A stretch of 64,000 nucleotides of DNA from an uncultured delta proteobacterium (GCA_963841435.1 CAWJCS010000003.1:64001-128000); one strand, 5' to 3'; positions 1 through 64,000 are shown, counted from the first letter of the stretch. Notes: generated by a model not told the origin, from the sequence alone. A program made the numbers and translations.

Positions 1-2245
<2,245 letters not shown>

Positions 2246-2264
2246 GTCGGGTTTTTGCCTTTTG

Positions 2265-3203
2265 TCATGGCTTCTCGCAAAAGACGCTCACGATTTCGAA
2301 ATGGGGCTTTTTGCGCTCGCGCGACGTGATCGCCGCGAGCTCGACGGTGAGGCCGCGTTCTTCGCACAGCGCCTGGAGCGCGATCGAGGAAAAACCGCCA
2401 TTTTCGTGACCGTAGCTGCGCGTGAGCGCCTGGTGCGGATGCTCGGCCAGCGTCACGAACGAAGAGCGACCTCCGGGGCGGAGCACGCGTGCGGCCTCCG
2501 AAACGACCACGCGCGGCTCACTCGCGTAGGTGAGCACGTTGAGCAGGAGAACCTCGTCGAAACAGGCGTCGCCGAAGGGCAACCCGTGCATATCGCCTTT
2601 GACGAAGCTCACGTTTTCGTGGCGCCCGAGCCGACGGCGCGCGGCCTCGAGCATGCGTTCGCTCGAGTCGAGCAGCGTGACGCTGCGGGCGCGGGTGACA
2701 TAGAGCTCGGCGACGGCGCCGTCGCCCGAGCCCACGTCGAGCACGTCGCCGAAGCGCGTGAGGCCGAGCAGCCCGCGCGCCGTCGCGTCCCAGGTTCGAC
2801 CCGGCGAGTAGTGCCGCTCGAGCTCGCCCGCGACCGAATCGACCCACGAGCCCGCGCGCTCGCGCAACAGCGCCTCGCGCCGGGCGCGGTCCCCCTCGAG
2901 CACGGCATCGCCCAGCTGAGCGGTGACGAGCTCCCAGAGCGCGCGCGCCGCAGCCGGCGTCGCCGGCCCCGCCTGCGTGTAGAACGTCGAGGCGCCGAGC
3001 TTGCGATCTCGCAGCATTCCCGACTCCCGGAGCCGGGCGAGGTGCGTCGAGACGCGCGACTGGGGCAGCCCCGTGATGTTCGTGAGCTCGGCGACGGTGA
3101 GCTCCTCGTCGGCCAGCAGCGACAGCAGACGCACCCGCGTCGGATCGGCAAAAGCCTGCAAGAGCGAGACGGAGGCCTCGAGGGAAACGGTACTATCAAT
3201 CAA
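2265..3203 (-). CDS. ArsR-HTH + SAM-dependent methyltransferase-like regulator (SahR/SamR type)
   Basis: N-terminal FADPTRVRLL...ELTVAEL...QSRVSTHLARLRESG (ArsR HTH); C-terminal VLDVGSGDG, GDMHGLPF, RVLRPGG. Directly upstream of metH. In-frame TTG 3203 chosen as start; start uncertain. Confidence 0.88.
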   Translation of the reverse strand: MIDSTVSLEASVSLLQAFADPTRVRLLSLLADEELTVAELTNITGLPQSRVSTHLARLRESGMLRDRKLGASTFYTQAGPATPAAARALWELVTAQLGDAVLEGDRARREALLRERAGSWVDSVAGELERHYSPGRTWDATARGLLGLTRFGDVLDVGSGDGAVAELYVTRARSVTLLDSSERMLEAARRRLGRHENVSFVKGDMHGLPFGDACFDEVLLLNVLTYASEPRVVVSEAARVLRPGGRSSFVTLAEHPHQALTRSYGHENGGFSSIALQALCEERGLTVELAAITSRERKKPHFEIVSVFCEKP

Positions 3204-3246
3204 TCCGGATGAACGGATTATAGCTCCCGCACCGTGCCGGGTGCAA
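3195..3246 (-). promoter_or_regulatory. sigma70-type promoter (TTGCAC-N18-TATAAT) overlapped by a palindromic operator
   Basis: Minus strand TTGCAC at 3246-3241 and TATAAT at 3222-3217. Inverted repeat AATCCG-N6-CGGATT at 3202-3219 and an overlapping ATCAA-N6-CGGAT at 3195-3210. Confidence 0.7.
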
Positions 3247-3298
3247 GGACGGCACCGGGCCCCCTTTCGATCCGCCTCGCATGCAGTACATCTGCGAT

Positions 3299-4216
3299 AT
3301 GGCCCCGGCGCTCCACGAGCAAATCCAATCCACCGTCGAAGCAAATCCAGTGGTGCTGTACATGAAGGGGACGCGCGCGCGACCGCAGTGCGGCTTCTCG
3401 GCCTCGGTGGTCGGGATCCTCGACGGCCTGCTCGCCGACTACGTGACCGTCAACGTGCTCGACGATGCCGCGCTCCGCGAGGGCATCAAGGAGTTTTCGT
3501 CGTGGCCCACGATCCCCCAGCTCTACGTGCGCGGAAAGTTCGTGGGCGGCGCGGACATCGTGGCGGCGCTCGAGCACTCGGGCGTGCTTCGCGAAACGCT
3601 CGGAGAGCTCGCCGCAACCAAGGTTCCCCAGATCCGCATCTCGGCCACGGCGCGAGCGGAGCTCACGGGCGCGCTCGAAAGCAAAGACGAGTGCATCCGC
3701 CTCGACGTGAGCCCCGTCTTCGACCACGACCTTGCCGTCGGCGTGCCCGAGCCGCGCGACATAATCGTCGATCTCGGTGACGGTCTGCGCGTCTCGTTGC
3801 CGCCGAGCGCAGCGCGGCGTGCCGATGGCATCACGATCGATCTCGTGGCGACCCCCGAGGGGCCGGCCTTCAAGATCGACAATCCGAACGAGCCGCCGCG
3901 CGTGAAGCAACTCTCGCCACGCGAGCTCGCCGCACGCTTGGAACGCGGCGACGATGTCGTGATGCTCGACGTGCGACCGGAAGGCGAGCGGCGCCTGGCA
4001 AGCTTCGAGGGCCTCACACCGCTCGAAGAGAGCGTGCTCGACGGGCTCGAGAACGGCGCACCGGAGCGAGCGCTCGTCCTCGTGTGCCACCACGGGATGC
4101 GTAGCCAGAGCGTCGCCGAGGAGCTCGTGCAACGCGGTCTCAAGAACGTGCACAACCTCGCGGGCGGCATCGACGCCTGGTCGGCAGACGTCGACCCGCG
4201 CGTGCCGCGCTACTGA
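3299..4216 (+). CDS. Monothiol glutaredoxin (Grx4) fused to an IscA/HesB-like domain and a rhodanese
   Basis: YMKG...PQCGFS, WPTIPQLYV.G.FVGGADI; middle IDLVATPEGPAFKIDNPN; C-terminal LDVR, CHHGMRS, NLAGGIDAW. Confidence 0.9.
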   Translation: MAPALHEQIQSTVEANPVVLYMKGTRARPQCGFSASVVGILDGLLADYVTVNVLDDAALREGIKEFSSWPTIPQLYVRGKFVGGADIVAALEHSGVLRETLGELAATKVPQIRISATARAELTGALESKDECIRLDVSPVFDHDLAVGVPEPRDIIVDLGDGLRVSLPPSAARRADGITIDLVATPEGPAFKIDNPNEPPRVKQLSPRELAARLERGDDVVMLDVRPEGERRLASFEGLTPLEESVLDGLENGAPERALVLVCHHGMRSQSVAEELVQRGLKNVHNLAGGIDAWSADVDPRVPRY

Positions 4217-6176
4217 GCTCCGTCGCGCGACGTTGTCTCGAAGCTCGGCCCGGGACGCTTGGTCGCCTTTGCGCGCGCCTCGGCGAGCTTCTTCGTGCCC
4301 CTCAGGCAACCCCAACAATCGCCGAGAGCCAGAATCCCGCAGCCACGCCGCGCGGCCAGACGATCGAGCGTGGGCAAGACGCGCGCGTCACCGCGCTCGA
4401 TGACGCGCGAAAGCAGGCTGTCGGCTTCGCGACAGCGCCGCCGGCGCTCGGCGCGCTCGAGATCGAGCACGAGGCCGAGCTCCGCGCTCGCGTGCTCCTG
4501 AACGGCGGTGTCGTCGATGAAAGCCCGAGCGCGGCGGTTGATCGCGGCGAGCGCCGGGTCCTTCTGCGTGGCCACCCACGCGTCGTAGAGCGCGTCGAGG
4601 CCACCCGAGCCGAGCTGGTGCGCAGCGAGACGCATGGCCTCCTCGTGGGCGACCTCGTCGACGATGCCGCGGCGCACGTCGGCGATCAGAAGCGGGTCTT
4701 GTCGCAGCTGCGAGAAGGAAAGCATCGCAGACTTGTACGCGGCCATGCAGTCTGCCATCTCACGGCGCACGCAGCGTCCGTGACCGAGGGCACGTAGATC
4801 CTCGAGGCTCGGTTCGGGCTGCTTCGCGAGCTCGGCGAGCGCAGGCTCGTCGCCGGCCTGCGCGCGGGCGACGAGCTTTCGGTGGCGCTCCGCCGCCGGC
4901 TCCACGCTCGGAGCCGGCGCCGCCGCGCCGTCGAGCGCCACGCCGGGTGTGGACCCGCCGCGGAGGCGCGCGCGCGGGACGACGACCAGCGTGATCAGCA
5001 TGCCGGCCAGCACGAGCACGAGCCCGACCGCCGCGAGCTTCACGACGGGCGCCTCGAGCGGGCCGAGCCGGACGCGACGCGTGAGCCAGGGCAGCCGCGT
5101 GCCGGCGCTCGCCGCCAAGCGGAACGCGGTCCTCGCGGCGCGGCGCGCGAGGCGAGAGCCTTCGTGCGCGGCGTGCGCGAACAGGCTGAGCGCCGCGGCT
5201 CCGGTGGGGCGGTCGGCGCCACCGGGGGGCGACGAGCGGGCTCCGGGGGGATCGAGCCGGGAGGCGCGATACTGGGGTCCTCGAGCAAGCGATCGATGGC
5301 GGCGACGACGGCGGCGGCGCCGTCCGGACGATCATCGGGCTTCTTCTCGAGCAGGAAGCTCACGAGCGACTGAACGCCGGTCGGGACGCTGCTCGGCAGC
5401 GACGGCGGGGGCTGAGTAACGTGTCGCGTGATCAGGACGACGACGTCATCGGCGTCGAAAGGGATCTTGCCGCAGAGCATCTCGTAGAGCATCACGCCGA
5501 GCGCGTAGAGGTCCGCGCGGTGATCGACCGTGTGGCCCTGGGCCTGCTCGGGGGACATGTACTCCGGCGTGCCGAAGATCGTGCCAATCTGCGTGAGCGG
5601 CTGCTGCCCCGCGGTGTCACCCAGGCTGAGCTTGGCGATGCCGAAGTCGAGCAGCTTCACCCAGTCGGGAAAGCCCTCGCGGTCGACGAGCATGACGTTG
5701 TCAGGCTTGAGATCACGATGGACGATGCCGGCGGCGTGCGCGGCGGCAAGCCCCTCGGCGATCTGCCGGGCGATGAGCAGCGCGCGGAGCGGTGGCAGCG
5801 GACCCCGCGCGATCAGCGCCGCCAGGCTGTTGCCTTCGACGTACTCGAGCGCGAGGTAACACGAGCCGTCGTCGAGCTTGCCGAAGTCGGTGGCCGCCGC
5901 GACGTTCGGGTGCTCGATGCGCCCGGCGGCGACGGCCTCGCGCTCGAAGCGAGCGACGACCTCGGGCAACGTGGTCATGTGGCGGTGCAGGATCTTGACT
6001 GCCACCGCCTTTTTCATGTGCACGTGCTCCGCGCGGTACACGATGCCCATGGCGCCCGCGCCGAGCACCTTCACGATGCGGTAGCGCCCCCCGAGCACGC
6101 TGCCCACGCGCGGGTCGGAGTCGGCGGTGGCGCGGGGCTGGTTCACGGGCGGATATTTTGGGCGGCCGGGTGCCAC
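4210..6176 (-). CDS. Membrane-anchored Ser/Thr protein kinase; frameshift near 5197
   Basis: LGAGAMGIVY, VAVKIL, HRDLKPDN, DFG, GTPEYMSPE in 5040..6176. Continues in frame 4210..5118 with a TM helix and a helical C-terminal domain ending in a Cys motif (GCG..GDCWGCLR). Confidence 0.88.
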
Positions 6177-6205
6177 ACGTCGAGCCCTGCTGCCGCGTCC
6201 AACGT

Positions 6206-7306
6206 TCAGCGCTTGCCGGGCAGGAGCCGTGGCGGCCCACCGGCCGCGCTCCCTCGCACGCCGCGGTGGAGCACGAGCTTTCTGCCCGCCTCACGGCCTT
6301 TGGCGTACGCGTCGCCCGAGCGCGTGACGTGGTGCTGGGTCATGCGGATGCGCGGGTGCCGGACGCGGAAGAACGCGTGGAGGTCCCCGTCGCCGCGATA
6401 TACGAGCCCCTCGGCGGCGTGCTTGTGCCGCTCCCGCTCGAGCTTTTCACGAAACCCCGCAACGAGCCCCGCCAGAAAGCGCTCGCGATCGCCGCGGACG
6501 AGGCGGCCCTGGGCGAGCCGGTACTCGCGAAACAGCCGCTCGCCCGTGTGGCTCACGAACGCGTGAACGTAGGAGGCAAGCTCGAGGTTCTCGGGCGTGC
6601 CACAGACCTCGAGCACCGTCCCGCGCTTGCCCTCGAGCACGCGCCACACGGGCACCCAGATCACCTCGACGAAGAAGTGCTCGCCGAGAAGCGCCGCGAG
6701 CTGCCGCTGGCTCTCTCCCACCCTGCCCGCGGGAACCCCGAGGTGCAAATAGTCGTAGTCGGCGCGGCGCCCGCGTGCCGACACCTCCACGTTGTACTTG
6801 AGCATCAAGCGCTGCGCCGCGCTCATCGCCGCCTGCGCCTCGTGCTCGTTCTGGCTCTCGGCGAGCGCCAAGAGCTTGGCGATGCGATCGAGCACGTGCG
6901 TCTCGCGCAGGCTCTCGCGTGGGGCGCCCGCGGCGCGCGCGTCGATGCCGCGCTCGGCGCACACGCGACGATACAGCGGGCCGTGCGGCACCTCGTCGCG
7001 CACGCCGAGCACCTCGTCGACGTACTGGTGCGCCATTTCGTGCTTCAAGACCTCGACGAGCACCCCCCAGCCGTGCTCGACGAGCAACCCGCGCGAGAGC
7101 TCGAGCGTGCGCGTGGCGCCGATCCAGCGTCCGAGCCGGCCGCCTGCATCCGAGAGCTCGAAGGCGGGGGTCCGGAGGCTCGCGCGGAAGAGCGCGTGAT
7201 CGAGATCGTCGTACGTCGCACGGACGGCGCGGAGCGCGAGCCGCTGGAGCTCGAGCGACAGCGCGGCGCGGGGGGTGCTAGGCTCGGTTTTCCCGGAGTC
7301 CTTCAT
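6206..7306 (-). CDS. SprT-like zinc metallopeptidase + DUF2786 domain protein
   Basis: LKHEMAHQ...HGP (SprT HExxH) and [22 protein letters not shown]...AQRLM.KYN (DUF2786). Start uncertain. Confidence 0.8.
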
Positions 7307-9621
7307 GAAAAACGACGATGCGCTCCGCTATCACGAGCGCGGGCGTCCCGGAAAGATCGAGGTCGTCTCGACGAAGCCCGTCGCGTCCCAGCTCGATCTT
7401 TCCCTCGCCTACACGCCCGGAGTCGCCGCCCCCTGCCGCGAGATCTTCAGAGACCCCGAGCTCGTCAGCCGCTACACGGCGCGCCAGAACCTGGTCGCCG
7501 TCGTCACGAACGGCACGGCCGTGCTCGGTCTCGGCAACCTCGGCCCGCTCGCCGCGAAGCCCGTCATGGAGGGCAAGGCGGTGCTCTTCAAGCGCTTTGC
7601 CGACATCGACGTGTTCGACATCGAGGTCGACGAGACCGACCCGGCGCGGTTCATCGAGGTCGTGCGCGCGCTCGAACCGACGTTCGGCGGCATCAACCTC
7701 GAGGACATCCGCGCACCGGACTGCTTCGTGATCGAACGGGCGTTGCGCCAGCGCATGAGCATTCCCGTGTTTCACGACGACCAGCACGGCACGGCGATCA
7801 TCTCCGCGGCGGCGCTCCGTAACGCCGCCGAGCTCCAGGGCAAGGCGCTCGGTGAGCTCGCAGTCTGCTGCCTCGGCGCGGGCGCCGCTGCGACGAGCTG
7901 CATGCAGATGTGGGTGCGGCTCGGCGTGCGGCGCGAAAACGTCACCATGGTCGACGTGAACGGCGTGCTCGGCGAGGGTCGGCCCGACCTCGACGAGTTC
8001 CGGGCCGAATTCGCCCGCCCCGCGAGCGATCCGCGCCGGACGCTCGCCGACGCCATCGTGGATGCCGACGTCTTGATCGGGCTCTCGGCGGGTGGCCTCG
8101 TGACGCCCGCCATGCTGAAGACCATGGGCAAGAAGCCGATCATCTTCGCGCTCGCCAATCCCGACCCCGAGATCGGCTACGCCGACGCGATCGCGGCTCG
8201 GCCCGACGCCGTCGTCGCCACGGGGCGCAGTGACTTTCCGAACCAGGTCAACAACGTGCTCGGCTTCCCGTTCATCTTCCGCGGGGCGCTCGACGCGCGT
8301 GCCAGCACCATCACCGAAGAGATGAAGGTCGCCGCCGCCGAGGCTCTCGCCCAGCTCGCGCGCGAGGAAGTCACCGACGAGGTGCTGCGCGCCTACGGCC
8401 GGCACCGCATGCGCTTCGGTCGCGACTACGTGATTCCGAAGCCGTTCGACAATCGCGTGCTCTACTGGGTGGCGCCGGCCGTCGCCAAGGCGGCCGTAGC
8501 GTCCGGCGTCGCCCGCGAGCAGATCGACATCGACGAGTACAAGGAGCGGCTCTACCGCACGATCTCCGCCGACGCGCCGCGTGCTCTGGAACATCACCGA
8601 AACCGCCAAATCGAAGAAAAAGCGCATCGTTTTCCCGGAAGGCGACAGCGACTCCATCCTGCGCGCCGCCCACGTCGTCATCGAGGCGGGCATCGCCGAG
8701 CCCGTGCTGCTCGGCTCGCGCGAGCGCCTCACCGACCTCGCCGAACGCCTCGGCTTCGATCTCGAGGGCGCGCTGATCATCGACCCACGCGAGAGCGACC
8801 AGCTCGACCACTACGTCGACGTGTACTTTCGCAAGCGCCAGCGGCGCGGCGTGACGCGCCTGGCGGCATTGAAGGAGCTCCGGCGCTCGCGCACGGCGTT
8901 CGGCATGGTCATGGTCGCCGAGGGCGACGCCGACGGGCTCGTCGCGGGCGTACGCCAGCCGTACCCGGCCACGATCCGCCCCGCTCTCCAGATCATCGGC
9001 GTCAGGCCGGGCGTCAAGCACGCCGCCGGCATGTACATGGTGGTCACCAAGCAGGGCGTGCGCTTTCTCGCCGACACCACCATCAACATCGACCCCGACG
9101 CGGAGACGCTCGCCGAGATCGCCATGCTGGCCGCCGACGCCGTCGCCGAGCTCGGCGTGGAACCGCGCGTCGCGATGCTCTCGTTCTCGAACTTCGGCGA
9201 CGCGCCGCACCCGGCGTCCAAGAAAGTGGCAGAAGCCGCGGCCATCGTGCAGCGCCTGCGCCCCGAGCTGATGATCGACGGCGAAATGCAGGCGAACGTC
9301 GCGCTCGACGAGGACGCTCGCGCCGTCTACGCGTTCTCGAAGCTCAAGGGTCCGGCGAACGTGCTCATCTTCCCGAACCTCGACGCGGGCAACGCCGCCT
9401 ACAAGCTGCTCGCCGTGAGCGGCGCCGCCGACGTGATCGGCCCGATGGTGCTCGGGCTGCAGAAGCCCGTGAACGTGCTTCAACAGGGTGCGAGCGTCGA
9501 CTCCATCGTGCACATGACGGCCATCACGGCGGCCGAGGGCGCGAGCCGCGTCAACGGAGCCACGCCGAGCCCGGCCGGGAAGCCCGAGCGCGCGTCGCGC
9601 CCGCCACGCGCGAACGGTTGA
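7305..9621 (+). CDS. maeB: NADP-dependent malic enzyme with PTA-like domain; frameshift near 8567
   Basis: [66 protein letters not shown]; second frame RIVFPEG...DGEMQA...[16 protein letters not shown] at 7295. Confidence 0.95.
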
Positions 9622-9652
9622 GACCCTTGCGACGCGCCGCGCCCTCTTTTTT

Positions 9653-10561
9653 TCACGGGCGCCGGATCGCTTCCCATTCTTCGATCGTCTTCGGCCAATC
9701 GTCCTTCATGAGCTTCGAGAGCGAACGATCGGCGAGCAGCTTTCCGCCCGTCTGACAGCGCGGGCAGTAGTTGATCTCGTTCTCGGCGCGCACGATGCGC
9801 TGCACCGGAGTGCCGCACACGGGGCACGGCTCGCGGTAGCGCCCGTGCACCGCCATACCCGGGCGAAAGGCCGTCACTTTCCTGGGGAAATCTGCGCCCG
9901 TCTCTGCTTGGAGACGCTCGGTCCACTCCGAAAGGACACGCTTCGTCGCCGCGCGGAGCCGATCGATCTCCTCGGGGCTCAAGCGGGTGCTCCACTTGAG
10001 CGGCGAAAGGCCGGCGGCAAACAGGATCTCGTCGGAGTACGCGTTGCCGATGCCGCTGAAGGCGTGCGGATCGGTGAGCGCACGCTTCAGCGTGTGATTT
10101 TCGCGCGTGAGAGCGCGCACGAAGCCGTCGCGATCGACACCGAGCGGGTTGACGCCGCCGGGGTCGTGCTCGGCGAGCGCCGCCCGGCCTCCGACGACGT
10201 GAAGCGACGCGCGCCGCTTGCTGCCCGCCTCCGTGAGCACGAGGCTCGCGTGGGGAAAGTCGAACGACGCGAGCGTGATCTTGTTCGAGAGCTGCGGGGC
10301 GGTCGCCACGGGCTCGAACCACTTGAACCGCCCTGCGATCATCAGGTGCACGACGAGGTAGAGCTCGCCCTCGAGACCGACGACGATGCGCTTGCCGAGC
10401 CGCGACAGCGAAACGACCTCGCGCCCGTGGGCGCTCTCGAGCGACGGCTCCACGGAACGTAGCAAAAAGGGCCTGCGCAGCCGCACGCGCTCGAGCCGCC
10501 TGCCGACGATGCGCGGCTCGAGCGCCGCGAGATAAAGCGCGATGTCGGGAAGCTCCGGCAC
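9653..10561 (-). CDS. mutM: Fpg/Nei family DNA glycosylase
   Basis: [23 protein letters not shown], zinc finger CPVCG...YCPRCQ. Confidence 0.92.
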
Positions 10562-10761
10562 GCCGCCGTGACGCTAGCAGGGGGCGCGCGGCCCGACATC
10601 GGAGACGCTCCCGATGCGACGGTTCTTGGTTTGGGCGACCGCCGTTTCTGCGCCGTGAAGCGGCTCCGGGCCGTGCCGTTCCACCCGGCCGGGCCAGCGA
10701 AAAGGCCAGACGCCGCGCGGCTGCGTGCGAACGGAGCAAACGGTGGCATGCTCGGCTCCCC

Positions 10762-12223
10762 ATGGGCGACGACAGCTTTGCCGCGCTGATGAAGAAGGCT
10801 CAGGACAGCGGCGCAGTGACGGGCCGCCGTCTGCAGGCAGGCGAGGTCCTCAAGGTGCGAGTGATGCAGATCGCGGGGGACTCGATCTTCGTCGACTGCG
10901 GCACGCCCGGCGACGGCCGCATCGCCCGCGTCGAGCTCGAAAACGATCGCGGTGAGCTTGCCGTCAAGGTCGGCTCCCTGCTCGAGGCCACCGTCATCGA
11001 CGCGCGTCCCGACGCGCCGAGGCTCACGGTCTCGATGGGCCGCCGCGGCGCCGTCGATACCTCCTCGCTCGAGCTCGCCCGCACGAGCGGCACCCCGGTC
11101 GTCGGCAAGGTCGAGCGGGCCGTGAAGGGCGGGCTCGAGATCTCGATCGGCGGTGTGCGGGCGTTTTGCCCCGCCTCCCAGGTCGAGCTCGGCTACACGG
11201 CGGACCTCGCGCCGTTCGTGGGGCAGGAGCTCGAGGTCCTCGTGATCGAGATCCGCGACGGCGGGCGCAGCATCGTCGTTTCGCGGCGAGCGCTGCTCGA
11301 GGAGCAACGCCGCCGCACGGCGAGCGAGCTCGTGGCGCGGCTCGTGCCCGGCAGCGACGTTGAGGGCACGATCGTGTCGCTCAACAAGCACGGCGCCGTC
11401 GTCGATTCTCGGCGGGCTCGACGGCTTCGTGCATCTTTCGGAGCTCGCGCGGCATCGCGTGGAGCGCGCCGAAGACGCCGTGACCGTCGGTGACACCGTG
11501 AAGGCCCGCGTTCTGAGCGTCGAGGAATCGGACAAGGGCCACCGCGTGCGGCTCTCGCTCAAGGCGCTGCAGGCGGCGGACCCCTCGGCGGCGCCCGCGC
11601 CGGACGAGGTGCTGCGCGCGCGCGTGGTCGCCGTGGGGCAACGCGGCATCACGGTGTTGACGCCGAAGGGCGAGGGCTTCGTGCCGCTCCCCGAGCTCGG
11701 CCTCGCGCCGGGCGCGGACCATCGCCGTGCGTTCCCGGCGGGCAAGGAGCTCGACGTCGTGCTCCTGTCGAACGCCGGCGGGCGGCCGCGCTTCAGCGCC
11801 ACGCAGGTGTCACGCGTGGAGGAGCGCCGGAACTACCGGGACTACACCAAGGACGCGAGCGGCTCGTCCCCCGCGCGCGGCTTCGGCATGCTCGGCGATC
11901 TCCTGCGCGAGCGCCTCGGTCTACCGGATCCGCCTCCCGCGCCCGCCGCGCCGACTCCGACCCCGACGGTCGCCGAGCCTCGGCCCGCCGCCGTGGCACC
12001 CGCGCCCGCCGCCGTGGCACCCGCGCCCGCCGCCGCTCCGAGCCCGGCACCGCCGGCGGCTCCGTCCGGCGCGACGCTCCGCGAGTCGTCCCCGCCGGTC
12101 GTCACGCCCGCTCATCGGTCGGCACCCACGGCGACGCTCGACGCGGCAGCGGACCCAGCACCCGCGACCTCGCGGGAGCACCGCGCCGATCCGCCCGGCA
12201 TCGTGCGGCGCAAGGCACGCTGA
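10762..12223 (+). CDS. Multi-S1-domain RNA-binding protein (RpsA paralogue) with Pro/Ala-rich tail; frameshift near 11407
   Basis: Four S1-like repeats (KGGLEISIGGVRAFCPASQV; LGGLDGFVHLSEL; GEGFVPLPEL), SFAALM at the N-terminus, GFGMLGDLL, low-complexity tail. Confidence 0.85.
11984..12035 (+). repeat. 21-bp in-frame tandem repeat (PAAVAPA) in the S1 protein tail
   Basis: CCCGCCGCCGTGGCACCCGCG occurs twice plus a partial third copy. Confidence 0.75.
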
Positions 12224-12293
12224 GCGCGAGCGCTCCGCGGCCTTTCAGCCGTGGACGGCGCTGAGCACCGGCAAGCGCTATGCTCGAGGCTTG

Positions 12294-13674
12294 GTGACAC
12301 GGGAGCGACCGAGCACAGCGGGCCCGAAGGACGGGTTCCGGGAGCAGCTGCTCGCCCGGCTGCTGAGGGCCGCGGGGGCGACGTTCTGCGGGGCTCCTCT
12401 TAGCGAGCGCGTGCGGCGGGCAGTCGAAGGCTCAGTTGACGGCGGGCTCCGCGGGCACGACCGGGAGCGGCGGCGCGGGCGGAGTGACGGCGGGCGCGGG
12501 TATGGGGGGCTCGTTCGGTGGCGGCACCGCGGGCGGCACCGGGGGCGCGGGCGGGAGCGGCGCGACGGGCGGCAGCATCGTCATCCCGCCTGACGACGGT
12601 GGCCTGCCGCCGCTCACGACCGAGCCCATGACCATCTGCATCGACTTCTCGGCGGTCGATGGTGGCACGAGCACCGGAGCCGGCGGCGAGGGCGGCGAGG
12701 CCGGAGCGCCCACGCTCGCGAGCTGCCCCTCTCCCGATCAAGTACCCGAGCTTCAGGGCATGCCGTGCACTTTGGTGAGCTCTCACACCGGCACGGGCTG
12801 GGACCTCGTCGAGGTCACGGCCGGCCCGCGGCTCGAGGGGACCGCCTGCTGCTACGACCTTCTCGTCCACAAAACCGAGTGCGTGTACGTCGGGCGCGCC
12901 TTCCTCGTTGACGAAGGGCTCGTGAAGGCGGTCGTGCGGGACGGCGGCGGCTGGCATTTCGGCGCTTCGCCCGACGTGGCATCGCTGTCGGACGCGACAC
13001 GGCGCGCGCTCGAGGAGGCGTGGCTCAAGGACGCGTTGTTCGAGCACGCCTCCGTCGCCACCTTCGCGCGGTTCGCCGTGCAGCTGCTCGGCGTGGGGGC
13101 GCCGTCACGCCTCCTGCATGCGACGCTTTCGGCCGGCAAGGACGAGATCCGTCACGCGGAGCTCTGCTTCTCGCTCGCGTCGGCCTACGCGGGGCGCGCG
13201 CTCGAGCCCGACGCGTTTCCCCTCGACGATCGCCTGCCCATCCAGCGCGACCTCGCCGACATCGTCAGCGAAACCATCGTCGAGGGCTGCATCGGCGAGA
13301 CGCTCGCCGCGCTGCAGGCCGAGGCGCAGCTCGCCGTCACCACGGACCCGGTCGTTCGGGAGAGCCTCATCGCGACGGTGGACGACGAGACGCGCCACGC
13401 CGAGCTCGCGTGGCAGGTCGTCGCCTGGGCACTCGCCGAAGGCGGCGAGCGCATCCGGCGCGTCGCCGAGCGCGCGTTTTCGAGCTTCGACCCCCCGCGC
13501 GCCCCCAACATCGACTTGCGCGGCGTGGACCGCGCCGCGTTCCGCGCCCACGGTCGGCTCGAGCCCGACGAAGCGCGCCGCGTCGCCCTCGAAGCGCTCA
13601 CGGCCGTCGTCCGACCCTGTGCCGCAGCATTGCTCGGCCGCGACGTGATGCCGCACCTCGCCGCCGCGGCCTGA
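12294..13674 (+). CDS. Lipoprotein with Gly-rich linker and ferritin-like di-metal domain; frameshift near 12387
   Basis: Removing one T gives GATFAGLLLASAC (lipobox). Then a Gly/Thr linker, CCY/GRAFLVD, and ligand motifs EHAS, DEIRH, EGCIGE, DETRH. Confidence 0.8.
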
Positions 13675-13692
13675 CCCCCGAAGGGGCGTCAG
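13671..13692. terminator. Hairpin between convergent genes
   Basis: CTGAC-CCCC-GAA-GGGG-C-GTCAG spans both stop codons. No U-tract. Confidence 0.4.
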
Positions 13693-14576
13693 CCAGCCTG
13701 ACCTTGAAGTGCGCGGATGCGGTCGGCGATGGGCGGGTGCGAGCGGAACAGCGCGGCGACGCCGCCGCCGTTGATGCCGAAGGCCGCCATCGACTTCGGC
13801 AAGCTCGATTCCTCGTGGCCGCCCAGGCGCCGGAGCGCGTTGATCATGGCCGACGCGCCGCGCAGATCGGCTCCGCCGCGGTCGGCGCGGAACTCGCGCC
13901 GTCGGCTGAACCACGCCACGATGATCGACGCGAGCAGCCCGAGCACCATCTGCGCCGCCATCACACTGACGAAGTAGCCGATGCCCCCGCCGCGGCTGCG
14001 CTCGCCGCGACCGCTCATGGCAGAGTCGATGATGCCGCCGATGATGCGCGCGAAGAAGATCACGAACGTGTTGAGCACGCCCTGGATGAGCGTGAGCGTC
14101 ACCATGTCGCCGTTGGCGACGTGGGTCATCTCGTGGCCAATCACGGCCTCGACCTCGTCGCGGTTCATGGTGCGCAAAAGGCCCGTGCTCACGGCGACGA
14201 GCGCTTTGTTCTTCGACGGCCCCGTCGCGAAGGCGTTCATCTCGGGCGCGTCGTAGACGGCGATTTCCGGCATCTGCAGGCCGAGGCGGCTCGCCTGGCT
14301 CTGCACGGTCTGGAACAACCAGGCCTCGGTCGCGTTGCGCGGGGCGTCGATCACCTTCGCGCCCGTCGCCATCTTGGCCATCCACTTCGAAATCAGCAGC
14401 GAAACGAACGAGCCACCGAAGCCGATGAGGGCCGAAAGGACCATGAGCGGGCCGTAGGCCTGCAGAAACTCCCCCTTGCCGAACACGCCCGCGCGTTCGA
14501 GCACCATCACGATGATGTTGACGACGAACAGAATCGCGAAGTTGGTGGCGATCAAAAGTCCGATGCGCTTGAACAC
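13689..14576 (-). CDS. htpX: Membrane zinc metalloprotease HtpX
   Basis: MFKRIGLLIATN, NAFATG, HEMTHVANGDMVTLTLIQGVLNTF, FSRRREFRAD, SHPP..RI; GAGGAG RBS. Confidence 0.95.
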   Translation of the reverse strand: MFKRIGLLIATNFAILFVVNIIVMVLERAGVFGKGEFLQAYGPLMVLSALIGFGGSFVSLLISKWMAKMATGAKVIDAPRNATEAWLFQTVQSQASRLGLQMPEIAVYDAPEMNAFATGPSKNKALVAVSTGLLRTMNRDEVEAVIGHEMTHVANGDMVTLTLIQGVLNTFVIFFARIIGGIIDSAMSGRGERSRGGGIGYFVSVMAAQMVLGLLASIIVAWFSRRREFRADRGGADLRGASAMINALRRLGGHEESSLPKSMAAFGINGGGVAALFRSHPPIADRIRALQGQAG

Positions 14577-14732
14577 GGCGGGTGGTCTCCTCGGGGGTGG
14601 TTCTCAAGGTAGCTATAAGCATCGCTCGCACCCTTGTCCACCCCCGCCGCGCCGGAAGTCGGGCGGAATCGTTGGGGAATAAATCGCGTGCTCCGCGGTT
14701 TGGCCACCGCGGGCGGGACTTCGGTTTCGGGC

Positions 14733-15797
14733 TCAGCCGAAGAGCTCGGTGCCCACGCGCTTCTTCTTCGGGAACACGACCTTGCGCGCCACGAGATCGT
14801 TCACCGTGTCGCGCAAGGTTTCACCGGGGTCGCGGGGGCGGAAACCGAGCTCGCGCTCGGCCTTGCTGCCGTCGCAGTACCAAAAGTACTGGCTCATCTC
14901 GAGGCTCACCTCGTCGATGGGCGGCTCGCCGCCGATGCTGCGCACGGCGCGCGCGAACAGCCGACCGATGCCGAGCGCGAGCGGGCGCGACGACGGCAAG
15001 CGGAGCACGGGCGCCGGCACGCCGCTGATGCGCGAAAGCCGCTGAAAGAACGCCGCGAGCGTCAGATTCTGTGCGTTCAGGATGTAGCGCTCGCCGGGCC
15101 GGCCGCGCTCGGCGGCGAGCAACATGCCCTGGGCTGCGTCGCGTGCGTTGACGAACGCGATGCCGCCCGCGGGCGTCGCGGGGATGACCCCCTCGAGAAA
15201 GCGCCGCACGTCGCCCGTCGACGACCCGCGCAAGTCGCCCGGGCCGAGCAGAAGGCTCGGGTTGACGACCACGACCTCGAACGTGCCGGGCACGTTCGCT
15301 TCGATCGCCTCGCGCTCGCCGTAGAGCTTGGTGCGGTAGTACGGCCAGCTCGCGATGAGCTCGAGCGGAGCGCGGCAGCCCTCGTCGGCGACGCGCGCCG
15401 AGTCCTTGCCGACGGCGAGGGTCCCACTCGTGCTCGCCACGACCACGCGCCGCACGCCGGCCGCGCGCAGGCCCGCGAGCGTGCTCTTCATGCCGACGAC
15501 GTGAAGCTGGTAGAGCTCTTCGGAGGCGTCGCGGTCGCGCGTGACGCGGCCCGTCGCGACGAACGCGACCTCGGCGCCCTCCGCGCTCGCGCGCACGGCG
15601 TCGGCGTCGAGCACGTCGACGGCGCGCACGGCGCCGTCCGGCGTCCCGGAGCGCGAGATCGCGATCACGTCGTCGCCGCGGGCGCGCAGCGCTTGGGCGA
15701 CGTGCGCGCCCAGAAATCCCGTGCCGCCGCCGACCCACGCGCGGCGAGCACGCCCCGCGACGGCTGCCGTCGCGCCATTCCCATCGTCGTCGCTCAT
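14733..15797 (-). CDS. elbE: NAD-dependent epimerase/dehydratase (extended SDR), ElbE-like
   Basis: GGTGFLG, YYRTK (YxxxK), VNPSLLLGPGD. Starts 4 bp after the stop of the elbD-like gene. Symbol assigned from synteny. Confidence 0.8.
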   Translation of the reverse strand: MSDDDGNGATAAVAGRARRAWVGGGTGFLGAHVAQALRARGDDVIAISRSGTPDGAVRAVDVLDADAVRASAEGAEVAFVATGRVTRDRDASEELYQLHVVGMKSTLAGLRAAGVRRVVVASTSGTLAVGKDSARVADEGCRAPLELIASWPYYRTKLYGEREAIEANVPGTFEVVVVNPSLLLGPGDLRGSSTGDVRRFLEGVIPATPAGGIAFVNARDAAQGMLLAAERGRPGERYILNAQNLTLAAFFQRLSRISGVPAPVLRLPSSRPLALGIGRLFARAVRSIGGEPPIDEVSLEMSQYFWYCDGSKAERELGFRPRDPGETLRDTVNDLVARKVVFPKKKRVGTELFG

Positions 15798-15801
15798 CGG
15801 T

Positions 15802-18800
15802 TCACTCGCCGTCGCCGCTCGGTGCGCTCAATCGGAAGGTCTTCTGGAACTCGAGCAACAGCCCCACGTTGTTGGTCTTCACGGCCCCCGACAAGAACTC
15901 CGCGGGCGAGGGCACGTAAGCCTCGCGCACGATGCGCGCGAAGAGATCGGGCGACGTCTTCAGCACGCAATCGGCTGCGGCGACGTGCTTGCCGGGCTTC
16001 ACCTCGCAACCGTCCTTGGAAACGAGAAGCGTGAAGCGGTCGTCGCCGAGCGAAAAGTAGTAGCTCGTCGGCCGCTCGACGGTTTCGGGCGCGAAGCGCT
16101 GCTCGAGCTCCTGGAACACCTCGGACAAGGTGGGCGGCTTCTCGGGCTCGGGCAAGAGGTGCTCGGGACCGAGCGCGTGGGTGTCGAAAAGCTCTCCGCG
16201 CGAAAGGGCCCGCACGGCCCGCTCGACGAGGCGCGACGCGGCCCGCGACGCGTCCGCGGGCGAAAGATCGGCCGTGAGGCGCCGGAGCTCCGTCGCCTCG
16301 AGCACCGGACCGATGCGGGCCTCGACGTCGCGCCGCCGGATCAGCGTGGCGCCCTTCGGCAGGGCCTGGAAGGTGCCGCCGAGGTAAACGGGCAGGACGT
16401 CGATGGCGTGATGCAGGCTCATGTGCCCGACGGCAGCCTTGAACTCGTGGATCTCGCCGTCGGTGCTGCGCGTCCCCTCGGGGAAGACGAGCAGCGTCTG
16501 ACCCTCTTCGATGAGCTCGGCCGCCTTGCGCAGGCCCTGGCGCAACGTGCCGTTGCGCGGCATCGGCACGAGCCGCGTGAAGTTCTCGAAGTACGCCTTC
16601 CTGAAGCGGTTGCCCTCGAAGAAGTAGTCCTGCGCCGCGAGCGAAACGATGGCTTCGCCGTAGGTGCCGAGCGCGAACTTCACGAGCCCCATGTCGAGGT
16701 GGCTCGCGTGGTTCGCGGCCACGATGACGTTGCGATTGTGAGGGATGAAGGCGCGCCCGGAAACGCGGGTCTTCAACACCTTCTCGTAAAACCCGTGCTG
16801 GGCGCGGCCGAGCCAGTGCATCGCGGCCTCGCGCAGGGGCTCCGGCACCTCGAGCGACTCCGGCTCGGCCTCGACGATCGTGCTCGTCGAGGGCGCCATG
16901 GAGCGGCTCTGCTCACCGAGCACGGCCTCGACGTCACCGACCGTCTGGCAGGCGCTGAGGCGCTCGGCGTCGAGCGAGCGCCCGGCTTGGGCCTCGAGGG
17001 CGACGAGCAGCTCGAGCAACATCAGCGAATCGAAGCCGAGGTCGCCGCGCAGGGACGTGGTGCCGTGCAGCGAGGCCGGGTCGCGCCGCGCGATGGTCGC
17101 CGCGGCCGCCCGCACGCCGCGTGACACGCTGCTGAGCGCGCCGGGCGCCTGGCTCTTCGGCTCGCTCGCCGCGAGCACGCGCTCGAGCTGACGGCGGACC
17201 TCGGCGCGCTTGACCTTGCGGGTGCTCGTGCGCGGTAGCGATGAGTAGACGAGCGTGACGACGGCGGGGCGCTGGGCGCCGGGGAGCTCCGAAAGCGCGG
17301 CATCGAGCGCCGTCTTGGCGCGAGCGTGGCGCTCGGCGTGCTGAAAGGAATCGTCCGGCTCCGGCACGGCAACGAGCGCCACGCGCTCGCCCCCGCGGCC
17401 GTCGCTGATGCCGACCACGGCGAGCTCGGAGACGTGCTCGACCTGGCCGAGCCGCGCCTCGACGTCGTCGGGGTACACGTTCTCGCCGTTCGAGGTGACG
17501 ATCACGTCCTTGGCGCGACCCGAGATCACGAGGTTGCCACGCCCGTCGAGCTTGCCGAGGTCGCCGGTGCGAAGCCACCCGGCGGGGTCGATGGTCTCAC
17601 CCGTCGACTCCGCGTCGTCCGAATAGCCGAGCATGACGTTGGGGCCGCGCGCGAGCACCTGTCCGACGCCCTCGGCGTTCGGCTGCTCGATGCGGATCTC
17701 GACGCCGGGAATGGCCTTGCCGACGTGCCCGGAGCGCGCGCCGGGCCGCCCCTCCGCGACCGTGAGCACGGGAGCGGCCTCGGTGAGACCGTACCCTTCG
17801 GCAAGGTGGAGGCCGAGACCGGCGAAGAGCCGGTGCGTGCGCTCGGGCAGCGCCGCCCCACCGCTCACGAGAAAGCGCAGATTGCCGCCGAGACCCTGGT
17901 GGACGGGGCCGAAGAGCAGCCGCCCCGCGTCGATGCCCGTCGCCTTGCCGAGCGCGCGGTTCTGCTCCACCAGAAAGTCGAACACGTTGGAGAGCAGCGC
18001 ACCGCGCTCGGCCACGCGCGCGAGGATGCGCCGCTCGAGCATCTCCCAGAGCGCCGGCACGCCGATGAGCGCCGTGATGCGGCCCTCGTTGAGCGCGTCC
18101 TCGAGGCGCTCGGCATTCAGCTCGTCGAGGTAAACGACGCGTGCCCCCCGCGAGAGCGGCAGGAGCAGCCCACACGAAAGCTCGAACGTGTGGTGCAGCG
18201 GCAGCACGGAGAGCACGCGGTCGCCCTTGTCGAGCGGGAAGAGCGGCGCGAGCGACGCGATGAGCGCCGTGAGATTGCCGTGCGAGAGCTCGACGCCCTT
18301 GGGGCGGCCCGTCGTGCCGCTCGTGTAGATGAGGGCCGCGACGCCGTCGCGCGGGGCAGGCGCCGCAGCCGCCTCGCGACCGGGGGCTGTGGCCTCGAGG
18401 AGATCGACGACACAGAGCTGCCCGGCGAGCGCCACGCCGACGCGGGCGCGCGCCTTTTCGTCGAGCAGCGCGACGCGGGCGCGCGACGCCTCCGCGAGCG
18501 TGAGCGCGGCCTCCCGCTCGACCGCGGCCTCGAGCGGCACGACGGTGGCGCCCGCGGCGAGAATGCCGAAAAACGCGATCGGCCAGCCGGGATGGTTCTC
18601 GGCAGCGATGAGCACGCGGTCGCCCGGCCTGACGCCGAGATCCTGGAGCCGGGCCGCGCAGGCGAGCGAGCGCTCGCGCCACTCGCGGAACGTGATGCGC
18701 GTGAGCCCGCCAGGCTCGGCGCGCTGCAGCGCCACCGCGAGATCGTGGCGGTCGGCCATCTCGTCGAGCAGCGCCCACAAGGTCTCGTGCGGGCGCGGCG

Positions 18801-20466
18801 CCTTACGTGGTCGCTTCACCTTCGCGTCGATCTGCGGGAACACCCACTTCTCGAGGCCCGGCATGTGCACGTCGAAGAACCAGTGGCGCCAGTCGATGGC
18901 CTCGGGCGCCCAGGCAATCTTCTTGCGATCCGCCGGTGTCATGCGCGCACAGGCGGCGCGCACGTTGTCCGAGCGGAACACGTACTGGTACCGAACGGTG
19001 AACGGGACGAACACCTCGAGCACACCGCCGACCCGCTTCTGCTGCGCCGCGAAACGCTTCAGCGCGCTCGACGCGGGGCCGAGCAGCGACCGCGCGGGGC
19101 CGACGGCCGCCTTCTCGAGCGCGCCGGCGACGACGGACGCCCCCTCGGCGATGCGATACGGGCCGTAGCGGTCGAACTGGGTGTCCGAGATCAGCGCGCC
19201 CTCGAAGTGCGCCTGCAAGAACGCGAGGAGCGGGCCGCCGCGCGACGTGCGCTTGTAGTAGCGTCGCTTGTAGAGCCCCGTGAGCTCGAAGAAGCGGCGC
19301 ATCGTGCAGGGGTTCGTGTCGGTCGAGCCCAGCTGGTAAACGGCCTTGGCGCTGCCGTCGACGAGCTCGGCGAGCGCGGCCGTGAGGCCGCCCGCCACGA
19401 GATCGCAGGGGATGACGTCGAGGTAGTTGTCGGAGCCCGGGATCTGCAGGCCACCCTCGCGCAGGATGTAAATGAGGGGGGCGCTCGTGTTGATGCCCTC
19501 GTTCCAGCCGGGGAACGGATAGGAAAGCGTCGACTCGACGATGGCGGGGCGCACGATCGTGAACGGAAGCCCAGAGCGCGCGGCGATCTGCTCGCCGATG
19601 GCCTTCGTGTACGTGTACGTGTTCGGAAAGCCCCAGAACTGGGCGCGCTCCATGCCCGTCTCGGCGAGGCGGGCCTCGATGAATTTTCGCCGGACCTTCT
19701 CGACCTCCTGGTCGAGCACGGAGCCGCGCGCCGGCTCGCCCTTCTCGGCGAGGTTCTTCTTCGCCTCGGCGAGGAAATGGCTCTGGCGGAAAGCGTCGCT
19801 CGCGCGGTGCCGCGCCTGCTCGATGACGTCGAGGCACTCGGCGATCTCGCGGTCGGGGTTCCAGTGCGCGCGTTCGAGCGCGTCGGCGCGCGGGAAGGGG
19901 AAATCCAGCGGGTTCGTCTCGTGAATGTGCCCCGTGCGGCTGCCGGCGACGTAGCAGGTGCTCGTGTGGAGCAGCGGCAAGTCGCCGAGGTCCCGCGCGA
20001 GCGTCACGAGGTTCTGCACGCCGAAAGCGTTCACTTCGAGCGCCTCGTCGAGCGGCGGATCGAAATCGACGACGCCGGCGACGTTGACGACGGCGTCCAC
20101 CGCGCCGCGCAAATCCTCGCGCAGCGTCGCCGCGATCCCGCAATACGGCTGGACGACGTCACCCTCGATCGGCGTCACCTTCTGCCGCATGAACGCTTCG
20201 AAGTGCGGGCCGTACTGCTTCCGGAGCGGGTCGAACACCGCGGTCGGCACGATCTCGTCCCAGAAGCGTGCCTCCACCGAGCGCGCACCCTTCGGCCGCA
20301 CCACGAGGTACAGGTGCTCGATGGACGGGTAGTGCGAGAGCAGGAACGACCACCACGTCTTGCCGAGAAAGCCCGTTCCGCCGACGACGACGAAGCGCCG
20401 TCCGACGAAAATCTCCTCGAGATCGAGCGGGTGCGGCCCGGCTCCGTTCGACGAATCGCCGCTCAA
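15802..20466 (-). CDS. elbD: Multidomain fatty acyl-CoA reductase / acyl-CoA ligase / ACP / acyltransferase + SCP2-like tail (ElbD-like ether lipid enzyme)
   Basis: FAR: GGTGFLGK, YTYTK, IVRPAIV. A-domain: YTSGTTGRPKG, GYGLTE, RTGDLG. ACP: DLGFDSL. PlsC: NHASHLD, FPEGTRS. TTG start at 20466 overlaps the upstream TGA. Confidence 0.9.
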   Translation of the reverse strand: MSGDSSNGAGPHPLDLEEIFVGRRFVVVGGTGFLGKTWWSFLLSHYPSIEHLYLVVRPKGARSVEARFWDEIVPTAVFDPLRKQYGPHFEAFMRQKVTPIEGDVVQPYCGIAATLREDLRGAVDAVVNVAGVVDFDPPLDEALEVNAFGVQNLVTLARDLGDLPLLHTSTCYVAGSRTGHIHETNPLDFPFPRADALERAHWNPDREIAECLDVIEQARHRASDAFRQSHFLAEAKKNLAEKGEPARGSVLDQEVEKVRRKFIEARLAETGMERAQFWGFPNTYTYTKAIGEQIAARSGLPFTIVRPAIVESTLSYPFPGWNEGINTSAPLIYILREGGLQIPGSDNYLDVIPCDLVAGGLTAALAELVDGSAKAVYQLGSTDTNPCTMRRFFELTGLYKRRYYKRTSRGGPLLAFLQAHFEGALISDTQFDRYGPYRIAEGASVVAGALEKAAVGPARSLLGPASSALKRFAAQQKRVGGVLEVFVPFTVRYQYVFRSDNVRAACARMTPADRKKIAWAPEAIDWRHWFFDVHMPGLEKWVFPQIDAKVKRPRKAPRPHETLWALLDEMADRHDLAVALQRAEPGGLTRITFREWRERSLACAARLQDLGVRPGDRVLIAAENHPGWPIAFFGILAAGATVVPLEAAVEREAALTLAEASRARVALLDEKARARVGVALAGQLCVVDLLEATAPGREAAAAPAPRDGVAALIYTSGTTGRPKGVELSHGNLTALIASLAPLFPLDKGDRVLSVLPLHHTFELSCGLLLPLSRGARVVYLDELNAERLEDALNEGRITALIGVPALWEMLERRILARVAERGALLSNVFDFLVEQNRALGKATGIDAGRLLFGPVHQGLGGNLRFLVSGGAALPERTHRLFAGLGLHLAEGYGLTEAAPVLTVAEGRPGARSGHVGKAIPGVEIRIEQPNAEGVGQVLARGPNVMLGYSDDAESTGETIDPAGWLRTGDLGKLDGRGNLVISGRAKDVIVTSNGENVYPDDVEARLGQVEHVSELAVVGISDGRGGERVALVAVPEPDDSFQHAERHARAKTALDAALSELPGAQRPAVVTLVYSSLPRTSTRKVKRAEVRRQLERVLAASEPKSQAPGALSSVSRGVRAAAATIARRDPASLHGTTSLRGDLGFDSLMLLELLVALEAQAGRSLDAERLSACQTVGDVEAVLGEQSRSMAPSTSTIVEAEPESLEVPEPLREAAMHWLGRAQHGFYEKVLKTRVSGRAFIPHNRNVIVAANHASHLDMGLVKFALGTYGEAIVSLAAQDYFFEGNRFRKAYFENFTRLVPMPRNGTLRQGLRKAAELIEEGQTLLVFPEGTRSTDGEIHEFKAAVGHMSLHHAIDVLPVYLGGTFQALPKGATLIRRRDVEARIGPVLEATELRRLTADLSPADASRAASRLVERAVRALSRGELFDTHALGPEHLLPEPEKPPTLSEVFQELEQRFAPETVERPTSYYFSLGDDRFTLLVSKDGCEVKPGKHVAAADCVLKTSPDLFARIVREAYVPSPAEFLSGAVKTNNVGLLLEFQKTFRLSAPSGDGE

Positions 20467-22064
20467 GTCGCGCCTCCGCGCGGCAACGTCACGTCCCCCA
20501 TCACGATGGGTGGCACGTGGAGCAAGGTCACGTCGAGGCTCCGGGCCTCGCCGCCCCGCGCCCGATAGAGCGCGTCCTCCATGTTCGGCGCCGTTTCCCA
20601 GCCGAAAAGCTTCGGAATGTACTCGTTGTCCGCACCGACCACGATGACGCGGCCCACGTGCTGTCGCCCGTTCTCGCCCCAGTACCACATGAAGAAGGGG
20701 TGCGAGGGGTGGTACGCGTGCCCCGTGCGGAACATCTGCACGAGCGCCGGATCGCGCGCGTACTTTTCCTCGTAGCGCTCGCGAAGCTCGACGGCGTCAC
20801 GCGTCTCCGGCAGGATCCGGTGCACGAAATCGACGTACGGTGCGTGCTGCTCGTGGTCGAATTTGTCCGATGCAGGGGTGGAGCAAGATCAGCGTGCCGC
20901 CCTTCTTCACGAGCGGCGCGCCGCGGTACATGTTGAAAAGGTACCCTTGCGCGAGCACCTGCACGAGCAGCGGGTTCAAGAACGCATGCACGTTGTACGG
21001 GCTGATGTACGGCACGCCGAACACGAGCACGTCCGCCTGCCCCTCGATGGGCACGCAGTACTGCTCGAAGCTGCGTTCGACCGTGCGAGCGTGCACTTTT
21101 TCAACGTCGCCCGCCCACACGCCCGTCATGCCGTACGGCGCGGGAAAGCGGTCGAAAATCGCCTGGCGCGCCGGCTGGGGCAGCTTCTTCGTGCTGATGA
21201 CGAGCGCTTTCAGGAGCGCCTTCTCGCGCCCGCTGAGCTCGTCCTCGTTCTTCATCAAGAAATCGAGCGAAGCGATCGAACATGCGGTTGTTCACCGTCG
21301 TCTCGATCGTGAAAACATTGAGCTTTTCGTGCGCGAGGCGGCCCATCCGCTCGATGTCGCTCGCGAGCTGCGAGCGCGCGGGATCCATGTAGCTGTCCGA
21401 GCCGCGGATGGAGTGCGGGTTGTGGTGCGCGCGCAGGCTCCGGTAGTTGCAGAGCCCCACGGCGACCGATTTGTGGCCGCCGTTCATCGGCACGAAGTTC
21501 AAGTTCACGTAGATGAGCAAGTCGCTCTCGGCGGCGCGGCGATTGAGCTCGAGCACCTCGCCGCGCTCGGTCTCGCCGATCCTCGACGATGTTGGCGCTG
21601 TCCTCGGCGTCGTGGTTGTAGAGCCGGTCCGGCCAGTAGGCGTCGAAGATGCGATCGCCCACCATGTGGCGGATCTCGGCCGGTTTCATGCGGCGGTGCA
21701 CGCCCGTCGCCACGATGATCTCGATGTCCTCGACGCCGTGATCGGCGAGCATCTCGAGCAGGATCGTCACGAGCCGCTCCCGCACGTCGGGGCGCCGCAT
21801 GGGCGGCAGCGGCAGCGAGATGTCGTCGACGGCGATCGTCACCTTCATGCCGGGCTTGAGCTGCGCGTGCAGCGGATCCGAGCCGAGCGGATGGTTCAGG
21901 GCGTAGCGAATTGCCGCGTCCGGGTCCCGTAGCGGCTCGAGCGGGGGCTTCGGGTAGATGCAGCGCGTCCCGGGAGGAAGATCGACCTCCACCAGCTGAT
22001 CGCCGGAAAACAGCGTGCGCGGCGCGCTATCGCGCTCGAGTGTGACGAGGCAGGGATGATTCAT
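20463..22064 (-). CDS. elbC: Lactate racemase (LarA/DUF2088)-domain protein, ElbC-like; three frameshifts (near 21580, 21270, 20868)
   Basis: [54 protein letters not shown] across ORFs 21255..22064, 21101..21556, 20797..21258 and 20463..20825. Confidence 0.82.
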
Positions 22065-22094
22065 GCGTCGAAGACGCTCCAGAGGGGGTTCACG

Positions 22095-22763
22095 TCAGGC
22101 CGGCACCGTCAGATCGAAGCGGGGCCAGGAGTACGCCTTCGCGAGCAGCGCGAGACGGCGGTCGGGATTCACGGCCGCCGGATGGCCGACGACGCTCAGC
22201 ATGGGAACGTCGGAATAGCTGTCACTGAAGGCGAAGCACTCGTCGAGGTCGTGGCCCTTCTTCCGCGCGTGATCGCGGACAATTCGAGCCTTTTCGGGAC
22301 CCGCGACCACGGGCATCAGCAGCTTGCCCGTGGCGATGCCGTCCTTCATCTCGAGGCGATTGGCAATGACGTCGCCACCGCCGAGGTGGTCCGCCAGCCG
22401 CTCGACGATGAGGTCGAGCGCGCCAGAAACGAAAACGAGCTCGTGCCCCGCGGCGTGGCTCTTCTCGACGAGGCTCCGGGCCGCCGGAAACAGCGAAGGC
22501 CTGAGCACGGATTCGAAAACCTCGTCGGCGAGCACCACGAGCCGATCTTCACTCATCCCCGCGTAAGCACTGTACAAAAGCTCGTTGAACATCCGCCGAT
22601 CCAAAAGCTCGGCGAAAGCCATGCGCGGGGCGCGCAGCAGGGCCTTCCCAATCTGCATGGCCGTCTGCACGGGCGTGCCCTGGTTCACGAGATAAAAGAG
22701 GGTGGGCTGGATCAGGTTGGTCCTGACCAGCGTCCCGTCCACGTCGAAGTAACAGGCGGCCAA
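22095..22763 (-). CDS. elbB: HAD-IB family phosphatase, ElbB-like
   Basis: FDVDGTL (motif I), VSGA (II), EKA (III), FSDSYSD (IV), VNPD. Start TTG 22763 or 22784. Confidence 0.85.
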   Translation of the reverse strand: MAACYFDVDGTLVRTNLIQPTLFYLVNQGTPVQTAMQIGKALLRAPRMAFAELLDRRMFNELLYSAYAGMSEDRLVVLADEVFESVLRPSLFPAARSLVEKSHAAGHELVFVSGALDLIVERLADHLGGGDVIANRLEMKDGIATGKLLMPVVAGPEKARIVRDHARKKGHDLDECFAFSDSYSDVPMLSVVGHPAAVNPDRRLALLAKAYSWPRFDLTVPA

Positions 22764-22935
22764 CTCCGGCCTTCGGTCGCTCAAGTCGGGGGGGGCGTCA
22801 AGGGAACGCCTGGAATTGCCGCCAAAATGCCCGAAGGACTGGCGGGCCGGCCGGCGGGCTTTCGCGGCCGGCAGCCGGGTCGGCGGCAAGGCGATCTCGA
22901 AGCCCGGCAGGGCAAAATCGGGCGATAGTCGCGGG

Positions 22936-23328
22936 GTGTCGACCTCCGAGGCCGTGACGCACGGTGTGCGGGTGCGGGTGGATTGCCGGTTCTCGCCCGA
23001 GCGATCGGATCCGAGCCGGCGCGAATATTTCTTCGTGTACACGGTGACCATCACCAACGAAGGCCCCGAGCCCGTGCAGCTCGTCAGCCGCCATTGGATC
23101 ATCACCAACGCGCACGGGAAAGTCGACGAGGTGCGGGGCCCGGGCGTGGTGGGGCAGCAGCCGCGCCTCGCTCACGACGAAACGTTCGAATACACGTCGG
23201 GCTGCCCGCTCGACACGGCGTTCGGCTCGATGCGTGGCAGCTACGAGCTCGTGCGCGTCGACGCCCGCGAGCGTTTCGACGTGGAGATCGCCCCGTTCGC
23301 CCTACGCCAGGACGGCGTCTTCCACTAA
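22936..23328 (+). CDS. apaG: ApaG protein
   Basis: YTVTITN, QLVSRHWIIT, VRGPGVVGQQP, FEYTSGCPL.T.GSMRGSY. Confidence 0.95.
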   Translation: MSTSEAVTHGVRVRVDCRFSPERSDPSRREYFFVYTVTITNEGPEPVQLVSRHWIITNAHGKVDEVRGPGVVGQQPRLAHDETFEYTSGCPLDTAFGSMRGSYELVRVDARERFDVEIAPFALRQDGVFH

Positions 23329-23461
23329 CCCGCGAAAGCGCGTGCCCCGGTTCGACCGCGACGAGACGCCACCGGGCGAAGCATCGCGCGCTCGTTTGGA
23401 AGCGATGCACGCGCGATGGGCCGTCGCCGTGTCGCCGGTTGGTTTGGAGGCGACCAGCGTG

Positions 23462-23476
23462 CGGCACCGGGCTAGC
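23462..23476 (+). promoter_or_regulatory. Possible sigma54 promoter
   Basis: cGGCACcgggcTAGC (GG-N10-GC) just upstream of the DUF922-like lipoprotein gene. Confidence 0.4.
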
Positions 23477-23524
23477 GCGAAGGTGCCCCCCGTTCCACGC
23501 ACGCTGCACGATAAGCCGCGCGGC

Positions 23525-24184
23525 ATGGCCGGCCTAGCGGTCGCCCTCGCGCTCGCCGCCTGCTCCAGGCTGCCCGACTTTGCGGCGCCGCGAGGCGGCA
23601 GCCTCGACCCGAGCACGCCGCCCGGCGACTGGATCCGCTACCGAGCGCTCGAGCGCTCGGACTTCAAGCGCGCGGCACCGCCCGGCAAGACCAAGGACGG
23701 CAGCTACGAGCTCGGCGCCCAGACGTGCGCGTACATCAAGACGAGCTCCGACGTGCAAATCGACATCGTGAACGTCACGGAGCCGAGCGGCGCGACGCGC
23801 GTCGAAGGGCGCCTCCGGAACCTACACTTCGTGGCCTGGATGGACCGAGAATGCTCCTGGTGGAACCCGACCAACGACGACGTCAGGTACACGCTCGAGC
23901 ACGAGCAGGTGCACTTCGCCATCAGCGAGCTTGCGGCGCGCAAACTGAACCAAGAAGCCGCGTCGCTGATGCGGGAGCTTCACGTCAACGCCGACACTCA
24001 AAAAGAGGTGGTCGACGAGATCCAGACGAAGGTGAAGGCTCTTCTCGACGAGCAAAACGACGCAGCGCTCGACCGCAATCGAGCGTTCGACGAAGAAACG
24101 TCGGCCGGCAAATTCCCCGTACAACAGCACGCCTGGCACGAGCGCATCGAGCGCGAGCTCCGTGCCTCCAAAGCCTGGCAATGA
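23525..24184 (+). CDS. Lipoprotein with DUF922-like zincin motif
   Basis: Lipobox LALAAC; YRAL..SDF; SWW; LEHEQVHF.I.E; N..FD.ET. Start may be GTG 23483. Confidence 0.72.
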   Translation: MAGLAVALALAACSRLPDFAAPRGGSLDPSTPPGDWIRYRALERSDFKRAAPPGKTKDGSYELGAQTCAYIKTSSDVQIDIVNVTEPSGATRVEGRLRNLHFVAWMDRECSWWNPTNDDVRYTLEHEQVHFAISELAARKLNQEAASLMRELHVNADTQKEVVDEIQTKVKALLDEQNDAALDRNRAFDEETSAGKFPVQQHAWHERIERELRASKAWQ

Positions 24185-24236
24185 CGTGCAGCGCCGGCAG
24201 CGCGAAGGCGCGCGCGGCTCGGCGCACGCTAGTGCG

Positions 24237-25202
24237 TCACTGGTCGAGCACGTAGGCGGCGACGAGCGGGAAGACGATGGTCGCGTCCGACTCGATGATG
24301 AAGCGCGGGGTGTCAACCGCGAGCTTGCCCCAGGTGATCTTTTCACCGGGCGGCGCGCCGCTGTACGAGCCGTAGGAGGTGGACGCCTCGGAGATCTGGC
24401 AAAAATACGCCCAGGGCCGCACCTTCTGTTTGAGATCCTGCTCGATGAGCGGCACGACGCAGATTGGGAAGTCGCCCGAGATGCCGCCGCCGATCTGGAA
24501 GAAGCCGACGGGATGCTGCTTGTCGGTCTCGCGGTACCAGTCGATGAGCGTCGCCATCTGCTCGAGCCCACTTTTCACGATCCCGAAATCGTAGTCGCCG
24601 CGGCTCGCCCCTGCGACGAACATGTTGCCGAGCGTGGAGTCCTCCCAGCCGGGAACCCAGATGGGCAGCGAGCGCTCGGCAGCGGCGAGCAGCCACGAGT
24701 TCTTGGGATCGATCTGGTACTCGCCCTTCAGGCGGCCGCTGTTGAGGAGCTGGTAGAGGTACTCGTGCGGGCAGTAGCGCTCACCCTTGCGGTTGGCGAC
24801 GCGCCACAGCTCGAGCACCTTGCGCTCGATGCGCCGCATGGCCTGCTCCTCGGGAATGCAGGTGTCGGTAACGCGATTCAAGCCCCGATCGAGCAGCGCT
24901 TTTTCGTCCTCGGGCCGAAGCTCGCGGTAGTTCGGTACGCGCTCGTAGTGGTCGTGCGCCACCAGGTTGAACACGTCCTCTTCGAGGTTCGCCCCCGTGA
25001 CGCACATCCCGTGGACTTTGTCCTTTCGGATGAGCTCCGCCACGACGATGCCCAGCTCGGCCGTGCTCATCGCGCCGCCCATCGTGAGCACCATTTTGCC
25101 GCCCTCGGAAAGATGTCGTTCCCAGGCTTTCGCCGCATCCACCAGCGCCGCGGCGTTGAAGTGTCGGTAGTGATGCAGGATGAAGTCGCGAACGGCGCCC
25201 AT
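24237..25202 (-). CDS. Deoxyhypusine synthase-like protein (probable homospermidine synthase)
   Basis: HFNAA, GGAMSTAELG, TGANLEED, NRVTDTCIPEE, GWEDSTLGN, IGGGISGDF, SYSGA...EKITWGK; GGAGG RBS before ATG 25202. Confidence 0.92.
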   Translation of the reverse strand: MGAVRDFILHHYRHFNAAALVDAAKAWERHLSEGGKMVLTMGGAMSTAELGIVVAELIRKDKVHGMCVTGANLEEDVFNLVAHDHYERVPNYRELRPEDEKALLDRGLNRVTDTCIPEEQAMRRIERKVLELWRVANRKGERYCPHEYLYQLLNSGRLKGEYQIDPKNSWLLAAAERSLPIWVPGWEDSTLGNMFVAGASRGDYDFGIVKSGLEQMATLIDWYRETDKQHPVGFFQIGGGISGDFPICVVPLIEQDLKQKVRPWAYFCQISEASTSYGSYSGAPPGEKITWGKLAVDTPRFIIESDATIVFPLVAAYVLDQ

Positions 25203-25354
25203 AGGAACACCTCCTTTCCAGCCGAGGGCCGAGCCGGCCTCGATAGGTTGAACCAAGCCCGAACTTTCGTTTCTGTCAAGCGTCGAGCTGACAGGTTCGT
25301 TGCGAGTCGTGGTAGCGTGACAAGGATCCTCTGCTCTTTGGGGACGCACGCCAG

Positions 25355-27322
25355 ATGTCGGACCGCTTTTCGAGCCCGCCTGCCCCGCGCTCATTGAGCG
25401 GCGCCGTGATTCAGTCGGAGCTCCAACCAAATGTGACGTACCGACTCGAACGCCAGATCGGCGAGGGCGGGATGGGCACGGCGTTCCTCGCGCTCAGGCA
25501 AGCGCCCGACGGCCTCGCGCCGGTCGTCATCAAGATGGTCCGGCGAGGTTTCGGGACGGGTCCTGCCGACGCCGCGGCGGGCATGGTGGTGCAGAAGGAA
25601 GCCGTGGCGCTCGGGCGCCTCAACGAGCGCGTGCCGCCGACTCCCTTCGTCGTGCGGCTCATCGATACCGGCGCCGCGGAGATGAACGGCCCGACCCGGC
25701 CGCCCACGCCGTGGCTCGCCGTCGAGTACGTGCACGGCGGCATCGAGGGCACGACGCTCGAGGATCGCGTGGCTTACAGCGTGGATCGGACCGGTTTTGC
25801 CTTCGACGCCAGCCGCGCGGCGCACGTCGTTCGCTGCCTGGCGGCGGGCATGCTCGCCATCCACGGCGTCGGGGTCATCCACCGTGACCTCACGCCCGGA
25901 AACATTCTCTGCTGTGGTTTCGGCGAGGCGGAAATTTTCAAGATCTCCGATTTCGGCATCGCCAAACCGCAGGGTCTGGCCGCCACGTTCGGCGGAGTTC
26001 CCGTCGGAACCGTGGGCTACGCGGCGCCCGAGCAGACGCTGCCCGATTCGGTGGGCGTCGGGACGTACACCGATGTGTTCTCTCTCGCGTGCGTCATCTA
26101 CTACGTGCTCACGGGGCAGCACTTTTTCGAGGCGAACACGCCGATTGCCGCCATGCAGCAGATGCGCGACAAGTCGCGCAAGAGCGTGCTCGGCGGCAAG
26201 CACCTCGCCCCCGAGATCCGGCAACGAGCCGACGCCTGCCGCGCCATCGATCAGGTCCTCGCCCGCGCCACGGCCGTCGAAATCGAGAGGCGACCGCAGG
26301 AGGGTCAGGAGCTCGCCGCGAGCCTCGTGCCCTGGCTCACCGAGAGCGCGAGCCCCCCGCGCCCCGCCAAGCGGCTGATGAACAGCCTGTTGAACCTCGC
26401 CTCCCCCGGCGATCTCGGCAGCTGGACCTGGACGCCGCGTCACCCGCCGGGCAGCGACCGCACGGTGCTCTCCGCGGCGTGGGACGTGGACGGAAAGTGC
26501 CTCACGCTGACGCCCTCGGGGCCCGAGTTCTGGGACGGACATGCGTGGGTGCAAGCTCGCGACATCGCGAGCAGCGTGTCCGGCCAACCGAGCTTCGTGC
26601 GGCGCTACGAGGCGGGTGGCTGGCTCGTCGGCGGTCAGGGGCTGCTTGCCGTCTACGCGACCGACGGCGTGCGCGAAACGCACCGCGCGCCCCAGCCGGA
26701 TCACGTGTTTTCGCACGCGAGCGGCCGCATGGATGATCTTCTCGCCGCCGTGGCGCAGCGCCCCGGAAGCCCGCCGTTGCTCTACGGCATGGCGGCGCAC
26801 CGCTGGGTGCGACCGGTGCCGCTCGAAGGCGTCTCGTACGTCGCGGCCCTGCTCCGACTCGAGGATACCCGCTGGCTCGTGTGCGGTCGGCTGCAGTCGG
26901 GAGGCGGCTTCGCGGCCGTCTACACGCCCCTCGCGTTCGAGCTCGAATACCTGCCGACGCCGCCCACCCGCGCCTTCGTTGGCGGCGCGAGCGAGCCGGA
27001 GCGCGGCATCGCGCTGATCGTCGGTAGCCACGGTGTCGCGCTACGCATCGACGGCATGCACCCGTCGAGCTCCGTGGCGGAGGGCGAGCCCGATCTGACG
27101 GCGGCCGCCATGGACGTGCTCGACCGCGAATGGGTCGCTAGCCTGGGTCGGCTCTGGGTGCGCGACGCGCAGCGCGAGCAAGGCTGGCGCGCCGTGTGGA
27201 GCGACCCCTCGTGGACCGCGCCGCTCATCAGCATCATGGCCGACGCCGGCATGGTCGTCGCCCTGAGCGCCGACGGCGGCATCATCGAAGGGCGCGCCGG
27301 CTGGCAAAAAAAGCCGCGCTAG
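25355..27322 (+). CDS. Ser/Thr protein kinase with Trp/Gly-rich beta-repeat C-terminal domain
   Basis: IGEGGMG, VIKM, HRDLTPGN, KISDFG, GTVGYAAPEQ, DVFSL. Confidence 0.88.
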   Translation: MSDRFSSPPAPRSLSGAVIQSELQPNVTYRLERQIGEGGMGTAFLALRQAPDGLAPVVIKMVRRGFGTGPADAAAGMVVQKEAVALGRLNERVPPTPFVVRLIDTGAAEMNGPTRPPTPWLAVEYVHGGIEGTTLEDRVAYSVDRTGFAFDASRAAHVVRCLAAGMLAIHGVGVIHRDLTPGNILCCGFGEAEIFKISDFGIAKPQGLAATFGGVPVGTVGYAAPEQTLPDSVGVGTYTDVFSLACVIYYVLTGQHFFEANTPIAAMQQMRDKSRKSVLGGKHLAPEIRQRADACRAIDQVLARATAVEIERRPQEGQELAASLVPWLTESASPPRPAKRLMNSLLNLASPGDLGSWTWTPRHPPGSDRTVLSAAWDVDGKCLTLTPSGPEFWDGHAWVQARDIASSVSGQPSFVRRYEAGGWLVGGQGLLAVYATDGVRETHRAPQPDHVFSHASGRMDDLLAAVAQRPGSPPLLYGMAAHRWVRPVPLEGVSYVAALLRLEDTRWLVCGRLQSGGGFAAVYTPLAFELEYLPTPPTRAFVGGASEPERGIALIVGSHGVALRIDGMHPSSSVAEGEPDLTAAAMDVLDREWVASLGRLWVRDAQREQGWRAVWSDPSWTAPLISIMADAGMVVALSADGGIIEGRAGWQKKPR

Positions 27323-27335
27323 CGCAGCCGTGCGC

Positions 27336-27405
27336 GACGGGCGGGGACGGGCGGGGACGCACGGCGATGCACCTCGACGGGCGGCGGCGCACGGCGATGC
27401 AGTTC
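27336..27405. repeat. Two 30-bp imperfect direct repeats plus a partial copy at the transposase 3' end
   Basis: GACGGGCGGGGACGCACGGCGATGCACCTC (27346-27375) and GACGGGCGGCGGCGCACGGCGATGCAGTTC (27376-27405). Confidence 0.7.
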
Positions 27406-28309
27406 AACGCACGTGGAGACGCGACGACCGATGAGTTGGCGCCGTGCGCTCGGCGCGTGAGGGAGCGACCGTGGCGCGGGGAGACCGCGGAGCTTCGTCG
27501 AGGCCAATGAGGCCCGAGCGCCGCCATCCGCTGCAGAGAAGCCACGTCCGCGGCGTCGCCACCGGGAGCGCCGCCCCGCTCGCGTCGCCGCGTCTTCGCA
27601 GGCGTCGAGCATCGAGGTCGGCGAACACCGGCGGGGCGCGCCCCGCGAACGGAGGATTTCCAAAAGCGGGGCTCCACCCGCGAAAGCCCTCGAAGAAACT
27701 GCCGGACGAGCACGGATCGATGCCGGTCGGCGGCGCCCTTCGCGCGTGCTTGCGAAAGTTGGCGAGCACGTAGACCAGCGCCGCCCGCACCTCACGCGGC
27801 GAGCGCAACGCCCGACCGTGCCACCGGTCCGACCAGAGCGGCCCGCGACGCATGAGCAGATCGTTCACGTAGCGCGCCAGCCTGACCGCGAGCCCTCTCA
27901 TTCCGCTCGACAGCGCCCGCGCGTCCCGCGCCTCGACGAGCAGATGAAGATGCTTGTCCTGAACCGAAAAGTGCACGACGCGAAACCCCGCCGGATCGCG
28001 CCGCGAGGCTCGCGAAACCGCGAGACGCACCGTCGGAAAGAGGTGCTGGCTCCTCAGCGAGCCGAGCCCCGCGCGCAACGTGACGTGCACCGGATGCCCC
28101 GCCACGTGGCGTGGCCGCGCGCGATGCGGCGTTCTGGAGCTCGCGGACCGCCTACGACCAGCTCCCGGGCGCCTGCCTCCCCAGCCCCCTTGGAGCAGGA
28201 GCTCAAGCTGGTGCCCCCCATGCGGAGGCCCGGCTCGGCGAGCCGGCTTGCCCCCGCCGCGCGACTGCAAGGTGCGGCGCCCTTCTCCTCCTTGTCGCTG
28301 TCGAGCCAA
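27404..28309 (-). mobile_element. REP-associated tyrosine (Y1/HUH) transposase, RAYT/TnpA-REP-like
   Basis: GGRRPGAGR, PH..R, PVHVTLR, HFSVQDKHLHLLVEA (HUH), G.LWSDRWH.R, YVLAN.RKH (catalytic Tyr), DPCSS. No tnpB. TAGTAT -10 box at 28328-28323 before TTG 28309. Confidence 0.85.
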
Positions 28310-28791
28310 CTTGAAAAGGGCTATACTATGCTTTCCCGGAAGAGTCCAGGCTGGGGCCCTTCGTGCCAGGGCTCGTTCCGGATTGACCCCCAACGGATCG
28401 AACCGAGGACACCCGCGCGCCATCGAGCACCCGGCCCCATTGGGTGACGGCCGTTGCGGGCAAGCCGAAGATATCCCTGACCGTGGCGGTCATGCCCTGA
28501 GAGCCGACGGATTCCTCCGCGCCGGTCCGGGTTTCACGCACCCGGCCACGCGCGCTGCACTGCGCAACCTACATGGGCGCCGCGCCTTGCTCTCGCGCCG
28601 CGACGCGGCAGGCCTACATGAAGCCGCTTCGCGGCGCGGCGTGGTGCGGTCGCGGGGCGAATGCGAACGCCGTGCCCGAGTGCGCCGGCGATCGAAGCTG
28701 CAGCGACGCGTCAGCGGGGCGGCAGGAACACGAAGCAAAAACCCGATCGGCCAAGGGTTGCGATCCGGGAAAAAGTTGTCATGTTGATAAG

Positions 28792-29022
28792 GTGGCCCGT
28801 AGTTTTTTCCAACTGCTCGTTCTCGTGGCGACGACCTTGTCGATCGCGTGTAGCTCGAGCGTTCAGAAGGAGCCGCAGGGCCCGCCGCGCGCGGTCGATC
28901 CGGAAACGCGAGTCGCTCCGGAGCGCCGCCGGCCGCCCCCACCTCGCCTCATCGCTCCGCCGCCCGCGTACGGAAACAAGGTCGTGATGGCCGACGCCGG
29001 CCGCTCCACAAGCACCAACTGA
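28792..29022 (+). CDS. Small Pro-rich putative lipoprotein (76 aa)
   Basis: VARSFFQLLVLVATTLSIAC (lipobox-like), then ...PPPPRLIAPPPAYGNKVV. AT-rich promoter-like stretch upstream. Confidence 0.6.
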   Translation: MARSFFQLLVLVATTLSIACSSSVQKEPQGPPRAVDPETRVAPERRRPPPPRLIAPPPAYGNKVVMADAGRSTSTN

Positions 29023-29040
29023 GCGCGGGCGCCCGGGCCC

Positions 29041-29261
29041 CACGCCGCCCACGCGGACGCACGCCGCCCACGCGGGACGCACGCCGCCCACGCGGACGCA
29101 CGCCGCCCACGCGGACGCACGCCGCCCACGCGGACGCACGCCGCCGCCCGCGGACGCACGCCGCCCACGCGGACGCACGCCGCCGCCCGCGGACGCACGC
29201 CGCCCACGCGGACGCACGCCGCCGCCCGCGGACCGTCCACGCGGACGCACGCCCGTGCGTC
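29041..29261. repeat. Intergenic tandem array, about 10.5 copies of a 19/20-bp unit, ending in a hairpin
   Basis: Unit CACGCCGCCCACGCGGACG with variant CACGCCGCCGCCCGCGGACG. Terminal hairpin GACGCAC-GCCC-GTGCGTC at 29244-29261. Confidence 0.95.
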
Positions 29262-29379
29262 TTGCGCCGCGACGCAATGGCCGTACCGCTACGACGCAGG
29301 CGCCGCTGGCGTTGCCCGAAGGGGCTTCGGGTGTCGAGCGAGGCTGCTCGGTGTGAGGGCTTCGTGCGGGTGGCGCGGG

Positions 29380-30448
29380 TTATTCGACGAGGAGGGTCAT
29401 GCCGGACCAAGCGACGCCGCCGCGGTTGTCGTGGACCGCGGCAAGGATGCGCACGGGGCCGGGCGTGCTCGGCGCGAAGAAGTCCGTGCCGTAGTCGGGG
29501 ATGAAGCCGCGCGTCGCGTCGTTCACGAGGCGGGTGCCGGAGCGCAGGGAGCCGGTCGTCACGTAGTAGCTGACCCAGATCTGCTCTTCGTAGGCGCGGC
29601 TGTACGAGGCGGCCGTCACCGAGTCGAGCTCGGCGCTCGCGGGGTCGATGACGGGCCGGAATGGATGCGCGTCGCACTTGAGCACGTCGCCGTCGTCGGG
29701 GCAGCGTGGGATGGTGAGAATCCGCGGGGATGTCGCCGGCGTCGGGGCCGGGGTTCTGACATTCGTCTCCGACGCAGGAAAATTGAGGCGACACGTCGAG
29801 ACCCTCGAAGGTCATCCCCGTCACGATGGGGTTTTCGTTGGAGAAGTCCTCGAAGGAGTAGATGGCGCTGTAGCCAGCCACGAAGTCATTCGACCCGAGC
29901 GCGCGGTCCTGCTCGTCAGTGCAGCGGAGCGGGAAGGCTCCGGGCGTGAAGTCCGCGGTGAGCGTGCCCGCACAGGCAGCGAAGAAGACGAACGAGAGCC
30001 CATAGCGCGGCAAGCGGGGGTCCGTCGAAGGTGGCCGGCTGCTGATGATGTCGTCGGGGATCGCGAAGGAGAAATGGGTGAGCGCCTCACCCTCGGCGAC
30101 CCTGAGCTTGCTGGGATCCGGCGCTGCGGCGATGCAGCCGGAAAAAAGGTCGCCGGGCGGATTGAAACAGCCGCTGTACCAGCCGACGCGGATCGGGCGC
30201 CCCGCCTGCTTGCTGCCGTCGAGATACAGCATGGATAGCGAGACTGTCTCGCCAGGCTTGGCGTAAGGCAGATCCTTCTGCACGGCGATCACGCGCAGCG
30301 TGTTGACCTCGCTCGGCGGATCGAGCTGGGCGCCGCAACCGGAAAGGAGGGCACCGAGCGCGAGCATCGAGCCTAGCGCCGCGCCACGAACGCCGAACGC
30401 CGCGGGCGTGCCGTGTCGAGTCGAGGTGGTTCCAAGGCGCGGTAGCAT
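29380..30448 (-). CDS. Cys-rich lipoprotein partner of the TonB-dependent receptor; frameshift near 29715
   Basis: Lipobox LLSGC, LRVIAV..D.PYA.PG, C-terminal VHDNRGGVAW in frame 29380..29685. ATG overlaps the receptor stop. Confidence 0.75.
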
Positions 30449-33153
30449 CAGATCTCGAGCCTCAGGCCCAGGCTGGGAATGATCGGAATCCCCGTCTGGT
30501 AGGTGGTCTTACTGTAGTCGAAGTTCGCCAGTACGGCTTCGACCGCGGCGTTGTTGTAGACGTTCTGAACGTCGAGGTAGGTCGAAAGGCGGGCGCCCTT
30601 GAGCTGCCAGCGCTTGTCGATGCGGATGTCGAGCTGGTGAAAGAGCGGCAGGCGGCGGCTGAACGGCTTGCCCTGGAGCGGCGTGTAGGCACCCGCGTCG
30701 GCGGCATAAAGGGCCGGCAGCGAGGGATACCTTTGCGTGGGCGTGTCGAGATTGCCCGAGACCAGGCGGAAGCGCGCGCCGAACTCCCAGCCTCGCCCAA
30801 GGCGATAGCTGCCGAGCACCGTCAGGTTGTGCGTCTGATCGTACTGGAACAGGTGCTCGGGCTCGCCCGGCAGATCGCGCCGCACGCTTCGCGAAAGGGT
30901 ATAGGCAAGCCAGCCGAAGAAACGCTCGTCGGGCTTGTACTTGAGCAGCGTCTCGGCGCCGACAGCGTAACCTTCGCCGAGGTTGTTGTACGTGTAGTTG
31001 CCGCTCGCGTCGGGCGCGCGCGAGACTTGTTTGTCGAGGTTCTTGTAAAACCCTTCCACGCTGAGATCGACCTGTTTGGTGAGCTCTTGCTCGGCGCCGA
31101 GCGTGTAATGCGTCGAGCGGTTCGAGTAGAGATTCGGCGTCCCGAACACCTCGTCCGTTTCCTGAAACTGAGGTGGCTGGTAGAAGACGCCGACGCCGCC
31201 CTTGATCGTGGTGCGCCGCTGCGACGGAGCCTCGGCCGGGTGCCCCTTGAAGAGGTCGAAGCGTGCGGTGATGCGCGGCGCGAAGTCGGCGTGGCTCGTG
31301 TCGCGCGCGTAGTCGACGCGCGCGCCGGGCACGACGCGCAGCCGGTCGGTCGGCTCGAGCTCGGCCTCGCCGTACCAGCCGGGACGAAACCCAAATCCCT
31401 TGTTGTGGACCTCGAGGGGCGGACGCGTCGCGAAGGGTCCCGTGGCCGGCTCTCCGGGACGTGGCGGCGGCGGCAAGCGCACGTTGACGTCGAAATCCGC
31501 CATCTCGAAATCGAGGCCGGTGTTGAGCTTCACTCCCTTGACCGGGCGGAACGCGAGCTCGTAACGCGTCGTGATGGGGATGAGGCGAAGATCGAAGAAG
31601 AAGGTGCCGAGGCGGAAGTTTGCCGCGTCCTTCCCGACGGCCATCTCGGCCGACAGCGAGACGTGACGCGTGAGGTCAACGTCGTAGAGCACCTGGGCGC
31701 GGTAGAAAGCGGTGCCGAAACGCAGGTTGCCGCCGAACGCGGGATCTTGGGCCGCCGGATCGCTGATGAGAAGCTCGATGCGATCGTCGGAACCGTAGAA
31801 GCGCACCGAAGCGCGGCTGTGCTCGGTCTTCTTGTCGGCGATGAGCTGGTAGTCGTAGTAGACGGGCGCCGTGGTGACACCGGCGCCGGCCGCCTCGAGG
31901 ACGGGCTTGAGCCAGACGTCGATCCAGGAGCGCCGGCCGCCCGCCGCGAACGTCCAGCCATCGATCGGCAGCGGGCCCTGCACCAGCACCCGCCCATCGA
32001 TGAGGTCAACCTGCGCGAGGGCGTGCACGCAGTCCTTTCTCGTCGGGTCGAGCTTGCCGTCGACGGTGAGGCAACGCGTGTCGGGGGAGCGCAGCGCGAC
32101 GTCGACGATGCCGGCGCCGGCACGACCGTAGCGGGCGCTGAAGTTGCCGGGGAAGAAGTCGATGCGTTCGAGCAGCTCGGTGGGGACGACGCTCGTGAGA
32201 CCGCCGAAGTGGTAAATGAGCGGCACGCTCGCGCCGTCGATGAACTGCAGCGTGTCCTCGGGGGCGGAGCCGCGCACGATGAGCAGGCCGGCGAGACCCG
32301 GCGGGCGCGCGACACCGGGCAGGCTCTGGATGGAGCGCAGCGCGTCGCCACCGGTGCCGGGAATGCGCTCGATCTCGCGGCGTTCGACGGTGCGACGCGT
32401 GACCTCGCGCGGCGGTCGCTCCCCGCGCACGACGACCTCGACCTCGCTGGAGGACGGCGTGAGCCGCAGCGTGACGTCGGTTTCTTCGCCGACGACAACG
32501 TCCTCGGTCGAATCGAGACTATCGAACCCCACGAGGCTCACCTTGACCTGGTACTTACCGGGCGGAACGCCGTCGGCGCGCCAGCGTCCCGCGGCGTCCG
32601 TCGTCAGTCGCACCTCCTTCTGGTCGGGCCCCACGAGCACAACGTCGGCGCCTGCCATCGGCTGATCGGTGTCAGCGAGACGCACGAGCCCCGTCAGATT
32701 GCCCGTGGTGGGCGCGGGCGGCGCGGCCTTCTCCACTTTCTGCAACGTGAATTTGTATAGGTAGCCAATCTTCACGGGGATCGGCTTGCCGTCGCGCGTT
32801 GCGGGCGAGAAGACGAACTTGAGCGCTGCCGCCTGCGCCGCCTCGTCGAAACCATGCCCCGCGGGCGTGACAACGTCGGCCGCCGTGACGTGCCCCTCGC
32901 GATCGACGGTGAGCGCGAGCTCGACGTTGGCCTCGAGGTCGAGCTCGAGCGCCTCCTTCGGATACGGCGCGCTGACGAACTGCAAGAGCTCCGGAGGCTT
33001 GACGACGGGCTTCGGCGAGCTCGCGGGCGCTTCCTCGCGCACGGCGCCCGTCTCCCCTCTGGGTATCGCGCTCCCGCCGTCCTGCGCGAGCGAGGGGCTC
33101 GCAACGAGCAGCGCGAGGGCCGCGCCGAGTGCACGTGTCGCGCGCGGGGCCAT
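30448..33153 (-). CDS. TonB-dependent receptor with N-terminal TonB C-terminal-like domain
   Basis: Signal peptide; YPKEA...VEL.LTVD..G.V...GFDEAA..AA.KF.F.PA (TonB_C); CarboxypepD-like; plug LPGV...VRGS..D...IDG...GNFSARYG; barrel ending LDVQNVYN...PSLGLRLEI. Confidence 0.92.
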   Translation of the reverse strand: MAPRATRALGAALALLVASPSLAQDGGSAIPRGETGAVREEAPASSPKPVVKPPELLQFVSAPYPKEALELDLEANVELALTVDREGHVTAADVVTPAGHGFDEAAQAAALKFVFSPATRDGKPIPVKIGYLYKFTLQKVEKAAPPAPTTGNLTGLVRLADTDQPMAGADVVLVGPDQKEVRLTTDAAGRWRADGVPPGKYQVKVSLVGFDSLDSTEDVVVGEETDVTLRLTPSSSEVEVVVRGERPPREVTRRTVERREIERIPGTGGDALRSIQSLPGVARPPGLAGLLIVRGSAPEDTLQFIDGASVPLIYHFGGLTSVVPTELLERIDFFPGNFSARYGRAGAGIVDVALRSPDTRCLTVDGKLDPTRKDCVHALAQVDLIDGRVLVQGPLPIDGWTFAAGGRRSWIDVWLKPVLEAAGAGVTTAPVYYDYQLIADKKTEHSRASVRFYGSDDRIELLISDPAAQDPAFGGNLRFGTAFYRAQVLYDVDLTRHVSLSAEMAVGKDAANFRLGTFFFDLRLIPITTRYELAFRPVKGVKLNTGLDFEMADFDVNVRLPPPPRPGEPATGPFATRPPLEVHNKGFGFRPGWYGEAELEPTDRLRVVPGARVDYARDTSHADFAPRITARFDLFKGHPAEAPSQRRTTIKGGVGVFYQPPQFQETDEVFGTPNLYSNRSTHYTLGAEQELTKQVDLSVEGFYKNLDKQVSRAPDASGNYTYNNLGEGYAVGAETLLKYKPDERFFGWLAYTLSRSVRRDLPGEPEHLFQYDQTHNLTVLGSYRLGRGWEFGARFRLVSGNLDTPTQRYPSLPALYAADAGAYTPLQGKPFSRRLPLFHQLDIRIDKRWQLKGARLSTYLDVQNVYNNAAVEAVLANFDYSKTTYQTGIPIIPSLGLRLEI

Positions 33154-33323
33154 GTGCACGCTCCCGTTTAGTGCGTACGCGCGCCATCCACAAGGGGGGG
33201 GACGGCCCGGTGCGCAGGACGGTGCCCGCCCGCGCGCCTCACGGCGCGCTCGGTGCTCTTCGGACGACGAGCCGGGGTGCTTTTCGAGCGCTCGATGTGC
33301 CGCCGCGCGGCTATCTTCCGCCC

Positions 33324-34091
33324 GTGAAGGTCGCCACCTGGAACGTGAACGGGATCCGCGCCCGCATCGACGCCGTCGCCGGCTGGCTCGAGGCCCACGA
33401 GCCCGACGTGCTCGCGATGCAAGAAACGAAAGTGGAGGACGACGAGTTCCCGTTCGAAGAGTTCACGCGCCTCGGGTACCAGGTCGCGCTGGCAGGGCAG
33501 CCGGCGTACAACGGGGTTGCCATCGTCGCGCGCGCGCCGCTCGGGGACGTCAAAGTGGGCCTCTTCGACGACGCACCCGACGCCGAGCGACGCCTGATCG
33601 CGGCGACCGTCTCCGGGGTCCGCGTGATGTCGGTCTACGTCCCGAACGGCAAGAGCGTCGAGCTGCCGAGCTTCCCCGAAAAGCTGCGTTTCCTCGAGCG
33701 ACTGCGCATGACGCTCAACGTCTCGGCGCGCCCCGACCAGAGCCTGGTCTTGTGCGGCGACTTCAACGTCGCGCGCGACGCACGCGACGTGTTCGACCCC
33801 GCAGCAATGGCGGGGCACCTGCATTTTCATCCCGAGGAGCACCGCGCGCTCGACCGCGTGCTCGGCTTCGGCCTGTTCGACGCGTACCGGGAGCTCCATG
33901 CCGAGAGCGGCCGCTACTCGTGGTGGGACTACCGTGGGGGTGATTTCCGCAACAACCGCGGACTTCGCATCGATTACCTGTTCATCACTGCGCCCCTGCG
34001 CGCCCGGCTGCTCGGCGCCGTCATCGACGCCGAGCCCCGGCGCCAACCGAAGCCCTCCGACCATGCACCGGTCGTCATCGAGCTCTCCTGA
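33324..34091 (+). CDS. xthA: Exodeoxyribonuclease III
   Basis: ATWNVNGIRAR, MQETK, YNGVAI, YVPNG, CGDFN, YSWWDYR, GLRID, SDHAP. Confidence 0.95.
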   Translation: MKVATWNVNGIRARIDAVAGWLEAHEPDVLAMQETKVEDDEFPFEEFTRLGYQVALAGQPAYNGVAIVARAPLGDVKVGLFDDAPDAERRLIAATVSGVRVMSVYVPNGKSVELPSFPEKLRFLERLRMTLNVSARPDQSLVLCGDFNVARDARDVFDPAAMAGHLHFHPEEHRALDRVLGFGLFDAYRELHAESGRYSWWDYRGGDFRNNRGLRIDYLFITAPLRARLLGAVIDAEPRRQPKPSDHAPVVIELS

Positions 34092-34161
34092 GGGGACCCG
34101 TCCACCGCCTGCGACGAAACGGGCGACGTGAGCGGGGCGTCAACCTAGAATCTGCTGCGCC

Positions 34162-35094
34162 ATGGGCACCGAGACTCAAGAGCTCGTCGTCTTCCAGGCG
34201 GTGGTCAAGCACGCAAGCTACGCGAAGGCCGCCGACGAGCTCGGCCTCAGCCCGTCGGGTGTGAGCCGCATCGTCACGCGCCTCGAAGAGCGACTCGGAG
34301 TCCGGCTCGTGCAAAGGACGACGCGCAAACTGTCGCTCACCGAGGCAGGCACGACGTTTCACGGTCGCATCAGCCAAATCCTGCTCGACCTCGCGGATGC
34401 CGAGGCCGAAGTGCAAAAGACGTTGCGGAGCCCGCGCGGGACCGTCCGGATCAGCGCGTCCGTCGTGTTCGGCCACCTGTACGCCGCGCCGCTACTCGGC
34501 GAGCTCTTGGCCAGGTTTCCCGAGCTCGGCGTCGAGCTGATTCTCACGAACCGCTTCGTCGATCTCATCGAGGAAGGCATGGACCTCGCGATCCGCATCG
34601 GGTCGCTGACGGACTCGCGGCTCATCGCGCGGCGGCTTTGCACCAACAAGCGCGTGCTCGTTGCCTCACCGCGCTACCTCGAGCAACGCGGCGTGCCGAA
34701 AAGCCCAGCCGACCTCAAGGATCACGAGTGCGTGCTCTTCACCGGTTTCGCAAAGTCCCGCGAATGGCGGCTGAACGGACCGGACGGCCCCGTGACGGCC
34801 GCGGTCTCGGGCCGGCTCGCGACCAACAACATCGAGGTGCTCACGTCGGCCGCGAAGCAGGGTTTCGGCATCACGGTGGGGGCGACGCTCTCGGTCGGTC
34901 CTGCCCTGATTTCCGGCGAGCTCGTGCGCGTGCTCAGCGACTACGAGTTCGAGCCCACGGCGGTGTTCGCCGTGTATCCGTCGGCGCGACAGCTCTCGAG
35001 CAAGGTGCGCGCGACCGTCGATTACCTCGTCGAGAAGCTCGAGGATCCTCCGAGCTGGGATCGCGCGCTCGCAGGGCGCGTCCCAGGCTTCTGA
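34162..35094 (+). CDS. LysR family regulator (CrgA-like)
   Basis: SYAKAADELGLSPS.VSR.V..LE..LGVRL..RTTRKLSLTEAG; VDLIEEG.DLAIRIG. Confidence 0.95.
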   Translation: MGTETQELVVFQAVVKHASYAKAADELGLSPSGVSRIVTRLEERLGVRLVQRTTRKLSLTEAGTTFHGRISQILLDLADAEAEVQKTLRSPRGTVRISASVVFGHLYAAPLLGELLARFPELGVELILTNRFVDLIEEGMDLAIRIGSLTDSRLIARRLCTNKRVLVASPRYLEQRGVPKSPADLKDHECVLFTGFAKSREWRLNGPDGPVTAAVSGRLATNNIEVLTSAAKQGFGITVGATLSVGPALISGELVRVLSDYEFEPTAVFAVYPSARQLSSKVRATVDYLVEKLEDPPSWDRALAGRVPGF

Positions 35095-35140
35095 CGGCGG
35101 CGGCACGTTCGCGCGGGCCGACCACGTCGCCGAGCACGAG

Positions 35141-36236
35141 CTACGGAAGGCCGACCCCTTTCGAACATGCGCGCCGCGCGCAAATCGACACGCCCGCGCT
35201 CGAGCCACGCCTCGAGCTTCGGCTGCTCCGCGAGCGCCCTTGCGACTTCGAGGTACGCCGGCAGGTAGACGATTTCGCGCGCCAACCCTCCGCCGCGATG
35301 CACGCGGATCGCGATGTCGACCGCCTGTTCGAGCGGCGCGCCGAGCTCCACGAGGCGCCGCGCCGTTTCCTCGGGCAAAGCGCCGTCGCGCGCGGCGAGG
35401 GCCGCACGGTGGCGGAGGGCGAGCTCACGCGCGCGCTCGGCGTCGAGCAAACCGAGTCGCGCCTCGACGAGCAGCGCCCGCCCTTCCTCGTGCTCGGCCG
35501 CCCCCGCGGTGCCGGCGCGGAACACCGGTGACGACGCGTGCAGCGCGCGAGCGCGGGGCAGCGCGTGGCCGTGGAGCTCGTGTGCCGCAATGCGCTCCGA
35601 CGCCGCGGCCGACAAGCGCACGCGGGGCCGAACCGCAACGAGGCCCTCGCCGGTCGCCGCGACGGCGAGCTGCTCCGGCCGGACCTCGATGCGCAGCCTG
35701 AGCCCGAGCTCGAGCGAGCGCCGGCGCAAGAGCGAGCACAGACTCTTCGGGTCACCGAGATCGTCGGTGGTGTGCTCGCGCGCCGCGACGGGCGCCGGGT
35801 CGGCGAGCGCACGGTCGACCAGGGCGAGCACGTCGTGCGCGAGCCGTCCGCCCGGCGCGGGAAAGCGACGCGCCGCGAGCGCGCGAGCGTCGCTCGTGAA
35901 CAGCGCTTCGGAGAGGGCCGCCTCGAGCTCGAGCTCCCTCGCGCGCTCCGCGACCAATGTCGCAACCGGGTCCCGGCCGGAAAGCTCGCCCGCGAGGCGC
36001 TCGAGCGCACGACGCAAGGCGGAAAGATCCAAGCGCGGCACCTGCCTCTGGGAAGGACGCGCGCGCTCGCGCCGCTGAACGGCCTTGGCGAGGCTCGCCC
36101 GCTCGAGAGCCGGATCCTTCGGTGTGGCTCTCGGAAACAGCGAGATCCGGTGCTCGGCTCGGCGCAGCGTGTCGCACGCCGCCGCGAGTGCGAGCTGGGA
36201 GCCTTCGAGGGGCTGGGAGGACGGATGGTGCGCCAC
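35141..36236 (-). CDS. DUF1704/QEGLA-type metallopeptidase (tyrosine carboxypeptidase/MATCAP-like); probable frameshift near 35160
   Basis: AHELHGH (HExxxH), EEGRA, RVHRGGG..RE.VYL..Y. Removing one A gives FEGVGLP-stop at 35141. Confidence 0.72.
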
Positions 36237-36291
36237 CGGGGGAGCGAGGATAGCGGCTTGCGGCCCGATTGGAGGCCTGTATCTTGCCCGG

Positions 36292-39954
<3,663 letters not shown>

Positions 39955-40022
39955 AACCGTGCGCCGCCGGATCGGTTTATGACCGACGAGCGCGCCGGTA
40001 CGCTACGTTAACTGTTGTCGTG

Positions 40023-41388
40023 GTGCGTGAGTCTGGTTCGGCCGAGCGCTCCTGGGCGCGGGTGGCTCTGCTGCTCGGGGTCCTCGGCTGGGCGTCGTGC
40101 TCCGTGTACGACGTGAGCCTACTCAACAGTGCGAGCGCGGGGACGGCCGGCACCACCGCAACCGGCGGCTCCGGCGACGGCGGCAGCGGCGGCTCGAGGC
40201 GGGTCGAGCGGCGGCAGCGGTGGGAGCGAAGCAGGAGGCGGCGGCTCGAGCGGGTCCGGCGGCTCGACGGGCGGCTCGAGCAGCGGCAGCGGCGGCTCGA
40301 CGGGCGGGTCGAGCAGCGGCAGCGGCGGCTCGAGCGGGTCCGGCGGCTCGACGGGCGGCTCGTCGTCCGGCGGATTGGCCGGTTCGTCGGGCAAGGGCGG
40401 CACCGGCGGCGCGGCCGCGGGCAGCGGCGGCGCGAGCGGCACGAGTGGGATCGCGGGCGAGGCTGGCGCGCCCGATTGCATGACGACGGGCGACTGTTGC
40501 CCGATGGACGACCAGAAGACCGACCCTGGTCAATGCGGGTGCGGCATGCCCGACACCGACACGGATTCGGACGGCACAGCGGACTGCCTCGACGAGTGCC
40601 CCGACGACGACCAGAAGATCGCGGCCGGTGCGTGCGGCTGCGGCGTCGCGGGCGACGATGCCGACTGTCAGGAGCTGGCGGACGCCCTGGTTCATCGATA
40701 CCAGTTCAGCGGCACGGGCACGGCCGTCACGGATTCGAAAGGCACGGCAAACGGCACGGCGCGCGGGACCGGCGCGAGCCTGAGCGGCGGCAAGCTCAAG
40801 CTCGCGGGCGGCGTGGCCCCGGCAAACGACACGAACAAGCAATACGTCGAGCTTCCCACCAACTGCCTCGCCGGGCTCGACGACGCGACGTTCGAGACCT
40901 GGCTCAACTGGTTGACCACCTGTAGCCCCACGCCCTGCACCGATTCGCTGAACTGGCAACGCATCTTCGATTTCGGCGAGACCTCGACGACCACCACCGG
41001 CTCGTACCTCTTTCTCACGACCCGAACGAGCACGACGGGCTTCCTGCGTGGCGCGTCGAGCACGATGGGCGCGAGCAACGAGGTCGGCACGGGCTTCGTC
41101 GTCGACGGAGGCGCGTTGACGGCCGGTAGCCACCAGTTCGTCCTCGTCGTGGACCACACGGGCGGCGAGGCGCTCCTCTACATGGACGGCGCGGTCGTCA
41201 ACAACGGTACCTACGCCGGCTCGCTCTCCGCGGTCGTCGCGACGAACTGCTGGCTCGGTCGCTCGCAGTACGCCTCCGATCCGTACCTCAACGGCACCTT
41301 CGACGAGTTTCGCATCTACGACGCCGCGCTCGGCGCGAGCGCCATCGCGCAAAGCTTTGCCTCGGGCCCCGACGCGACGTTCTTCTAG
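40023..41388 (+). CDS. Lipoprotein with Gly/Ser linker, Cys/Asp-rich (TSP3-like) repeats and LamG-like domain; frameshift near 40195
   Basis: LLGVLGWASC; (GGSTGGSSSGS)n; DTDSDGTADCLDECP, CGCG; HRYQF, WQRIFDFG, LYMDG, WLGRSQY..DP.LNG..DEFRIY. Confidence 0.82.
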
Positions 41389-41676
41389 CGTGCCGAGTCG
41401 CGGACCGAGCGCACCAGGCCGACGACCGCGTGCCGACGCAGCTCAGCACGTAGGCCGGCTCAGCACATTCTCGAGCCGCACGCCCAACGAAAAGACCGCC
41501 TCGACATCAGCCGCTGAGCACGCGCCCAGGGCGCCAGCGATCTCGACGGCGGCGCAAGCCTCACAGCCTTCCGCCAGCGCAACGGCGTGAGCCCGACCCT
41601 TCTCCGCGAGCGTCTGCCGCGACCCGCCCCGCCCCCGAACAGTCGCTCCCGGCTCCCGCTCCCGCTCGCAGCACTG

Positions 41677-44670
41677 CTACGGCAGCGCAACATCCACGGA
41701 GGTGCCGTCGTAGGGGACGGTCTTGTCGGCAGTCGGCGCGAAGGAAAAGCCGACGGCCTTACCGCTCTTGACCAGAACGACCTCGAAGGTGCGGCTCTGC
41801 AGCATGCCCGTGAACGTACCCTCGCGCGCGCCGATCGTGAGGGTGCTCGTGGCATCGTTCCAGGTGAGCGGGATGCGAGTGTAGGCGCCGGTTTCGTAGC
41901 CGTAGCTCGTCCCGTCGTCCTCGTAGAGCTCGAAGCTGCCGTCCGCACCGGCGTAAACGAAGAGCGTCAGCGGATCGGCGGGCTTCTCGGACACGTACAT
42001 GAGCTCGGGGCCGAAGGGGACGATGGACCCCGCGCGCACGTGCACGGGGATGGCGTCGAGCGGTGCCGAAACCATCTGCGCCCCGCCGCCCGCGACGGCG
42101 GAGCCGCTCCAGAAATCGTACCAGCCGCCCGCGGTCGGCGGCAGGTACACCGAGCGGCTCGTGGCCTGGTACGCCGTGACGGGGCTCACGAGCAGCGCCG
42201 GCCCGAACATGAACTCGTCCTTCACGTCGAGCGAACCGGGGTCGGTGCGAAAATCCATGACGAGCGGCCTGAGCATCGTGCCGTCGCGCAGCGTGACGGC
42301 GCCCGCGAGCGAGTACACGTACGGCAGCATCCGGTAGCGCAGCCGGTCGAACTTGAGCATCGCCAGGTACGCGCTGCTCGACTCGCCGCCGAACTGCCAC
42401 ATCTCGCGCACGGGTGCCTGACCGTGGACGCGAAGCAGCGGCAAGAAGGTGGCGTACTCGAACCAGCGAGTGTTGAGCTCACGCCACTCGGCCGCGTTCT
42501 GTCCGTTCGAGAACTGGGGCGGCACGGCGAAGCCACCGGCGTCGACCGTCCAGTACGGAATGCCCGAGAGCGAGAAGCCGAGCCCGCCGGGGATCTGCCT
42601 CTTGAACGCCGACCAGGTGGAGCTGATGTCACCGGACCAGGTGGCCGAGGCGTAGCGCTGCTGCCCTGCGAAGGCCGAGCGCGTGAGGATGAACACGCGC
42701 TGGTCGGGTGCGGCGGCGCGCTGGCCTTCGTAGATGCCCTGGCTGTTGACGAGCGAGTAGGCGTTGAGCATGCGGGAGCCCGAGCCGAGCGCCGTCGGGT
42801 GCATGTGCGTCTGGTAGAGCATGCGCCCTTCCGCGAGGCTCGTGTACGGACCTTCGACGACCTCGGGCTCGGTGGCGTCGAGCCACCACGCGTTGACGCC
42901 GAGGCTGAACAGGCGCTGGTTGATCTGCTCCCAGTACATGGCGCGCGCACCCGCGTCGAACGCGTCGTAGAACGCGAAGGGCTGGTCGAGAAAATCGAGC
43001 ACGCCCTGCTCGTAGGGGTACATGAAGCCCGCCTGCTGGAGGCTCTGGTAGTTCGTGGTGTTCGTGTAGAACTTCGGCCAGACCGACAGCATGAATTTGA
43101 CGTGCATGTCGTCATGCAGTGTCTTGATCATCCCGGCGGGGTCGGGGAAGCGCGAGGTGTCGAACTGGTGCGAGCCCCATTGACCGTCGGGCCAGTACTG
43201 CCAATCCTGCACGATCGTATCGAGCGGGATGTTGCGCGTGCGGTACCCGTCGACCGCCGCCGTGATGTCCGCGGCCGACGTGTAGTGCTCCCTGCTCTGG
43301 AACAGCCCGAACGTCCACTTGGGCATCAGCGTCGCCTGCCCGGAAACGTGCCGGTAGCCCGCCATCACGCGATCGAGGTCCGGCCCGTACATGAAGTAGT
43401 AGTCGATGCCGTCGCCGACCTCCGACCAGAGCGAGGTCGCCGACGGTGACGCGAGCGGAGGCTTCCAGGAGAAGCCGAGCGTGTTGACGCCGATGTCCGC
43501 CGTCCACTCGAGCCGCACGCTGACGGCCTGCCCCGCCGTCAGCGGCACGCGCGCTATGTCGTCGTCGGGCAGCCAGCCTTGGCGCCAGTGGTCGATCACG
43601 ACGGTGCCGCCCACCGTGAGCTTCACGTTGCCCGACGCGAACACCTTGAACAGGTAGTCGCCCGTCACGTTCGGCGTGACCTGTTGCGTGGCGTTGACGC
43701 TGCCGGTCGTCGTGCCGTTGACGTTGTCGGAGGAGTCGTAGGAAAAGCCGGGCACGCGCTCGTAGCTTCTGAGATCGCCGAAACGCGTGTACGACGTGTT
43801 GTCCCAGAGCACGCCGTAGCCGCGGCTCGAAACGAGCGTCGGGACGACGGCGTTGGTGTTGTACTGGGAAAGCTCGAGGTCGTAGCCTTTGATGTCGAGC
43901 GCCCCGAGCTGGTAGTTGCCGAGACCGTAGAGCGCCTCGCCTTCGTTTTGCTCCCACTCCTGGCGCACGTGATAGGTGCTGTCGCCCTGCACGGTCGCGC
44001 TTTCGAGCGTGCGGCCGCTCCCCAGCTTTTCGGCGACGATGAGATTGCCCTGGCGGTCGTAAAACGAAATGCGACCCGTCGCGTCGTCGACGCGCAACTC
44101 GACGCGCGTCGTCCTCAGCGTGGTCGTCGTACCGTCGGAGACGACCTCCCAGGGCGTCATCGGGTTGCAGCTTCGCGCGCCCGCCACCAGGCTCTTTCGC
44201 GCGAAGAACGCGGGGTCCTTCGCGAACGCGACGCGAATCACGTCCTCGAGGCACACCTCGAGCTGGAGCGTCCCGTCGCCGACCGTGATGGGCGGCACGT
44301 CGCCCATCATCGCCATGCCGCCTAGACCGGCGTCGGCGCCACTCCCCGCGTCGCCCCCCATGCCGCCCGGTGCTCCTCCGAGGCCCGCGCCTGCGCCCGT
44401 TCCGGCGCTGCCGGCCGCCAGCCCGCCGGCACCGGCGCCGTCACTGCCCGCGCTGGCGCCGCCGCTCGCCGACTGACCACCCGTTGCGCCCGACGCGCCC
44501 GACCCGCCCGAACCGCCCGACGCGCCGCCCGATGACATGCCGGCGCTCGCGCCGGTCGCTCCGCCGGCGCCGGGCGTCGTGTTCCCGCCGTTCTTGTTTC
44601 CGCATGCCACCGCGAACAAAGCGGCGGCGACCATCTGAGCAGCAAAGCAAATTCTGGACACGCGAAGCAC
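41677..44670 (-). CDS. GH31 glycoside hydrolase (alpha-xylosidase-like) lipoprotein with PA14-like insert
   Basis: LFAVAC lipobox, Gly-rich linker, IVQDWQYW, WWLDATEPE (nucleophile), WSGD, YWTVDAGGF, LRVHG, LYEDDG. Start uncertain (44739/44670). Confidence 0.92.
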   Translation of the reverse strand: MLRVSRICFAAQMVAAALFAVACGNKNGGNTTPGAGGATGASAGMSSGGASGGSGGSGASGATGGQSASGGASAGSDGAGAGGLAAGSAGTGAGAGLGGAPGGMGGDAGSGADAGLGGMAMMGDVPPITVGDGTLQLEVCLEDVIRVAFAKDPAFFARKSLVAGARSCNPMTPWEVVSDGTTTTLRTTRVELRVDDATGRISFYDRQGNLIVAEKLGSGRTLESATVQGDSTYHVRQEWEQNEGEALYGLGNYQLGALDIKGYDLELSQYNTNAVVPTLVSSRGYGVLWDNTSYTRFGDLRSYERVPGFSYDSSDNVNGTTTGSVNATQQVTPNVTGDYLFKVFASGNVKLTVGGTVVIDHWRQGWLPDDDIARVPLTAGQAVSVRLEWTADIGVNTLGFSWKPPLASPSATSLWSEVGDGIDYYFMYGPDLDRVMAGYRHVSGQATLMPKWTFGLFQSREHYTSAADITAAVDGYRTRNIPLDTIVQDWQYWPDGQWGSHQFDTSRFPDPAGMIKTLHDDMHVKFMLSVWPKFYTNTTNYQSLQQAGFMYPYEQGVLDFLDQPFAFYDAFDAGARAMYWEQINQRLFSLGVNAWWLDATEPEVVEGPYTSLAEGRMLYQTHMHPTALGSGSRMLNAYSLVNSQGIYEGQRAAAPDQRVFILTRSAFAGQQRYASATWSGDISSTWSAFKRQIPGGLGFSLSGIPYWTVDAGGFAVPPQFSNGQNAAEWRELNTRWFEYATFLPLLRVHGQAPVREMWQFGGESSSAYLAMLKFDRLRYRMLPYVYSLAGAVTLRDGTMLRPLVMDFRTDPGSLDVKDEFMFGPALLVSPVTAYQATSRSVYLPPTAGGWYDFWSGSAVAGGGAQMVSAPLDAIPVHVRAGSIVPFGPELMYVSEKPADPLTLFVYAGADGSFELYEDDGTSYGYETGAYTRIPLTWNDATSTLTIGAREGTFTGMLQSRTFEVVLVKSGKAVGFSFAPTADKTVPYDGTSVDVALP

Positions 44671-44886
44671 GATATTTAGGACGTTCGAACGCGGCGAGAG
44701 CGAGCACCTGAAAGCAGTAATGCATTGCCACCGATTCACGGCGGCCGCGGCGTTTCCTGCGCTCCTTGCGATTTTCGCGTGTGAGCAGAAGCCGAGCGCG
44801 CCCTATTGGCGCGGCCAAGCCCCGTCTGTCACTGGGCCGCGGTCCGGGGCGCTCGAGCGGGGTCGCCCGCCCTTGCGGCCCGCGGT

Positions 44887-47631
44887 TCAGTGCGGAAGGA
44901 GCGTTCGAAGCTCGAGGTACGCCGAGCCGAGGTACGCCCCGCCCACGAGCCAGAGCCGGAAACCTTTGACGAAGGGCTCGGAGCGCAGGCGATAGACGAG
45001 CGGCGCGACGAAGCAGAGCACGCCGAAGAGCGCGCGGGCAGCGAGGCTCGCGCCGTAGAGGTCACGGAGCCCGAGGAGCACCGACAAGACCTCGTAGGTG
45101 CCCCAAAACCACAACAGAATGGCGACCATCGGCACCCACGCGCTCGCCTGCTCCGGAAAGCCGAGCGCCTTGAGCAGACCCTTCGGGAAGAGGCCGAACG
45201 CCACGGCGACCGTCAGGTTTCCGATGCCGAGGCAAAGCAAGGCGGAAGAGGGCTCGTTCGGCGCGAGCAACCAGGCGCTCACGAGCGCGCTCGCGAGATC
45301 GGGAAGCGCCATGACGAGCAGCAGCGTGGAGCCGAGCCCGCGACCGAACGTGATGAAGAGCACGTACAGAAAGACGGAGACGCGGCCGACCACGCTCAAC
45401 CAGAAGAACGCGCGCACGTCGAAGATCGCCGCCGTCGCGTAGAAGGTCGCCATCACGAGCGGGGTCGCGCCGAGGATCGGGATCCAGGGTCCGTGCTCGC
45501 TCGGGAAGCCGAGCCGCCCGAGCACGCGGCGCGGCATCGCATAGACCGACAAACCGAAGAGCAGCATGTAGGCGGCGTACCAGTAGGCCGCGCGAGCGGG
45601 TCCACTCGGCTCGGGTGGCGCGGCGCGAAAACACGCCGCCGGCAGCGTCGCCGCGCCGAGCCCTTCGAGGGAGCGGCAGGCCGAGTGAAACCCGAGCACC
45701 CAGAGCTCGTCGAAAAAGTGCCCGAAAACCCCCAGCGCCACGCCGAGCAAGAGGAGGATCGGGTAGAGCGGCCGCGGCAGCGCCGCGAACCAGGCGAGCA
45801 CCCGGAGCGTGCTCGCCGCGCTCACGAGGAAGAGCTTCACCGCCCAGTCGACGACGAGCGGATTCTTCCACGCCAACTTGGCGCGGAAGCGCTCCGCGTC
45901 GCGGCGGCGGAGCCAGCGGAACGGCTCCTCTAGCTCGAAAATCTCCGCGTCGTCGAAGCTCGACTTCGACCGCTCGAGGATGGCGTTCGTGGCCGCGCGC
46001 GCCGCCTCGTTGGCGGCCTCCATCGTCGCGAGGTTCGTGTTCGTGCGCACGTAGTCCGACGCGAGATAAAGATTGTCGATCTCGGTCGTCGCCTCGGGCC
46101 GGAGCTTCCAGCTATCCTCGAGATTGACGAGCAGGGGCTCGGCGTTCGTCAAGAGGTCGGGCGCGCCGTCAACGCGGGCCACGGTGCGCCGGCGCGGGCC
46201 ACGCCGGCGCCCGCCGGGCGGCGCTGTCTGCTGCTTCTCCATGCGCTCGGCGATGTCGTCGTCGAGGTGAAACGGCTGGGTCGGGTGCAGCATCGAAGCG
46301 CGAAGCACCTGCTTTTCACCCTGATTGAGCGACGCCGAAAGCTGATGAAAGCACTCGTCGGCGACCTCGCGCGGCTCACAGTCCCAAGCTTCCTTGCCGT
46401 TCTGGCCCGGCACGTCCCACGCCGAGATGTCGACGGACACGACGGTCTTCACGGTCCCGTCGCCGAAGCTCGCCACGGGGAAGCGCGGCCAGAACTGGGA
46501 CTGCGCGATCGTCGTGAGCGCCCACGGCGAATCGACGTGGTTCACGTGGCCGTCGGCGAGGCTCACCTCCTCGGTGAGGTAGAACTGGATGCCGTTCATC
46601 CACTCCACTTGGTCCTCGCCGAGCGTGATGACGCCGGCGAGGCTCGGTGCCGCCTTCACGAGCTCCGGCTGTTTTCTGAGCAGGCTCGCCATCACCTCCA
46701 CGGGAACGGCGAGCACGAAGTGATCGCCTTTCACGAGCAGGGGCTCGCCCGCTGGGGCGGCGGGGGCGGCGTGCCCGGCGAGCGCGGCGCGCGGCCTCAC
46801 GACAACGCTCTCGACGTGCCGGCCCGTGGGGTCGAGGTTGATGCGCTCGAGCTCGAAGCCGCGTTCGTACTCGACGCCGAGCGACTCGAGCTTGGCGAGC
46901 CAGGGGTCGATCCACACCGGATTGGTGGGCCCGTCGAGGATGCGATCGGCCGTGTGGCCCGGCGTGATCAGGTCCAAGAGCAGCTGAAGACCGACCTGCC
47001 CCACCGTGCGCGCGTTCGCTGCTTCGGCACGGCTTGCCACGAGGTTTCGCGTTAGCCCGACGACGAGCAGGCGGCGAAACGCCTCGGAGCGCGCATCGGC
47101 GTCCATGAAGTGCCACCAGGTCTCGGGCTCGAGCTCGGCGAGCCGCCGGTCGCCCGACGACGTGAGGACCTGCCAGAGCTTCCACCACGTGAACACGAGG
47201 TCGTCGACGGTGATGCCCAGCTGCCCGACACCCTCGAAGAAGCCGAGCACGTAGCCGACCTCGCGCAGCGTGCGTGGAAAGCGCGCCGGCAACACGAACG
47301 GCGCGCGCCCCTGGAACGCGAAGGTCATCGTGTTGACCGCGATCAAGCGTTCGAACACGGTCTTGCCCGTGCCGTCCGGGATGCGGCGCATCGTGTCGGG
47401 CAGGTGCCGGTAGAAGCCGGGAAAAAAGCGAAAGCCGTGCTCGCCGGGCAGCGGCTCGTTCGCACCGACGGCGCTACCCGCGACCTCCGTGCTGCGTGCC
47501 TTGCCGCCCGGCACGTCGCGCTTCTCGAACACGCGAACGGCAAACCCCCGCTCCGCGAGCTCGTGGGCCGCCGTCATCCCCCCCACGCCGCCACCGAGAA
47601 TGACGACGCGCGCCTGTTCGGCGTCTGGCAC
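44887..47631 (-). CDS. FAD-dependent oxidoreductase (carotenoid/hydroxysqualene desaturase-like) fused to a polytopic membrane domain
   Basis: ILGGGVGGMTAA..L, E...PGGKARS, GEHGFRFFPGFY, LASDYVRT..LATMEAANE, followed in frame by about 330 hydrophobic residues. Confidence 0.85.
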   Translation of the reverse strand: MPDAEQARVVILGGGVGGMTAAHELAERGFAVRVFEKRDVPGGKARSTEVAGSAVGANEPLPGEHGFRFFPGFYRHLPDTMRRIPDGTGKTVFERLIAVNTMTFAFQGRAPFVLPARFPRTLREVGYVLGFFEGVGQLGITVDDLVFTWWKLWQVLTSSGDRRLAELEPETWWHFMDADARSEAFRRLLVVGLTRNLVASRAEAANARTVGQVGLQLLLDLITPGHTADRILDGPTNPVWIDPWLAKLESLGVEYERGFELERINLDPTGRHVESVVVRPRAALAGHAAPAAPAGEPLLVKGDHFVLAVPVEVMASLLRKQPELVKAAPSLAGVITLGEDQVEWMNGIQFYLTEEVSLADGHVNHVDSPWALTTIAQSQFWPRFPVASFGDGTVKTVVSVDISAWDVPGQNGKEAWDCEPREVADECFHQLSASLNQGEKQVLRASMLHPTQPFHLDDDIAERMEKQQTAPPGGRRRGPRRRTVARVDGAPDLLTNAEPLLVNLEDSWKLRPEATTEIDNLYLASDYVRTNTNLATMEAANEAARAATNAILERSKSSFDDAEIFELEEPFRWLRRRDAERFRAKLAWKNPLVVDWAVKLFLVSAASTLRVLAWFAALPRPLYPILLLLGVALGVFGHFFDELWVLGFHSACRSLEGLGAATLPAACFRAAPPEPSGPARAAYWYAAYMLLFGLSVYAMPRRVLGRLGFPSEHGPWIPILGATPLVMATFYATAAIFDVRAFFWLSVVGRVSVFLYVLFITFGRGLGSTLLLVMALPDLASALVSAWLLAPNEPSSALLCLGIGNLTVAVAFGLFPKGLLKALGFPEQASAWVPMVAILLWFWGTYEVLSVLLGLRDLYGASLAARALFGVLCFVAPLVYRLRSEPFVKGFRLWLVGGAYLGSAYLELRTLLPH

Positions 47632-47976
47632 GAAATGTCATGTTATCTCGCCCCCTTCGTGGAGCCAAGCCCCCCTCCGCCCCGGGCGGCCTCGGGAGCG
47701 TCAAAAAGGCGCGCGCGAAACGGCGTGCCCCGAGCGCGGGTGCGACAGGGACTCACATGTGACCGTCCTGAGCGCGAACAACTACGCGACGCGCGCGGTC
47801 ATCGTGCGTGAGCACAGGGAGGCGGCAATGGGAGGGGTCGCGCGACGTGATGTGCGGCGCTCGGGTGGGGCGGGATGCCCGCCTGGGGCGTGCATGTCCA
47901 GGCGGTCGTGCGCGACGGGTGAGCGCTCACGTCACGACCAGCACCGTCTAGCGCAAGATTCGAGCTCCAGGCGAAC

Positions 47977-47992
47977 TGGCCCGCGTCTTGCT
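47977..47992 (+). promoter_or_regulatory. sigma54 promoter
   Basis: TGGCCCgcgtcTTGCT upstream of ATG 48021. Confidence 0.75.
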
Positions 47993-48020
47993 GACTGATC
48001 GGGGCAAGAAAGGAAACACC

Positions 48021-48404
48021 ATGCGACTGACAAGTCTGCATCTGCTCGGAACCGCGCCGCTCGTGCTGGGCTTGGCCTGCGGCGGAGCTTCACTTCCGGC
48101 ACCGAAGGTCACGGAAGCGGAGTCTGCCGTAAGCGCTGCCGACGCAGTCGGCGCGGAGAACAATCCGCAAGCCGCGTTACATCTGAAGATGGCGCGGGAT
48201 CAGCTGGCCGAGGCCAGGAAAATGGTCGAGGACGGTAAAGAGGACGAGGCGCGGCTGGTGCTCGAGGGAGCAGAAGCCGACGCGAACCTCGCGCTCATGC
48301 TCACGCGTGAAGCGGACGCCCAGGCGCGCGCACGAGAGGCACAGAAGCAAGTGCGTGACCTTCAGGCGAGCGCCGACCAGACCCAATCCACCCAGACCCA
48401 GTAG
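48021..48404 (+). CDS. DUF4398-type lipoprotein
   Basis: LGLAC lipobox; A..AV.AA..VGA...PQAALHLKMA..QL..A...A.ADA.LA. Confidence 0.8.
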   Translation: MRLTSLHLLGTAPLVLGLACGGASLPAPKVTEAESAVSAADAVGAENNPQAALHLKMARDQLAEARKMVEDGKEDEARLVLEGAEADANLALMLTREADAQARAREAQKQVRDLQASADQTQSTQTQ

Positions 48405-48430
48405 ATACCGGGACAAAAAGGACTTTCGTC

Positions 48431-49321
48431 ATGAGACAGCTTTTTCTGGCTCCGTTCGTGATTACTGCCGTGGCCTGCGCCAGCACCGCGCCGTCCAGGG
48501 AGCTCGTGGACGCGCGCCACGCCTATGACCAGGCCCGCGCCTCCCACGCCTCCGAGTACGGTCCGAATCGCGTTCTGGAGGCCAAGCAGGCTCTCGATCG
48601 CGCCGAGGCCGCCCACGCGGATGACCCGGGCTCTTTCCAAGAGAAACGCCTCGCCTACGTGGCGCATCGCGACGCACAAATCGCCCAAGCGTACGGCGAC
48701 TTCGCGTACGCGAAGGGCAACAAGGACGAGGCGCACAAGGCCTACGTCGCCGAGCAGGATAGGCAGCGGCGCGCGGCCGAGGCCGAGGCGGCAAGGCGCG
48801 GCGAACAGCTTGAAGAGGCACGCGATCAAATCGCGACCCAGAAGAGCAGTCTCGCCACGGAGCGGGCGGCGAGAACCAACGCCGAACGCCGAGCGGACGC
48901 CGCAGTCGCCAGTCTGAAGAAGCTCGCCCAGGTCAAGGAGGACGAGCGCGGAACGGTGATCACGCTCGACGGCTCCGTGCTGTTTCTAACAGGCAAATCG
49001 GAGCTGTTGCCGCTGGCCAAGCAGAAGCTCGACGACGTGGCGAAAGCGCTCGGCAACCTCGAAGACGAGCAGTCGATCACGGTCGAGGGCTATACGGATT
49101 CGCGCGGCTCGGCTGACAACAATCAGAAGCTGTCCGAAGCGCGCGCGCAGGCGGTTCGTTCGTATCTGGTGGAAAAGGGCGTCAAGGCGGACCGGATCAA
49201 GGCGGTCGGTAAGGGTGAGACCGATCCCGTGGCGTCCAACGACAACTCAGAGGGACGCGCCAACAATCGTCGCGTCGAGATCGTCATCGGTAAGCAAGGA
49301 ACGAAATCGACGACGAGCTAG
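48431..49321 (+). CDS. DUF4398 + OmpA-like peptidoglycan-binding lipoprotein
   Basis: TAVAC lipobox, coiled coil, VLF..GKS.L, VEGYTDS.G, NQKLS.ARA, GRANNRRVEIVI. Confidence 0.92.
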   Translation: MRQLFLAPFVITAVACASTAPSRELVDARHAYDQARASHASEYGPNRVLEAKQALDRAEAAHADDPGSFQEKRLAYVAHRDAQIAQAYGDFAYAKGNKDEAHKAYVAEQDRQRRAAEAEAARRGEQLEEARDQIATQKSSLATERAARTNAERRADAAVASLKKLAQVKEDERGTVITLDGSVLFLTGKSELLPLAKQKLDDVAKALGNLEDEQSITVEGYTDSRGSADNNQKLSEARAQAVRSYLVEKGVKADRIKAVGKGETDPVASNDNSEGRANNRRVEIVIGKQGTKSTTS

Positions 49322-49342
49322 GGGCGGACGCGCGGACCTGCG

Positions 49343-50290
49343 ATGGCCGAAGAAGGCAAGCCACGACCCATCGCGGTGTACGGCGCCCTCGCGGCCAACC
49401 TGGGGATAGCGGTCGCGAAGTTCGTGACCGCCACCGTTTCCGGCAGCTCCGCCATGCTCGCGGAAGGCATCCACTCGATCACCGACAGCGGCAACGAGCT
49501 CCTTCTCTTGCTCGGGCTCCGCTTGAGCCGCAAGCCGCCGGACGAACAGCATCCGTACGGTCACGGTAAGGAGCTCTATTTCTGGAGCCTGATCGTCACG
49601 CTCGTCCTGTTCTCCGTCGGCGGGGGAATGTCCATTTACGAAGGCATTCAGCACCTTTTCAAGCCCACCCCACTGGAAGATCCGACTGCGAACTACGTCG
49701 TGCTCGGCATCGCCTTCGTGTTCGAAGGAAGCTCGCTCTTCGTCGCGGTGCGCGAGCTACGCCGCACGAGCTGGCGCGGGTCGCTGTGGCGCTCGGTGCG
49801 CGCGAGCAAGGACCCGTCCGTGTTCGCGATTGCCGGAGAGGACTCCGCGGCGCTCGTAGGGATCGCACTTGCTTTTTGTGGGATTGTTCTGTCGCACGCG
49901 ACCGGACTTCCCGTATTCGACGCGCTGGCGTCGCTCTTGATCGGCCTCGTGCTCTGCGCGGTGTCGGTCTTCCTGGCGGGCGAATGTCGCGCCCTCTTGG
50001 TCGGCGAGAGCGGGTCGCGCGAGCTCGTCGGCGACATCCGGCGCGTGGTGGCCGGTGACCCTGCCGTTCGGCGGGTGGGCAACCCCCTCACCATGCACCT
50101 CGGACCGCGCGAGGTGCTCCTCAACTTGAACGTCGATTTTCGACCGGATCTCAACGTGGATGACCTGCGGGACGCCATCGGCCGCATCGAGCGCGACGTC
50201 CGCCGAGCACGACCCGAAGTGACCCGGATCTTTCTCGAGTCCGCTTCACTGCAAGTTCCGACCACCGAGCACGCGCGGGGCTCAGGGTAG
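49343..50290 (+). CDS. Cation diffusion facilitator transporter
   Basis: AMLAEGIHSITD, HPYGHGKE, EDSAA, TMHLGP. Confidence 0.92.
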   Translation: MAEEGKPRPIAVYGALAANLGIAVAKFVTATVSGSSAMLAEGIHSITDSGNELLLLLGLRLSRKPPDEQHPYGHGKELYFWSLIVTLVLFSVGGGMSIYEGIQHLFKPTPLEDPTANYVVLGIAFVFEGSSLFVAVRELRRTSWRGSLWRSVRASKDPSVFAIAGEDSAALVGIALAFCGIVLSHATGLPVFDALASLLIGLVLCAVSVFLAGECRALLVGESGSRELVGDIRRVVAGDPAVRRVGNPLTMHLGPREVLLNLNVDFRPDLNVDDLRDAIGRIERDVRRARPEVTRIFLESASLQVPTTEHARGSG

Positions 50291-50442
50291 GGTGAACTCG
50301 TAGGCTGGATCGACTTCCAGCGCCCCAGGAGCGCTCTCGTCTGCCTCCGCGCGGCCCTCGGGAATGACCGCGTGTGTCGCGGCTGTTTGGGGGGCCTCTT
50401 CGTCGTCGCCGGCCCATTCGAAGAGGCCGACGCAGGGCTTGG

Positions 50443-50964
50443 TCATTTCATCGTCGGGGGCGCCGTAGCGCGGAAGGGGCGGGGCTTCGTTCGGGGTGTC
50501 TCCATTGCGGGAAGAGGGCTGGGGGCTGGCGACAAGTCGCCGGACAATACGTGGTCGAGGTGCTCCGCCAGAGTCAGGCGGTCGACTGCCGAGATCCGGA
50601 CGAGTTCGAAGGCGTGGCGCTGCGCGATGCTGCGCACGGGGCGCGCGACGACGCGGACGGGCGAGGTCGCGCCGGGAACGAAGAGGTCGAGGCCGTAGCG
50701 CTGATCGGAGCGGAAGACCAGGCGCCCGCGGCGACCGACGAATTCCAGCACGACGCCGGTCGCGGAGAGCTCGACCGCGATCGCGTACGCGCTGCTGCTG
50801 CGGCCGGACAGGAGAGCCCAGCAGTGCGTCGGCAAGCGGAGGCCGAGCCGCCGTTGTCGCCGGTGCCCAAAGGCGCCGAAGTCGACCGCCGGGAGGTCGT
50901 CGATGCGGGCTAGGATCGCTTGCCAGGCGCGGTCGAGCTGCGCGAGTTCTTCGAGTTGACTCAT
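50443..50964 (-). CDS. PilZ-like domain protein
   Basis: RRLGLR...AVELSATG (RxxxR, D/ExSxxG-like), then beta strands and DR..LAEHLD. Confidence 0.55.
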   Translation of the reverse strand: MSQLEELAQLDRAWQAILARIDDLPAVDFGAFGHRRQRRLGLRLPTHCWALLSGRSSSAYAIAVELSATGVVLEFVGRRGRLVFRSDQRYGLDLFVPGATSPVRVVARPVRSIAQRHAFELVRISAVDRLTLAEHLDHVLSGDLSPAPSPLPAMETPRTKPRPFRATAPPTMK

Positions 50965-50977
50965 CGCACAGGCACCG

Positions 50978-50993
50978 TGCAGCTTCCGGGCCA
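50978..50993 (-). promoter_or_regulatory. sigma54 promoter
   Basis: TGGCCCggaagCTGCA. Confidence 0.65.
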
Positions 50994-51386
50994 CGTTGCG
51001 TCGGGCGTCCAGGGCCCTCGTTTAGCGTCTTCCGTGCGTCATTGTGCCACGCGCGTGCAAGACCGCCCGCGACGCGCCGCCACTCGGGCCGCCACCGGCT
51101 CGGTTTGCTCGAGCCAATTCGCGAGCCCCTCTAGCGCGCGATCCTGACGCTTCCCAGGCCACCCGCTGAGCTGCCGCCCGTGCCGCCGAGGCCTGCGGGG
51201 CCTCCAAAGGTCCCCCCGACTCCGTCGCTGAGCTGCGCGACGGCGGGCCTGATAACGGTCTCTTGGTGCTCGGGTTCGGCGGAGCTAGGTCGTCGCTTGT
51301 CGAGCGCGAGCGGGGCGTTTTGGCTGAGGTGGGTCAGCGGTACGCGCGAATCTCGGCATCAGCGCCGAAACGCGAGGGGCGACGCG

Positions 51387-51402
51387 AGGCACGAAATCTG
51401 CA
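51387..51402 (+). promoter_or_regulatory. sigma54 promoter
   Basis: aGGCACgaaatCTGCA. Confidence 0.7.
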
Positions 51403-51413
51403 CGATGCCGGGC

Positions 51414-51653
51414 ATGACAACCCGCACCCGCAAGTCGAACGGCAACAAGGTCGAAGGCGAAGGCAGCTATAGCGCAACGCGCAATTACAATCGACATCTC
51501 GCCAGCGCCCTCAGTGACGAACGCAGCATTCGGAGCGGCGCCGAGCGGGCGCGCCGAGCGGTCGAAGGCCCGGAGGCGGCGGCGCTCCGCGTGGCGGAAA
51601 GAAAGGCCAAGGCCGGCCCACGCCCGACAGGCAAACGGGCCCGGGTCCGTTGA
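51414..51653 (+). CDS. Small hydrophilic hypothetical protein (EGEG...Y...PE..L..AE motif)
   Basis: KVEGEGSYSATRNYN...ARRAVEGPEAAALRVAERKAK; pattern recalled from general-stress gene clusters. Confidence 0.7.
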   Translation: MTTRTRKSNGNKVEGEGSYSATRNYNRHLASALSDERSIRSGAERARRAVEGPEAAALRVAERKAKAGPRPTGKRARVR

Positions 51654-51826
51654 GAAAGAGAGCGCCGGCAGCGTGGTAGCGCGCGAGCTGGTCCCCTTGC
51701 GGCTCGCGCGCGAAGCGCTGGACATCTGGCGAGAGGCCGAAGTCGGGGCGGACGGCTCACGAGGTCCAGGGTGACGTGCTTGCCGAGGAGCGTCAGCGCG
51801 CCGCGCACGGCGTGCCCGGGCCCTAG

Positions 51827-52327
51827 CTACTTCTTCGCGGCTTCGTAGCGCGGCAGGAGCTGCTCGGCATGGTCGGAACCGAGTGCCTCCTGCGCTCGCG
51901 GAAAGAATTCGCCTTCTTCCTCGTCAACGTGGCTCTCGACCAACTCGACGAGCTGGTCGAAGGCACGCTTCCACGCGTCCGAGCGGATGGCCTGCGCGTC
52001 AACTTCCGCAATGGCTGCCTCGAGCTCTTGAGCCTCTTCTGCGTGCTGCGCGGAAATGGCGGCCGTTTCGGGAAACTCGGCAATTGCGGGATAGACGACC
52101 GCGAGCTCGCCTTTCTCGTGGGACAAGAGCTCCTTACGGATCGTCGGGTAGAGCTCCTCGCGGACTTTCGGGTCCGAGCTTGCCTTCACGCGCTTGAGCA
52201 ACGAGCCGACTTTCCCGTGCTCCTCCATCAGGTGCATGAAGACTCCGCTCAAACCCTTCATGCCGGCTTTCACGTCCTTCATTGCCCCTCTGGCCTGTGA
52301 GGCCAAATTGTCCGTCGTTTTCAACAT
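51827..52327 (-). CDS. Hemerythrin/HHE domain protein
   Basis: LMEEH, ELLSHEKGE...YP, HAEE, HVDEEE.EFFP; AGGGAG RBS. Confidence 0.85.
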   Translation of the reverse strand: MLKTTDNLASQARGAMKDVKAGMKGLSGVFMHLMEEHGKVGSLLKRVKASSDPKVREELYPTIRKELLSHEKGELAVVYPAIAEFPETAAISAQHAEEAQELEAAIAEVDAQAIRSDAWKRAFDQLVELVESHVDEEEGEFFPRAQEALGSDHAEQLLPRYEAAKK

Positions 52328-52387
52328 AGCGCTCCCTGCTTTCGTGATGGCGATTGCTTCTCGTTGGCAATCGCGAGCGGAACCACA

Positions 52388-52403
52388 AGCAACGGTCGTG
52401 CCG
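52388..52403 (-). promoter_or_regulatory. sigma54 promoter
   Basis: cGGCACgaccgTTGCT. Confidence 0.8.
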
Positions 52404-52764
52404 CAGGCGTTCTTGGAACGACGGTAGAGCGAGACCCGGGGCGCTCCCGAATTCGGGAACACTGGCGTCGGGCTGTGGCGGCCAGTCTGCCTCGGCGCGA
52501 CAGGCTGGTACGGCTGGGGTCGCCGTCGAAACCGAAGCACGACGGCAGGGCGATGGCCGGCCCTGCGACCGTCCTCACGGAAAGCGGCGCCACTCGTCGT
52601 CCAGTCACGGCGCACGACGGCATCGCGCTCGACCCGACGAGCGCTGCGGGTTGGCTGGCTGCCACGCTGGAGGAAGCCATTCGGGCCCTAGCGCCTCGCG
52701 CAGCCACGGAGGATGCATACGAGGGCGGCGCAATCAGCTCGCTGTGAGCTGATTCCTTCGTTGT

Positions 52765-53157
52765 TCAGGACTCGCCGCGCTGGGGGGCCGAAGCCGGCGC
52801 CGGAGGTGCGGCGGGCAGCGCGGCGATGGCCCGTCGCACGACGAGTCGCACCAAAGCGGTGGCGAGGGAGCCCGCCAAAGCACGGGCGAATTTTTGGCCG
52901 AGCGAAGCTTCCGACACCCAACGTAGCCTCATGCGTCGGGGTTGGGCGGCCGCTCGCACGAGCAGGGCCAGCCCGGCGCCCGTTAGTATCCCGGCCGCGA
53001 CGAGCGCCGGCTTGGCCTCGCGCAGGGCCTTGCTCAAGGCTTTGCGTCCGTCCTCCGACACGCTCGCCAGATCGGCGGCGAGCGCGGCGCGCGCGCGCTC
53101 GGCCTCGCGCGCAGCCGAGTTGACGGTCGCCGACATTGAGTTCAGGCTATGTTCCAT
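52765..53157 (-). CDS. Small membrane protein (DUF3618/YqjK-like)
   Basis: REAERARAALAADL amphipathic helix and a TM segment; third gene of a coupled trio. Confidence 0.55.
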   Translation of the reverse strand: MEHSLNSMSATVNSAAREAERARAALAADLASVSEDGRKALSKALREAKPALVAAGILTGAGLALLVRAAAQPRRMRLRWVSEASLGQKFARALAGSLATALVRLVVRRAIAALPAAPPAPASAPQRGES

Positions 53158-53524
53158 GCGGTTTCCTCGTTGCTGGAGGGTCGAAAGCTGAGTCTGCGTG
53201 TCGGCTCTGCAGGTCCTTGAGACCTCGAAGCGCAAAGAGGAGGAGCACCGCGGCGGCTCCCAGCGGCAGCGCCACCCAGGACAACGCCAGAAACCATCCG
53301 GCGCGCGGGGCCGAGGCGGGCGAAAGCACGACGGCAATCACGGCGGCTTGCATCAAGGAGCTCGCCAATAGCACCAGGACCAGGACCTTCAGGGCGCCTG
53401 CCAGGAACGCCTTCGCGTGCGCCAGCACCAGCTTGATCTCGGCGTGCGCCAGCTCCGTCGCGCTCTCGGCGACCCGGGCCAGGTGCGCGGCCGATTGCGC
53501 CTCGGTTCCGCTCTTGTCGGTCAT
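53147..53524 (-). CDS. Holin-like two-TM protein (YqjE/DUF1469-like)
   Basis: ELAHAEIKLVLA followed by two hydrophobic helices; overlaps the next gene. Confidence 0.6.
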   Translation of the reverse strand: MTDKSGTEAQSAAHLARVAESATELAHAEIKLVLAHAKAFLAGALKVLVLVLLASSLMQAAVIAVVLSPASAPRAGWFLALSWVALPLGAAAVLLLFALRGLKDLQSRHADSAFDPPATRKPHGT

Positions 53525-53556
53525 TCGAGTCCACTGCTGCATCCGCGTCCGCGTCC

Positions 53557-53859
53557 TCAGTAGCCAGGTGGATCACTGGCAGGGAACGATTCCCAGCTTG
53601 CTTCGTCCACGCGATCGCGCGTGCCTGCTTGGAAGCCTTGGCGGGCCCGAGTGCGCAGGACACGAACGCGCGGGTGCTGGCGGGCCTGCTCGAGCAAGAG
53701 GTAGGTGCCTGCCACGCCAGCCGCGAGGCCAATCCAGCCACTCTTGAGGATTCCCAATGCCAGAAGGACCAGCCCGCCCGACGCAATGACCCCGCGTCCT
53801 AGGCCGCTGTGGGGCTCGGTGGCGCGCCCTACCGCCATGATATCGAACGTCTCGGACAT
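53557..53859 (-). CDS. YgaP/DUF2892-like membrane protein with C-terminal SFPASDPP motif
   Basis: GGLVLLALG...GL.AG.AG.YLL hairpin; DRVDEASWESFPASDPP. Confidence 0.75.
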   Translation of the reverse strand: MSETFDIMAVGRATEPHSGLGRGVIASGGLVLLALGILKSGWIGLAAGVAGTYLLLEQARQHPRVRVLRTRARQGFQAGTRDRVDEASWESFPASDPPGY

Positions 53860-53911
53860 CTCGACCTCTCTTTCCGCGCACTCTCTCGACGGAGCTTTCG
53901 CGGAAGGGCCG

Positions 53912-53927
53912 TGCAGATTTCATGCCC
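53912..53927 (-). promoter_or_regulatory. sigma54 promoter
   Basis: gGGCATgaaatCTGCA. Confidence 0.7.
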
Positions 53928-54007
53928 GGAGCGCCGAGCCGGACTTTCGCCGCGCACTCGTTGCGCAAGGGCTCACCCGACGCAGGGAGCCGCGCGCCCA
54001 TGAGCTC

Positions 54008-54023
54008 AGGCACCGGGATTGCA
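54008..54023 (+). promoter_or_regulatory. sigma54 promoter (divergent partner)
   Basis: aGGCACcgggaTTGCA, followed by ATG 54040, which opens only a 36-aa ORF. Confidence 0.65.
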
Positions 54024-54039
54024 GGAGCAAGGAACAACG

Positions 54040-55044
54040 ATGGCCTCGAGCGCGAGTGGGACTGATGCACGAGTCCGCGACGCTGTCCGCTGCGAAGCGG
54101 ACGTTTCACGACGTGCGGCAGTTCTTGCACCGCGGCTGCATCGCCCGTGAAGGCTCGAACCTCCGCGGCACGCCAACCCGCGCGGTCGTGAGCGTTCGTG
54201 CCCCACCGAGGCAGTTTTGGCCACCCGAAGCGGCCGAACGACGACGTGCTGTGCCCTTTGCGGCTGAACCCAGCGACTCGAGGGGCGGCTGTCTGCGGAT
54301 CTCGCGACGCTGGCTCTGCCTCCGGCGCGCGCCGAGCGGGTGAAGCTCGTCGCGACGGCCCAGGGCGGAATCGCAGTCTGCCCTCGAGCTCGCGCTCGGG
54401 AATGTCCAGACCGACGCGGACCGGTAGGTGTTCGAGGGCAAGACCGCAAGGTCTGGCCGAGCCAAGTTCGGCGGCTCGAACTGGGCGCTGAACGCGGCGA
54501 GCGACCCGTGGCGGTCGAAGAGCAGGGCGTCGAACCGACTGTCCCCGGTGGTGCCGTCGACCATCGCCACCAGATCGGCGTCGAAACCGTCGATAGACCA
54601 GGGCGCCGTCCGGCGCGCGCTGGCCCTCGTCCCAGCGACCGCTACCGAGCCATGCAGATTCACGAGCTCGGCGCGCGTCGCACCTGGGCGCGGCAGCTCC
54701 ACTTGAAGACCAAATACGAGCAGCGGGGCGGGCAACTTTCCTTTGCAGCGCGTTCGGGCCGTGGCCAAGTGCTCGACCGTCGCAGCACCTGGAGCGGTGA
54801 TCTGCTGGCGCGCCTCCGGGCGCCGCAGTGGCCCGGCTCCGGCGACTTGAACCTGAACGCGGATCTCGAGCTCCAGGGCTTTCCGTCGGGACCAGTACCG
54901 CAGCTGTCCGGAGTTGCAGAAGCGCGCGTGCCCGGCCTCCGCGGGTCGCTGCGAGCCGCGGAGGGGGCGCGTCGGCGCTCGATCTCATCTGGCGGCACCG
55001 CCCCCGGGCGGGCGGCTCGGCGGTGGGCGACCGAGCCCTTCTGA
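54040..55044. pseudogene. Decayed coding fragments on both strands (beta-strand rich, possibly TamB/AsmA-like)
   Basis: Coding-like codons on - at about 54460-54700 (FDADLVAMVDG..FDALLFD) and on + at about 54790-54960 (GDLNLNADLELQG...LSGVAEARVPGL). No coherent full-length ORF. Confidence 0.3.
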
Positions 55045-55113
55045 CATGCTGCGCGAGCGACAGCGAGGCGATTCTGTTGCGTGCTGCGAGGCGCCGGGAC
55101 GGAGCGATCGGGA

Positions 55114-55129
55114 TGGAACGCTCCATGCA
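55114..55129 (+). promoter_or_regulatory. sigma54 promoter
   Basis: TGGAACgctccATGCA. Confidence 0.6.
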
Positions 55130-55143
55130 AGCCGCGAATCGTG

Positions 55144-56220
55144 ATGCGCTCGACCGGCCCCAGCCTGGAAACGGGCTCTCGTCGCAGCGGCGCCGGAGCG
55201 CGGTTTCGGTCGCTGCGCGAGCAGCTCGCTGAGCGGATCGTCGCGCTGCGACGCTGGCTCATGGGCCCGGCACACCAGATGGTGAACGCGACCCTCGACG
55301 AGTTTGCTCGCGATCGCGGGGACCTGGTCGCGGCAGCGCTGGCGTTCTACACACTGCTCTCGCTCGCGCCGCTCGTCATCATTGCAGTCGCGGTCGCAGG
55401 CGCGGTGCTCGGGCGCAGCACCGCGCAAGTCGAGGTGACCCGACTGCTGCGCGCCTCCATGGGCCCGCGCGCGGCGCAAACGGTGCATGACTGGGTGGTC
55501 CAGGCCGGCGAGTCCGGCGCCATCGCCTCGGTGGTGGGCGTCGTGCTGATGCTGTTCACGGCGTCGCGTCTCGGCACTCAGCTCAGGACCGCCCTCAATC
55601 AGATCTGGAACGTCAACGTGGAGTTGGCCGAGGGCTTCAAGGCCGCGGTTGCAGACTACGTTCACCGACGCATTTTCGCGTTCGTGCTCGTCTTCGCCTC
55701 CGGTCCTCTGTTGCTGGTGGTGTTCGCGTCGCGCGCCGCGCTGAGCGCGCTGTCCGCCGTGCTCTTCTCGCGGGCGCCCTTCTTGGGGATGCTCGCGCAG
55801 ACGCTGCAAATCGTGCTGTCCGTGTTGCTGGTGGCCGGGATCACGGGCGTCACCTTTCGCGTCATTCCCGATACGCGCGTCGGCTGGAGCGCGATCTGGC
55901 GCGGGGCGCTGCTCACGTCCGTGGCCTTCAACCTGGGCAACGTCGTGGTCGGCCTGTATCTCGGGCGCGCAGGCGTGGTCGCCATGTACGGAGCCGCCGG
56001 CTCGGCCGTGGTGCTCTTGCTATGGCTCTACTTTTCGGCTCAGATTTTTCTGTACGGGGCCGAGTTCACTCAAGTCTACGACCAGCGCTACGGGCAGGAC
56101 TCCAACAGCGCTCGAGCCCTCGAGCGAGTCGAGCGCGCCGGGGCCGGCGCTGCTTCGCCCTCGAGCACGCGGCGAGGCTCGGGCGAGATTCCTGCGAATC
56201 GGCGTGGAAGTCACTCCTGA
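55144..56220 (+). CDS. YihY/virulence factor BrkB family membrane protein
   Basis: AAALAFYTLLSLAP, L..ALNQIW, YGAAGS.VVLLLWLYFSAQIFLYGAEF. Start uncertain. Confidence 0.92.
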   Translation: MRSTGPSLETGSRRSGAGARFRSLREQLAERIVALRRWLMGPAHQMVNATLDEFARDRGDLVAAALAFYTLLSLAPLVIIAVAVAGAVLGRSTAQVEVTRLLRASMGPRAAQTVHDWVVQAGESGAIASVVGVVLMLFTASRLGTQLRTALNQIWNVNVELAEGFKAAVADYVHRRIFAFVLVFASGPLLLVVFASRAALSALSAVLFSRAPFLGMLAQTLQIVLSVLLVAGITGVTFRVIPDTRVGWSAIWRGALLTSVAFNLGNVVVGLYLGRAGVVAMYGAAGSAVVLLLWLYFSAQIFLYGAEFTQVYDQRYGQDSNSARALERVERAGAGAASPSSTRRGSGEIPANRRGSHS

Positions 56221-56353
56221 CGGCACTCGCACCCTCTTTGGTGCAAGCAACCGCTGGCTCGAACGCACCAGGGCGAGGCTCGAGTGACCGCGTTGGAGGT
56301 TGCTGCGACGGCGTTCGAGGCATGCGGTCGGCGCGGTGGGCCACCAAGGTCTT

Positions 56354-56369
56354 TGGCCCGGAGCTTGCA
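56354..56369 (+). promoter_or_regulatory. sigma54 promoter
   Basis: TGGCCCggagcTTGCA. Confidence 0.75.
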
Positions 56370-56415
56370 ACTCTCGAAGTCGTCCCAACCATCCACCCCA
56401 ACCGGAGGCTCGAAG

Positions 56416-56772
56416 ATGAACACGAAGAAGTTGCTAATGTCACTCGGCGCAACGATCGCGACCAGCCAAATCGCGAAGTCCATTTCCAACGTCACTGCGG
56501 ACGACATGCTCGGCACGGTTGGCCTTGCACGGCGCAGGAGCCACCTGCTCGAAAACATTGGGCTAGTCGCGCTGGGCGCGGCAGCGGGCGCCGGTGTGGC
56601 GTTGCTGCTGGCTCCCGAGAGTGGCACCGAGACGCGTCGCCGCATCGGACGCAAGATGGACGAGCTCGGCGAGAAGGCCAGCGAGGCGGCCCAAAACGTG
56701 AGGCACCAGCTGCCGAACCTCGAGTCAATGCCCTCGACGAGCAACCAAGGGAACACCCACATTCACGGGTGA
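56416..56772 (+). CDS. YtxH domain protein
   Basis: LGAAAGAGVALLLAPESGTETR; GGAGG RBS. Confidence 0.88.
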   Translation: MNTKKLLMSLGATIATSQIAKSISNVTADDMLGTVGLARRRSHLLENIGLVALGAAAGAGVALLLAPESGTETRRRIGRKMDELGEKASEAAQNVRHQLPNLESMPSTSNQGNTHIHG

Positions 56773-57266
56773 GGGCGTGGTTGCGAGCGCGCCGTTCGCT
56801 CTCGCTTCCGCGAACACGGATCGACCGTCGAGGCCGACTGGCAGAAGCCATCGCGCGCGACAGCCGCGCTGAAAGTGCTGAAAGAACTTCGCGCGTGGTC
56901 CTTCGCCGCGCGGTTTCCCGTGCGCAGGCCTCGCTCGGTCGTGTTGGCGACAGCCACTCATCGCGTGCAACACGAACAGCGCCAGAGCGATCCAGCCTTG
57001 CGGCAGTCTCTGCCACGGCCCCAGGCCGAGGTGCACGCTCGCCCCCGGCCACAATGTGAGATCCGCCGATCAGGCTCGACTGCAGCGGCGCCAGTGAGGC
57101 ATACCGAAAACGCCACGCTGCGGTGCGGGGTCAATAGCAGTGAGGCGCGCTGCAACGAAGGGGCAACCGCCCTCCACTCATTTGCGGCGATAGTTGCCGA
57201 TGTAGCAAGTGCGAAATCTGATCCTTTTCGAGGTGGATCGAGAGTTGCAGCGTGCGTGGCGTTAAC

Positions 57267-58776
57267 ATGTCTTACATGCAAGCCCACTGGCCGAGTGATG
57301 ATGTCATTGGAGGACGCACGCGCGGGGACCTGCTCGGCGGAAAGTACGAGCTCATCGAGGTGCTCGGCGTGGGCGCAACGAGCGTGGTTTGGACGGCGCG
57401 CGATCGGGTGCTCGACGTGCTGGTCGCGGTCAAGCTCCTGGAGCACCCTGGCGACGAACGCGAGGAACTCGTGCGGCTCGCCCTGGGCGAGGCGCGCATC
57501 GCGGCGCGGCTGTCCGATCCAGCAATCTGTCGGGTCATCGAGTTCCGCACGACCGAGCTCGGTGATCCCTTCGTGGTGAGTGAGCTCTTGCACGGCGAGA
57601 CCGTGGAAGCGCTGCTCGAACGCGAACACCGACTACCGGCCGTGCGGGCAGTGCGCACGTTTCTGCCGATTCTGGGTGCACTGGAGGTGGCCCACGCGCT
57701 CGGCATCATCCACCGTGACGTCAAACCGTCGAACATCTTCCTGCACGAGCTGTGGGCGGACGGCGCGCAGCCGCGGCTCGTGCAGCCCAAGCTGCTCGAC
57801 TTCGGCATCGCGCGCTCGTTGCTTGAGCCCAAGGCTCCGTCGATCGGGATCTTCGGAACGCCGCACTACATGCCGCCAGAACAAGGATGCGACGGCGAAG
57901 TGGACGAGCGCAGCGACCTGTGGGCTTTCACGGCCAGCTTGTACGAAGCCATCACCGGCGAGGCACCGTTCGACGGCGAGACCGCTGGGGCGGTCCTCAG
58001 GGCCGCGAGCGAGAAGGACGCTCCCCCCTTGCCCTTGGAACATGGAGTCGACCACGAGCTGCGTTCCATCGTGCAGAAAGGGCTCGCGCGCGAGCCCACG
58101 GCCCGCTGGGCGTCGGCGGCCGAGCTCGAACGCGCGCTCACGGAGTGGCTGCTCGCGCACCAGGTCGAAACCGACGTGTCCGGCCGGTCACTGCACACCC
58201 GCCTTCGAGCGCCGACCCCCTCGGAGTTGACGCAGGCGAGTGACCTCGTCGCCGTCGCGGACGGCCGTTCCATCGGAGCCAACCGTACGAGGCTGCCGCG
58301 GAGCCGCTGGGTCGTGGTGCTCGCCGCCGTGCTCACCGCGGCTCTCGCGGCTGCGTTCAGCGGTACCGACGAGAGTCCCTTTTTCGCGCAACGCCTGGGA
58401 CCTACGCCCGCACGTTCACCCCTCTCCCCACCTGTCGTCTCGCCACCGACGGGCGCCGCACGAGCCGCGACTCTCGGCATCGAGGCCGCGGCGACGGCCG
58501 CGACCGCGCCCGCGGCGACGGCCACGATGGAGACTCCGCGGGCGACTGCCGCGCGGATGCTTCCGGCACGTTGACGGACGAAGCCAGCGAGGGAATCGAT
58601 GCCTCACGTGCCCGCGGCTCCCCTTGCGTCCCCCATCACCTCCTCGAGTCACCTCGCGACGACGCCCGCCGAAGTGGGGACGAAGCCGATCTCGCCGTCG
58701 CCATCTCGCACGACGACGAAGCCGCGCGCGACGGCATCCGGGCCGAACGCGCTGGGTTACGACTTTTGGCTTCTGA
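57267..58776 (+). CDS. Membrane Ser/Thr protein kinase; C-terminal tail disrupted near 58550-58600 and 58765
   Basis: VAVKLL, HRDVKPSN, LLDFG, GTPHYMPPEQ, SDLW; TM helix; Pro/Thr tail. Removing one T gives YDFGF-stop at 58776. Confidence 0.85.
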
Positions 58777-58839
58777 GCGGTGCTCGCGGGACCGCCTCGC
58801 AGGCCCAGCAGCACCAACGGCGCACGCTGGGAACGCGTA

Positions 58840-59136
58840 TCAAACGAGCAGGATCACGATGATGACGCCGAGCAGCACGACGATCGCTGCCGTCGCGCTG
58901 ATGACGACGACGTCACCACCACGAAAGTTCGCTGCTTCTTTCGCAATCGCTTCTCGAATCGCATACCGCTCCTCGTCGGACAAGGGTCCGGTCGACGTGC
59001 GTGGGATGCGGATGACGTGAGTCGATCCCCTGGCGGGCGCCCTCTCCACGAGTGACGTGGAGAGTCTCGCTTGCGCCGGTGCGGCAGCAAGGGAGAGCAT
59101 GAGCGAGCCGATCAGCATGACTCCGAGCTTTTTCAT
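58840..59136 (-). CDS. 98-aa exported precursor with double-glycine motif and hydrophobic C-terminal peptide
   Basis: MKKLGVMLIGSLMLSLAAAPAQA signal peptide; YAIREAIAKEAANFRGG/DVVVISATAAIVVLLGVIIVILLV. Confidence 0.8.
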   Translation of the reverse strand: MKKLGVMLIGSLMLSLAAAPAQARLSTSLVERAPARGSTHVIRIPRTSTGPLSDEERYAIREAIAKEAANFRGGDVVVISATAAIVVLLGVIIVILLV

Positions 59137-59149
59137 GCTCCGACTCCAG

Positions 59150-59165
59150 TGCAAGCGACGTGCCG
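59150..59165 (-). promoter_or_regulatory. sigma54 promoter
   Basis: cGGCACgtcgcTTGCA. Confidence 0.8.
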
Positions 59166-59172
59166 CGACCCT

Positions 59173-59844
59173 TCAATCCGGCGCGGCACGCCGGGGGGGC
59201 AGGAAGGCCACAATCGTCACTCCGCGGGTGAGCGCCCATTCCTTGGCGAACCCGGCAAGCTCGTCCAGCTGAAAGCCCTTTCCCGGGTCGAGCAGCAGCA
59301 CGCGCTGGCGTGCGGGCTCGTAGCCCAGCACCAGCTCGTAATGCGCCAGTAGGCGCCCGGAGCCATAGTCCTTGGCGAGGCCGACGATGACGGGACGACC
59401 GCGCCCGAGCTCATAGACGATGTCGCTCATGGTGCCGAAGAACACATAGGAATGCAGGCCCCTGCTGCGCGCATACAGCACCATGTCGCCCGCGCGTAGC
59501 CGCGCGGCGCTTCTGCCGAGTGCCGACTCGATCGCCTGGACGCTTTCCGGCTGGCGCCAGTACTTCAACATGGCCGCGAGTACCGCCGCGCCACAGTCGG
59601 TGCCGTTTTGCTGCCGCACCTCGGGGAACGAACGCACCGCGAGCCATTCGCCATTCTTCACGACGGCCCGCGGGTTGGCTGCGCGTGCGGTGCCCCGGTA
59701 CGATGCGCAACCGCCGGTGAGAATCCCCAAGAGCACCACGACGACGATCGTCCGAAGCGCGCGACGGCGGCGCGCCTCCACGACGCCGAACCCAGTGGAA
59801 GCAGGTGCCACAGCGACCCGAGACGAAAATGGAGCCTGGATCAT
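59173..59844 (-). CDS. Stand-alone C39-family cysteine peptidase lipoprotein
   Basis: LTGGC lipobox; QQNGTDCGAAVLA.ML.YW (Gln, Cys), GRPVIV, AHY (His), LLDP (Asp). Confidence 0.85.
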   Translation of the reverse strand: MIQAPFSSRVAVAPASTGFGVVEARRRRALRTIVVVVLLGILTGGCASYRGTARAANPRAVVKNGEWLAVRSFPEVRQQNGTDCGAAVLAAMLKYWRQPESVQAIESALGRSAARLRAGDMVLYARSRGLHSYVFFGTMSDIVYELGRGRPVIVGLAKDYGSGRLLAHYELVLGYEPARQRVLLLDPGKGFQLDELAGFAKEWALTRGVTIVAFLPPRRAAPD

Positions 59845-59855
59845 GGCGCCCACTC

Positions 59856-59871
59856 CGCAAGAAACGGGCCC
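59856..59871 (-). promoter_or_regulatory. sigma54 promoter
   Basis: gGGCCCgtttcTTGCG. Confidence 0.65.
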
Positions 59872-60007
59872 GCGCGGGGACGCGGTGGGTGCAACGCCAG
59901 CCGCGACCAATCCCGCTTCGCCGTGGGGCAAGGCCGCCACGTCGCGGGTGCGAGACCTCGTCCCATGACCTGATCGAGGGGCAGCGGACGCCGCGCCTTC
60001 CGCGCTT

Positions 60008-60023
60008 CGGCCCGTGCCTTGCT
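60008..60023 (+). promoter_or_regulatory. sigma54 promoter
   Basis: cGGCCCgtgccTTGCT. Confidence 0.65.
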
Positions 60024-60038
60024 TGGTCCAGGTCCGAC

Positions 60039-60140
60039 ATGGACACGCGTCGTGACCTGCACCTGCTCGACATCCTCGCCGACTTCGAAACCGCAATGCT
60101 CGTCACCCGTGAGGTCAACCCCTTCATTCGAGACCTCTGA
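60039..60140 (+). pseudogene. 5' remnant of a general stress protein 26 / pyridoxamine-phosphate-oxidase-like gene
   Basis: MDTRRDLHLLDILADFETAMLVTR resembles the L.....F..AML.T start of that family, but the ORF stops after 33 aa. Confidence 0.5.
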
Positions 60141-60215
60141 GCACGAAACGTCGCCGCCGGCCCCGACACGAGATGGGAATGAGCGCGCTGACGCACGCTC
60201 TCCGCGGCACCGGCG

Positions 60216-61469
60216 TCAAAAGAGCTGCCCGGCGGCGAGATACAAGCCGACCGGGCGCGCATCCGGGGACCACGCTATGTCGCCGCGCAGCACGAAAGAC
60301 TCGCCGCTCGCCCAGCGCACCCCCCCACCGACGCCGTACTTGAGGCCCAGGCCGGTGCCGTCGAGCGTCGGGGCGGGTCGATAGTCGAGCCAGACGCGGC
60401 CGGTATCGAAGAACCCCGTAATACCGAGGACGTTGCCCTTCGAAAATGCGTGAAAGCGCACGAGCTCACTGCGAAGCTCCAGGTTGCCCAAGAGCTTGAT
60501 CTTGCCGTAGTACGCCTGGGCAGGCACGCCGCGCACGCCGTTGCCGCCGCCAATGGCGTAGGTATCGTCGAAGCGGGCAAGCTCGTAGAAGGGCACCTTT
60601 CCGAATAGCGCGTCGGCGACGACCCGTGTCGCGAGGAAGACTTTGGACGCGAGGGGCACGTAGCCGCGAAGCGTAAGGTTCGCGTTGCCATATTCGTAGG
60701 GAAACATCCCCGTTCCGCCCGGCGCCAGAGTCAGGCGGACGCCGTGAAATTGGCCGCGGTGCGTGGAGATCTGGTCGTCACGACTGTCGTAGCTCACCCC
60801 GTACGAGGCCTGGACGACGGCGTGGGGTTCGTCGGTGTGCAGCAGGCGCCGGACGTACGCCGGTCCATTTCGCATGTCCTCGGCCAGCAAGCCGTCTTGT
60901 GGCACGCGCAGCCAATTCTGGGTGTAGGAAAGCCCCCATTCGAGCCGCACGGTGGGGACGACGCGATAGCGAGCGTCAACCCGAAGCGTTGGGTGGGTCC
61001 GGCCGTACTCGTAGCGGGGCAATGTCGGGCTCGTACCGGCCGGCGCGCGCGCCGCATTGCCGAGACCGTAGTATTTGAGATTCTCCTCGCGCGTGAATGA
61101 AATTCGAGTGTCGATCCGAAACCGCTTCGGAATGACGTGGGGCAGCTCGAGCAGGAGGTAGTCGTCGGTGTAGGGAACCTCGAGGTGATCGCCCGCGGGC
61201 TTGAAGGTGACGGAGCCGGCGTTTTCCAGGCGATATAGGAACGGTTCACGGTCGTTCGCCATCTGCGCGTAAGAGGCGACGTAACCGCCGCCGAAGCCAA
61301 CGTCACTGCTTCCGCCAACGACGGGCACGACGATGAGCTCGTGGTCCTTCCCCGACCTGGCCGCTGCCGGGCGCGCGGCAAGCGAACCTGCGAGCACCAT
61401 GGCCTGCACGAAGCCCAGCTGCCCGGCGTTTCTACGAGATCCAGCGAATACGCCGCACACCCCTCTCAC
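60216..61469 (-). CDS. Omp85 (BamA/TamA) family barrel protein without POTRA domains
   Basis: VPVVGGSSDVGFGGG, YYGLGN, YDSRD, GG..GVRG, FFDTGRVW, G.GGGVR, C-terminal GQLF. Start 61469 or 61400. Confidence 0.88.
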   Translation of the reverse strand: MRGVCGVFAGSRRNAGQLGFVQAMVLAGSLAARPAAARSGKDHELIVVPVVGGSSDVGFGGGYVASYAQMANDREPFLYRLENAGSVTFKPAGDHLEVPYTDDYLLLELPHVIPKRFRIDTRISFTREENLKYYGLGNAARAPAGTSPTLPRYEYGRTHPTLRVDARYRVVPTVRLEWGLSYTQNWLRVPQDGLLAEDMRNGPAYVRRLLHTDEPHAVVQASYGVSYDSRDDQISTHRGQFHGVRLTLAPGGTGMFPYEYGNANLTLRGYVPLASKVFLATRVVADALFGKVPFYELARFDDTYAIGGGNGVRGVPAQAYYGKIKLLGNLELRSELVRFHAFSKGNVLGITGFFDTGRVWLDYRPAPTLDGTGLGLKYGVGGGVRWASGESFVLRGDIAWSPDARPVGLYLAAGQLF

Positions 61470-61605
61470 TCCACGGAGTCACTGCCCCGGTAAACGGCGA
61501 GCGCCAGAAGGTTCATGATCGGGAGGACCCGCGCATGACGAGCACCACCGTGCAAATTGGGCGCTCCGCCCGATCGCACGCCGGCGAGCGAACACGAGTA
61601 GCGGG

Positions 61606-61621
61606 TGCAGGGGGCGTGCCA
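61606..61621 (-). promoter_or_regulatory. sigma54 promoter
   Basis: TGGCACgccccCTGCA. Confidence 0.7.
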
Positions 61622-61890
61622 GCTCGCACCCGCACGAAGACTCGCTTCAATGCAAGGAGCGCAAGGTGGCTTGCGCCGTCGAGCGGGGAGCCTCGCCTCA
61701 CCGTCCCAAAAGCGCCATGGCGCACGCCCGCCCCGGGGAACGGGGAGCACGGGTAACGTTCCCGGAGAGCGCCGACGCGAGCCATCATCGCGCCAAGGAA
61801 AATCGCGCTGGGAAAAGCGTAGCGATGCCGCTCGGGGCGATCTGCCTCGCGCGCGCCGAGGCCCCTCTGAACCCCCTGGCACCGCCGCCT

Positions 61891-61906
61891 GGGTATGTGC
61901 CTTGCA
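61891..61906 (+). promoter_or_regulatory. sigma54 promoter
   Basis: gGGTATgtgccTTGCA before GTG 61921/ATG 61924. Confidence 0.55.
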
Positions 61907-61923
61907 GCGTTGAACGCGACGTG

Positions 61924-63186
61924 ATGCACGCTCCGCACGAGATTGCCTGCTGCCACGACTGCGGGCTCTTCCAACGGCTTCCCACCGATCCCGGCGAGGG
62001 GGCGATCGTGTGTGCGCGCTGCGAGGGGACGCTGAGCCGCTCGCCGGCAGGCGGCGTGGTCTTGCCAGTGCTCGCCGCCTACGCCGGGCTCGCGCTGCTC
62101 GGGCTCGCGCTCCTCTTCCCCTTTGCGGAGGTCTCGCTGTCGGGAGGACGCTTTGCGTCAACCACGCTCGCCGCCGCGCCGGAGAGCCTGGCTCACGACG
62201 GGTATTGGGGACTATCTGCCGCCGTGTGGACGACCCTCATCGTGCTGCCGGCGCTGCGACTCGGGACGGTGGCGGCGTTCGGCGCGGCGCTGGCCATCGG
62301 TCGGGTGCCGGGCTGGCTCCGGCTGGCCCTTCGGGCGACGACGAAGCTCGTCACCTGGGCCATGCTGGAAGTTTTTCTGGTGGCAGCCGCGATCGCGCTG
62401 TTTCGACTCCGAGTCTGGATGCACGTGGAGCTCGGGCGGGCCGCGATCGCGCTCGCGGGCGCGGCGGCCTGTTCCCTCCTGCTGAATGCGACGTTCGAGC
62501 GTCACGCGTTCTGGCGTCGCGTGGCGCCGCGTCCGACCGGCGAAAACGAGGCGACGGCGCTGCCGGTGGCGTGTACGGAGTGCGATCAAATCGCGCACGC
62601 GCCGGACGGTGTGCCCTGCCCGCGCTGCGGAGCCCGGCTTCACCGCAGAAACGCGCTGAGCGCGCAACGAGCGTGGGGCTTCCTCATCGCGGCGACGTTG
62701 CTCGCCGTGCCCGCGAACCTCATGCCGGTGCTCACGATCACGAAGCTCGGCCGAGGGGGACCCAAAACCATTCTCGGCGGCGTCGCCGAGCTCGCTGACC
62801 GGGGGTTGATGCCGCTCGCCGTGATCGTCTTCGTGGCGAGCATCCTCGTGCCGCTCCTGAAGCTCGGAACGCTCGGGGCGCTGCTGGTCACGACGCACCT
62901 CGAGTCCGGGGCGCGCCTGGCGCTCCGCACCAAGTTCTACCGCGCAACCTGGCTCATCGGCCGCTGGTCGATGATCGACATCTTCGCAACCATGACGCTG
63001 GTCGCGCTCGCGCGCTTCGGCTGGCTCGGCAACGTGCAACCCGAAGCGGGCGCGACCGCCTTCTGCGGCGTGGTGGTCTTCACCATGCTCGCCTCCGAAT
63101 CGTTCGACCCTCGCTCGATGTGGGACGCCGCCGGGCTCAACCCAGCGGTTGGGCTGCAGGACGGCGCCACGGGGGTGTCCTCGTGA
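61924..63186 (+). CDS. pqiA: Paraquat-inducible protein A (two PqiA domains)
   Basis: CHDCG..CARC, WAMLEVF, CTEC..CPRCG, PANLMP, FVASILVP..K, IGRWSMIDIF, FDPR..W. Confidence 0.92.
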   Translation: MHAPHEIACCHDCGLFQRLPTDPGEGAIVCARCEGTLSRSPAGGVVLPVLAAYAGLALLGLALLFPFAEVSLSGGRFASTTLAAAPESLAHDGYWGLSAAVWTTLIVLPALRLGTVAAFGAALAIGRVPGWLRLALRATTKLVTWAMLEVFLVAAAIALFRLRVWMHVELGRAAIALAGAAACSLLLNATFERHAFWRRVAPRPTGENEATALPVACTECDQIAHAPDGVPCPRCGARLHRRNALSAQRAWGFLIAATLLAVPANLMPVLTITKLGRGGPKTILGGVAELADRGLMPLAVIVFVASILVPLLKLGTLGALLVTTHLESGARLALRTKFYRATWLIGRWSMIDIFATMTLVALARFGWLGNVQPEAGATAFCGVVVFTMLASESFDPRSMWDAAGLNPAVGLQDGATGVSS

Positions 63187-64000
63187 ACCGCCTCGACGCG
63201 CCGCGCGAAGCCCGAAAGCAGCGTGAGCCCGAGCTGCCCGAAGCGCGCCGCCGGCGCCGGCGGTTGTCCACCGTGTGGCTCGTGCCGATCGCGGCGCTCG
63301 GGCTCGTCGCGTACCTCGCCTACAGTTGGTTTTCCACGCGGGGCCCCGAGATCACCATCACGTTCGAGACGGCGGACGGCCTCGCCGCGCAGCAAACCGA
63401 GGTTCGCTACAAGGCCGTCGCGCTCGGGCTCGTCGAGTCGATCAGGCTGAGCGACGACGCGTCTCACGTCGTCGCCACGGTGCGGATGAACGAGGAGGCG
63501 GAGGACCTGCTCACCGATCATGCTCGCTTCTGGGTCGTTCGACCGCGCCTCAACGGGGGCCCACAAGCGCTGGAGGTCGGTCTCGAAACGCTGGTCTCCG
63601 GCGCCTACGTCGCGATGGACCCGGGAGCCAAGCGGGGGAAATCCAGCTCGCACTTCAAGGGGCTCGAGAAGCCACCGAGCGTGCGCTCCGACGAGCCGGG
63701 CACCGTGTACTTCGTCGATAGCGCCGACGCCGGCAGCCTGTTCAACCGGCGCTCCCGTGTACTTTCGTGACGTGAGCGTGGGGGAGATCCTAGGGCACGA
63801 GCTTTTGGGTCAGCACGTCAAGCTGCGCGTTTTCTTGCGCGCTCCGTACGATCGCTTGATTTCGGACGACACGCGCTTTTTCGACGCTTCGGGGGCACGC
63901 GTCGTGAACGACGGCGGTGGGCTGCGTCTGGAGCTCACCTCGCTGAGCGCCCTGGCAACGGGCGCGATCTCTTTCTGGACACCTCCGCAAGCATCTTCGG
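63183..64000 (+). CDS. pqiB: PqiB / MCE-domain intermembrane transport protein (partial); frameshift near 63741
   Basis: VWLVPI, GPEITITFETADGL, VRYK.V.LG.V, RFWVVRPR, LETLVSGAY. After removing one T: GSLSTGAPVYFRDVSVG...RAPYD...TRFF. Confidence 0.9.

What the first reader, a model, noticed from the sequence alone, without database searches (positions are those of the whole stretch)
21420..21840. ElbC homologue keeps the nickel-pincer (NPN) anchoring residues of LarA
Seen: DD (LarA D72 region), ATGVHR (H108), and [20 protein letters not shown] with Lys and His exactly 16 residues apart. That spacing matches K184 (cofactor tether) and H200 (Ni ligand) in LarA GGRKSVLPGIASYKTIMANH (recalled from memory). 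The R75 and H174 equivalents appear replaced. Known: NPN catalyses proton-coupled hydride transfer. Inference: a non-racemase hydride-shuttle step that could be the missing ether-bond or glycerol-backbone chemistry. No larBCE genes are in this window.
Basis: partly seen in the sequence, partly recalled or inferred. Interest (0 to 1): 0.72.

Follow-up and report, generated by a model that had tools for sequence, protein, structure and literature searches.

The report
Nickel-cofactor-type ElbC in ether-lipid operon
The unassigned gene elbC of a bacterial ether-lipid operon encodes a relative of nickel-dependent lactate racemase that keeps the cofactor-holding residues but not the racemase ones, which gives a testable idea for the unknown ether-forming step.

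Summary
The motifs are real. They lie on the minus strand in an elbB-elbC-elbD-elbE operon and align in register with LarA's Asp72, His108, Lys184 and His200; Arg75 and His174 are replaced.

Hundreds of similar breaks occur genome-wide. Short-read contigs lack the extra base at two of the three sites, so these are most likely assembly errors.

The residues are kept in 98-99 of 100 orthologous loci from several phyla. The closest solved structure is LarA_Sp, which carries the nickel-pincer cofactor on the aligned lysine.

Of 96 ElbC-bearing Myxococcota genomes, 94 have larB, 95 larC and 93 larE. In two loci these genes sit beside the elbC cluster.

The family is already catalogued: Desguin 2020 groups 14/15, and NCBIfam NF052592. 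That catalogue gives the same residue pattern and gene context, but I found no printed link to ElbC or ether lipids. This scan has noted the same idea on other genomes before.

Verdict: a new member of a known family. Cofactor use is likely (about 0.8). The ether-forming role is inference.

The parts
22095..22946 (-). elbB: HAD-IB family phosphatase. The listed ORF runs to 23108, but the coding signal starts near 22946.
   Evidence: Pfam HAD PF12710 E 4.8e-36; NCBIfam TIGR01490 136.7 bits against a cut-off of 98.3; codon-model segment 22098-22946.
21582..22064 (-). elbC piece 1 (residues 1-161). Holds Asp80-Asp81 (21827-21822) and the catalytic His123 (21698-21696).
   Evidence: tblastn with P0001: 93% identity, frame -3; Lar_N PF09861 87 bits.
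21581..21585 (-). Frame break 1: one extra base.
   Evidence: Frame change seen. A 151-base short-read contig of run X2 lacks one base at 21585, depth 2.6 of 2.6.
21274..21583 (-). elbC piece 2 (residues 161-263). Holds Asn187 (21505-21503), Asn189 (21499-21497), Lys198 (21472-21470) and His213-His214 (21427-21422).
   Evidence: tblastn frame -1; Lar_N profile positions 145-194; register with K184 and H200 of 5huq, and K195 and H211 of 9q2u.
21270..21273 (-). Frame break 2: one extra base.
   Evidence: A contig of run X2 lacks one base at 21273, depth 2 of 2. Contigs of X4 lack one base at 21270 or 21272.
20872..21273 (-). elbC piece 3 (residues 264-397).
   Evidence: tblastn 94% identity, frame -2.
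20868..20876 (-). Frame break 3: one extra base. No read contig bridges it.
   Evidence: No contig spans it.
20463..20876 (-). elbC piece 4 (residues 396-end). The stop TGA is at 20465-20463.
   Evidence: tblastn 93% identity, frame -3; sequence.
15802..20466 (-). elbD: fatty-acyl reductase, adenylating ligase, carrier-protein and acyltransferase domains. The likely TTG start at 20466-20464 overlaps the elbC stop (TTGA).
   Evidence: Pfam NAD_binding_4, Sterile, AMP-binding, PP-binding and Acyltransferase; sequence; codon-model segment 15804-20468.
14733..15797 (-). elbE: NAD-dependent epimerase/dehydratase-family (SDR) protein.
   Evidence: Pfam Epimerase PF01370 E 1.5e-22.

Best explanation
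The region is the elbC gene of an elbB-elbC-elbD-elbE ether-lipid operon in a Polyangiaceae-like genome. ElbC is a two-domain LarA-superfamily protein of about 532 residues (Desguin's group 14/15, NCBIfam NF052592).

Shown:
- It has the LarA fold.
- It keeps the Asp that holds the cofactor ribose, one catalytic His, the Lys that tethers the nickel-pincer nucleotide (NPN) as a thioamide, and the His 16 residues later that ligates Ni.
- It has no second catalytic His and no Arg75.
- The genome makes larB, larC and larE.

Inferred:
- ElbC binds NPN (about 0.8).
- It uses NPN for a one-sided hydride-transfer reaction, not a racemisation, on a phosphorylated glycerol-type lipid precursor (about 0.5-0.6).

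Most likely mechanism (about 0.2, pure inference):
1. The ElbD reductase domain makes a fatty aldehyde.
2. The aldehyde forms a hemiacetal with the sn-1 hydroxyl of glycerol-3-phosphate.
3. His123 deprotonates the C2 hydroxyl, and NPN takes the C2 hydride.
4. After loss of water, NPN returns the hydride to the aldehyde-derived carbon. The product is 1-O-alkyl-dihydroxyacetone phosphate, in a redox-neutral step.
5. ElbE reduces the ketone, the ElbD acyltransferase domain acylates sn-2, and ElbB removes the phosphate.

The three frame breaks in this window are most likely assembly insertion errors (about 0.8), so the organism's gene is probably intact.
For: Residues and homology:
- Lar_N hits on both N-terminal pieces.
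- The intact 93%-identical homologue P0001 scores 779.9 bits on NF052592, cut-off 740.
- Profile against PDB: 9q2u LarA_Sp E 4.5e-76, 5huq E 8e-29, with D, H, K and H in register.

Structure:
- AF2 model pLDDT 94, pTM 0.92.
- Foldseek TM 0.78/0.86 to 9q3k.
- VIA-align Z 41.0, rmsd 2.2 over 452 residues to 9q3k, and Z 29.4 to 5huq.
- LarA_Sp carries NPN on Lys195 with Ni bound by His211 (PMC12611868, sections 2.4 and 2.5 read).

Conservation:
- K198 in 99 of 100 loci, H214 in 98, H123 in 99, N187 in 99, D81 in 100, at 40-87% identity across Myxococcota, Actinomycetota and others.

Co-occurrence:
- 96 of 301 sampled Myxococcota genomes have ElbC. Of these, 94 have LarB, 95 LarC and 93 LarE.
- In all 31 genomes where ElbC is the only Lar_N hit, LarB and LarC are present.
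- The same holds in the complete genomes of Sorangium So ce513, Minicystis rosea and Salinilacustrithrix flava.
- larB, larC and larE lie next to the elbC cluster in L083 and L056, 2 of 100 loci.

Operon:
- elbB lies directly upstream of elbC in nearly all loci.
- Domain content.

Assembly errors:
- 514 candidate frame switches genome-wide, 423 of insertion type against 91.
- metH and a malic-enzyme/PTA gene in the same window are split in the same way.
- Contigs of run X2 lack the extra base at 2 of the 3 sites.
Against: - No cofactor binding, nickel content or activity has been measured for any ElbC.
- Frankia LarAH14 is in the same NCBIfam family. It was purified and supplied with NPN, and showed no activity in 7 racemase or epimerase assays (PMC7583248, table seen). 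That fits a non-racemase but proves nothing positive.
- 70 of 205 LarB+LarC-positive Myxococcota genomes have no Lar_N hit at all. A non-LarA NPN enzyme family also exists (PMC13524815, abstract). So larBCE presence is not specific to ElbC.
- The window's own genome has a second, canonical LarA homologue that could be the client.
- One genome (G262, locus L110) has a copy between elbB and elbD that has lost H, K and H, although it keeps larBCE.
- Relatives as close as 53% identity (P0122) also lack these residues.
- Arg75, which binds the cofactor phosphate in LarA, is Leu, Met or Val here.
- No elbC mutant phenotype is described in the review I read (PMC9131029, passages).
- Frame break 3 is not covered by reads. 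The contigs covering breaks 1 and 2 have depth 2-2.6 and 2-3 mismatches, so they may come from a close strain.
Confidence: 0.6

Rival explanations
1. ElbC binds NPN but acts on a soluble metabolite, not on the ether bond itself. It could be a one-directional epimerase or isomerase of a phosphorylated sugar, polyol or 2-hydroxy acid that supplies or trims the backbone or head group.
For: - NCBIfam names the family 'NPN-dependent hydroxyacid isomerase'.
- The closest solved relatives, LarA_Sp and LarA_Bw, lie beside glycolytic genes, and a phosphorylated sugar was modelled in the site (PMC12611868 section 2.6).
- The tightest partner of elbC is the HAD phosphatase elbB. elbD is unlinked in Sorangium, Polyangium and Minicystis.
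Against: - Wherever a fuller cluster is seen it is lipid-type: reductase, acyltransferase and ligase (and Desguin Table S1).
- The Arg75 position is hydrophobic.
- Frankia LarAH14 was inactive on 7 hydroxy-acid reactions.
Confidence: 0.2
2. ElbC has no cofactor and serves as a scaffold or binding subunit for ElbD or ElbB. The LarA residues would be inherited and not used.
For: - Degenerate relatives exist that lack H, K and H: Desguin's group 16, P0122 and others, and the copy in the elbC position of G262.
- LarAH14 was inactive.
- Arg75 is lost.
Against: - Near-invariance of D, H, K and H over 98-99 of 100 loci down to 43% identity and across phyla is not expected for unused residues.
- larBCE co-occurs with elbC and lies adjacent to it in two loci.
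Confidence: 0.08
3. In this organism elbC is a true pseudogene, inactivated by three 1-base insertions.
For: - The assembly reads three +1 shifts within 720 bases, while the adjacent 4.7-kb elbD is unbroken.
- Break 3 is not contradicted by any read contig.
- Broken elbC remnants do exist in another genome of the same family, G092.
Against: - All four pieces stay 92-94% identical to an intact homologue, apart from a variable loop, with no stops or other damage.
- All three shifts are of the same type as 423 of 514 genome-wide candidates, which come in patches.
- metH is broken in the same way.
- Short-read contigs lack the extra base at 2 of the 3 sites.
Confidence: 0.12

Closest known systems
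LarAH groups 14/15 of Desguin et al. 2020 (PMC7583248); NCBIfam NF052592 'NPN-dependent hydroxyacid isomerase, LarAH14/15/16 family'
   Same: - The intact homologue P0001 scores 779.9 bits, above the 740 cut-off.
- Their Table S3 lists the same pattern: D, L/I for R75, H, a gap for H174, K, H.
- Their Table S1 lists the same neighbours. For group 15 these are COG0451, COG0560 and COG1022. For group 14 they are COG0204, COG0560, COG1063 and COG3320.
   Different: Nothing in the protein differs. That work labels the groups 'unknown function' and does not use the word lipid, in the main text or in the two supplement files searched. The link to ElbC and ether lipids is what is added here.
ElbC of the Myxococcus xanthus elbA-E ether-lipid operon (Lorenzen et al. 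2014, known to me only through the review PMC9131029)
   Same: Same order, elbB (HAD), elbC, elbD (multidomain) and elbE (SDR), on one strand. The review calls elbC a protein of unknown function.
   Different: No elbA lies next to the operon here. I could not fetch a record named M. xanthus, so orthology to that exact gene rests on synteny and on Anaeromyxobacter group-15 sequences seen in Desguin's supplement.
LarA_Sp and LarA_Bw, single-histidine LarA-like enzymes (PDB 9q2u/9q3k, 9q3j; PMC12611868)
   Same: - Best sequence and fold match: E 4.5e-76, Z 41.0 with rmsd 2.2 over 452 residues.
- Both halves of the protein align.
- Tether Lys, Ni His, ribose Asp and one catalytic His are shared.
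- The second catalytic His is absent, with Asn in the loop.
   Different: - Only 21-25% identity.
- LarA_Sp has Lys at the Arg75 position, whereas ElbC has Leu, Met or Val.
- The loop with the Asn differs in length, so the exact equivalent (N187 or N189) is not settled.
- Their neighbours are glycolytic genes, not lipid genes.
Lactate racemase LarA of Lactiplantibacillus plantarum (PDB 5huq)
   Same: Same fold (Z 29.4). D72, H108, K184 and H200 are conserved in register.
   Different: - H174 and R75 are replaced.
- About 100 extra residues.
- It scores 94 bits on NF033504 against a cut-off of 460, so it is not a lactate racemase.

Membership tests
LarA superfamily (Pfam Lar_N PF09861) | Match to the N-terminal domain model above its gathering score | tested here: met
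   Window piece 1 scores 87 bits and piece 2 scores 26.9 bits, against a cut-off of 23.3.
LarA superfamily | Two-domain LarA fold | tested here: met
   Tested on a model of the 93%-identical homologue P0001, not the window's own broken reading. pLDDT 94; Z 41.0 to 9q3k and 29.4 to 5huq.
LarA superfamily, NPN-binding members | Tether Lys (K184) and Ni-ligand His (H200) 16 residues apart, ribose Asp (D72) | tested here: met
   Alignments to 5huq and 9q2u. Window codons are 21472-21470, 21424-21422 and 21824-21822.
LarA superfamily, NPN-binding members | Arg75, which binds the cofactor phosphate and the substrate carboxylate | tested here: not met
   Leu in the window; Leu, Met or Val in 100 loci.
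LarA superfamily, NPN-binding members | Cofactor actually bound (Ni, thioamide adduct) | not testable with these tools
   Needs protein purification and mass spectrometry.
LarA superfamily, NPN-binding members | larB, larC and larE in the same genome | tested here: met
   Own genome: LarB 272 bits, LarC 425 bits, LarE 300 bits, all over their cut-offs.
LarA-type racemases/epimerases | Two catalytic histidines (H108 and H174) | tested here: not met
   H108 is present. The H174 loop reads Y-V-N-L-N-F-V, with no His.
Lactate racemase proper (NCBIfam NF033504) | Score above the equivalog cut-off of 460 bits | tested here: not met
   P0001 scores 94 bits.
NCBIfam NF052592 LarAH14/15/16 | Score above the equivalog cut-off of 740 bits | tested here: inconclusive
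   The intact homologue P0001 scores 779.9 bits. The window's own first piece scores 237 bits, because the gene is split by frame breaks.
ElbC of the elb ether-lipid operon | Position between a HAD phosphatase (elbB) and the multidomain elbD, followed by an SDR (elbE) | tested here: met
ElbC of the elb ether-lipid operon | Orthology to the M. xanthus gene by direct comparison | not tested
   No record named M. xanthus was obtained. The best 80 loci and the names held none.
LarA_Sp/LarA_Bw subfamily (Desguin group 17) | Invariant Asn at the topological position of His174 | tested here: inconclusive
   N187 is invariant in 99 of 100 loci. Sequence alignments place H174 on N189, or place LarA_Sp Asn185 in an insert. 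No residue-level superposition was available.

The most novel reading that the evidence does not exclude
ElbC is the missing ether-forming enzyme of the aerobic, AGPS-independent bacterial pathway. It would be a nickel-pincer hydride shuttle that performs a redox-neutral reductive etherification. It takes the C2 hydride of the glycerol-phosphate backbone and returns it to the fatty-aldehyde-derived carbon, giving 1-O-alkyl-dihydroxyacetone phosphate. This would be the first NPN enzyme in lipid biosynthesis and a new route to ether bonds.
Probability: 0.2. Interest if true: 0.85.

Novelty: new member of a known kind. Interest (0 to 1): 0.55.

Why it matters
The review I read (PMC9131029, 2022) calls the steps from fatty acid to alkyl ether lipid in the ElbD pathway unknown, and calls elbC a gene of unknown function.

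ElbC keeps the nickel-pincer cofactor site. It travels with larBCE. It also belongs to a LarA group that the LarA field left as 'unknown function' after one inactive member. Together these points join two literatures that I did not find citing each other.

They also suggest direct tests:
- nickel and larBCE dependence of ether lipids;
- the cofactor adduct on Lys198;
- deuterium tracing from C2 of glycerol phosphate.

For this particular window the gene itself is an ordinary member of that family, and its apparent breaks are probably assembly errors.

Tried and rejected
- Apparent ElbC-ElbD fusions. Open frames of 1286-2104 aa were listed. The one checked (G058, locus L095) is a 561-aa frame with a stop before elbD, so no fusion is claimed.
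- The search for related loci with the broad alignment A1 failed for lack of a conserved stretch. A closer 9-sequence alignment, A2, was used instead.
- An alignment that included locus references failed on a terminal stop. It was redone with protein ids only.
- I tried to find M. xanthus ElbC by name through cluster members and through a second homologue search from locus L100. Only MAG names came back, and family f35 is not Myxococcaceae by those names.
- Read support for frame break 3: no contig of X1-X4 bridges 20863-20871, so nothing can be said there. Contigs of run X1 do not cover any of the three breaks.
- Programmed frameshifting was considered and dropped. The three sites share no motif, and they match the genome-wide insertion pattern.
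- A residue-level structural equivalent of His174 could not be obtained, because the fold tools give ranges only.
- No complex prediction was run. I make no binding claim.

Full report
**What is there.** The window is about 69% G+C. It is G000:C3:64001-128000 of a 7.78-Mb genome in 6 contigs. On the minus strand lie four genes in a row:
- a HAD-IB phosphatase (about 22946-22095);
- a LarA-like gene (22064-20463);
- a 1554-residue multidomain protein with fatty-acyl reductase, adenylating ligase, carrier-protein and acyltransferase domains (20466-15802);
- an SDR of the NAD-dependent epimerase family (15797-14733).

This is the order elbB-elbC-elbD-elbE of the Myxococcus xanthus ether-lipid operon, as described in the review PMC9131029 (passages read). 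That review calls elbC 'a protein of unknown function'. The elbC stop and the likely TTG start of elbD overlap as TTGA.

**The observation.** A profile built from 34 relatives aligns to the PDB sequence of L. plantarum LarA (5huq, E 8e-29). It aligns far better to LarA_Sp (9q2u, E 4.5e-76). In these alignments:
- the second Asp of VDD falls on D72 (Asp73 of LarA_Sp);
- the His of GVHR falls on H108 (His115);
- the Lys of GGHKS falls on K184 (Lys195);
- the second His of HH, 16 residues on, falls on H200 (His211).

R75 is Leu. The H174 loop (YVNLNFV) has no His. So the recalled LarA motif was correct, and the statement about R75 and H174 holds.

The gene is not one open frame here. tblastn with the intact 532-residue homologue P0001 (93% identical) gives four collinear pieces in frames -3, -1, -2 and -3. 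Reading the DNA, each junction is explained by one extra base that doubles a neighbour.

I asked whether this is peculiar to elbC. A codon-usage Viterbi segmentation of the whole genome finds 514 places where coding signal jumps frame on one strand with no stop nearby. Of these, 423 are of the one-base-insertion type and 91 of the other type, and they come in patches. This is a heuristic count, not a validated one.

Two of the five other candidates in the window were confirmed by split domains:
- metH is broken inside its S-methyltransferase domain near 1535;
- a malic-enzyme gene continues into a PTA domain in another frame near 8576.

Public short-read contigs were laid on the gene. A 151-base contig of run X2 (2 mismatches) lacks one base at 21273. 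Another (3 mismatches) lacks one base at 21585. Depth is only 2-2.6, and nothing bridges the third site. I read the breaks as assembly insertion errors (about 0.8), with a true pseudogene as the minority reading.

**Family.** P0001 has 3351 relatives at E<=1e-3 among 1.84 billion cluster representatives, 333 of them at E<=1e-30. A broad alignment of 56 full-length relatives splits in two:
- members with DD, GxHR, GGxKS and HHNP;
- degenerate members that have lost His, Lys and His, for example P0122, which is still 53% identical.

I collected 100 loci: 80 public contigs and 20 regions of sampled genomes. Counts among them:
- K198 is kept in 99;
- H214 in 98;
- H123 in 99;
- N187 in 99;
- D81 in 100.

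The exceptions are L063, which is truncated, and L110. L110 (genome G262) is a 40%-identical copy between elbB and elbD that has lost all of these residues.

Eighty positions are invariant in at least 98 of the 99 full-length sequences compared. They include a set of His and Tyr in the C-terminal domain: H324, Y356, Y374, H406, Y409, H451 and H454.

**Structure.** The AF2 model of P0001 is confident (pLDDT 94, pTM 0.92).
- Foldseek ranks 9q3k and 9q3j first, then the racemases 9eid, 6c1w and 5huq.
- VIA-align gives Z 41.0 (rmsd 2.2 over 452 residues) to 9q3k, Z 37.6 to 9q3j and Z 29.4 to 5huq.

In LarA_Sp the cofactor density is continuous with Lys195, and Ni is completed by His211. The second catalytic His is replaced by Asn, the substrate is unknown, and no lactate racemase activity was found (PMC12611868, sections 2.1, 2.4-2.6 read).

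**Does it travel with the cofactor genes?** The own genome has larB and larC side by side on contig 4 and larE on contig 6, all above the curated cut-offs. It also has a second, canonical LarA homologue with D..R, both His, Lys and His+16. So the own genome alone does not decide.

In 301 Myxococcota genomes of at least 90% completeness, 96 have an ElbC orthologue (best E <= 1e-150; 49-78% identity). G262 (degenerate copy) and G092 (remnants with stops) were set aside from both classes. Of the 96:
- 94 have LarB, 95 LarC and 93 LarE;
- the misses are G001, G123 and G213, fragmented assemblies of 90-93% completeness.

Of the other 203 genomes, 110 have LarB, 113 LarC and 109 LarE. These genomes are related, so the figures are descriptive, not a test.

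In 31 genomes ElbC is the only Lar_N match, and all 31 have LarB and LarC. Among named genomes, Sorangium sp. So ce513, Minicystis rosea DSM 24000 and Salinilacustrithrix flava have ElbC as their only Lar_N match. All three have LarB, LarC and LarE.

Against this, 70 genomes have LarB and LarC but no Lar_N match. A non-LarA family of cofactor-using enzymes is now known (PMC13524815, abstract). So these genes are not specific to ElbC.

The strongest link is adjacency. In L083, a Solirubrobacteraceae MAG, all on one strand, the order is: larB, larC, larE, a reductase-HAD fusion, a Zn-dehydrogenase, ElbC, an acyltransferase. In L056, a Nannocystaceae MAG, larB, larE and larC lie divergently, one gene away from elbB-elbC-elbD. 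That is 2 of 100 loci.

**Context across loci.** elbB sits directly upstream of elbC in nearly all loci. elbD and elbE follow in many. In Sorangium, Polyangium and Minicystis they do not, and only elbB-elbC are linked. The actinobacterial form replaces the SDR by a Zn-dehydrogenase and fuses the reductase to the HAD domain. The same set of activities is therefore kept in two architectures.

**What is already known.** NCBIfam holds NF052592, 'NPN-dependent hydroxyacid isomerase, LarAH14/15/16 family'. P0001 passes its cut-off (779.9 against 740) and fails that of lactate racemase (94 against 460).

Desguin et al. 2020 (PMC7583248; sections and two supplement files searched) report the following:
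- Groups 14 and 15 are listed as 'unknown function'.
- Table S3 gives D, L or I, H, gap, K, H for D72, R75, H108, H174, K184 and H200. Anaeromyxobacter genes are in group 15.
- Table S1 lists as neighbours COG0451, COG0560 and COG1022 (group 15), and COG0204, COG0560, COG1063 and COG3320 (group 14).
- Group 16 lacks the residues.
- Frankia LarAH14 was purified and showed none of 7 activities.
- The word lipid occurs nowhere in the main text or the two files.

Literature searches (PubMed Central CC-licensed papers plus bioRxiv; subscription papers such as Lorenzen 2014 are not covered):
- 'ether lipid' with 'lactate racemase' found no paper.
- 'elbC' with 'ether lipid' found only the 2022 review.
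- In a six-term search, none of the 25 papers listed out of 83 combined elb terms with LarA terms.
- A 2026 preprint on sponge elb clusters does not contain 'racemase' or 'DUF2088'.

This scan's own earlier notes on other genomes already read ElbC as a nickel-pincer LarA homologue at least ten times. Two of their leads, group 15 and NF052592, I checked and confirmed here.

**How it most likely works.** Shown: fold, residues, operon, and co-occurrence and adjacency with larBCE.

Inferred: ElbC binds the cofactor and uses its single His to start a hydride abstraction that is not followed by re-addition from the other face.

The set of partner activities is a reductase that gives an aldehyde (the review reports an i15:0 aldehyde dependent on elbD), a ketoreductase-type SDR or Zn-dehydrogenase, an sn-2 acyltransferase and a phosphatase. 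This set fits a redox-neutral reductive etherification in which the backbone C2 hydride ends on the aldehyde carbon, giving alkyl-DHAP. By my own knowledge of the eukaryotic pathway, alkyl-DHAP is the same intermediate that AGPS makes.

I give this specific scheme about 0.2. A role on a soluble phosphorylated precursor is the main rival.

**Verdict.** The gene is an ordinary member of a catalogued LarA group. Its link to ether-lipid synthesis is a good, testable and apparently unpublished inference, not a demonstrated function.

Noticed in passing
window 1-2245, minus strand: metH (cobalamin-dependent methionine synthase) is split by a frame change near 1535, inside its S-methyltransferase domain. 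Profile positions 1-191 lie in one ORF. Positions 201-282, plus the pterin-binding and B12-binding domains, lie in another.
   Followed up: partly
window 7275-9621, plus strand: The malic-enzyme domains (7275 onward) run without a stop into a PTA_PTB domain that is read in another frame from 8581. This looks like a maeB-type fusion gene broken by a one-base insertion near 8576.
   Followed up: partly
whole genome G000 (for example C4:881-888 kb and C6:1,177-1,183 kb): A codon-model scan finds 514 same-strand frame switches without a nearby stop. Of these, 423 are of insertion type and 91 of deletion type, and they cluster in patches. The pattern looks like long-read assembly error. The count is heuristic and unvalidated beyond five sites in the window: the three elbC breaks, metH and the malic-enzyme gene.
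   Followed up: partly
L003 (G000:C2:1111364-1114819), minus strand 766-3222: A second LarA homologue in the same genome has the full canonical set by eye: D..R, both catalytic His, and Lys with His 16 residues later. It is another possible client of larBCE.
   Followed up: partly
L110 (G262:C30:60459-75994), 7001-8509: A 40%-identical copy sits between elbB and elbD. It has lost the catalytic His, the tether Lys and the Ni His, in a genome that still has larB, larC and larE.
   Followed up: no
G092:C1:874993-875978: A 1.8-Mb single-contig genome of the same family holds only elbC remnants with several stop codons. It has LarC and LarE matches but no LarB match.
   Followed up: no
301 sampled Myxococcota genomes: 70 genomes have LarB and LarC but no Lar_N match, which points to another cofactor-using enzyme family in this phylum. 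Whole families lack all of them: f2 has ElbC in 0 of 18 genomes and LarC in 1 of 18.
   Followed up: no
L083 4574-6808 and about 6900-7935: The actinobacterial elb-like cluster fuses the fatty-acyl reductase to the HAD phosphatase. It also carries a Zn-dehydrogenase where myxobacteria have the SDR elbE.
   Followed up: partly
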